A DNA stretch of 64,000 nucleotides from Balamuthia mandrillaris (lineage: Eukaryota), in NCBI GenBank assembly GCA_031835245.2, contig JAVKOQ020000069.1:124001-188000 (forward strand), in the 5' to 3' direction. The notes below the pieces were generated by a model that ran no database searches, was not told the origin of the DNA, and saw only the letters and a program-made list of their open reading frames with translations. Positions 1-64,000 of the stretch are shown one piece after another. Made by a program: the position numbers and the translations under genes. Position 1 is the first letter of the stretch. The number at the start of each line of letters is the position of its first letter.

Positions 1-10805: not shown

Positions 10806-12393
10806 GTTTATTCTCTTCGAAATTTACTTATCTCCAAGTCAACAAACTGTAGACCCAACTTACAGAAGATATGAATAAACTCAAGGAACAACTTGCAGCT
10901 GTTTCTGGAGGTTCTGAAGCCGTTCAAAAGGTATCTATTCGTCTTCTTTTCAGTTTCATCTCCTTGCTGACCCTTGGGCAACAAGTGTGACCAAGCTCCG
11001 CTATTTTTTGCCAATCTAAACTCTTTCTCTCTCTCTCTCTCTCTCGCTCGCTCGATTGCTGTAATTTCGTTCTCTCCTATAAGGCCAAACAAGTGATTCA
11101 ACAGTTACAAACACAGTATCAAGAAGCCCAAAACAAATCCAACGATCTCGAGGCAAAGCTTATCAACCTCATCAATGTGATCAAACAGGAACGAGCTCGC
11201 TATGCCAGGTTTTCTATGCTCTTTCTCTATTGTATTCTCTTCTCTTTCTCTTTTCTCATTATCTCTATTTGCAACAACACTATAAAGGGATTTGGAAGAC
11301 AGCAAAACGTCCAACGAAGAATTAAAACGAAGTGTGGCCATCTTTGAGAAAAAGTTACAACAGTTAACAGAAGCACAGCAACAACGTCCGCTAGCCTCTT
11401 CTTCATCCTCATCATCTCCAGAAGATAAAGAAAAGATACAACAGTTGGAAGCTCAACTGCGAACAGCTAATGAGAAGCTCTCTAAAATGGAAGCTGAAAA
11501 GACTCAACAGCAAAGAGAAACTGAACAAAAGCTTGAAGTCTATCGCGACAAGCTCAAAGAGCTTGTTTCCAAATCCGAAGCAAAGAATGCTGCTTCTTCT
11601 GCTGCGCCGACGGTTGAACTAGAGAGAAAGTTATTCGAAGCAACACAAAGAGCAACCGAAGCTGAGAACAAAGCACAACATTTAGAATTGGCATTGAAGA
11701 ACCTTCAAGAAGAAGTAAAAGCGCAAAAGCAGAAGAAGATGGAAGAAGATGAGGACGCTTCTCTCGCTGCCTTTGCTGCTTCTGCTTCTGCTGCTCCGCC
11801 TCCGCCTACCCCTGATTTCGGACCTCCACCTCCACCACCTTCTTCTGCTCCTCCTCCACCCTCTCTTCCTTCTTCATCACCATCAAAGTTACCAACAGGA
11901 GGAAGTGGAAACCGAGGTGATCTGTTGAAACAAATCCAACAAGGAAAGAGGCTTAGAAAGGCAGCCACTAGCCCGCGTCCTGTTCCGCCCATCAACATTG
12001 CACCTGCCGCTAAAAAAGGACCAGGTTTCTTTTTCCTCTTTTCTTTTCTATTCTTTTCATCGTCTCTTCTCCTCTCTTTTGTTTTCTCTCTCTCTTTCTC
12101 TCTCTCTCCTCTCTCTCTCTCCATCTCTCACAAAGGGAATTTGTGACTTTCAACGAAACAACAGGAGGAGACGGTCTAGACTTTGGTAATCTAGCAGGAA
12201 TGGCGTCTCAGTTGGCAAAGGAACGGAGAGCACGTATTACCGCTCAACAAAACAAACAGGGCTTTCGACGTAGGATTTTTTTTCCCTTATCCTTTTTCAT
12301 TGCTCTTCCTTTTCTTATGACTGATCTTTCCACTCAAAAGGATCGGTTCGGCTTGATGTATTGCTGGATCAACACGACAGTGACCGTTCCTAA
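9726..12393 (+). CDS. Coiled-coil protein with polyproline tract and WH2 actin-binding motif, multi-exon
   Basis: Coiled-coil exons, PPPPP runs and NRGDLLKQIQQGKRLRKA (WH2 pattern). The last exon was read as ...FRRSVRLDVLLDQHDSDRS*. Confidence 0.7.
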
Positions 12394-12703
12394 CTCTCTT
12401 CTCTTTTATTTTGCTCATCTGAACGGTTTCATTTTATTCGCCAAATGAACAAATGATTGTACACTATTCAAAGGAGGAACTTCTCCTTTATCACTTCACC
12501 AAACCTTTCTCCCTGTCCCCATTTTGATCACTTCCGAAATGGCCGGCATTCGCTGCCTCCACGGATAGCTATCCAAGGGGAAACAGTTGAGAGGCCCCAT
12601 TGCGGCAGCGTACCGTCCGACCAAGCGTCCAAACTCCACACGTGCAGGAAATTACTCAAAAAGAATCCCACAATAAAAAACAGCTGTTGAATTCGTAAGA
12701 TAA

Positions 12704-14617
12704 ATGAAACGGCGTTTACACTCTTACCTATTATGCACAGTCCCACCACCACGCAAGGGTATCACAACACAGCCCACCATTCCTTCCACAGACCACTACG
12801 TCACCCCTGGAGAAGTTCGCAAGCACTACAAAGTCAGCCACGAGAGCCTCCGCCGCTGGGCAGAAGCAGGAGATGGACGCCTTCGCTTTACTCGCCAAAG
12901 GACGTCGGTTCCGGCCTCAACTACAACCGCCCAGGCTTTCAAGCCCTTCTGGAACGAGTGTACTCGGGCGTGGTCTCCGTGGTTGCAGTTACCCACAAGG
13001 ACCGTCTCTGCCGCTATGGGTTCGAGCTGGTGGAGTTCTTATTTGCCAAGACAGGCACACGGCTCATGGTTCTCAGTGACCAGGATGCTCCCGAACGAGA
13101 CCCCAGCAGGGAGCTTGCTGACGACCTGCTGGCCATCTGCAACTACTTCGTGGCCAAGAACAACGGCAGGAGGGCTCAAAAGCGCCGCCAGCGCAAGCGA
13201 CGAGATGCTGTCGCCGTTGAATCAGACGAAGAAGAGAAAGAAGGCGTCGAAGAAGGGGAAGAGGAGAGAGAAAGAGAAAGAGAAAGCGGAGGAGGAGGAG
13301 GAGGAGGAGGAGAAAGCACGACCACCAGTCGAGTACAAAGTGAGAAAGATACGGATTTACCCGACGACGAAACAGAAAGAGACCTTGAAGAGGTGGATAG
13401 GAACGACCAGGTGGACCTACAACCAGTGTCTGACAGGGGTCAAAAACGAAAACGTGCCACGGACCAAGAAAGCCCTGCGGGCCAAGTACCTAAACCAAGA
13501 CGCCCCCGATCTGCCCGATTGGGTGCTGGACACACCGTACGACGTAAGAGACGAAGGCATGAATGACCTGCTCAAGGCCTACAGCACCAACCTGGCCAAA
13601 CAGAGGAGACAGAAGAAGAGACTGAAGTTCGAGGTGCGATTCCGCAGCAAGAAAGCCCCTCAGGAGAGCATAGTGATTCACATCAAACATTGGCATGGTG
13701 CTGGGAGGATCTATCCCAAGTCCTTCGGCAAGGAGGAGGTCCTCAGGGCCGCTGAGACCCTGCCGGACAAACTGCCCAGCGACAGCCGGTTGACGCGCAC
13801 CCGCTGGGGCAAGTACTACTTATGCATTCCCGTACCCTTGGAGGCGGTGGTGGTGGGTGGTAAAGGGGACGATAACCAAGTCCCTGTTACTCCCACAGTC
13901 GCAAGGGTGGTGGCCATCGATCCTGGGGTGCGCACCTTTGGTACTTGTTATGAAGCCCCCAGCGGTGAAGCCTACGAATGGGGAAGGAGGGACATTGGAC
14001 GCATTGAGCGCCTTTGCCATTGTCTGGATCTACTCCAGAGCCGATGGAGCCAACCAGGGGTCAAGGCCAGGCGGCGATACCGCATGCGGCGGGCGGCCGC
14101 CCGGATGAGGGAACGCATCCGCAACCTGGTGGACGAGGTACACAAGAAGATGGCCCTCTGGTTGGTGGAGAACCACGACCTGGTGCTCCTCCCCGAGTTC
14201 GCTACGGGCAACATGGTCCTCAAGCGAGCCCGCAGGCGGATCGGGAGCAAGACCGTGAGAGCCATGCTGGGGTGGGCGCACTTTCGCTTTCGTCAAAGGC
14301 TGTTGAACAAGGCCAGAGAGCATCCTCGTTGTCGAGTGGAGATCGTGAGCGAGGCCTATACCTCCATAACCTGCGGCCATTGCGGGCAGCTACGTAGGGA
14401 CTTGGGCAAGAAGGAGGTCTTCTACTGCCCCCATTGCCACCTCAAGGCGGGAAGGGACATCCACGCAGCTCGGAACATCCTCCTTCGCTACCTTGCCACC
14501 CACAACTACTACCCTCAAACAACGACAACAACAACATCAACAAGAGCCGACGAGTCTCTCCCCATGGGGAGGGACGGTTTGTTGGCACTGGGTCCTACCC
14601 CCTCATATGTACCTTAA
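12704..14617 (+). CDS. tnpB: Fanzor2/TnpB RNA-guided endonuclease (true start uncertain)
   Basis: KIRIYPTTKQKETLKRWIGTTRWTYN N-terminal motif; RuvC-I VAIDPGVRTF; LLPEF; VSEAYTSITCGHCG; CPHC; RuvC-III RDIHAARNIL; no stops. Confidence 0.93.
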   Translation: MKRRLHSYLLCTVPPPRKGITTQPTIPSTDHYVTPGEVRKHYKVSHESLRRWAEAGDGRLRFTRQRTSVPASTTTAQAFKPFWNECTRAWSPWLQLPTRTVSAAMGSSWWSSYLPRQAHGSWFSVTRMLPNETPAGSLLTTCWPSATTSWPRTTAGGLKSAASASDEMLSPLNQTKKRKKASKKGKRREKEKEKAEEEEEEEEKARPPVEYKVRKIRIYPTTKQKETLKRWIGTTRWTYNQCLTGVKNENVPRTKKALRAKYLNQDAPDLPDWVLDTPYDVRDEGMNDLLKAYSTNLAKQRRQKKRLKFEVRFRSKKAPQESIVIHIKHWHGAGRIYPKSFGKEEVLRAAETLPDKLPSDSRLTRTRWGKYYLCIPVPLEAVVVGGKGDDNQVPVTPTVARVVAIDPGVRTFGTCYEAPSGEAYEWGRRDIGRIERLCHCLDLLQSRWSQPGVKARRRYRMRRAAARMRERIRNLVDEVHKKMALWLVENHDLVLLPEFATGNMVLKRARRRIGSKTVRAMLGWAHFRFRQRLLNKAREHPRCRVEIVSEAYTSITCGHCGQLRRDLGKKEVFYCPHCHLKAGRDIHAARNILLRYLATHNYYPQTTTTTTSTRADESLPMGRDGLLALGPTPSYVP

Positions 14618-14668
14618 TGGTGTGGTACATATGTGCATGATTTGCAAGATGTGCAAGTTTAATGTAGG
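12711..14668 (+). mobile_element. IS607-family element encoding Fanzor2 (non-autonomous derivative)
   Basis: Serine-recombinase remnant overlapping a TnpB/Fanzor ORF, intronless, with GG at both proposed ends and 9-nt repeats near the right end. The left end is tentative. Confidence 0.85.
12761..13566 (+). pseudogene. tnpA: IS607 TnpA serine recombinase, internally deleted and frameshifted
   Basis: The HTH (YVTPGEVRKHYKVSHESLRRWAEAG) is in one frame and DVGSGLNYNRPGFQALLERVYSGVVSVVAVTHKDRLCRYGFELVEFLF...ELADDLLAICNYF in another. There is no catalytic Y-x-R-V-S motif between them. Confidence 0.85.
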
Positions 14669-14688
14669 CGTAGTAATAAGAGGAAGAA
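14537..14688 (+). ncRNA. Predicted omegaRNA: scaffold to ~14668 plus flank-derived guide
   Basis: Long stem 14537-14585; GGG-TCCTA-CCC hairpin 14590-14600; perfect 10-bp stem 14604-14613/14624-14633; CCTA(C) complementary to terminal (G)TAGG 14664-14668. Confidence 0.7.
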
Positions 14689-14743
14689 CAAGAAGCGAAA
14701 AAAAAAAGGTTCAATTAGTATTGAAAGCTTTGTTATTGTGCGT

Positions 14744-15650
14744 CTACAGGCCTTTATCTTTGACCATGTCCTCACTGAGCTGCCACAACTTCTTTGCGGT
14801 GGCATCATCCACCTTGGGGTGCTTGACCGGGGCGCAGTCCGAGAAATACTGGCCAGAGCGTTTGCCATCCTCCAGCTCGGGTGCTATGCAGCAGTACAGG
14901 GAGGTCTGCGCTCCCTCAAACGCGGTCTTCAGCGGCAGGAAATAGGTGAACCAAGGCTGGCGCAACAGGAAGGGAATGGGCTGGATCATGTGTCGGGAGA
15001 GCTCGGTGACAATGGTGCCAGGATGCAGGGAGAATGCAGAGACCACCGGTTTGTCCTTGCCGTTGTAACCCTCTTCTTTCAGGCGGCGGGCCAGCTCGTG
15101 CACAAAGAGCACGTTGGCCAACTTGCTTTGGCAGTAGGCAGCATAGCGGTTGTAGCTCTGCACAGAGTTGATGTCCTGGAAGTAGATCTTGGCGAGGGGG
15201 GCAGTGGAGGCCAGGGAGGACACGCTGACAATGCGACTGGGAGCGCTTTCTTTGAGTTTGTCGAGGAGCAGGTTTGTAAGCAGGAAGTGTCCCAAATGGT
15301 TTGTTCCGAATTGCTGTTTGATCCAAAGGAAGAATGTAATCAGTTTTCTTCCTCCTTATCTTGTCTTCTTTTCTCTTCTACGGTTTTTCTATTCTTGTCT
15401 TTGTCTCTCCTCACTTCCCCTTCTTATCTAGTCTCGATGAGCATTGTCAAGTTACGTACCAGTTCGAAGCCATCTTTAGTGGTTTCTTTAGGAGTGAACA
15501 TGACACCGGCGTTGAGAACGAGAAGGTGCAGAGGCATGTTTCTTTTGAGGAACTTTTGAGCAAACGCCCTGATAGAAGCAAGCGAGGCCAAATCCAGCTG
15601 CTGACATTCTACACTAGCTGACTTGTTTGCCTGTCCCAACCGAAAGACAC

Positions 15651-15693
<43 letters not shown>

Positions 15694-15712
15694 TAAGAGA
15701 TAGCGTTTGAGA

Positions 15713-15743
<31 letters not shown>

Positions 15744-16298
15744 CAAAAGTGCGAGAGAGTAAGTGAGAAAGAAGCAGAAGGGAAGATGCGAAATGAAAGA
15801 GGGAGCAGAAGAATGAAGCGGACGAAGAAAGAAGCAAATTTGAAAAGAAAGAACGAAAGCAACTGGAGAATGCATCAAAAGAGGAAAAGCGGTTTTTCGT
15901 TACCTTTTCGATGCGTTTCACTGCCGCCTCTCCCAGCTTTTCGTTACGGCAGGCCAAGATGACGTGAGCACCCATGCCAGCCAACGCCTTGGCCGTCTCG
16001 AATCCGATGCCAGTGTTCGCCCCAGTGACAATGACCACCTTGTCCGTCAAATCGGCTTTCGCTCTGCATACCCCTCCTCTCACCCACTACACAAAGTTTT
16101 GTTTTTTTTTTTCAGTGTTAATCGTTGGGAAGCTTGGAAGTGGAGTGGGCTCTTTTTCTTTTCAAACCCACCACCACTCCCCTTACCACTCATGCATGCT
16201 AGCAACACTACGCATGCATGCACGTTAACAAACGCACGTACCCTCTTGTAAAGCGGGAATAGCACCACAAGCGCAGCCAAGGCAACCCACCACCACAT
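14744..16298 (-). CDS. Short-chain dehydrogenase/reductase (retinol dehydrogenase-like), multi-exon
   Basis: N-terminal membrane anchor, TGANTGIG, LDLASLASIRAFA, NAGVM, YCQSKLAN and LHPG motifs. Confidence 0.92.
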
Positions 16299-16457
16299 TT
16301 GCAGTAGCAATAATAATATTTGGTTTTCTTTTCTTCTATTTTTTTTTTTGCTGAGATTTTTGTCGACAGAATCGTCGAGAATTTTGTTCAAATATTTGAC
16401 TTTTCACAATAAAATCGACAAAGTTCATGAGTCCTGGTTGGAAGTAATAGGGTGTCG

Positions 16458-16533
16458 GGCAACGTGGATAATATCCTATTAGGATTGTGGAGAAGACGCA
16501 GGTTCGAACCCTGCCATTGTTGTTGATTTTTTT
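16458..16533 (+). other. tRNA-like mini element (T-arm, imperfect acceptor stem, T-run)
   Basis: GCAGG-TTCGAAC-CCTGC at 16498-16514; GGCAACG/CATTGTT stem; T7 run at 16527; no normal D or anticodon arms. Confidence 0.45.
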
Positions 16534-16569
16534 GCTTCTCTCGTTTTTAGCTTTCGCTCTGTATTGGGC

Positions 16570-17357
16570 TCAAGGCTCTTTGGGGAGGAGTGGCTCCTCC
16601 AGAGAATTGGAGTGAACAGGCAAGTAAAGATGTTCCAGCTCGTCACCGCACTCGGTTCCATCATGATCCTCTTCTTGGTGTTCCTCCAGGAGGAGGCTAT
16701 GCAGCGAAGAGGTCACCTCGCTCTGGTTGGCTGGCAAAAAGCTGGATGCAAGGTTGTGCCTTTGCAGTCGTCGCAAGAGTCTTCTATCCGCACTGTCAGT
16801 GGAATAAGCAGCAAAGGTAAACAACGGGAGCTGTGCACGAATGTTAGGCAAGTCACAAGGAGAAAGTCATTGCTGGTTTTGATATGCACCATTCTTGGGA
16901 CCGCCACAAAGAGGAGAAATGGGATCGGCACCAAGCCCAGGACCAAGAACAATACTTCGCTCCCCAAGTGTCGTACGTTGATGAGAATAATGGCAATGCT
17001 GAAGGATTGTACGAGAATCATCAACTGAAGAATACTCAAAACAAATCCTTTGCTTTTGAACCAGAACAGCTTCTGCGTCTGCGTATAATAATATGGATAG
17101 AATGGCAGGGTTAAACAAAGAAAGGAAGCAGAAGAACAGATGCAAAGCAAAGGCGAGGACCTCAGAGATATGTGGAAGACAGCAAGGGCAACAGCACCGG
17201 CGAAAGTTATACACTATGGAGTTGCACGACTTTTTTTTGTCATAAGACCGGTCTTCAATTGGCATTACCCGCGATACTTCTTTCTTTACCAGTTTCCTGT
17301 TTTATTTTTTTAAGTCAGCAAAACTGAGAAGGCCACAACCGAGAGTGAAAAGAGCCA

Positions 17358-17402
<45 letters not shown>

Positions 17403-17864
17403 CGCGAGCAACCTGACAATCCAGCGAAGTTTGATCGTCAAAGGAACTGAAACGATGACTAATGCCCACTCCAACCCCGCTATTACTGACAGCAACGGAC
17501 CCATAAACAGTTCTTCAAAGAGCTCGTCTCCGTTTTCAGATGGCTTATCATCTGCCTTGTGGCCATTGCTAAAAGGCCTGTCATACAAACCAGTTCTGTT
17601 AGTTGATGAGGTAATAAAACAAGCGAGACAAGAAAAGTGGATAGTAAACCAAAAGACGGCTTCAACATCGACAATGGCAGCATAGATAATGACAAGAATC
17701 CACATCTTGTAGTCTATTTCTATAGTCGCCAGCACGACTCGTTGCAGAGACTCTCGAATGTACCGATAGTAGTTAAACTCAGGAGTCAGTCCGTGCGTTT
17801 CGATGCATTTCCTTTTGGGCGGAGGAATGACGTTTAACTCTCCCTCAAAGAGGAAGAAAAGAGA

Positions 17865-17912
<48 letters not shown>

Positions 17913-18535
17913 TAGTTAGAAGACTGAACTCACCGCCTAAGCGCCGTATATATGCGCCGGGAGATAGCTCGTTTGCTTGAACAAGACTTTTTGAACCTTT
18001 TCCAAGTCGTTTTTTTTCTTTCTTCCTTTATTCCTGTTTCGCAAGTAGCGGTGAGAGGTCCAAAAAAAAGTATACAAAGAGAAGAAGGTACACAATTATC
18101 ACGAACCATTCTTGATCTTTTTCTCCATTACTTTGAACCTTCGCACCCAAACGACAGAGAGGACAAGCAAGAACCCAACCAGAATGATATATAACAAAGA
18201 GGAAACAAACAGCGTAATATGAACAACTTCCACGCCTTCTTGCAAGTGCTGTTTAAACCATGAACAGAACCTCAAGGTCAGTTGTTGATATTGCGGCAAG
18301 AAAGAGACCAAAAGATAGAAAAGAGCACCTTCGGAAGGACTTTGGAGTACGTCAGCGAAAAGAGGAAGAAGGAGACAATGCCCAATATCGACAGCTCCTT
18401 GAACATGGCCGACATGAACTGTGGAGGAATTTTGAAGCGTGCCATGATCCGCAGCAACAGCTTGGAGAGCAAAATATAGCCTTGCGACATGAACAAGACG
18501 CAAACGATGACGAGCGCAAGCGAGAAGATCGCCAT
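16570..18535 (-). CDS. MLO-like multi-pass membrane protein, paralog A
   Basis: KELSILGIVSFFLF, VHITLFVSSLLY, HGLTPEFNYYRYIRESL and KLFWFKS occur in the order of MLO motifs. Confidence 0.7.
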
Positions 18536-18750
18536 TCTTCTGGAACTGGTTTTATCCTAAGCTTCGGTTTTGAGTGTTGTCTGCGAGCAGCCAGTTAAAC
18601 TTGTGGTTCTGTTTCTTCACAAGAACGAAACAAGAGGCAAGAATACGTTGTTGTACTTTCATAAGGACAGCAGCAACTGGTCTGAAAAGCAAACACGAGC
18701 GCGTCGTTTCGTGCTTTTGTAACTATTCCTTTGATTTATGGTTGGTCCAA

Positions 18751-20789
18751 CTATGTCGACCGAAATGAAGTACATTTGTCCCTGCCGCCACCGAGGAGTG
18801 GCTCTTCCAGAGAGTGGTTGACAGGCAAGTAAAGATGCTGTAGGCTGCCTTTGCGCGGGGCTCCTTCCTCATCATCGTCATCCTCTTCCTCCTCTGCCCG
18901 CTTGCGTTCTTCCTTCTCATATCCTTGTGCACCATGCAATAATGACAGCTCGCTAGCGTCGTCTTCGCCGTCGTCCGGAGGCCAACGGGAAATATGAGCA
19001 TTGGTCTTTTGCAAGCGTCGCAACAGTCGTCTGTCCGCACTATCTCCAGAGTAAGCAGCTACGGTGAACAAAGGAAGCTAATTGCAGAAATGAAGCAAGC
19101 TAAGATAACGAAAGAGAGATGAGAAATAAGAAAGAGAAATTGGTTTTACCAGGGAAGGAACGGCAAAGAAAAGAATGTATGGAATGGGCACTAGGCTGAG
19201 GACCAACAACAATATTTCTTCTCCCAGGTAGCGTGCGTTGATGAGGATGATTGCAAAACTGAACGCTTGAAGCAAAACCATTACCTGGATAATACTTCTC
19301 GTAAAGCCTTTGCTTTTGAACCAAAACAACTTTTGAGTCTTGTGTTTCGTTAGGTTCATTAGGTTAGCCTTCCTCAAAAAGATGTCCAAGAACAGCACAA
19401 ACGAAACAGCACAGCCAAACCTCAGAGATGTGTGGAAGGCAGCAAGGACAGCAACATCGCTGGAAGTTATAAAGAAAAGAATTGTGCACATGCTTCTTAT
19501 CATAAGCGCGGTCTTCTATGGGCAGCACATGCGTTACCTCCTTCTTAATTGTTTGCCTGTTATGTTCAATGAGAACTTGAAAGAGGACCATAAAAGAAGA
19601 AGAGAAGGAGAACAAGAAGCACTAGAAGAAAAAGAAGAAGAAGAAGAAGAAGAAGAACAAGAACAAGAAGAAGAACTAGAAGAACTAGAAGAAGAACTAG
19701 AAGAAGAACAAGAAGCACAAGAAAAGAAGAAGAAGAAGAACAAGAACAAGAAGAAGCCAAAGGAGAAGAAGAAGCAGAAGAAGAAGAAGAAGAAGAAGAA
19801 GAAGAAGAAGAAGAAGAAGAACAAGAACAAGAACAAGAACAAGAATGACAAGAACGACAAGAACGACAACAATAAAAACCTTATAACACAGCGAAGCTTA
19901 ACTGCTAACGGAAAGGACAAAATCACCAGAGCCCACTCTAACGCTGCAATCACCAACAACAAAGGTCCAATGAAAAGCTCCTCATAGATCAAGTCTCCGT
20001 CTTCAGACTCTTTATGCTTCACTATCTTTGTGTGTATTCTAAACGGCCTGTAGTAACCATCAAACAAACGCTTAACGTGAGATATAAAGACAAACAAAGA
20101 TAATGGGCAACAAACCAAAAGACAGCCTCAATATCGACGATGGCAGCATAGATAATGACCAGCAGCCACATCTTATAGTCTATTTCCATCGTTGCCAACA
20201 CTACCCGTTGCAGAGACTCCCGAATGTACCGATAGTAGTTAAAGTCGGGTGATAGCCCATGCGTTTCGATGCATTTGCTGTCCAAAACAAAAAAAGATAA
20301 GCACAAGAGAGAAGAAGAAAGCACAGCAGAAGAGAATAGACAATGAGGAGGCGAAGCAGAGATGGAGAGGAGAGGACAAAGGACAAGAATTCGGAAGCGA
20401 CTAAGACGAACTAACCGTCGAAGAGCAGTATAAATAGGACGAGAAATAGCTCGTCTGCTGGAAAAAAACTTTTTGACCCGTTTCCAAAACGTACGTTTTC
20501 TTTCTTCCTTCACTCCTGTTTTTAACAAACCCATTCAGTTCTCTTGCAAAAAAAAAAAAAAAAAAAAAAAAAGAATACGACAGAGAAAAGAAGGACAAAA
20601 AAACGTTACCGGTTATCACTTTGTGCTCCATTAGTTTGAACCGGCGCACCCAAAAGACAGAAAGGAACAACAAGAACCCAACCAGAAAGATATACAGCAG
20701 AGAGGTAACGAACAGAGTGATGTGAACAATTTCCACTCCCTCCTGCAGGTGCTGGTTGACCAATGAGCAGAACAGCAGTCAGTTTTCCT

Positions 20790-20832
<43 letters not shown>

Positions 20833-21112
20833 AGAAGGAGAAGAAGAAGAAGAAGAAGAAGAAGAAGAAGAAGAAGAAGAAGAAGAACAAGAACAAGAAG
20901 AGCACCTCTGGAAGTACTTTGGAGTAAGTAAGCGCAAAGAGGAAGAAAGAGATGACGCCCAAGATGGAAAGCTCCTTGAACAGGGCCGACATGAACTGCT
21001 GAGGGATTTTGAAGCCGATCATGACCCGAAGCAAGGCCTCGGAGAGCAACGAAAAACCTTGCGACAGGAACAGGACGCATATACTCACAATTGCAAGAGA
21101 GAACAGCGCCAT
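18751..21112 (-). CDS. MLO-like multi-pass membrane protein, paralog B
   Basis: Same motifs and matching exon pattern as paralog A (KELSILGVISFFLF, HGLSPDFNYYRYIRESL, KLFWFKS). Confidence 0.7.
19595..19875. repeat. Intronic (GAA/GAACAA)n microsatellite
   Basis: Directly visible within an MLO-B intron. Confidence 0.9.
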
Positions 21113-21362
21113 GGGGTCGGATTGCGTATTGTTTGTTTTAAATATTGGATTTCCGTTGGAAGAAGAAAGCAAGAGAGACCGGGAAAAAGGTAAACTTTGC
21201 CTTCCAGTCCGCAAAACCGAAAAGAAGAAGAAGAGGACCACGAAAGTACGCTCTTTTTCTTTGCATTTCTTCCTTCGCTTTCTTACGTCCAATTATACAA
21301 TTATCTCGTATTGTATAATTAACCCAATCAAAAATCAAAAAAGTCAATTAATTATAATTTTA

Positions 21363-21448
21363 GTCGACATTTTGTTGTCGACAGGATAATTTCCACTGTC
21401 GACAATAACGAATATTTGCCGACTTGTGACGTGTTTACATTGTCGACA
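21363..21448. promoter_or_regulatory. Cluster of four GTCGAC/TGTCGACA palindromes in a divergent promoter
   Basis: Copies at 21363, 21376, 21397 and 21441, between the divergent ATGs at 21112 and 21511. Confidence 0.55.
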
Positions 21449-21510
21449 TTAAGTCTGACAAAAAAAAAAAGAGAAAAAGAAAAAGAAAAGCAAAAAAAAA
21501 AGAAGAGAAA

Positions 21511-22092
21511 ATGGCGGAACGCAGGAAGACCCCGGACGACCTCGACTCCACCATTGAGGAGCTGGACAAAGGGATCGAACACGGGGAGAGCTCTGGCGGC
21601 CGTAGCGGCAGTGCCCGGAGTTATCAAGATGACGGAGGGGAAGCAGAAGGGGAGCAACAACACAACGAAGAAGAAGAGGAGGAGGAAGACCAGGAGGAAT
21701 CCGATTGGAAAAGGAAGAACTCGTCCTCTTCTCCTTTTTCTTCCCACAGAAGTAAAGAAGAAAGAGAAGAACGACACCAGCCTGCTTCCTCAGCAAGAAC
21801 AAGCGAAACGCTGAGCGAGGAACAGAAGGAAAGAGCTGTTCAGCACATGGAGGACAGTTTCGACTCCAACTGCGCCCTTTTGATTGAGGATATGACCGAC
21901 AAGAGCGAGGCTCAGGAGAAGGAGCTGAGGGAGGTGTTTGAGCAGTTCGGCCGTGTGGTACACTTTCGTTGGTTAACTCCCGCCGAAAACAAAGCCAGCG
22001 ACAGTATGTATTCAATTTTTTGAATCTCCTCTGTTCTTTCTTCTCTCCTCTCTGTCTCTATGCCTCTCGTTTTCTCGTTCGTTCCTCTCGTT

Positions 22093-22127
<35 letters not shown>

Positions 22128-24229
22128 TCTCTGCTCTCTACGCTTTTTAATCCTTGGCCCTTTTTCGGAGCAGAGGTATCAGCAGTCATAAGAATGGCAA
22201 CAAGAGCGCAAGCCATGGAGGCCAAAAATGCTCTTTCGAGCGAAGAAGAGGACAGAAGATGGCGAGTGCGAAGCATGCCCGTTCAATCCCTTCTCTTTGT
22301 GGGAAATCTATCTGAGGACGTCTCTGAGAAAGAGTTTCGTAATCTCGTTAGCAGATATGGCACTGTTTTTCGCTGTTTTGTACGTTGCTCTCTCTCTCTC
22401 TCTCTCTCCCTCTCTCTCCCTCTCTCTCCCTCTCTCTCTTTGTGTAGACATCCACTCATAAACAAAAAACAAAGATAATGATCTCTCCACGAACGGGACA
22501 AAGCAAAGGCTACGGCTATGTGGACTACGACAAACAAGCAGAAGCTAACGTGGCCAAAGCGCGTCTAAACGGTAGCAACTTTCATAACCGCACTCTACGC
22601 GTGGAGTGGTCCACCGCTCGCGATTTGGAAGATATGCATTCTACTGTTCTCTTTGTGGACAAACTGCCGCCTTTCTTCAACGTTTGGTTCCCTTGCTTTC
22701 CCTCCTTTTTTTTCTTTTCTTCTGCTAACTTGCAAAAATAAGGACGAAGATGTGCTGAAACAGATTTTCGAACAATATGGAGAAGTTCGTGCCTTAACAA
22801 TTCCCAACGATCCTATGACCGGAAGGGGCCGTGGCTTTGGTTTTGCATACTTTAAACGATGGCAAGATGCTGAGAAAGGTTTTTTATTCTTCCTCACATT
22901 CAGTCTCTGTTGTCTCTTTGGCTTCTCTTTGCATCCCCACTCTCTCCCTTTCTTTCTCGCTTTCTCTTCCTGATACATATTTACGGTTATGAAATTTACA
23001 ATACAGCACGAGAGGGTTTGAACAACACCCCTTTTCGTAACTCAGAAATCCGTGTCAGCTATGCTGATCCTGCTAAAGCAGTTGTGCGTTCTCTCTCTCT
23101 CTCTCTCTCTCACTCCTTTTCTAGAATGTTTTCTCTAGTCGAGAACTTCTATTTACTAACTCATCATAACAGATTCCCAACTCTCTATTTGGACCACCGC
23201 GTATGGCCCAAGTTGGAGCATATCCTCCGGTTGGTCGTGGATTTAGAGGCAGGGGCTTTGCTCCTGCTATCTTTCCTCACCGCATGATGTATGGAACAAG
23301 GGTGTGTATCTTTTTTCTCTTCTCGCTTTCTCTTCTCCTAGTTTTTTTAACTAACAAGTTCTTGCCTTTTAAAGTTCAGAGGAAGAGGTAGAGGCAGAGG
23401 AAGAGGCAGAGGAAGAGGAGGACCATCAATGATGGGAGCAGACATTCCTTTTGACGGTTCACCTTATGACTACCATGACTATGGCACTTCTGCCGCCGAT
23501 TACGATCCGCGCTTGTCTTTTGGCGCCAGCAGCAACAGCTACGAAGATTATTATAGCAACGCGCCTCCTCCGCCTCCTTCATCGCGTGATGCTTACGACC
23601 GACCACCTTATCATTCCCAACACTCATCTACCTATTCCTCTTCGTACCAAGACAGAGGTGCTTACCCGTCTTCATCTTCTTCCGACTGGACGTTGCCAAA
23701 TGCTGCGACATCATCGCCCTACGCAGCTGGTTATGATAGAGGAGAGGCTGATAATGGCTATCACTACAGTTATGCCTATCGCGATGTGGCACCATCCTCA
23801 TCTCAAGCCAGGGTTTGTCTGCAGTACTCTTTTTTCTAATTTTTTTTCCTTCTTTATTAACTTTTTTGTTCAAAGAGCTCTTCTTCGTATCATAGCGCAG
23901 CAGACTATCAACCAACCCCTGCTTATGGCCATGCTTCCTCCACAAATTACGCTGTCGTACCTACTGTCGAGATATCTGCTGCTTCATCTTACACACCACC
24001 AGCTTATGCCCCACAACAATCCTCATCATCCTCAGTTCCTTACTTGTCATACTCTCCTTCAGCTGATACCTATGGTGGACAAAAAAGAACTTATGCCACT
24101 CAACAACAACAACAACAATATCAATATCCTCAACAACAGCAACAGTTGGCTCCGCATGCTGATTATTACTACTATCAGAATAGCACCAATCCAAATGTTT
24201 TGGATGCCACTAAGCGGCCTCGTTATTGA
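21511..24229 (+). CDS. Three-RRM RNA-binding protein, Raver-like, with RGG and Y/S/P-rich tail
   Basis: LLFVGNLS..., SPRTGQSKGYGYVDY, MHSTVLFVDKLPPFFN, GRGRGFGFAYF; ends in TKRPRY*. Confidence 0.8.
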
Positions 24230-24650
24230 TATGCTGAGGTATGGTATGTATTTCATTTTCATTTTCATTTTCTATTCTTTTTTCGTTTGTTATTGGAAGG
24301 AACTGAAAGAGAGATGCTTCCTTTGTAAGCTTTTTCAAGATAGATGATAGATTGAGGAGAGATCAGAAAGAAAGAGGGGAGAGGAGAGCAGAACCAAAGA
24401 AACATAACAATTTAAGTGGAACAAGAACAAAAAAGAGAAACAGACCTTCAACCTAATGGAATAAAGAACAAGACCAGAACTTGAACGAGAACAAAGCAGC
24501 ACCCAGAAGATGTATAAAAAGTACAACAAGAACAAGCAAAAGAATAGTATTTAGGAAAAAACAAGCAAACCTTACTTTACTTATTTTATCGTTCTAACTT
24601 TGTTCTCTTTCAAAACTTATTTTTGAAGTTTGTGTTTATCCTTGCTTTCA

Positions 24651-26003
24651 CTATTCTTCAGATTCCGACCGCTCTCCTTCTTCATCCACATCCTCATCCT
24701 CATCTTCCTCATCTCCCTCATCTTCCTCATCTTCATCCTCGTCATCTTCTTCATCCTCCTCATCGTCATCATCGTTACCTTCCATTTCTTCTTCCAATCG
24801 CCGAATCTCTTCTTCTAATTTTGCAGTCTCTGCATCGACCAACTCAATCTCCTCTTGACTCTCTCGCAAGAACCTGGCAGTCAGACGATCTGCCGACTCT
24901 TCCTCCTCCTCTTGCTTTGGCCACATGAAGCTCTTGCTTCTGCCCAAGCGCAACGCGTTCTCCACCATATTCCGTTTTGCATCGAAGGTGGAGACCGTTC
25001 TCACAAGAGGCTTTCCTCCTTGTCTTCCTCCTTCGCCTCCACCTCCTCCTCCTCTGGCGAAGAATGGGTTTGTCTTGCGGCTCTTTGACGAGACGGCGTT
25101 GACTTCTTGTTGTGCTTTGTTTGGTCTGTCCGGGGTGGTGGTTGCCGTGGTATCGTCTTCTATGGATACCATGGTCTGAATTCTCTTCTCCTCCTCCTGC
25201 TTTCTTTCTTCCTCTTTTCGTTCTCTTTCCTCTGTCTCCTTCCGCGTTTTCTCCACTTCCTCTTCTTCTATTCTTCGCCTTCTTTCCTCTGCTTCAAGCT
25301 GTTTCTTTTCTTCCTCTTCCTGTTTCTTTCTTTCTTCCTCCAGGCGCATATTTTCCTCCGTCTCCTTTCGCTTTCTTTCCTCTACTAGTTTTCTTTCTTC
25401 TTCTAGCTTTCGCTTTTGCTCCTCCTCTTCAAGGCGTATCCTTTTTTCCTCCTGCTTTCGCTTTCTTTCCTCTTCTGCTTTGTGATTTCTTTCTTCTTCT
25501 TCTAGATTTCGCTTTCGCTCCTCTTCCAACTCTTTTCGTTTCCTTTCCTCTTCCTCCACTCGCTTTCTTTCTTCTACCTTTCGTTGTTCTTCCTCTTTTT
25601 GTTTTCTTTCCTCTTTCTCTTTTCGCTTTCGTTTGCGTTCTTCATCCTCTTTGCGTTTTCTTTCTTCGTCTTCAAGGCGATTCTTTTTGTCTTCCTCCTC
25701 TATTTGTTTACTTTGCTCCTCCTCTTCTCTCTGCGATATTGCTGCGCCTACTTCTTCTCCTGCTATATTTGTTCCTTCTTTTTCATTTTCATTTTCCTTG
25801 TTTTTACTTTGCTGTAGAGAAGATGATACGAATGAGTCTGCTTCCGCTCCTTCGAAACCATCTTCTTTGACTTCATCTTGTGCTGTTCGTATTCGTTCTA
25901 TTTTCACAACAAACAAGTTAACAATAAACAGGACAAAGAAAGACAGGCGCATACCAGAGCCGACCAAGGCACCAGATGCTGGCGTCGAGACACTACAACC
26001 CAT
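24651..26003 (-). CDS. N-acylated (MGC) charged helical protein with acidic tail
   Basis: MGCSVS start, one short intron, a long E/K/R-rich segment and a D/E tail. Confidence 0.7.
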   Translation of the reverse strand: MGCSVSTPASGALVGSGMRLSFFVLFIVNLFVVKIERIRTAQDEVKEDGFEGAEADSFVSSSLQQSKNKENENEKEGTNIAGEEVGAAISQREEEEQSKQIEEEDKKNRLEDEERKRKEDEERKRKRKEKEERKQKEEEQRKVEERKRVEEEERKRKELEEERKRNLEEEERNHKAEEERKRKQEEKRIRLEEEEQKRKLEEERKLVEERKRKETEENMRLEEERKKQEEEEKKQLEAEERRRRIEEEEVEKTRKETEERERKEEERKQEEEKRIQTMVSIEDDTTATTTPDRPNKAQQEVNAVSSKSRKTNPFFARGGGGGGEGGRQGGKPLVRTVSTFDAKRNMVENALRLGRSKSFMWPKQEEEEESADRLTARFLRESQEEIELVDAETAKLEEEIRRLEEEMEGNDDDDEEDEEDDEDEDEEDEGDEEDEDEDVDEEGERSESEE

Positions 26004-26363
26004 TCCTTGCAAGAACAGTTCTTTGGATCGATTTCAACAAACGAATGCTATGTTTAAAAAAAAGTTAGCTCTGGGTGGATCGAGCAGAATAATATCAGCA
26101 ACGGTCAAACGGACGTGGCGGTGGACTGCTGTTTTGGTCAAGCTTTTCCCTTAGTTTTGTTCGGTTATGATTTAAAGACTTTGAAAAATCCTCTAAAAAG
26201 GTAAGTTATCGAAACGACACGTTTCTACCCCTCAGACATTAATAAACAAAAGAATGTTTGGAATTTAAAAAAAATCGCTGACGTGGCACAAGACCAACTC
26301 TTCTCGTTTTGAGGACAACCAAACCAACCGGAAAAGAAAGAAACGAAAAGCAAACACAAAAAA

Positions 26364-27788
26364 ATGGGGGATCGACTGCCGACCACCCAGATGCTCACTT
26401 CATGCCTCTTTTCTGAGACTTTGGTGTTCCCCTTCGAGTCTGCCGCCACACTCTCCATGCTCCCTGCCGCCGATCCCCACCGCGAGCCGGCGTCCCTCTT
26501 GTCCCTGCTCTCCCCCGAACGGTTTCATGGCTACGTGCCTTTCGTCTTTGGCAGCGTCTTCTCCAAAGTCTTCGTGAAGCTTCAGTCGGACCACTTTCTT
26601 CGCAACTACTTTCGTCGCCGTGCCGCTGCGGCTGCTGCCGACACTAACCCCGATGTCGACAATAATTCCAACCTGGACAATGAAAGAAGAGGAGAAGAAG
26701 ATCAGGAAGAACAAGCAGAAGAAGAAGAAGAAGAAGAACGACAAAGAAGAGCGGCTGAACGGTACTATGAAGTGGGAGAAGACGGAGAGGAGTGGTACTA
26801 TGACGATGAGGAAGAGAACGACGCTTGGGCAGAGGAGGACGAGTTGGACACAAAGTATTACGGCCTATTTGGCACCTTGTGCAAGGAGCTGTTCATTGGT
26901 GGCGTGAACGGAACTCTCGGTGGACTCGTCACTGCCCCGTTCAGTGTGCTATATCTTCGGTGTCGTGTGTGGGGAACTTCTGAGGGCCTGTTCAATCCTG
27001 CAAATTGGAGAAACGTTCGCAACGGAGGTTTTGTGTTTTTTGTGTTGATGTCTTCTCTCTTTCTCTAGTTTCCTCGCTTTGTTCTTTGTTTCTCTCCTTC
27101 TCCCTTTCTTCTCTGATGGTTCTCCGTTTTTGACTCTTCTTTTATTTTAATTTTATGGCAGAGGGAGGATGGAAAGGAGTAATATCATGCTTGACAGGTG
27201 GAATGATGGCCCACATGCTTTGGAGCGCTTGCTTTGGTGGCTTGTTTGCTGGTATTTATAGAACTTTGGGACAAATGCACTACTTCCGCAGTCGGTTATT
27301 CTATCGTGTTCTTTTACTTGGCGCCATTTCGGGTATGTTACTCCTTGTTTGTTCTTCTTTTCTCTTAGCGCCGCTTATTCTCAGTTGCCTGCTTTTCTTT
27401 CTGACTCTCTCGCTCACTCGCGATTTTGATCCTCTTCTCCTTTCCTTTTATTCTTCTTATTTTGTCTTTCAACAACTCACTTGAAATACCAAATACAGGA
27501 ATAACGGTGACAGCACTATGTTCTCCATTAGACGTGGCTCGTCTTCGACTCCAACTGCAAGCTCAACCAATGGCCCAAGAATGGATACGTGCTGGTCTTC
27601 TCGACTCCACCAACAACTTGAAGGGCTGTCTTCGTTGGCTGGTCGAACATGAAGGATGGCAATCGCTCTTTCCGGCGTTGGGCAGGAGAGTCATCGTCAA
27701 TCCTATTCGTTTCATGACGACGCTGCTGGTGGTGGAGATGTGGCCATTGATGGAAAGCTTCGTCAACAACTGGTACCATACTTCCTAA
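26364..27788 (+). CDS. Divergent mitochondrial carrier-family protein (SLC25A46/Ugo1-like)
   Basis: LVTAPFSVLYLRCRV, LCSPLDVARLRLQLQ and LVEHEGWQSLF carrier signatures; 3 exons. Confidence 0.6.
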
Positions 27789-27928
27789 CCGTTGAGGGAG
27801 AATGAGAAAGGGCGAGAGAGAGAGAGAGAGAAAAGAAAAATGATTAATAATTGAAAAATATTGAGAAATATTGTTAATATTTGAAAAATTCACAAATAAA
27901 CAAGAAAAATTTAGCCAAATTTCGATTA

Positions 27929-29536
27929 TTAATAGAAAAAGGAAGAAAGAGTGGCGGCAGAGGAGCCGCTCTCTCCGCCGTCTTCACCGTCGTCGCTGCT
28001 GCCGCTGCCGTCTTCTTCGTGGTCGTCGTCGTCGTAGACATCACGGTCCTCGGGGTCCCTCACCTCGCCGCTGCCGTCCAAATAGCTTTGATACTTGCCC
28101 CACGCGAGGTCAGCCGCCTGGTCGCAGATCTCAAAGGCAGCGTCCACCGAAGGGCGAAAGTGCACCCCGCCGTTCACCCTGCTCTGCCCGCACTCCTGGA
28201 GGTAGTCCTCCAGGGTGCTCCAGCTGTGAACGATGTCCTCCTGCGGGGTCACGCCGGGCTCGACGTTGGAGCTGCCCGCCGGGAAGGCGACGGTGTAGTT
28301 GAAGTTTTGGGCTCGCTCCTCTCCGAACAGACGGGTCAGAGCGCCGACGAAGGCGGAGCAGAAGCAGCTGGAGCCGGAGGGAAACTCGGAGTGCTGCATG
28401 GTCTTCAGGTAGGACCTCCATTCGCGGCCTTTCAGGGAGACGGTGCCGCGGCCGGGTCCGCCCCAGCCCTCTATCTCTTCGTCCTCGTGGAGGAAGCGGA
28501 TGGCTGAGACGGGGCGAACGGCGTCGAAGCGAAGCTTCTCTCTCCAGGCAAGAATGGCGGCGTTCCAAAGGGCCTGGTTCAGGTAGAAGTCGCCTTGGAT
28601 GAACTCGGACAGGTCAAAGCTGTCCTCCCGCGCAAAGTGGACGAAGGGGAAGGCCAAGGACATGACCTTGCTCTCAAAGTACTCCGCCAGGACCTTCTGC
28701 CGGTCCGTCAGGGAGGAGACCCTGTCGATGACCTCCTCGGCCTGGGCGCGGTACTGCTCTTCATCCTGGGCGAAAGAAACCGGGGAGAGGGTCGTTCCTT
28801 GGAGCTCTTGGGCGGCTGAGGAGAAGCCAAAGCCAGCGGCATAGCGGATGTGCGGCACGATGTGGGATTGCACGAACCAGACGTGGAGGGAGTCCTGCGT
28901 CATGAGCGGCTGCCAACGATCCGGGTTGTTGAGGCGGTCAAACGTGTTGACGGGATGGTAGGCGGTGTAGTCCAGGTAGGCCCTCTGATGGTGTTGGAAG
29001 CCCCTTTGCAGGTGGCGGCTGCCGAGCACGTCTCCCAGCTGGTTCATGCCATCTCGGTGCATGAAGTCGATGATGTCCTCTGCCACGCTGGTTCCAACCC
29101 ATCGAGGGGTATCCTCCTCCACGCTGCCATTCAAAGGAAAGCCCAGGTCGGCCATGAGCTCCGTGAGGGCGGGCTCGGTCGAGGGGAGTAGATCCAGGAC
29201 GACAAAGTAGGTGGCATAGCTGAGGGCTTGTTCGATGTTGGAATCGTTTCTCTCCGAAGCGGGTTGGCGATAGGCCGCCCCGGAGATGGAGCCCAGAGCG
29301 GTGCTTTGGTACTGCGCCCAGCTGTCGAACCATGCGGTGGTGACGTAGGCGGTGGTGCGCAGCAGGTAAGGCGGTTCCAGCGTGACGAGCGTGGGGACGA
29401 TGGCATTGATCCAGGAGAAGAGCACCGGGACGTTGTTCTGGAGGTAGAGGATGTCCGCCAGAGGTTGGCTGGAGGAGAGCGGGAGGACTGCCGAGAAAGC
29501 GAAGAGGAGGAGCCAAAGGCTCAGGTGTTTGTTCAT
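27929..29536 (-). CDS. Secreted vanadium haloperoxidase-like / PAP2-superfamily protein, intronless
   Basis: Signal peptide, WREKLRFDAVRP, EFPSGSS and QSRVNGGVHF; GC-rich codons. Confidence 0.8.
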   Translation of the reverse strand: MNKHLSLWLLLFAFSAVLPLSSSQPLADILYLQNNVPVLFSWINAIVPTLVTLEPPYLLRTTAYVTTAWFDSWAQYQSTALGSISGAAYRQPASERNDSNIEQALSYATYFVVLDLLPSTEPALTELMADLGFPLNGSVEEDTPRWVGTSVAEDIIDFMHRDGMNQLGDVLGSRHLQRGFQHHQRAYLDYTAYHPVNTFDRLNNPDRWQPLMTQDSLHVWFVQSHIVPHIRYAAGFGFSSAAQELQGTTLSPVSFAQDEEQYRAQAEEVIDRVSSLTDRQKVLAEYFESKVMSLAFPFVHFAREDSFDLSEFIQGDFYLNQALWNAAILAWREKLRFDAVRPVSAIRFLHEDEEIEGWGGPGRGTVSLKGREWRSYLKTMQHSEFPSGSSCFCSAFVGALTRLFGEERAQNFNYTVAFPAGSSNVEPGVTPQEDIVHSWSTLEDYLQECGQSRVNGGVHFRPSVDAAFEICDQAADLAWGKYQSYLDGSGEVRDPEDRDVYDDDDHEEDGSGSSDDGEDGGESGSSAATLSSFFY

Positions 29537-29904
29537 TGTTGCTGTTGTTTGCTTGTTTGCTTGTTTGCTTGCGAGTTGAGAGTTTATGCTTGGCCATCGC
29601 CCTTTATTTATTGGATCGTTTGTCATTTAGGTGAAGAGGCAGAATGAAGAAGAAGCAAGTATTGGTGTTCATTTCACAGCGCAGCATTATTGTGATCCTT
29701 TGCCTTTTTCGCCCAGGTTTTCTGTGGCAAACATAAGGTGCCATCCCCCCCCCCCCCAGCTTCACTCGTATGTCCTTCACTCATCTTGTTCCATGAAGAG
29801 GATTCTTCTTTCCTTTTCCACCAACGACCATCTATGACTGTCAGCTGGTTTGGCCAATGGCAAGGTGCACTTGTTGCAGATTCTTCATCTCTCTTGTTCT
29901 GTAG

Positions 29905-30145
29905 TTTGTTTTATTTTTCCTTTTTCCTTTTATTTTTCATTTTTCATTTTTTATTTGTTTTATTATTCATTATTTATTTTTATTTTTTATTTTTTATTTT
30001 TTAATATTTATTTTTATTTTTATTGTTTATTGTTTATTTTTATTGTTTATTGTTTATTTTCTATTTTCTATTTTTTTACTTTTATTTTTATTTTCTAATA
30101 TTTATTTGTTTAGCTTTTTTCGTTTTTTTATTTATTTTTTTTTAA
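29905..30145. repeat. AT-rich (TTTTTA/TTTA)n low-complexity intergenic tract
   Basis: Directly visible. Confidence 0.9.
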
Positions 30146-30456
30146 AATAAATGTATTGCAATGCACAAGGAGAAGGAGGGAGGCTCCAATAGAATGGGTT
30201 GAAAGGCCTACTCTCCAGTGTCTGTCCTTTCTTTCACGCTCGCAGCCCACAGCAGAAGCGTCCAGGAGATACGAATGAAGCGTTGCTTGCTTGTTGCTGC
30301 CGAACAGGCCTGAAAGAACACGAAGAACGAAGAACGAGAAACGAAAACTCAGCGGAAGGGTTGCACCAGAGAGAGAGACAAACCGGTCGACAGAAAAAGC
30401 AGCATTACAGCGCATTAACCAATATAGAAACGGAAAAAAAGAAAAAACAAGAGAGG

Positions 30457-31909
30457 ATGTGGCCTTCTCAACAGAGACAACCTCCTCTCCCACCCCTCCC
30501 ACCGCATAACGCACAGGCGCCCTCCCTTCCTCCTCTTCCTCCTCTCCCGCAACCACCGGCCGCAACAACAACAACCGCCTCTTCATTACCGCCACCTCGA
30601 ACTGCTCATGCGGCTGTAGCAGGAGGTACTTGCTCCTGGCCGCATGGCGGCGCTGGGGCTGTGGCTGCTGCTCCTCCGCCGCCGTTGCCTGCAGCCCCGC
30701 ACAGAAGCTCTTACGTTGACCCTGCTTCCTGCCATAACGCGCCGCTCCCTCCGCTCCCACCTCCTCCAACCTCTGCACAAAGAACAATAGAGACGCCTCC
30801 TGCTTTACCTCCTCTTCCTGCTTTTCCTACTACTCCTTCTTCGCCTTTTTCTCCTTCTCCTTCTCCTTCTGCTGCACTTCCGTTCTCTCCGTCTCAGCCA
30901 GAACGACCGCCACCACCACAAGCAGCGTTCTTATCCAATAACCACAGCAGCGATAACGACCAAGGTGCAGCGCAGAGACAACCATCGCCAGCTCACCACC
31001 AAACGCACCATCAAGGACCACCTGTCGTCCCTCCACCGCCTGTTCATTACCAACCTTCCCTTTCTTCTCCAGCGCTTCTTGCTCTTCCACGTTCTTCTCC
31101 TTCTCTTCCTCTTTCTTCTCCTTCTCTTTCTTTTTCCTCTTCTTCCTCTTCCTCCTCCTCCTCCTCCTCCTCCTCTTCTTCTTCCTCTTTCTCTTCTGCT
31201 TCTTCTTCTCAACACAAAACCGTTCGTTGGCCTCCTTTGCAACAACAACAACAACCACTGGAACAACAGCATCCGACCGCTCCTTTGCACGGCGGTCCTT
31301 CGCCTTACCCTTCTGCACCTGACCTGAGCGTTTCTCTGCAGCCCGCTCAGCGGGCTCGTTCACATTCGCAGCTTCAACACCAGCTGCAACAACAACAGCA
31401 GCAACAGCCTCAACCCCAACAAAGGCCTCGCTCGCTTTCTTCTGAACAACAACAACAACAACAACAACAACGTGCTTCTGTAAAGCAACAACAAACACCA
31501 AAATACGAAGCAGATGCGTTAAACGACAAAGCTAAAGAAAAACTAGAAGATGGAGACGACGGCTCTCTGTATCATTCTCGCAAGTTGGTGTTGGCATTAT
31601 GTGACTTTCAAGCGGAGGACGAGGTGGAGCTCTCCTTCGCTCAGGGCGATCTGTTCTATCAGGTCGGCGAGGCAGAAGAAGGATGGGCCAAAGGAGAGAA
31701 GAATGGCCGTTTGGGATGGTTCCCTGTTGCCTTTGTGGAGCCGTCCTTCACAGAGGAGGCGGAGAACGACATTGGACAGGCTCCCCCGGTGCCGTTGAGC
31801 AGAGAGGAGTACAACGTGCGACAGAAGGACCTCAACAAGAGAGAAGTCAGACAGAGCTTGATGCTCTCGAAGCCTTTGATCACCGTCAATCGTATCATCA
31901 CTCACTTTC

Positions 31910-31951
<42 letters not shown>

Positions 31952-32860
31952 CTCGTTTGCTCGCATTCACTTACTCATCTTTCTCATCTCACCACATAAC
32001 AGTAAACGGAGAGGTAGAGATGCCAAGGTTCCGAGGCAACTGGAATCCATCTATCAAAGACCCAAAACCGCATTCCTTCTTGCCTCCCTGCATCCTAGCC
32101 AAACCTGCTCCTCCCACTTCTCTTCATCCAACTCATCATCAAAGACATCCTCCTCCTCAACAACAAGTTCAACGACAAGTCCAACCACCTATTTCTTCAT
32201 CTCCTCCTCCTCCTCTTCCTGTAATGCAACAACCTCCACAACAACAAACTGAACAAGAAGAAGAGAAGAAAGAGGTTATAGTAGAAACAAGAAGGTATAG
32301 CTTCGACTGGTCTCGTATTCGTTTTTGGATAGAAGATAAGGACTCGAGGGTGAGTTCTTCGGGCAACGCATACGATATGTTTCAAGTGGAAGTGGAGTGG
32401 CACGAGTATCGTTGGACGGTCTTTCGTCGCTTCTCTCAATTTTACGCTTTCAACGTCTGGACGCAACGTTACGCCAAGATAGTCTTGCCCCATCCGCTGC
32501 CCCGCAATCGAACGTTCAGCAAGATGAAGAAGTCGGGCAAGCGATTGGAAGGGATGAAGAAATACGTGGAAGGGATCAACCAGTGCTTGGAGTCTTACTT
32601 TGATGACGAGGTACCTTCGCTTTGCTCTTATTCCTCCAAAAAAGGCGTTTGCTCGCTTTTCCATTCATCCCTTTTCGCGTTGTTCTTCTTCTTGTTCTCC
32701 TTCTCCTCCTTCTCGTCCTGCTTTTCCACTTCAAGCTTAACTCTCGCTGCAACAGATTGGCGCTGCGATGATCTTTCGGTTCTTCTCTCCTTCGCAAATG
32801 GGCGATAAAGCCGACCCACAAGGCCTTCCTTTCGAGCTCCCAGACTTACGCATCCACTGA
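30457..32860 (+). CDS. Proline-rich SH3 + PX domain protein
   Basis: SH3: ALCDFQAEDEVELSFAQGD...GWAKGEKNGRLGWFPVAFVE. PX: WTVFRRFSQFYAF...LPHPLP. Last exon read to TGA at 32860. Confidence 0.8.
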
Positions 32861-33494
32861 GGCACAAACACTTTAAAAAAAAACATTTATAAAGACGTTT
32901 TGGTTTGTCTCTTCCTTGTGTCTTCCCCTTTCGGCCAAAACAGTTTTCTCGTGGCGTGAACCGAACAAAAATGCTCTTTTGGCAGAACGTTCTTCTCAGT
33001 CATCAGGAAAAAAAAAAAAAAAACATCTTCAGCAATCCATCCAAGCTTGTTAGCTGGGAATTGTGGCCTGCTGGAGAAGCTTTTTGTGGAGTCCTCTTTC
33101 TGCTCTTCCTCCCAAAAAAAAACAAAAAGGGGGTTGGTTAGGCACTTCTCCCCAAAGGAGCGTATTGAAATTCGGAGGAGTTTCTGTAACGGCATTATTC
33201 ATGTTTTTTGTTGTTTTATTAATAAAATCTTCTTTGTTGAAGTTTATTCTATTTAGGTTAGTTTTTGAGGGCATGCTCTCCTCCACTTTTCCTCTGTTGT
33301 TTCCGGGTGTTTGACAAAGGAAATCCCAAAAAAAAAAAAAAAAACATCAACACGAAGAAACAAACACAAACAAACCAGCACTGAAACAGCCCGACAGAGT
33401 GCCTACCACCCGATTGCACATACGTGGTGTCGGTGTTGTAACACTCACGTAACCCCGCAGTTGCTTGTTCGTGTTTTCCATTCACAGGGCAACA

Positions 33495-34187
33495 ATGGAT
33501 GACATGATACCTTCAGACCCACCACCAACCGTTCAAAGGCCAACGTTGGTTCGTTACAATAGTTGTTCTTCTTGCAAACATGTGCCCCCTATAGAACGCT
33601 AAAGCTTCGTTTTTTTGTTCAACCTGCTCCCCTCCTTTTTCTTCCAGCTAGCGCGCATAGCACAGACACACCCAAGCATGGTCCTTCGAGCGATGGAGAA
33701 AGCAGAGGAGCACCACAGGCTGGCGGAGCAGCTCAGCTTCACCGAGATGACGCTGTGGCGGTGCGAGGAGCACCTGCGGCAGATGGGCGCGCTGCTGGCC
33801 TCCAAAGAGGAGGGGCGGCGAGAGTGCAGCGGGTGTGCCGTCGCCAGGACGAGGCTGCAAGAGCTGGAACGGTTGATCCGTGAGAAAACGGGGGAGTTGA
33901 GAGAGCTCGAGAGACGGGCAGAGGAGAAGCGGAAGGAGCTCCAAGAGGTGGAAAGACTACAGGGCATAAATGGCCATGAGGCAGCGAGGCAACGTCCGCA
34001 AGTGCAACCCAGAGAACGGTTGAAGGTTCATCAAAGAGACCAAGTAGAGAAGCAAACGGAGCAACGTACTGAACGGTTCCTTCAGTTTTGTTCTTCGTCC
34101 ATCTCTGCTTCCTCCTTCTGTTGCACCTCCTCGTCCTCTGCTTCCCATACGCTGAAAAAGAGAAGGTGGACAGAGGAGAGCTGCTAA
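33495..34187 (+). CDS. Hypothetical small coiled-coil protein
   Basis: GC-rich exon 33648-34187 with coiled-coil character; first exon uncertain. Confidence 0.45.
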
Positions 34188-34243
34188 CAAACTAACACAA
34201 AGAAAGATAGGTCCTGTTTTCCAAAGTTTGATTTTGGTTTCGT

Positions 34244-35202
34244 TTACTTACGTCCTTTCTTGCCTTTCTTGCCTTTGTTCTTCTTTCGCCACTTGGGTCG
34301 CCCTTTCTTCTCTTTGTTCTCTGCCTGCTCTCTTTTTCTTATGTCAGGAGGCGGCTTCACGTAGAGCACACCATTGCGGTAGAATCCAGCGGAGGCTTTC
34401 AGTCCTCTCTCCCCGCTCATGATGCCGGCAAGTCCCACCTTCTTCTTGCTGGAATCTGCATTGTTGCTGTTGTTGTTTGCTTTGTTGGACACTCCAGCTA
34501 CATACATTCCCGTTTCTTTCAGCTGTTGGTTTTGTTGTTGTGAAACAGACACTTGGCTGGTAAGCTACACAAGAGAGAGAAGCGAGAAGAGAGAGCACGA
34601 AGAGACCTTTTTGATTCGCTTTTCCTCTCGCTCCGCCTCTTTCTTCTTTTTGCCTATCAACATGTGGTAGGGCATCTTTGGCTTCTTGCTGGCATGTCCG
34701 CCGAGGCTGATGATCTTTTGTTCATCCCACTGCTTCTTTCGTCTTCCGGTAAACTGCGAAGCACCTGCGAAACAGCAATTCGAACACACAGTAAAGAAAA
34801 GAGAAGAAAAGAGAGAGAGAGAGAGAGAAAGTGAGAAGAGCGAGCAAAGAAGAAATTAGCAAAGCTGGAGGAGCAAATGTATGTACCAAAGTCGTGCACC
34901 TCGCGAGAAAGCTCCTTCAGCTCCTGTTCTATCTCTTCGTCCGCAGTGAGCTCTGCACGCTTCCGCTTCCGCGAAGTCGGCTTTTCGGTGGGAGCCTCAC
35001 GAATCTTGCTCACTTTGGAGGACTATTACAATCAAGAAAAAAGAAGAGCAGCGACGATTAGAAGCTTATGTTGACGACTGTATCATTCAAAGGGGTTTTG
35101 AAAAAACCAAACCATGAACATCTTTCGCTCACGCCGCTCTCTTTCTGCTGCAGAAAGAGGTGCAGCGCCACCATTTTGCCGGCCGCCTTTCTTCTTTTCC
35201 AT
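34244..35202 (-). CDS. DUF4602/C1orf131(Faf1)-like basic nucleolar protein, multi-exon
   Basis: RKMFM|SSKVSKI, VHDFG|ASQFTGRRKKQWDEQKIISLGG..KKPKMPY and GFYRNGVLYV. Confidence 0.65.
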
Positions 35203-36309
35203 TTTCTTTCTTCTCTCTTTTTTTTTTTTGTCTTATTTTTTGTGTCGACGACATGATAGCTACCCTCCCTCAAAACAAAATAGTGCAGCTTTTATGCACT
35301 GCTTCTGTTCGATTTTTGCTCCAGCGTTGTCAGGCGACCATTCCAGGAACGAAAATCCTTGGAAAGTAGGCCGCAAGATCGGAGAAAATAAAACAAATCG
35401 GTGAGATTAAAAATATCACCATTGGTCCGGAGAATTACATATTTCCTTGAATAGGGGAAGCGGAACACAAGATCCCCGCTGGATGGGAAACCCGTTCGTG
35501 CTGGCTCTCTCTGCCTCAACCACTTTTGCGTGGCGGTGCGTGATGGGTGGACAAAACCCAATCGATCGTCGTCGGCTTCATCATCATCCGCCTCACCAGC
35601 GCCTCAAAAGTGATGATTGTTTTGTTTATTCCCCGAGCAAAAAAAAAAATAAAGTGCTGGTTTCGGAGGCAACTTTCCGCAAAGGCCAAAGAAAATCGGG
35701 AGGTGAATGACGGATAGCTCGATTCGGAAAACGCCTCCTCTCCCCGCCCCACCGCCACACCACACCACACCACACCCATTACTCGGCACGCTGTTTTAAC
35801 CCAGATCGGGTGGGCGCGGTGAGGTTTTACGTCGTAGTTATCTCAGTTGAGTTTTATTCGTCTGTTTCGACACGCGCAAAGTTTTCGTTTTAAAAAAAAA
35901 TTTAAAAAAAAAAGCCAACGAGGCTGAAGAAAAAAAAGAGAGAGTTCCTTCGCTTCGGTTGGGCCGAAGAAGAAGATAGATACACCAGAAGAATAAGCAA
36001 CAGAGACCTCACCAACAAAAAGACCGCCTTTTGTTTTTTTTTTCTTTTTTTAATAGAAGAAAAAAAAATATCCCCGTTCTCTGTTTTTTTTGTTCCTCCT
36101 CGGCTTTTTTTCATAAAGCAAAGGTAACACCAGTTCGTTTCTTCATTTGTGGTTTTTGTTTTTTTTTTTTGTTTCATTCCCTTTCCTTCCTTCTTTCTCA
36201 TCTTTTTTTTTTTTTTGTGGGTTATTCAAAAAAAACCTCCGATTGATCAACAACAAACACCAGCGAACACCAAAGGGCCAGCAGGAGGAAAAGCAAAAAC
36301 AAAAACGAT

Positions 36310-37299
36310 ATGGAAGACGAGGACAGCGGAGCGGCGACGACGACGACGGCGAGGGCGGTGGTAGGAGGAGGAGGCGAGGACTGGTCCGGCCTTTCTTCCT
36401 CTTCTTCTCCGTCCTCCACTTCTCCGCGGCTCTCTTCCAAGCTGCACCACTCGCACGAAAGACGGAGCAACCTCTCGACCTCGACCGCTCCCCCTCCCTC
36501 TTCCTCTCATCTCCACCCTCACCTTTGGAGCACTCTGCCTCCTACCCGACGAACCACCGAGGATTACCTGCACAACGACCTCGTTGGGGACGACATTGTG
36601 GAAGTGGAGTTTGACGACGGGGATGAGTTTCTTTCCCCACGAGGCATGGCCACAAAGAGAAGGAACAGAAAGGGCAACAACAACGTCCGCTCGCTGTTGG
36701 CCTCTCCCAAGGTGATGGTGCCGCTGGTCGGCTGCCTGTTCCTCGTCCTGGTGAGCGTGTTTGTGGGGTTGGTCTCCTTGGGACGCCGCTCGGGCGCCTT
36801 CCAGGAGCTCAGCTTGCAGGCGCAGCGCCACTGCGTGGCCAAGCACTCCTACTATCTTCACAATGTAAAGCCACACCTTGTTGTGGGAGAGGAGGTGGAC
36901 GACTTGTCCATGGTTTGTTCTTGTTGTCTGCTTCTCCTGTTCTCTTTCCGTTTTTCTCTCTCTCTCTCTCTCTCTCACTTGCGCGTTTCTTCTCTGCATC
37001 TCTCGTCTCTGTCATCACTTCTCTCTCATTCCAACGTCTCTTTTCTGCCTTATCTGTTGTTCGTTCTCTTCTCTCGTTCGCTTGTCCTCTCTTTCATACT
37101 TATTGTAAAGATGCAGAAGCAGCAACGAAGGCAAACTGATGAATCGATAGTATTGAGGAATGTGATAATATGGACTGGAGATAGCTCCGCTTCTCCTCTT
37201 CGCAACTACTCTCTTCGTATTGAAAGTGGAATCATCAGCGACATTCTTCCAAGTAAAATCTTTTCGGCTTGTATTGTGTGTTGCTCTAACTCCTCGTTA

Positions 37300-37342
<43 letters not shown>

Positions 37343-38615
37343 CGCGTTTCTTCTCTGTTGAAAAAAAGTGGAGAAGATGGATCGAAGAGCAAACGACGTT
37401 GTGCTCGATATGCAGGGTCGTATCGTTACGCCTGGCTTGGTATTCATCCTCTTTCTACCTTTATCCTTTTCATTCCTCCCTAACTCGATTTAATAAAAGG
37501 TGGATATGCACAGCCATGCGGGAGTGTACAGTTGGCCAGAGAACGTGAAGGCAACAGAGGACGGCAACGAAATGACACATCCGGTGACGCCACAAGTGCG
37601 AGTCATCGATGCGTTTGATCCCGAAGATCCTGCTATCCCAGTCATGCGCGCTGCTGGCATTACTACCATTCAAGTCTTGCCTGGTAGTGGGTATAGTTCT
37701 TCTCTTTATTTTCTTTCAAGTCGCTGTTTCTTCGCTTCTATCATCTCCTCTTTGATCTTCTTTGTTGTTTGTATTGACGCGAAGTAAAACAGAAATACAA
37801 TGGGTGGTGAGGCTGCTCACATGAAGCTGTTGGGTTCAACCATTCAAGATATGCTCATTCCAGATGCTCCACGTGCCCTCAAGGTTCATCTCCTTGTCTT
37901 GTTATGTTCCTTCTTTTGTGTTATTTCTGACGCATGAACCAACATAAGATGGCTTGTGGAGAAAATCCCAAAAGAGTTTACGGCAACAAGGACAAGATGC
38001 CGATGAGTCGAATGGGAAGCGCTTGGGTTATGCGAGAAAAATTGTTTGCTGCAAAACAATTGATGTTCGTCTTCTCTTTGTTTTCTTTTTCTGTTCTTTA
38101 GTTTCGCATCTCATTATTTTGTTCTTGGTAAAGGGAGAAGCAAGATAGATGGTGCTTGCACGAATATGAAAGCAAGGATCCGGAACCATACCCAGAAGAC
38201 TTGTCTCTCAATCCTTTAGTCGATCTTCTTCGTGGCAACGTTCGACTTAACGTTCATTGCTATCAGGTTCATATTTTCATTCTCTTTTTACATTCTGTCT
38301 TTGTTTTTGTAACAAACAACAAACAATACGTCAAACAGGTACAAGATTTGGAGATGATGGTGAGATTAGCGGCAGAGTTCAGCTTCAATGTTTCTGCATT
38401 TCACCATGGTTTGGAAGCCTATAAAGTTCCTCACGTCTTGAAGAGCGAAGACCACAACATCACTGCTGCTACCTTTAGCGACCATTGGGGGTATATTTCT
38501 TCTTTTCTTCTATACTTCTCGTCCTCTCTGTGTTTCACCTTTTGAAATAACCATATTTTTTTCGAAACGTAGCTACAAAATGGAAGCTTACGATGCTAGG
38601 TATACTTTATTCCGC

Positions 38616-38670
<55 letters not shown>

Positions 38671-40813
38671 TTCTTCTTTTTGGCTGATGATGACTCTTTT
38701 GTGAACCAAGTGTGCATGCACCAAAGATACTGTACGAAGCGGGAGTGCCTCTCGCTATCAAGACCGATCATCCAGTCATTAATGCGCAAGACCTCATGTA
38801 CGAAGCAGCCAAGGCCCACCACTATGGCTTGCCTGAACAAGCTGCTTTAGCTTCTGGTTTTTTTCTCTCTTTTCCTTATCTCGTTCTCTCTCACGTACTT
38901 AGCCACACTACAATCACAGTTACAAGTGTTCCAGCACGAGCGATTGGTTTGGATCATCGATTAGGTTTGATACGAGAAGGATACGATGCTGACTTGGTGG
39001 TGTGGGATAGATATCCTTTGTCCCTGGGAGCAAAACCTGCTCTTGTCTTCATCGATGGAGTGAAGGTAGTCGACAATAATAACACCAGGCCAGCAGCGAA
39101 GAAATCGATGGAAGCTCCACCCAAGAAAAATTCCTCTTTTCAATGTCCAGCTAATGTTGGACGAAGCGTTGATTCTTCCCTCTTTGTTATTGTAAGTTGC
39201 CTCAATATCTGCGTTCTCTTCCTTCTACTTTTTGTTTTTTGTCTTCTCTCTTTCTCTAACACTCTTTATTTCTTCTTGTTTTTTCTTTTTCGCAACCAAA
39301 AGGCGGGAGTAGATGTATATACAATGAGCGAGAATGAAGAGTTGTTGAAAAATGTAAAGATTGTTGTGCGCGAGGGTAACATCGAGTGCATTGGTAGCTC
39401 TTGTGAGGTACCATCTTCCGCATTGGTAATGAATATAACAGGAGGTGGTGTAGCCATTCCTGGTTTGATTGAGTCTTCAGGTATTTACTTTCTTGCTAAT
39501 GTTTTGGATGAAGTTGTGTTTAATGTTGATGCTATTTGTAACAAAGCTCCAATTGGGTTGAGTGAGATTGAATCAGAAGAGGCTGCATCTGATGGAGAAG
39601 CTAAAGGTAACGTCAACACGCTTGTTTCTCTTCCTTTCATCTGATTAACCTTCTCAGCTCTTGCTTTTCTTCTCTTCACCCTTGACTCTTCTTTGGTGTA
39701 GCAATCTTTTCTCGTTAGTTTTCTTCTCTCAAATACTGAATTGGCTTTTTTTTCCTAAAGGAACAATGGATGAACTATCCGAAATTGAAGCACAAGATGG
39801 TGTCCGACTTTATGGTCGTCATGTATCAGCCCAACTGGCGGCTGGTATAACGGCATCTATAGTGGCCCCCACCACCACCAACTCTCTTGTCTTGGGACAA
39901 GGGGTGGCTTTCAACAATTTTGGTCGCGTCATCGATGACGCTCTCATTCGTTCTTCGGTGGGACTACACATAAATGTTGGACAAACAGCCAAAGAAACAA
40001 ACTCTTTGACAGGTTCTATCTCAGGACAAATAGCTGCATTACGGAAAGCTTTTGCTGCTGCTCTTCAACAAAACGAAGAAGCAAAAAACGAAACAACGAG
40101 AAGAGAAAGTGCATGGCAGAAAGTTGTTGGAGGTAAAATGCCGCTCGTTGTACATACTCAACAAGTGGACGTTATTTCGGCGATGCTGCGGTTGAAGAAT
40201 GAGTTTGGGTTTGAGATGATAGTGGTAGGTGGCGCTGAGGCCCATGTCCTTGCACCTCGCTTGGCTCTTGAGAATGTTCCTGTGGTGCTTGCTCCTCCTC
40301 GTTGTGTCCCTGAACGGGTGTGTACTTCTGCTTTCTTATTTCTTTGTTAATGTTTCTCGTTTCTTGACCTAACCATTATTTTACTCTGGTGTTACACAGT
40401 TTTTCGATCAACAACAATGCAGCACGGATGGAGTAAAGCGGTTAGTTGATGCCGGCGTTAAAACTGGCTTGGCAGTGCCCGACCTTTCCAACGCTCGCAA
40501 CTTACGATGGGAAGCTGGTTTGTTATGCTCTTCCTTCTGTTTTTCCATTCTTTCTCCGTTCTCTAATCACCAATTCCAACTAAAATGGAGTATAGGTTTA
40601 GCGAAGGAAACGGGTCTAACAACAAGAGAAGCATTGACGACAGTGACCAGTGCTATCGCAGACATATTCGGACTGGGCGGTGGTCACGGACGCATCAAGC
40701 AAGGCACTGTGGCAGAGCTGGTGGTCTTTGATGATGATCCGCTTTCTTTGCACTCTCATCCTCTGCTGGTGATCGTCGGCCACCACCTCGAATGCAGGCC
40801 TCAACAACTGTAA
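36310..40813 (+). CDS. Membrane-anchored double-domain amidohydrolase, multi-exon
   Basis: TM segment, DMHSHAG, MACGENPK, VHCY, FHHGLEAYK, TDHPV, GYDADLVVWD; the second domain ends GRIKQGTVAELVVFDDDPL. Confidence 0.85.
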
Positions 40814-40924
40814 CATTTTTTTTCCGTTTTCCTTTAACTTTTAACTTTTGTTTGTTTAAACTTATTTATTATTTTACAAAAAAAAATGCACATTGATACT
40901 TGCACAGTTCAGTCGATAGTTTTT

Positions 40925-40977
<53 letters not shown>

Positions 40978-41411
40978 GAGGGAGTGAAGTGCTCACTATT
41001 CTCAACCTTTATTTATCTATTGGAGGAAGATAGGGAAGAGGAAAAACAGGTCATGTTTCAAACCAACGGGATCCCCCGGCAGCGTTGCATGAGGTTCTCC
41101 ACACGCGTTTCAGTTGACTCCTAATGAAGTGTTTCTGAAAAAGAACAGCAGATAATGGACACGTCCCTCCACAAGGAGCAAAACGGAAGCACAAGGGCAT
41201 TCGACGTTTTTTCACTTCTCTGCTACGCCACCAACCAGAGCCACAAACAACATCAACAACAAGTAGCACCACCACCGCTACCTTTTTCTTCTCCCTCATC
41301 ACTTCCTTCTTCTCCGCCGTCCTTTCCTTCTTCTACTCCGTTTTTTGTAGACCCCTGTTGGCACTTCTCTCTTTGTCTTTTTCTTCGACTTCATCAACAA
41401 CAACGACAACC

Positions 41412-41908
41412 ATGTTTTGGGTGGAAGCGGCGTTGGGGCTTGTGTTTGCGGTGGCGGTATTTGTGGGCGTCGCGGTGGTGGCCTACCGGCATCACAAACA
41501 GAGGGAGCAGCGCCACGACAGGGAGCAGGAGAAGGTTTTGAGGGAGTTTCGAGAGAGAAAGCTGGCCAAAACCCACCAAAGGTTTTTTTACAACGCTCCA
41601 CGCTTTTTTAAAATTTCTTGTTCTTGTTCTTCTGCTTCTTCTGCTTCTTCTGCTTTCATCTTCCTTCCTTCTTTGTTTGCGCCATAACTTTGTCATTCTT
41701 TCTCACTTTTTACCATATAACAAGGACTGCGGCCAAGAAAGAGGCAGAGGCGTTACTGGCGGGCCACTTCCACTTCTTGATTCTTCTTTTGCTTTTCTCC
41801 GCCGCCCCACTTATTTTCTGACCAGGTGGTATGAGCGCGAAGACTGTTCGTACTAAAGCTCAGGTGGCCTTATCTGTTGTACGACTCAGAGAGGAAGCTG
41901 TTTTCTAA
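41412..41908 (+). CDS. Hypothetical small single-pass membrane protein
   Basis: MFWVEAALGLVFAVAVFVGVAVVAYRHHKQRE..., with plausible GT-AG introns. Confidence 0.45.
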
Positions 41909-42194
41909 ATTCCTGGAACAGTATGCGCATGAGCACGAAAAGTAGAAATGATATGAGGAATCGTTTTTTCTTGCTTTTCTGATAGGATTCTAATGCTTTA
42001 CCAAAATTTCGCTCTCGATGCACCAACTATTCCTTACAAACCGAACATTTCCAGGTATTTGTTATGATGGAATACCTTTGTTAATTGTGGTTGTCGGACA
42101 ATAGCACGTGTTGTTGGCAAATTGTAACATTGCACATAAAAGAGCGTTGAGAGATTGGTTTAAACACTTAACCCACAGTAAAAGACAGAAAACA

Positions 42195-42584
42195 ATGAGG
42201 AGCAACCATCATGGTGGCGCGACCCACGTTACCTCCAGCCAAATCTTCCGCTTGGACGTGAATTTTACGGAGAAACTGCCTCACGGGCCCTACGTGGAGC
42301 AAGGGCAAGGCCCCACCAATTTCGCTGTCTACATTCATCCCACGGCCACCGTAGGGGACGTTCACTCCGTATTTTACCGGTTCTTCGATGAGACCATCCA
42401 GAGTCAACAGGAGGGAATGCCCAGAGTGGCAAGGGTGAAGGTAAAGATGAGAATCCTGGAGACAAAGTGCAAGGGCGGAGCGGTGACCGAGGGAGAGAGG
42501 TTGCAGGACCTAATGGAGTCGGGAGAAAACCTCTCGTTGACAGTGCGACAGACAGCGGCAGTGGGGTGTTGCACGCTGTTCTGA
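42195..42584 (+). CDS. Small intronless CaaX protein, possibly ubiquitin-like fold
   Basis: FAVYIHPTATVGDV...LQDLMESGENLSLTV; ends GCCTLF*. Confidence 0.6.
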   Translation: MRSNHHGGATHVTSSQIFRLDVNFTEKLPHGPYVEQGQGPTNFAVYIHPTATVGDVHSVFYRFFDETIQSQQEGMPRVARVKVKMRILETKCKGGAVTEGERLQDLMESGENLSLTVRQTAAVGCCTLF

Positions 42585-42854
42585 ACTCTTCCTTTTTTTT
42601 TTTTTTGTTTGTTTCCGTAGAAACCCAGATATCATAATATAAACAACTTCAGTTTTCCTCCTGGTTTTCTTGTTCTGTCTCCTGACCGGTCATAAGTAGA
42701 CCAAAGTGAAAAAAGAAATGAGCTTTTAACACAAAGTAACGATTGCGTTGTTATGCGAAAGAGGAAAAGAAGGTGGAAGGCCGAAGAGAATTCCTAAAGA
42801 AAGAGGAAGTAAAAGAGGAAGAGGTGACGAAACTAATGGGATCAGATCGTCTGT

Positions 42855-43951
42855 GTTGCATGAAGTTCTGCCAAAAGAGTTGGTGGAATTCATATCCATG
42901 CTGAAACAACCTCGCCAGAAAAATAATGCGCAACCACCTGAGGACTCTCCAAGCCGCCAACAGGACTCTCCAAGCTTGGGGGAAACCGTCCCTTCTTGCC
43001 AGAAGGAGAGGACTGGCCCAAGTGCGAGAGCTGCGGTGTTTCCCTGGAATTCGTGTTTCAACTGCACACAAGGGACCTGCCGCCAAGCCTCAAGCGAGGA
43101 GTAGAGGAGGGCCCTTTTCTGAGTCGAGCTTTGGGGACCGTTTGCACTGTGATGACCTGTTGTTGCAGTGCTTCAAGTTTTGCGAGTATTATGGCGAGAA
43201 TGATGATGATGATGATTGCAAAGGGGATTATATAGAGACAAGCGTGGTGCGTTGGGTGTGGGCTCCAGTGAGGCCAGTCTTTCCCAATCTCAAATGGAGA
43301 GCTGCAGAGGCTGTGTTGGCCTTTCGTCGTCAACACCCAGAGAAAGAGAAGGAGAACGTGGAGGAGAGGAAGGTGGAGGAAGAGGAAGAGGAAGAGGAAG
43401 AGGAAGAGGAAGAGGAAGAGGAAGAGGAAGAGGAACAAAAAGAACTGTTCCCAAAATCCGAAGAGACAGGTTCACCGTCGTTGGGCGAAGTGCTGCCATA
43501 AGACCTCATGGAATTCATTTCCGTGGTGAAACAAACGCTTCCAAACACCAATCAGCAACCACCGAAGAACCTCAGGGTGGGGTACAACGAGGAAACGGTG
43601 GTTGGATGGAGCAGGTGTGAGGACACACCTGGTCACGACAAAGTGGTGGAAAACAGGTTGGGCCGAGAGATGACCGCTGAAGAAAAGGCCCTCCCCTCTG
43701 TGAACAGCACCTTCAAGCTTGGCGGCTGGATGGAGATACCATTTTATGAAGACTCCTTGCTCCCTGAGCCTTGTTGTGCGGAGTTTGTATGCTTCGCTGA
43801 TATTAGTGGCCTTGGCCTCCAGGATAACTCCTATCAGTTCCTTGGGCAATGCAACAAGCACAACCAACAAGTGCTGGGCTTCGTAGGGCACTACCTATAT
43901 TATCCTGAATGTTATCATCTTTGTTGTCTTCTGCAAATAAAAAGTTATTGA
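42855..43951 (+). pseudogene. 5'-truncated, disrupted inverted copy of the 7955-9214 gene
   Basis: Near-identical sequence from 42961, with a 1-nt deletion near 43135, CAA>TAA at 43499-43501 and loss of the original stop. Confidence 0.85.
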
Positions 43952-44025
43952 ACGCCAATGTTGATGACGATGCTCTTTTATATTATGATGAATACTCATT
44001 AGTAGATGATTAATCACTCGGAAAA

Positions 44026-44068
<43 letters not shown>

Positions 44069-44080
44069 GAGAGTTGAAAA

Positions 44081-46966
44081 CTAGAGAGGAGTGGTCAATC
44101 GTTCCAGCCGGTCCAGAAGCAAGTTCGCTTCCTGCTCGAAGCTCAGATCCGTAACATCCACTTGCTCTTTGCCTTTTTTGTCAGGCTCTTCTTCTCTCAC
44201 TTCACGTTCTGCATCTGCTTCTTCTTCCTCCTCTTCCCCTGAAGAAAGATGGCTTTCGTTGAGAGGAATCGTGTAATCCAAATCAATGATGCTATCAAAG
44301 AGAGATCCTCCTCCGTTGTGATGTTGCTGCTTGTATTGTAATGGCGTCGTTGATGATGACGATTCTGTTTTATTTTGATACAAGAGCGGTATGTAAGAAT
44401 AATGATGGTCAGAATAAATGAGGCGAAGGAGAAATGAAGAACATGACGAAGGCTATGAAGAACAAGAACAAGAATACTAACGAGAACAAGGAGGAGAAGG
44501 AGCATTACCAAAGCCATTTTCATGATCTGAAAAGAGCGCTCTGGAACGAGAGTTATTTTGAGAACCACTTTTTGTTGCATGAGGTACAGCGGAAGCGGGT
44601 GTGGTAGATACAGTACGCAAGTAATATACTTCTCCATTTTCGCTTCCTCTTCTTCCATGTGTTTTTGTTGATGTACTTCTTCCATTCTCATGTTGCTGTG
44701 GGAAAGGCGTATTCCTTGCAGAGGTTGAAACAGAAGAAGTAGTGGAGAGCCTGTCTTTGAAGGCAGGAGAATGTTGTACGGAGCGACGAAACTTTGAAAA
44801 CTCGGAAGACGGAGTTTTTGTATCTTTAATGACTGAAGAGGAATGGGATGTTGACGGAGTGCTCGGTGACGAAAACGGAGCAGAAGACGAGGCGCCATTG
44901 TCAAAGTGGGACGATGAAGGTCTTGCAATAGGGGAAGGTGCGACGGATTGGTGCTGAGAACCTAAACAAGAAAAGTTAAATATGTTCTTCCCTCAGGAGA
45001 GAGAGAGAGAGAGAGAGAGGGGGGGAGGGAGGGAGAGGGAGAGAGAGGGACTCAAAGCAAGATATTATGAGAGAGACCTGGAAAAAGAGAAGGACTTAAA
45101 GGTGTATCCAGATGCGTTCGAGAAGAAGAGCCAATTGCAGAAGAAGAAGTAGTGGTGGGAGGATTTCGTTTTGTTCCTATGTTTCTTTTAGGTTGTGGTT
45201 TAGGCGTTTTGAAAAGCGTCGTTGGCGATTCAGCAGATCCAACTGCATTGTTACTTGTTGCCTTTGGTTGCGTGATTGAGTCGTTCATGGTGCTAGTTCC
45301 TCTTCCGTGATGACCGTTCATTGAAAGTTGCTCTTCTAAAAGCTAAGACACAAGCATATATTAAGTTATATAAAGATAAAGGAATGAGGAGAGAGAAAGT
45401 GAGAGAGAGAGAGAGAGAGAGAGAGGAGAAGGAAATGCAAATGCATTACCTTTAGTCTTTTCTCCCGATCTTCCAAGAGGCGGTGTTCTCGTTGATATCT
45501 GGCTAATTTGTCTTGCAGCTGTTGTTGTTGAATTATTATATTGTCTTCTTTCGCTCTTAACTCTTCCTGTTATATTTGTCAGAGAAGAGGAAGAGACAAG
45601 ATAAAGATAAAAAGCAAAAGAAAGGTACGAAACTCTTTCGGAGTCAACGCGCAAACGAGCAGCATCTAAATGTCTTTGCTGCTGACGAAGGCTGTCCTCC
45701 CAACTTTGAAACTGTTCCTCTTTCTCTGCTACTTCTTCGAGCAATGTAGCTTTCGCCATGTCCAACGTATCTCGTTCAGCCTTTAAACGATTGGCGAAGG
45801 TTTCCAAATCCGATTTGAGTTGTTGGAACTCCTTCTCTTTGCTCTGAACCAAGTCGTTAAACTTTTGCATGTCTTGTAGCTTCTTCTCTTCCCACCGTTT
45901 TTCTGCGTAATAAAACCAATTTAGTAACATAACGTTGAGATTACCTTCTTCGCTATTCTTTGTGCCTGCCTCTACTGTTCTCTGCTTCTTATTATTGGTT
46001 CTCTCATTTTCTCTGCTGCGCTTTTCTGCTTCTCTGTTCTCTCTTCGCCTCCCTACTCTTCAAACCTTGGTCTAAGAGCTCTTGTTCTTTCTTGCGAAGT
46101 ACCTCGAGAACTTTGCGTTGCTCTTTGCGGTATTGCTGCACCATTTTTTCCTGCAAGTGTACCCTCTTCTGAAACTGCTGTATGTGGCTCCACAACTTCT
46201 TCTTCTCCTCCACCAACTGGTTTTGTTGGCGTTGGTCCTCTTCTTTCTGTTGTTCCTGCTGTGGTATTCCTCCTCCAAAATGGTATTGTTGATGTGGGTG
46301 TGGTTGTTGCTGAAAAGGCGGGGAGAAAGAAGACGATGAAGGAGAAGGAGAAGAACGGTAAAGAGGGGCCGTTGGTTGATGATGAGAGGCATTGGTGTTG
46401 CTATGAGCGAGAAAAGAGGAAGAGGGAGTGGAAGCAACGGAGGAGCCCTTCTCCGACCACATAGCGGTCGTTGTGGAGGGAATGTATTGGTTATTTAGCC
46501 ACGCAGCAGAGGTGGATGAAGAAGCAGAAGAAGGAGAAGGAGAAGAAGAAGAAGGAGAAGGAGAAGGAGAGGCACGGCGTTGATGCGATGACAAAGAAGC
46601 AGAGGAGGAGGAGGAGGATGGAAGAGGTGTTTGTTGCGGCATTTCGCTTCGGCTTACATAAGTCGTGGACGGCGTTGTTGTTGAAGAAGAGTAGTATGAA
46701 TAGGGAGAAGGAGAAGCAAAAGAAGAGGAGTAGTTTCCATCTTGCCTATCTGAAGGAACAAAAGCAGGGCGAGAGGAGGAAGCAAAAGAAGTAGCGGACG
46801 GAGTGGCGGCAGTAGCGGCGTGGCTCAGTTGCTGCGAAACAGAGTTTTCGAGAGTTTCCAAGGTCTGGAGCAGAGAGCGTAAACTGTTGGGGCTGTCGTC
46901 ATCCACATCCCTTCCCCGTTCGGATTTCCTGTCAGCTGGCCCTGGAGGAACGCCGCGACCGGACAT
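44081..46966 (-). CDS. Hypothetical Ser-rich/coiled-coil protein, multi-exon
   Basis: Long open exons separated by CT-rich introns; no recognisable domain. Confidence 0.6.
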
Positions 46967-47568
46967 TGAGAGCTCTTCCCCTTCTCTTCGTCTTCCACTT
47001 TCTTCTTCGGGTATGCCCGGAATGCAAGATATGCAAAATATCTTTCGTGTCGACAATTTTTGGTTAAAAATTCTTAAAATTTTTTAAATAACTTGCATAT
47101 TTGTAAATAATGTCGACAATTTTTGTATATAAATGGGCAAAACATTTGCGCCCCTTTGCGTCACAAAGACAAGGGAGAGGAGAGAGAAATAGAGCGGTTC
47201 GGAGGAGGACAGGAGAGACGTGGGAGAGTCTGATTAGGAAAACTGAGTTCGGAAGAAGTTGGCCTTTTTTTTTTTGGTTTTGTTAGAAAGTGGACAGCAA
47301 ACAGAGTGGCATCCGGCAGGCATCACCACCTACCCAGAAAAGAACAGCAAGTCCAACCGTTGTGAAGAAGAGTGGACGGACAAAGAAGCACAACAAGAGA
47401 CATTTTTAAACTTTGGTTTCTGTAAAATAGCACCTTCTCGCTTGAGTTACAAGGCACGTCGCACGTCGTCAAGGAGTTTGGTCATTTCTCTCTGTTTGTT
47501 TGGACTCCTGGCTTATTCAAGGAATCTCTAACAGAAGTTCAACCTGGAACATACCGTTCCAATTGAGC

Positions 47569-49330
47569 ATGATGGAAAAGCCAGGATCCAGTGGGAGGAG
47601 AACCCCGCGTGGGAAAGAATTCTCGGAGGCACACAGTCACCGGAAGGGGGAGGAGGACGCTGACCAACGGTTACGGGAAAGAGAGGCCCGCATACGAGCA
47701 AAGTTGGGAAGACTCTGGGAGACGTTTTCTGTTATTCGTGAAATAGGTTCATGCCTTTGCGTTTCCTTTTTTCTTTCGTCTGTCTTTCTTTCCCTCTCCT
47801 CTCCTGTTGTCTTGCTTTTCTTCTTTCGTTTTTGCTCTCAGGTTAAAGAAATACTCATGAAAGTTGCTTCTAGCGGAGAACGAGCTTACGAGGTGTACTT
47901 TAAAAGAGGAAGGCGAGTTGACGGAACAAACGGAGAGAAGCAACGACGAAGAAGAGGAGGAGCAGGAGGAGAACTTTGACAAAGCCAAGGAGGCGCGGAA
48001 CCTAAAAGCGCTGCTCCAAAGCGAAAAGAAGGCCTTGGAAGGCATTCTTGAACGCATTTCGGAGAGCAGCGCCGACCTCGGCAGGGTGGGGCGAGAGCAA
48101 CAGCTCTCGCGACAGCCACCACCACTTGTACTATCCACAGAAGAGCGTCACTACCTTCAACCACAACAACATCCACAAGAACGGAAAGAGCGTAAACAAG
48201 GCAGCAGAAGTGCCAAAAACAGCGGAACAACCGGTCGAGTGCGAAGCAAAAGAAAGATAAAAGGGGGCGAAAGCAAGAAGGAGAAAGAGAGCGAGGAAGG
48301 AGCGGAGGAACTGGAGGATCTAGAGGACGACGAGGAACAGGAAGAAGAAGCGGAGGGGGAGAGCGAGCACAGTGATGGAGGAGCTAAAAGAACTCCTATT
48401 CATCGAAGCCACTCCCCTCGAAGAGGGAGAGGAGAAGGAGGAGGCAGCAGCAAGAGCGATGATGACATGCCAACAACGGACGTGAGCGCCACCAAGAGCG
48501 CTCCCATGAGAAGACGCTCCAGAACATCAAACTCTATCAAACAGGTAGCCCTCACACCCAACAACAACACCAACAACAACAACAACAACAATAGCAACAG
48601 CAACAACAGCAGCAACAATGGGCGTAAGCTCAGGGCCTCAAAGTCACAGAGAGATGCCCGCGAGATCAGAAAAGGGGCCATCAGCCTGAAGGCAGCTGGC
48701 AAAGACAGCGGCTCCTCTTCGGACCACAACAACAACGAAAGCCAGCAGGCACAACGTTGTTTGGAGGAGGATATCAAGGAGCAGGAAGAGGAGGTGACCG
48801 ACAGCCAGAAGAGGTTCAGCACTACGGCTGTCGTTGACGCAGTAGCAACAGCAAAGAAGCAGAGAGGTGTTGGCAGCAAAGAGGCAAGGAAGAGCAGCGA
48901 CTCCTATTTCGTCTCACAGGCTATTGAAGGAGGCAAAGGAGGAGAGAACGGCGCAGGAGGAGGGGATGAGTCCTCCTCCACATCAACGTCAACCACGTCG
49001 AGCGCCTCCTCCTCTTCCTCGTCGGTGAGCGTGGTAAGCCCTCAGTCCAAGTGGAACTTTAAGGGCAGGGCGAGGACCGTCTTTTCGGATCCGGCGTTGT
49101 CCCAATTGGCTGATAGCGGTAGTACTAGCAAGGATACCGCCGGGGGCGGGGAGGATGACTATCCAGGAGGAGGCGGAAGAGGGGAGGCCTCCTCCTCCTC
49201 CTCCTCAGATGACAGCTCCTCCGATGACGAGAAGAACTCGGCCAGGCTGTCCTGGAAGTGGAAGGCCTTGAAGAAGGAAAATGGAGGTAAGGGCTCCAAG
49301 AAAGGAGGCAAGGGCTTTTTTCCTTTCTGA
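47569..49330 (+). CDS. Hypothetical low-complexity charged protein
   Basis: Long open frame 47864-49330 plus an upstream exon. Confidence 0.55.
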
Positions 49331-49648
49331 CCCACTGGCCACTCCAACTTGTGTGTTTCTTATGTTTGTCATGTTTACAAGGACGATTCTCCGTTTGTTT
49401 GTTGTTTTTTCTCTCTCTCTCTCTCTCTCTTCGCTTCTCCTCCTTTTCATTTTCTCGTTATCGTGGGAATGGATTCGAATTTTGAATTCGGATAGGCTGA
49501 GAAATTTCTTTTCCAACAGAATTCAAACATTTGATCTTAAATTCCTCGAATTATATTTTCTGTCGACAACTTTTTTTTTATTTTAGAAAAAAGAAAGAAA
49601 AAAAGTGTAGCGAAGAAATAGTAATAATCTTGTGTGGAGAAAGAGAGG

Positions 49649-51096
49649 ATGGCCGCAGCACAACAGGAGGTAGACGCTCTGTTCTCACAGTTTCACTTGT
49701 CGGACGCGGCGCCCGCTGCTGCGAAACCGCAAAAAGAAGCGCCACAGCAGAGCACGCAGTCGGGAGGCTGGTGGGATTGGCTTCCCGCGCTGCCCAATCT
49801 TCCTCGCCCTAAAAAATTCGAAACCTATGACTCCGAAAGCAGAAGTGAGTGTTTCCGCGCGTTCATCTTTTATTTTCAAGAGAGATTATTTATTTTTTTC
49901 TAATGGCAACACTGCTTGCTTTTTTTAAATCCTCGATCATAGTGGTGCTGGACACAAGGGATAATTTTGATGGCGTGCGGATGGACTTTACGCTGCAGCG
50001 TGCTAGTTTCCAGCTGGGCAACATGTTCCAGTTCGCGAGCATGAAAGATCCCCCTTCGTACTCTCTTGTAGCTTCCAATGTGTCAGGCGTAAGTGTTAAC
50101 CTTTTTCATTGCTTCACTTTTCTTCCACTGTGCTTTTTTTATTCAATTTTTTTTTTTTCCAAAGCCCATCTTCCTGCAAGGCAAGTGGTCTCCCAGTGAG
50201 CAAGCAGTTGACGCAAGGCTTTTGGCGTCCAAAAAGTTAAACGAGAATAAAAGAAAGACGTTGGAGCTTGGTCTCAAAGTGTTCGCCAAGGTTATAACAT
50301 TTTTCTCTCTTTTCTCTTCTTTTTTCTTTGTGTTCTTGTTGTCCTTATTTCTTCTTGTTCTTCGAGTGTTGTTGTCTTATGTCGTCTTATGTTGTCTTAT
50401 GTTGTCTTATGTTGTTGTTGCGCTGGCATTCATTTGCTGATTGTATCACTGTAGGCTAGCAAGAAACCCGGTCAGTCTTTCGCTTCCGTAGAAGCCGAGC
50501 TAAAAGCCCCTTTATCTACCCTTGACGTAAAATGGCATCCTGGCGGCGGTTGGGAATCTAGCTATATGCAAACCATTACGCGACAGTTGTCTGCAGGTAC
50601 ATTTTTTTTTCTTATTGTCTATTTCACCTCTTTACATTTCACTTTCTTCGTACTCCTGTTAACAAATTTACAAAAAAAAAAAGGTGTTGGTGGCTTTACC
50701 AATGGAAAACAATCCCAACTGACGGGAGTGGCGCGCTACCGCTTGGCCGACCAATCCATCTGGACGGGTTCCATCGCCACCGACTCGATGCTCTCCACCA
50801 ACTACACCGTTTGCAGCAGCAGGAACAAGCAAAAGAAGCAGTTTTCAGTGGAAATGCGAGTGTTCAAGCCCGAAGGTGCAGAGTCATGGCAGGCCACCAC
50901 CTCTGCCGGTTACAGCTATCAGTTCTGGCGAGCGCAGCTGAAGGGCCGATTGGACACCAACTGGCGAGCATCGATGCTGTTGGAGGAGCAGATAGAGTTG
51001 AGCCCTGGTGCTATCATCGGCGCTAGTTTCTGCGCTGATATGGATTACCTGAAGGATCTCTATAAGGTTGGCGTTGGTCTTGCTGTTGCTCTTTAA
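49649..51096 (+). CDS. TOM40: Mitochondrial import channel Tom40-like, multi-exon
   Basis: LPRPKKFETYDSESR..NFDGVRMDF at the N-terminus; YQFWRAQLKGRLDTNWRASMLLEEQI..FCADMDYLKDLYKVGVGL C-terminal beta-strands. Confidence 0.75.
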
Positions 51097-51223
51097 AAAC
51101 TTTTTATTTTTATTTCGATACAGAGAAGGTGAAAAAGATTTACAAGACAGTTTTTTTTTCATTGTTCTCCTCAACGGTCCTTCCATCGAAGAGAGAATGC
51201 TGTCTTTCAGTCTTTCGCCAGCA

Positions 51224-53463
51224 TCAGCACCCAATATTCTCCTTGTTCGCAACACTATTCTTGTTCTTGTTCCTCATCTTCTTGTTCTTCCTTGTCCTTT
51301 TCTTCTTCTTTGCTGAGGATGTTGCGCTATCGTTGTTCTTGTTTGAGTTAACGGCAAGAGCGCTGGTCTTGAGGCGCTTCGCTGTGGATCCAAAAGCTTT
51401 AGCCAAGCTTTTTCCACTCGGACTGCTGCTTCCTGTCGTTGTCGTGAGGGATGGATTTGGTTTTATGGCATCCGCTTGTCGTTTCTTAGCGGCCGAAGAA
51501 GATGGGGAGGAAGAAGAGGACAGTTGGTGATGAAGGAGGGCTGCAGCTACTTCCAAAGATGAAGCAGAAGAGGAAGAAGAACATTCTTCCTGAGAAGGAT
51601 GGACCGATTCTTCATCGCTTTCGTTGTAAAAGGCGAGGTGGTCGTACTTGTCGGAAGAAAAAGCGGTTGAGGAGAAATGGTTTCCACGCGAAAGAGCCTT
51701 GCGTAAAGTGGAGGCGGGTCCACTTCCACCCTGCTTCTTGCTCCGCACTCGTAGTGTTGAAGGACGATAGTGAAGGAAAGACGAGGAGGACGCTGTTGCT
51801 GCTGGCGTTGGAGAGACGATTTGCCTGCTGAATCGTTTTTGTTTTTTTGTTTGAGCTACTGCCCCACTATTTTCTTCTGGTGGTTGCTGTGCTGCATCTT
51901 TTGCTGTCTGTTGCGTTTGCTCTTTCTCTTCCTGACCAACCTCTGTTGTCTCTTCTTCAGCCTCAACACCGGGTGGCGCTGATTTCCAAGCGGAAGTAAG
52001 AGAGATAGACAGAGGAGACGAGAAAGGAGAGAATGGTGTAGATGGGTGTTCTTCATGCTGTTTGGATGTGGCATCATTACTGCCTTGTTCCCTTCCATTT
52101 TCATTATGTTCGTTCTGGCTTACCACAGACTGGGTGCGACTGTTTGAGGGACTTGGGAGAGCAACAGACGTAAGCTCGCTTGCTTTCTGTTGTTGGTGAG
52201 CGGATGCAGTGATACGAGCGCCACGAAGTAGATGAGCGTAGAGAGCATCGCTCCCTCGTCGTTGTTTCTTTATGGCAGAACCTTGCGGACTAACCCCTAT
52301 CTTATCTTTTCTTATCTTGTTGTTTTGTTTGTCCTTGCGCTGTTTCTTTTTCTTCTTTGGAGTTGGGCTTTCATCAATGGTAGGAGAAGCTGCAGGGGAT
52401 GGTTTAGAAGTATTAAAAATGCTGTCCTCCGTTGTTTGTTGAGAACACGGAGATGAAGATGGAAGTAAGAAGGAAGAAGATGGAGACAAAGAAGAAGAGG
52501 GCGCGCAAGAAGATGAAGGAGAGGGCAATGCGTAGGTAGTGAGATTCGACTTGGAGGACGCGACGTCGGTACTACTAGAGATCGACTTTCTTCTTTCAGA
52601 AAGTAGATGAAGGTTGTAGACAGAAGGAAACCGGCTTTTCAGGGCCTGAAGCAACACGCTGTCATGAGTGCTTGCATGCTTAGAATGATGGTTCTTCGGT
52701 CTTTGCGGTGTACGACCAGGAGATCGGTCGATGCTGCATCGACGCAGACGGCTTGGGCTGAGAGAGAGTTCAGCGGTGGTGGCTGCCTCTGCAAGAGGAA
52801 GCGGGGTGATGAGGTAGGGCTTGGGCTTAGGAGGAGGATTGTTGGTATGGTTGGGAGAAAACTTGATCAAGGAGGAAAAGTTGTGGCTTGTAGAGGAGGG
52901 CGTAGAAGCAGCTGTGGGACTGTGTTGTTTGTCTAGTGGTTTTGAGCAAGTAAGACAATGTGGTAAACAAGAAGGACGCGGGAGGGGGAAAAGAGGGGAT
53001 ACCATGCAATTGGTCTAAACGGGTTTGTAAAGACAAGACTTGTCTTCGAAGAGCCTTGCCTCCACTGGAGAGAGATAGGGGACTGGGAGTAGGCACAGAT
53101 GGAATGGAAGACTGAGCCAACAGGTCGGTGTTCAGCGGCGAACTAATACTGTAGCGTGCGGCAGCGGCAGCCGGTCGCGAGTGTCTCAGAGTAGCAGAGC
53201 TGGCAGGAGCGTGGTTGTTGTCGTCGCATCGCGACAGGCCAGCCGCGGCGCGAGTTTCTCTCATCGTCAAAGCGGCTACACGCTTTCGCGTCTGAGAGAA
53301 AAAAAAAAACGGACGATTGGTTAAGGCTTGAGGAAGAAAAGGGCAGCTGATCGGTGGCACCTACCGTTTTTTGCTGCGGTGTGGCGCAGGTTGTCCCTCT
53401 GTCGGTTGTTTCGTTCATGCCGTCCGCCTCAGGGACGTCCCTCGGCAGCCTTGCGGACATCAT
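51224..53463 (-). CDS. Hypothetical Ser/Pro/Lys-rich disordered protein
   Basis: 593-codon open frame plus upstream exons; start and splicing uncertain. Confidence 0.55.
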
Positions 53464-53980
53464 CTTTTTTTTGTTGTTCTGTTTTTTTTTTTTTTTGGTC
53501 CCCCCTGAAGCCCACCCCTTAATTCGCTTCCACTGCCGTTACACGGTCATGACGCGTTTTGGCGGGAAAAGATCCGAGCAAACATTCGAAATATGTTCCT
53601 GGAAAGCCCTTCCGCCACGTCAGGTCGCAGGCTTACGTCATGCCAAACGTTAAATCACCAAAATAGGATTTACCCGAAATTTCCTCTCTCCTTTTTTATA
53701 TTTTCTTTGCGACAGACCAAAGTCTGTGCTTTGGGCGTTAAATTTTTGAACCAACAACAAAAAAAAAAGGGCTCAGGAGGGCAGATTTTTTTTCAACAAA
53801 AAAAAAAACAAAAAAAAAACTGTGCGTTGGTTTTAGTGGAGGTTTTTTCCGTGCAAAACTAGCGGAGAGTTGGAAGAAGTTGTTTCGGTGAGTGGCACCC
53901 TGCCGTTTTTTTTCTTTGTTTGCTTTTCCCCCTATTTTCCCTTTGCCTTTCTTTTATTTTTTTTGTAGCGATTTTCTTTC

Positions 53981-54013
<33 letters not shown>

Positions 54014-54341
54014 TTGTTTGCTTGTCTTGTAAATTTTGTGGACAGAGAGCAGAAACGCAACATTACTCTGAGCGCCAACAACCCTCACCTCATCAAAAGA
54101 GTAGTGATCTCCATTCTTTTTTTTTTGTAACCACTTACTTTTTTTTTTCCTTTTTACTTTGCTTTTCGATTAGAGGAAAAACGCCAAACAGAGCCCAAAA
54201 CTCAAGCGAGTAGCGACGCACTTGCTTGTTTGGAAGCTTTGTTTTTGATTTTGGTTTAGTTTTTTTGATTATTTAAACAGAAAGCCCCCTCCTCTGCCTT
54301 CCTACTGCGGACGGAAAGAAGAACACAAACAAACAAAAAAA

Positions 54342-55869
<1,528 letters not shown>

Positions 55870-56148
55870 AAGCTCTGATCTTCTTTTCTATTCGTCTTCC
55901 TTCTCCTCTCCTTCTCAATCCGTGTACTATTCTATCCTAGTTTTTTTTGTTGTTCTCTTGTTTATTGCTATTTTTTTTTAAAGGAACCTTTGTTTTACAC
56001 GATATGGTTGAAAAAACTGGTCAAACACCTACAAGCGCAACCCTTCCAACCCCATTTCTTGTTCTTGTTCTTCTTTCTTTCTGTCTTTCTTTTTTGTGCC
56101 GACAACTGTTGTTGGAAAAAAAATGGCGGGAACTTTGATGCAGGAAGA

Positions 56149-56953
56149 ATGAAAGGGGCAAGCGGTGTGAGTGCACGTTTGAGAAGCAACTTCTTGGGTG
56201 TGACGGGAGGCAAAGCCAGCGGCAAGGGTACTGCACACCACCGTCTCTCTTCTTTGCATGTGTAGATGGTTGTGCTAACCGCTGAAAACAAAACCACATC
56301 GAAGACACTTTTGCCGATTACTTGGTTCACCATTATGGCTTTGTTCACATTTCGTTGAGCGACCTAGTGAGAGAAGAGTTGAGAAGAAGGGATATGCTGG
56401 AGAACATAGATAATCTGATCAACCTCGGCAACGAGCTTCGCCAAAAAGAAGGCACAGACGCACTCGCACAACGTGCGCTTGCCAAGATCGACCAGGAAGA
56501 GATCAGAGGCATGACGAAGCGCTATGTGATCTCCTCCCTCCGGCATCCAAGGTTAGGTTCTTTCTTGCTTCTTATTCCCTTCCCTCCTCCCTCCTCTCTC
56601 TTTTTGACACACTCTCTCCCTCTCTCGCATGGTCTTAAAGCGAAGTGCAACGGCTTCGTGCAAGCAACGAGAGCTTTACGCTGGTCTACCTGGAAGCACC
56701 TCTGCAACTGCGGTACGAGCGGTGCAAGGCGAGAGGGCGTCTTGGCGACGTGAAGAGCTTCGAGGAGTTTGTGGCCAAGGAGAAGCAACAGGAGTTCTCC
56801 ACCGTGAACGTTGCCTCCCAACAGATGAACGCAGTGTACGCCATGGCCGACGTGGTCTTGACCAACGATGCCACGTCCATGGAGGAGTTTCAGCAGAAGA
56901 TCGACCAGCTCCTCCTTCGTTCTTCTGCCTCACAGCAACGAACGACATCATGA
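56149..56953 (+). CDS. P-loop NMP-kinase / dephospho-CoA-kinase-like protein, 3 exons
   Basis: Spliced reading GVTGGKASGK|DTFADYLVHHYGFVHISLSDLVREE...LRHP|SEV...LEAPLQLRYERCKARGR...ADVVLTND. Confidence 0.75.
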
Positions 56954-57691
56954 ACAGGCAAGAACGCACAAGCCCACCAAGAGAGGACCGCTATGGCCAG
57001 AGGAGGCAAAGGGCAGGTTGCCTCACATGCAGTCTTTTTCCAAACAAAACACTCAGCGCTCTAGGGGCTATCGAGTGAGAAACGCTCCGCGCTCTGGGGG
57101 ACCGACGCGTTCTGTTTTTTTTTTTTTTTGAAACTTTGTTGCTACCGCTTTTCTACCGCTTTGTGCTTGGGGGTGGTGGTGGTGCGGACTCGCCTTTGCC
57201 AACAAAAAGTTGTTGTGGTTGAGTGTTCGCTATTTCACGGGTTACGGCCGGTCAGGTGACCAAAAGACCCTCACTGATAACAACCAACCCACCCCCACCA
57301 CCACGAAAAGGTGGAACGAGGCCAGCAGAAGAGTTTTTGTGACAACGCTCTCCGTTGTTTTTGTTTTTTCTTTCACTCTCCCACTTTTTTTATCGTTCGA
57401 TCCTCAAGCATCAATCAGTGGCGGAAAGATTGACTTTTTATTCTTCTTCTTTTTTTTTTTTCGATCCGGGGTTTTTTTTAACAGCGTGGACGACTTTTGC
57501 GTAAGGTGAGTGGCTGGTCTCTAAAGTCTAGGCGTCTTTTTCTTTTTCTCCTCCTCCATCTTTTTGTTTAAACTTCGCATCTTTTGTGAGAAAAGGAGAA
57601 GAGTTCGTCTGAAGAGATCCAAAAACTTGAAAAAAAGAAAGCAACAACGAACGTAGACAAGAACAAGCACAAGAACATAGAATATGCCCTA

Positions 57692-57985
57692 ATGAGAAAA
57701 CTGGGTGGCAGTGGCAGCTCGGAAGGAGGGTTCTGGGGAGAGGACAAGGAACACCGACGGCCATTGCTTGGCCCTGATGTGAACGATAATAGCAGGCCTG
57801 CATCTGAGGGAGTGACTCCGGAGACTTCCACCGCAAGCTTGCCACCTTCTTGTTTGCCGCCTCCGTATGGCTCCGTCACTACCGCTGAGGACGACGTTGT
57901 CGTCCTTTTGAACGCCGACCCCAAAAAGTAAAGAGCTCTCACTGTTTCTTCTACTCATCTTTCACTTGTTCTCACTCTCCTTCGT

Positions 57986-58029
<44 letters not shown>

Positions 58030-58296
58030 CACTCGCTCTTCAACAGTCGAACATTTCAGCTGAAGAAAGCAGCGGTGATGATCGACTGTGCAGTGTCCGG
58101 AAAACCAACCCTGTCGCTTGACAGCCCAGTGGCCCTTAGGGCACATCGCATCTACCACAACTTGGCCTGGCTGAGATATATCGTGTGGATAGTTCTGTTC
58201 TTGCTTCCTTTTTTCGAGGAACCTTACTGGTGCGCCTTTTGGGCTGATGGTGGCTGCCATTCTGCTCGTGGTACTCTTCGCGCGCTCTCTCTCTCG

Positions 58297-58346
<50 letters not shown>

Positions 58347-61300
58347 TTGTTACCTGTTTTCCTCAACTGCTCACCGCAACTCGTTTTTTCAGCAACGGAA
58401 GACAGAACATGGGAAGACTCCCGTATACCAAAACTAAAGCCGTGGGTAACACAGACCATAGAGCTCGTGTGCATGCTTATTCTTATCACCCAGTCAATGT
58501 TGTGGTTGGTGGTGTTAGGCCCACACCGTTTCTTCACGCTTCGGCACAACCTATGGCACCTTTTGACGGTCTCCTTCGAAATCATAATCATATTGCAGCT
58601 CTTTATTTCTTTGATTCTCGCCTTTGCTGCGCCTACCGTTCCTATAGCTCTCGTATCACCGTACCTTCGTCCGCTGCTCTTTTGCGTTTTTTTCTCACCC
58701 GTTCGTATTACTCTCTCCCTCTTCCCCTCTCTTTTCGTTGACTTTTATATTTGTTTTGTCTACGTTCTTGTGAATGCATTCAGATTCGACGGTCTCTTAA
58801 GAACATTTTAGTGATGATAGTGAGGGTGCTGGACGTCGCTAGTTTGATTGCCATCTTTGTTTTGTTGTTTTCCTGGATTGGTCTTTTATTGTTCAAAGAT
58901 ATGGATGGTACTATCATCCATCTTTCCTTTCCCTCTTTTACGTTGCATTTTTCTGATTCTAACTTTAATGAAAAAGACGAATACTTTGGTTCATTTGGAG
59001 CAACAGTGGCGCAACTGTTCGATTTGTTATACGCTGGAAATTTTCCCTATATTATCAGCACTGCTTATGACAAGCACCGTATATCCATATTTTTCTTCTT
59101 GGCCTTTCTTTTGTTGGGCACCTACTTGCTCTTAAACTTGGCTTTGGCCGTATTTTACTCTAGCTACCGCAATCTTATGCACAAAGATGCCGCTCGGTTC
59201 TTGGTATGCTCTTTTCTCTTTTCTCCTTTCTCCGTTCTCCGTTCAATTCTCTACGTCATTGACGTTTTGTGTCTCAGCTTAATTTCTTATCATTGTACTG
59301 TGCTCTCTCTCTTCACAGGAAAGACGAAGGTTTGCATTAATGGAAGCGTTCAACGTGTTAGCCTTGTTATCTCCAGAACATGGACCAGGCTGTGTCAGTT
59401 TCGAGGTGGCAAAGGCGCTTTTTCGTGAGCTGAACGCGTACCATCACATCGCCTCCGTTCCTATCAGCCAAGTCAACTTTGTTTGTGACGTGTTGGACAG
59501 AGATAAGACCGGTTATATTCGCAAACCGGAGTTTCTGGAACTTTGTTACGTGCTGAATCTTCGTTTCCAGATGCGTAAAGGTGTGCTTAAATCTGTTTCT
59601 CTTTTCTCTTTTGGTTGAGTGCTAACTGATATGATGTACAGATCCTTCAAGAGGTTTGTTTTCGTCCCGCTTTCCTGATTTACATCGCCTTCGCGTCATA
59701 CGGGTATTGCATACCATTGTGGAAAGCCGTTATTTTGAGTATTGCGTTGACCTTTTGGTTGTTCTCAACTGTGTCTGTCTCATTATTGAATATCAACTTC
59801 ACCATGCCCAACAAGGTCCCTTTCTCTTCTCTTTTTATTTTGTAATTCTATTTTTAAAGTTTCTTCTATTCCCTACAGAAATTTGGGAGATGGCCCAAAT
59901 AGCATTTACCGTGGTGTATGCAGGAGAAATAGCCATCAAAGTCTTTGTTTATGGTACTCGTTGGTTCCAAAAGTACATGAACCGGCTGGACTTCTTCATC
60001 GTGGTGGCCATCGTAGCCGCCCAGCTTTACGAGCTCTCTCATCCTGACTCCATCCCTTCTAGCACCATCTCTCTGCTGATGGTATTGCGCAGCATCCGCA
60101 TCATTCGCATCCTCAATCGACTGCCTCGCTTCAGAGCCATCATCAAGACGTTGGTCGAACTGATGCCAACTTTGACCGTTCTAATCGGCGTTTTGTTGGC
60201 TGTTTACTATATTTATGCGGCAGTTGGAATCCAGATATTCGGTGGGCAGATCTACCTGGAGAATCCCCGCTTGGCCAACACTGATTTTGCGTCGGATGAT
60301 TTATTCATACACAACTTCAATGACTTTGGAAACGCGTTTCTAGCGTTGTTCGAGGTGCAGATAGGCATGGATTGGGAGGAGATGGATGGATGGGTTCACG
60401 CCAGCGGCAGCCTTTGGAGTTATGTTTATCTTATTTCTTTTCTTGCCATCTCTGACTTCGTAGTTGGTAAGTCCTTTATGGTCTTTCTTTTTTGTTTCAA
60501 AATTTTTTGTGTTTATTTTGTTTTTCTCGATTTAAAAAGTGAATATTGGCGTGGCCTATATTTTGGACGCGTATGAGTACAGAGGAGCTCGCCCTAAGAA
60601 AAAGAGTCAAAAGCAGCAGATCTACGGAAGAATGGCTGTTGATGACGCCCGCTCCGAGTTCAAGATCAAAAAAGCAAGGAGCATGCATGGCAGAGAGTAC
60701 TATGGCATCTTCGACTTGGATCATATGTACACGCGGAAGATGAAGCAGGTTAGACGAATGCGAACCAAGAAGCAAGCCAAAGCGAAGAGAAAGGCAAGAG
60801 CCAAGAAGAAGGCAGCCGCTTTTGTGGACCCGGAACGATGCCAACAACTGCGACAGCAACAGAAGCAACAACAGCAGAAACGTTCGGAGAAACAAAAGTT
60901 GAGACAGAAACAGAGACAAAAGGCGAGAAGAAGGAAGAAGGCGAAGAAAAAGTATGAAATGGAGGCGGAGGCCATGAAGAAAGCAGCAGAGATGGGTATT
61001 CTTCTGACGTTGGATGAGGAGGAAGACGAGGACGAAGGAACCCATAGCTTTGACAGCTTGCCTCCGATACCAGAAGAAGAATTAGGAGGAAGCGAAGACA
61101 CTATAGGAAAAGAAGACGAAGAAGAAGGAGATGAAGGAACAAAAGAAAAAGATGAACAGGAAGATGAAGGACAATGGGAAGAAGGCAAAGGTGAGGAGGA
61201 ATATGAAGACGAAGAAGAGTGGGAAAAAGAAGAAAAGGAGTACGAAGATGAAGAGGAAGAGGAATGGTATAAAGGAGACGGAGAAGAAGAGGGAGAAGAG

Positions 61301-62152
61301 GGAGAAGAGGGAGAAGAGGAAGAAGAAGAATACTGGGAAGACGAGCAAGACAGAGGACGACTACACGCTCGTGATGACGAAGACTACGAAGAAGAGTACT
61401 ACGAAGATGAAGACTACGAAGAGGAAGATGAAGACGAGCGACGTCGTCGGCTGGAAAGCGTGGCAGAGAGTGTGGGTGTCGACGCCAGTCTGCGCGAACG
61501 TCTGCGGGAGAGCTTGTTGCGTTTGGAGCGGTTGGACATGGAAGCTGAAGAATACGAAGATCGTGGTGATAGTGGCAGCGGTGCTGCTGATGGAAGAGAA
61601 GAAGAAGAGGTAGGATTAGGAGGAGAGGAAGAGGAAGAGGGAGAAGAAACGAGTATGAGAGAAAGAGAAAGCGGTGGAGCGCCTTCTCTCAGTCATTGGC
61701 ATTGGGAAGACGACACGACTGCACCATTCTCCCCTTCTGTTGCTGGTAGAAGTGCTGAGGAAGATAGCGGCGGCGGAAGTGGTGGAGGTAGGCGACGTAG
61801 AAGAGGAGGAAGAAGAAGACAAAGAAACGGTGCGAGTGGCCCATCTGGTAATAGAGGTGTTGTTGATGAGATGCGAGACCATCAACAGCAGCAAACCACT
61901 TCATCGACAACATCAACAACGTCACAACAGCAGCAGCGACCGCAGCATCAGTTGCAGCAGCAGCAACAACAACGGCGGTTGCAACAACAAGAACAACGAA
62001 GACAAAGAGAACGGCAAAGGAAGAAAGCGGCCAAACGGCGTGCGCGACGCAATAAAGCAGCAGCAGCAGCCGCTGCCACCAGCTCCACCTCCGCCTCCTC
62101 CTCTGCCACCCCCAACCCCAACACCACTGAAACATCCACATCCACACAATAG
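57692..62152 (+). CDS. Two-pore channel (TPC)-like cation channel with EF-hand linker and long charged tail
   Basis: Two 6-TM-type repeats, EF-hand DRDKTGYIRKPE, S4 LRSIRIIRIL and HNFNDFGNAFLALF pore helix. Confidence 0.85.
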
Positions 62153-62346
62153 ACCTCTTCATCATCATCAACAACATGAGACAGCAACAAACACTACTAC
62201 TGCCTGCAACATGTTCTCTCTGTTCCCTTGTCGTTATGAAAAGTGCTCTTCATCTTTTTTATCAGAAATCTCTTTTGAAAAAGTAATGCACGTGGTTTGT
62301 GCGGATAAAGTTTCGAAAGGAAAGCAGGACCAGGAAGGTTAAGAGA

Positions 62347-63299
62347 ATGAAGAGAGCAGCGGGGGTGGTGCCAGGCGTTCTGCTCGGTAGGCGTGCAAGA
62401 GGCCGTTGCTGCAACCACAGGGGCTGCTCCGCCACCTCCAAGCCGCCAGCTGCAGGAGGGGGGCAGCAACCACAACCACCTCTGCCGCTGCTCCTCCTCC
62501 AAGGCCACCAAGTGAGGAACAGCAGAGGCATTACGCGCCACCCGTGGTCCCATTGCGCTTTTACTTTGACTACAAGAGCCCCTTTTCCTACCTCGCCAAG
62601 GATGAGATCTACGCCCTGGAGCAGGAGTTTGCCCCGCACCTGCGGGTGGAGTGGCTGCCCTTCGCCTTTGACGTGGAGCACAGCTTCGGCCTGCCCCAAT
62701 CCCGCACGACGCTGCACTGGAACAAAGTGAAGTACGCCTACCTCGACGCTCGTCGCTTCGCCAACGCCCGATCGCCGCCGGTGACCTTGAAAGGCCCCAA
62801 ACGAGTGTTTGATTCCTCGTTGGCCATGATGGCCGGTCTCTACTGCCTGCAATACGACCAGCAGCCGAGGGGATCGCTCAACCCGCCTCTCCCAAGCGCT
62901 CCCAAGGAGGATCCGAAACGGACGACCACGTTTCGTTGTTACACTGACGTGGTGTTTGAACGATTTTTCAAGCACGAGCTTGACTTGGAGGACCTCTCCT
63001 CCTTGAAACAGATCCTTCTTCTCGCGCGCAACGAAAGTGATCGGCATCAGCTCAACGATGAAACAGGGGTAGAAGAATGGGTGGAGCAAGGATTTGAAGA
63101 CTTTGCACTCAAAGCGGAGGAAAATGGATTGTCGAAGGGAAGGAGGGCGTTGGAAAGGATACGAAGGCAGGCGGTGGAGGAGGAGGGAGTGTTTGGCGTG
63201 CCCTCCATGGTTGCCGGCGGAGAGCTCTTCTTTGGCAACGACAGAATTGATTGGTTACGTCGAAAGCTTCAACAACAGCTCTTGGCTCTGCGTTGCTAA
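62347..63299 (+). CDS. DsbA-like HCCA isomerase / GST-kappa family protein
   Basis: FYFDYKSPFSYLA and GVFGVPSMVAGGELFFGNDR. The start at 62347 requires a 34-nt intron, which is uncertain. Confidence 0.8.
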
Positions 63300-63524
63300 A
63301 CAAAGAGCCAGACCGAAGGAGAAGAGCAAGAGCAAGAAGAACAAGATGCAGAAGAAGAAGAAGCAGAACGCAAGAAAAGACAAAGAGGCAAATCGGAAAG
63401 GTTTGGAGGTAGATTACAAACAACAAACAAGAGCACAAAACAAACACAGCAGGAGTGAGCTTTCGTCTCTCGTGCTTCCATTAACACACACGCAATACAC
63501 TCTCTTGCTGCCTGTGTTTTTTGA

Positions 63525-64000
63525 CTAAGAGCCTCGTGGCTCTTGCTTTAACGAGAGCTGATAGAGATCATCCTCGTTTTGGACGTGGAGGTTGTTAAGG
63601 AAGTTGAGAATGGGCTCCTCCACCTCGATAAGGCTGAACGTTTGCTGCTGAAAGTACTCTATCTTCATCATGATGGTGCCCAGCAGGTCCACCTTTTCAA
63701 AGTTAATGAGGCCTCCGTCTGCTTTGTCTGGGTTCTCGTCTATGAACGTTAAGTCTTTCAACAATAGGCCTTTTTCGTTTACGGTGTTTGTAAGAAGATG
63801 AGGAAAGCAGAAGGTAAAAGAAAGTACAAAGAATAACGCACCGACATAGGGCAAGAGCGGAACTTTAGCGGCTGTCAGCAGCTGCACTTTTTTCCGATAG
63901 TTATAGTAGTTCTTCATTGGTTTCATTTCGTCCTCCAACATTTTGAACGTCTCCAGCGAGGAACGAGAAATGGCCTGCAGTACAATAGAGCAGCTGGAAT
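63525..64000 (-). CDS. RasGEF (Cdc25 domain) C-terminal part, truncated by the window end
   Basis: NYYNYR, PLLPYVG|LLLKDLTFIDENPD..GLINFEK and EDDLYQLSLKQEPR. Confidence 0.88.
   Translation of the reverse strand, partial: SSCSIVLQAISRSSLETFKMLEDEMKPMKNYYNYRKKVQLLTAAKVPLLPYVGALFFVLSFTFCFPHLLTNTVNEKGLLLKDLTFIDENPDKADGGLINFEKVDLLGTIMMKIEYFQQQTFSLIEVEEPILNFLNNLHVQNEDDLYQLSLKQEPRGS

What the first reader, a model, noticed from the sequence alone, without database searches (positions are those of the whole stretch)
14537..14688. Readable omegaRNA scaffold with pseudoknot and predicted guide
Seen: (1) TCAACAA..GCC..GTCTCTCCC-CATG-GGGAGGGAC-GGT-TTGTTGG long stem 14537-14585; (2) GGG-TCCTA-CCC hairpin 14590-14600 whose loop can pair with TAGG 14665-14668; (3) perfect CATATGTACC/GGTACATATG stem 14604-14633. 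The scaffold overlaps the last codons of the ORF, as established for TnpB/Fanzor omegaRNAs. Inference: the scaffold ends at GG 14668 and the guide begins CGUAGUAAUAAGAGG.
Basis: partly seen in the sequence, partly recalled or inferred. Interest (0 to 1): 0.85.

Follow-up and report, generated by a model that had tools for sequence, protein, structure and literature searches.

The report
Fanzor2 transposon guide RNA, end corrected
This is most likely the guide-RNA gene at the right end of a eukaryotic jumping gene of a known kind (IS607/Fanzor2); its hairpins and predicted knot are conserved in relatives, but the element ends two bases later than proposed, so the predicted guide starts at 14671.

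Summary
The stems are real (z -4.0) and overlap the last codons of a Fanzor2 ORF in an IS607-type element (about 12614-14670) with a broken serine-recombinase tnpA. The pseudoknot holds up and is 5 bp, not 4: CCTAC 14594-98 with GTAGG 14664-68. In 6 of the 15 closest loci, loop and partner change together and are followed by CG (shuffles: mean 0.55, max 3). The boundary is wrong by 2 nt. Other copies in DNA runs diverge after 14670/14671, not 14668. At the left end three other copies start matching at 12612/12613, sharing CCG. The published NlovFz2 scaffold also ends GG-CG and has a CCG TAM. So the scaffold is predicted to end at CG 14670, the guide to start at 14671, the TAM to be CCG, and the shared dinucleotide is CG, not GG. 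The outer pairing of stem 1 is also in a different register. The element is missing from this locus in run X6. Expression of this RNA is untested. Verdict: new member of a known kind. The scan noted two similar Fanzor2 scaffolds in other genomes.

The parts
12613..12615 (+). Predicted TAM CCG at the left junction; CG 12614-15 is the inferred crossover dinucleotide
   Evidence: Three other copies (1 contig in X1, 2 in X6) start matching at 12612, 12612 and 12613 after unrelated flanks; NlovFz2 TAM is CCG
12614..14670 (+). IS607-type Fanzor2 element, CG to CG, about 2.06 kb, GC 0.56 versus 0.47 for the window
   Evidence: Ends; an X6 contig joins 12555 to 14724 with only 150 letters between; GC
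12797..12874 (+). N-terminal HTH of tnpA, now in the frame of the Fanzor ORF
   Evidence: HTH_17 E 0.011, below Pfam cut-off; tblastn hits to TnpA N-termini of related loci
12895..13206 (+). Serine-recombinase part of tnpA in another frame. About 60 codons between HTH and this part are missing compared with relatives, including the stretch with their RVSS motif: broken tnpA
   Evidence: Pfam Resolvase E 6.8e-12, profile 37-142 of 145; spacing in L004 TnpA; an X6 contig diverges after 12895
12704..14617 (+). 637-codon ORF: Fanzor2 nuclease with DPG (D at 13919), alternative E (14351), C4 zinc finger (14372-14437) and RD (D at 14456). Its first ~65 codons are likely tnpA-derived
   Evidence: best PDB hit 9B0L ApmFz2, E 2.2e-18
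14546..14586 (+). omegaRNA stem 1: 17 bp with a 3-nt bulge (14576-78) and CATG loop
   Evidence: pair probabilities; by eye, all 9 kept relatives fold a hairpin just before the knot hairpin
14590..14601 (+). Pseudoknot hairpin GGG/CCC with a 6-nt loop; loop bases CCTAC 14594-98 are the 5' strand of the knot
   Evidence: same motif in the NlovFz2 scaffold
14604..14633 (+). Stem 3, perfect 10 bp; the ORF stop codon lies in its loop
   Evidence: hairpins of other sequence at this place in relatives
14632..14659 (+). Three 9-bp direct repeats (TGTGCATGA, TTTGCAAGA, TGTGCAAGT), candidate TnpA sites in DNA; 14639-59 can also fold as a fourth RNA stem
   Evidence: 9-bp repeats bind TnpA at the IS1535 left end; the role here is inferred
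14664..14670 (+). 3' strand of the knot (GTAGG 14664-68) plus terminal CG 14669-70: predicted end of scaffold and element
14671..14690 (+). Predicted guide, from host right flank: TAGTAATAAGAGGAAGAACA
   Evidence: Follows from the boundary; no second match with fewer than 3 mismatches in 16 nt within the window; RNA 3' end untested

Best explanation
The stretch is likely the omegaRNA (right-end guide RNA) gene of a eukaryotic IS607-type Fanzor2 transposon, predicted to fold into three or four hairpins closed by a 5-bp pseudoknot, with the scaffold predicted to end at CG 14670 and the guide to start at 14671. Shown: a Fanzor2 ORF with an intact catalytic triad and zinc finger, a broken tnpA, element ends shared with other copies (CCG at the left, CG at the right), compensatory changes in the knot among relatives, and absence of the element from this locus in run X6. 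Inferred: a transcript through the ORF end into the flank is processed to about 128 nt of scaffold plus guide. The knot docks in the WED/RuvC groove as in ApmFz2. TnpA supplied by other copies would excise the element by crossover at CG. That rejoins the CCG TAM (12613-15) to the target (14671 onward), which Fanzor-omegaRNA would cut, so repair from an element-bearing allele restores the element.
For: Fanzor signatures. Folding. Knot plus CG in 6 of the 15 top-scoring loci versus shuffle mean 0.55, max 3 of 100 shuffles, with loop/partner pairs CCTAC/GTAGG, CCTAG/CTAGG, CTTGG/CCAAG, CTTGC/GCAAG and CTTC/GAAG. The fifth pair, not used for selection, is Watson-Crick in 9 of 10 sequences, swap p 0.024. 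Right end: a 32-nt X19 contig covers 14639-14670 and stops there; loose ends lie behind 14670 (1 contig in X1, 1 in X6) and 14671 (5 in X6); none listed behind 14668 (40 further loose-end rows not shown). Left end. The NlovFz2 scaffold has the same loop hairpin (CCTTT) and ends AAAGG-CG, with TAM CCG. In ISXfa1 the crossover dinucleotide is part of the scaffold and the knot is needed for activity.
Against: No RNA evidence for this copy: in X16 (about 3% of the run read, not a small-RNA library) the 4 reads with loose ends at 14621 carry another family's upstream sequence. 9 of the 15 top loci lack the strict CG motif (L081 has TG), and it is not enriched in more distant loci (1 of 43, 4 of 76). 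5 of 6 listed X6 contigs also share T 14671, so a 1-nt later boundary or a target preference remains possible. The X6 allele has 150 letters where a precise empty site would have 113, and they could not be read. tnpA is broken and the native Fanzor start may be lost, so this copy may be inactive. The related sequences are not independent, and 4 of the 5 knot pairs were selection criteria.
Confidence: 0.88

Rival explanations
1. One reading: a canonical GG-core IS607 end at 14668, with the guide starting CG at 14669.
For: Canonical IS607 elements cross over at GG. More distant loci do show knot plus GG (6 of 43, shuffle max 4).
Against: CG 14669-70 is shared by other copies, by 8 of 9 kept relatives and by the tested NlovFz2 scaffold. 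The left end shares CCG, not GG.
Confidence: 0.03
2. The scaffold is right, but this copy is a non-functional relic: tnpA is deleted, the Fanzor start is lost, and no omegaRNA is made or loaded. This concerns activity, not identity.
For: About 60 codons are missing in tnpA, and other copies hold extra sequence near 12716 and 12742. No reads of this copy's scaffold were shown.
Against: Catalytic residues, zinc finger, all stems and the 5-bp knot are intact. An open frame runs from ATG 12704. Presence/absence among runs suggests a recent insertion.
Confidence: 0.4
3. The conserved 3' end is only a DNA signal for TnpA (9-bp repeats plus crossover bases), and the hairpins are chance or a terminator.
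For: The part most shared among copies (14632-14670) is the repeat-bearing end.
Against: The partner of the conserved end lies 70-140 nt upstream in a loop and changes with it. The ApmFz2 structure shows this knot in RNA.
Confidence: 0.05

Closest known systems
NlovFz2 (Naegleria lovaniensis Fanzor2) and its omegaRNA, Saito et al. 2023, PMC10432273
   Same: Scaffold has a GGG-T-[5-nt loop]-CCC hairpin whose loop matches the 5 nt before a terminal CG. TAM CCG equals the left junction here. Protein motifs look alike by eye (PFW, KIRxYP, TPYDVRD, DPGVRTF).
   Different: Different knot letters (CCTTT/AAAGG versus CCTAC/GTAGG) and different stems. Protein identity was not computed. This copy has a broken tnpA and a likely HTH-Fanzor chimeric ORF; activity untested.
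ApmFz2 (mimivirus Fanzor2, PDB 9B0L), PMC11832414
   Same: Best PDB hit (E 2.2e-18); D-Ealt-D triad; knot between the 5' part and positions -4 to 0 of the scaffold.
   Different: ApmFz2 has a GGG TAM and a 205-nt scaffold; here about 128 nt, a CG end and a predicted CCG TAM.
ISXfa1 and canonical IS607 (Yoon et al. 2023, PMC10711439; Chen et al. 2018, PMC6188088)
   Same: Serine-recombinase TnpA plus TnpB-family nuclease; ends share a dinucleotide; that dinucleotide is part of the RNA scaffold; knot needed for activity; 9-bp repeats near an end.
   Different: Those cross over at GG in bacteria; this one has CG at both ends and sits in a eukaryotic, intron-bearing genome.

Membership tests
Fanzor2 / pro-Fanzor nuclease | RuvC1 DPG motif | tested here: met
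   IDPG at 13916; criterion from PMC10711439
Fanzor2 / pro-Fanzor nuclease | Alternative catalytic E about six residues before the zinc finger | tested here: met
   E550, first Cys 557
Fanzor2 / pro-Fanzor nuclease | D-X(125,275)-[TS][TS]XX-C4 zinc finger-X(5,50)-RD | tested here: met
   D406, T553 S554, C557-C578, R584 D585; motif from PMC3627910
Fanzor2 / pro-Fanzor nuclease | Eukaryotic or viral host and an N-terminal extension | tested here: met
   Flanking WH2 and short-chain dehydrogenase genes are split into pieces as by introns. The extension with PFW motif at 12941 is shared with homologues. Host lineage not determined.
Fanzor2 / pro-Fanzor nuclease | Placement in the Fanzor2 clade of a tree with reference proteins | not tested
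   No tree built; only motifs and the best PDB hit
IS607 element | Serine-recombinase TnpA with N-terminal HTH upstream of the nuclease | tested here: met
   Resolvase E 6.8e-12, weak HTH_17, but broken in this copy
IS607 element | Same dinucleotide at both ends, no terminal inverted repeats or longer duplication | tested here: met
   CG at 12614-15 and 14669-70; no inverted pair joining the two ends among the 25 longest of 57 shown
IS607 element | Crossover dinucleotide is GG (canonical) | tested here: not met
   CG here. The NlovFz2 scaffold and TAM imply the same, so this is a known-lineage variant rather than an exclusion.
Fanzor2 omegaRNA | Structured RNA at the right end overlapping the ORF end, with a loop-to-3'-end pseudoknot | tested here: met
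   (prediction and covariation, not a solved structure)
Fanzor2 omegaRNA | Expressed small RNA bound by Fanzor and extending into the flank | tested here: inconclusive
   One RNA-seq run laid, about 3% read; right-end reads were from another family
Fanzor2 omegaRNA | Directs TAM-dependent DNA cleavage | not testable with these tools
   Needs a cleavage assay

The most novel reading that the evidence does not exclude
A currently mobile, multicopy CG-core IS607-Fanzor2 family in a cellular eukaryote, with filled and empty alleles of the same locus in public data sets. Its compact (about 128-nt) omegaRNA and CCG TAM would cut the empty allele, making Fanzor-driven homing directly testable in a native eukaryotic host. 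In this copy, a deletion has also fused the transposase HTH in frame to the nuclease.
Probability: 0.25. Interest if true: 0.5.

Novelty: new member of a known kind. Interest (0 to 1): 0.25.

Why it matters
Fanzor2 omegaRNAs with this pseudoknot are already described and solved, so the architecture is not new. This case adds natural covariation for a 5-bp knot, a corrected guide start and TAM (needed for any test of the enzyme), and a CG-ended IS607 lineage, with more distant relatives ending in GG. It also gives a locus that is filled in some data sets and lacks the element in another, useful for asking whether Fanzors maintain their transposons in eukaryotes as TnpB does in bacteria.

Tried and rejected
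No whole genome is held, so copies could be seen only through laid contigs. Rfam: no relevant family; one chance snoRNA hit elsewhere, E 0.049. No second copy of the element or of its ends in the window. The single-protein scan of viral contigs found no relative; the alignment query did. No RNA holder listed among indexed runs; this is no evidence either way. MAFFT alignment A2 misplaced the 3' motif in 3 of 10 rows, so no alignment-based pair count or covariance model was made; pairs were counted by motif position instead. Summed contig depth peaks at 14624-14724 (640, 811, 317 against 12-73 in the next bin). This suggests many elements share the right end, but it is not a copy number. X19 has no cover over 12604-13512, but a hole proves nothing, so only X6's bridging contig is used for absence. 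A programmed frameshift in tnpA was considered and rejected, because relatives have an unbroken TnpA that is about 60 codons longer there; a paper search with those terms found none. Host lineage was not pursued. Of the 159 loci fetched, 134 were tested; the others were dropped as duplicates or for under 170 nt downstream, an N or no usable anchor. Score bins use summed bits, which lifts L076, L118 and L010.

Full report
Observation. The region folds well beyond chance: z -3.62 for 14500-14700 and z -4.02 for 14543-14670, with 0 of 200 shuffles as stable. Only 5 of 499 tiled 128-nt pieces of the window fold as well. The outer part of stem 1 pairs 14546-53 with 14579-86 (probability 0.92-1.0; -26.3 kcal/mol), not 14537-43 with 14579-85 (probability 0.0; -22.4).

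Context. The ORF 12704-14617 has HTH_OrfB_IS605, RuvC-region and TNB zinc-finger hits. It carries the DPG motif, the shifted glutamate (E550) and the RD motif, which PMC10711439 (passages and one part of the main text read) and PMC3627910 (passages) use to define Fanzors. Its best solved relative is ApmFz2, 9B0L. It has 804 homologues at E up to 0.001 among 7992 candidates scored, the best at 53-58% identity. An overlapping frame encodes a serine-recombinase domain lacking the first 36 profile positions. The TnpA HTH lies in the Fanzor frame, and relatives have about 60 more codons between the two parts. So tnpA is broken here by a deletion near 12895, and the first ~65 codons of the long ORF are likely tnpA-derived. 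Overlap of tnpA with the Fanzor N-terminal extension in another frame is also seen in L002, L004, L076 and L081. The neighbours are a WH2 protein gene on + and a short-chain dehydrogenase on -, both in pieces as expected for introns. The host is thus a eukaryote; its lineage was not determined.

Element ends. No genome was held, so public runs were laid. At the right end, a 32-nt X19 contig spans 14639-14670 and stops. Contigs of other copies run off into unrelated sequence behind 14670 (1 in X1, 1 in X6) and 14671 (5 in X6, consensus agreement 0.48). None of the listed rows ends at 14668; 40 rows were not shown. At the left end, three contigs of other copies begin to match at 12612, 12612 and 12613 after unrelated flanks, so all share CCG 12613-15. 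The element therefore runs CG to CG, about 12614-14670, with no inverted pair joining its ends among the 25 longest shown. One X6 contig joins 12555 to 14724 with 150 letters between, so the element is absent from that allele. A precise empty site would give 113 letters; the flanks of that allele are diverged and the letters could not be read.

Pseudoknot test. I fetched 80 metagenome and 79 viral loci with an alignment of 30 proteins and tested 134 of them. The search was sequence-free: a 3-bp hairpin with a 6-nt loop, 4 loop bases of which match the 4 nt before a chosen dinucleotide 35-170 nt downstream. Among the 15 loci with summed score of at least 240 bits, 6 had the motif before CG (shuffles: mean 0.55, max 3 of 100), 3 before GG (mean 0.43, max 3), 3 before TG and 1 before CA. 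Among 43 loci at 180-240 bits, 1 had CG and 6 had GG (mean 1.21, max 4). Among 76 weaker loci neither was enriched (4 and 5; means 1.97 and 2.47). For the window plus 9 loci kept (8 CG, 1 TG), the pairs were CCTAC/GTAGG (4), CCTAG/CTAGG (3), CTTGG/CCAAG, CTTGC/GCAAG and CTTCC/CGAAG: 49 of 50 Watson-Crick pairs. Four of five pairs were selected for, so the fair figure is the fifth pair: 9 of 10, swap p 0.024. The sequences are related, so this is support, not a strict probability. The base after the end varies in these ten (T 5, A 4, C 1), as expected for a guide. By eye, these loci also fold a hairpin just before and just after the knot hairpin, with different letters.

Literature. The NlovFz2 scaffold in supplementary file 4 of PMC10432273 (rows seen) has the same GGG-T-loop-CCC hairpin with loop CCTTT and ends AAAGG-CG. 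Its measured TAM is CCG (passages). PMC10711439 shows for ISXfa1 that the fixed crossover base belongs to the scaffold and that the knot is needed for activity, and predicts the knot in Fanzor2s (supplement part 1 read). PMC11832414 (passages) shows the knot at positions -4 to 0 in the ApmFz2 structure. PMC6188088 (passages) describes GG crossover and 9-bp repeats bound by TnpA; three similar 9-mers lie at 14632-58. I saw no explicit statement of a CG-core IS607 in the listings or in the passages read. The NlovFz2 data imply it, however, and figures were not visible.

Mechanism. Shown: the parts, the ends, the covariation and an allele without the element. Inferred from TnpB and Fanzor2 biology: the RNA (about 14543-14690) is loaded by Fanzor2 with the knot at its core. 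The guide is the right flank from 14671. Excision by TnpA from other copies rejoins TAM CCG to that target, and cutting of the empty site favours retention of the element. Expression is untested: 41 reads of run X16 were laid from about 3% of the run, and those at the right end carry another family's upstream sequence, which also keeps the TCCTA loop. Activity of this copy is open, since tnpA is broken and the natural Fanzor start may be lost.

Verdict. This is a new member of a known kind, closest to NlovFz2; interest 0.25. Two earlier notes of this scan describe similar scaffolds with misplaced ends in other genomes. They were read after my boundary was set and were not checked; a sequence look-up and a look-up in this genome returned nothing.

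Noticed in passing
window 12704-12900: The deletion in tnpA puts its HTH in frame with the Fanzor ORF, giving a likely chimeric 637-aa protein. Other copies hold extra sequence near 12716, 12742-48 and after 12895.
   Followed up: partly
window 14632-14670 (runs X1, X6, X19): Many contigs share only the last 35-50 nt of the right end and have long unrelated upstream sequence. This suggests several diverged families or non-autonomous elements using the same end.
   Followed up: partly
window 12612 and 14671: A before CCG (window plus 2 of 3 other copies) and T after CG (window plus 5 of 6 listed X6 contigs) hint at a wider target preference, ACCG then T.
   Followed up: no
L087-L134 group (e.g. 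L089 3568-3633, L068 1941-2005): More distant phage/bacterial relatives have a much shorter scaffold with the same hairpin and knot (loop GATA, partner TATC) ending in GG, about 58 nt apart.
   Followed up: partly
protein hits P0001-P0012: Many homologues end in LGLTP, LGLGP or GAYPL, the translation of the knot hairpin; this window's ORF ends LGPTP. The RNA shapes the protein's C-terminal tail.
   Followed up: no
window 13173: Contigs of both X1 and X6 carry 3 more bases here than the window (in frame), a variant or an assembly difference.
   Followed up: no
window 28161-28545, 30593, 48001, 49153: The five 128-nt pieces that fold as stably as the scaffold; 28001-29000 is the most GC-rich kilobase (0.63).
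   Followed up: no
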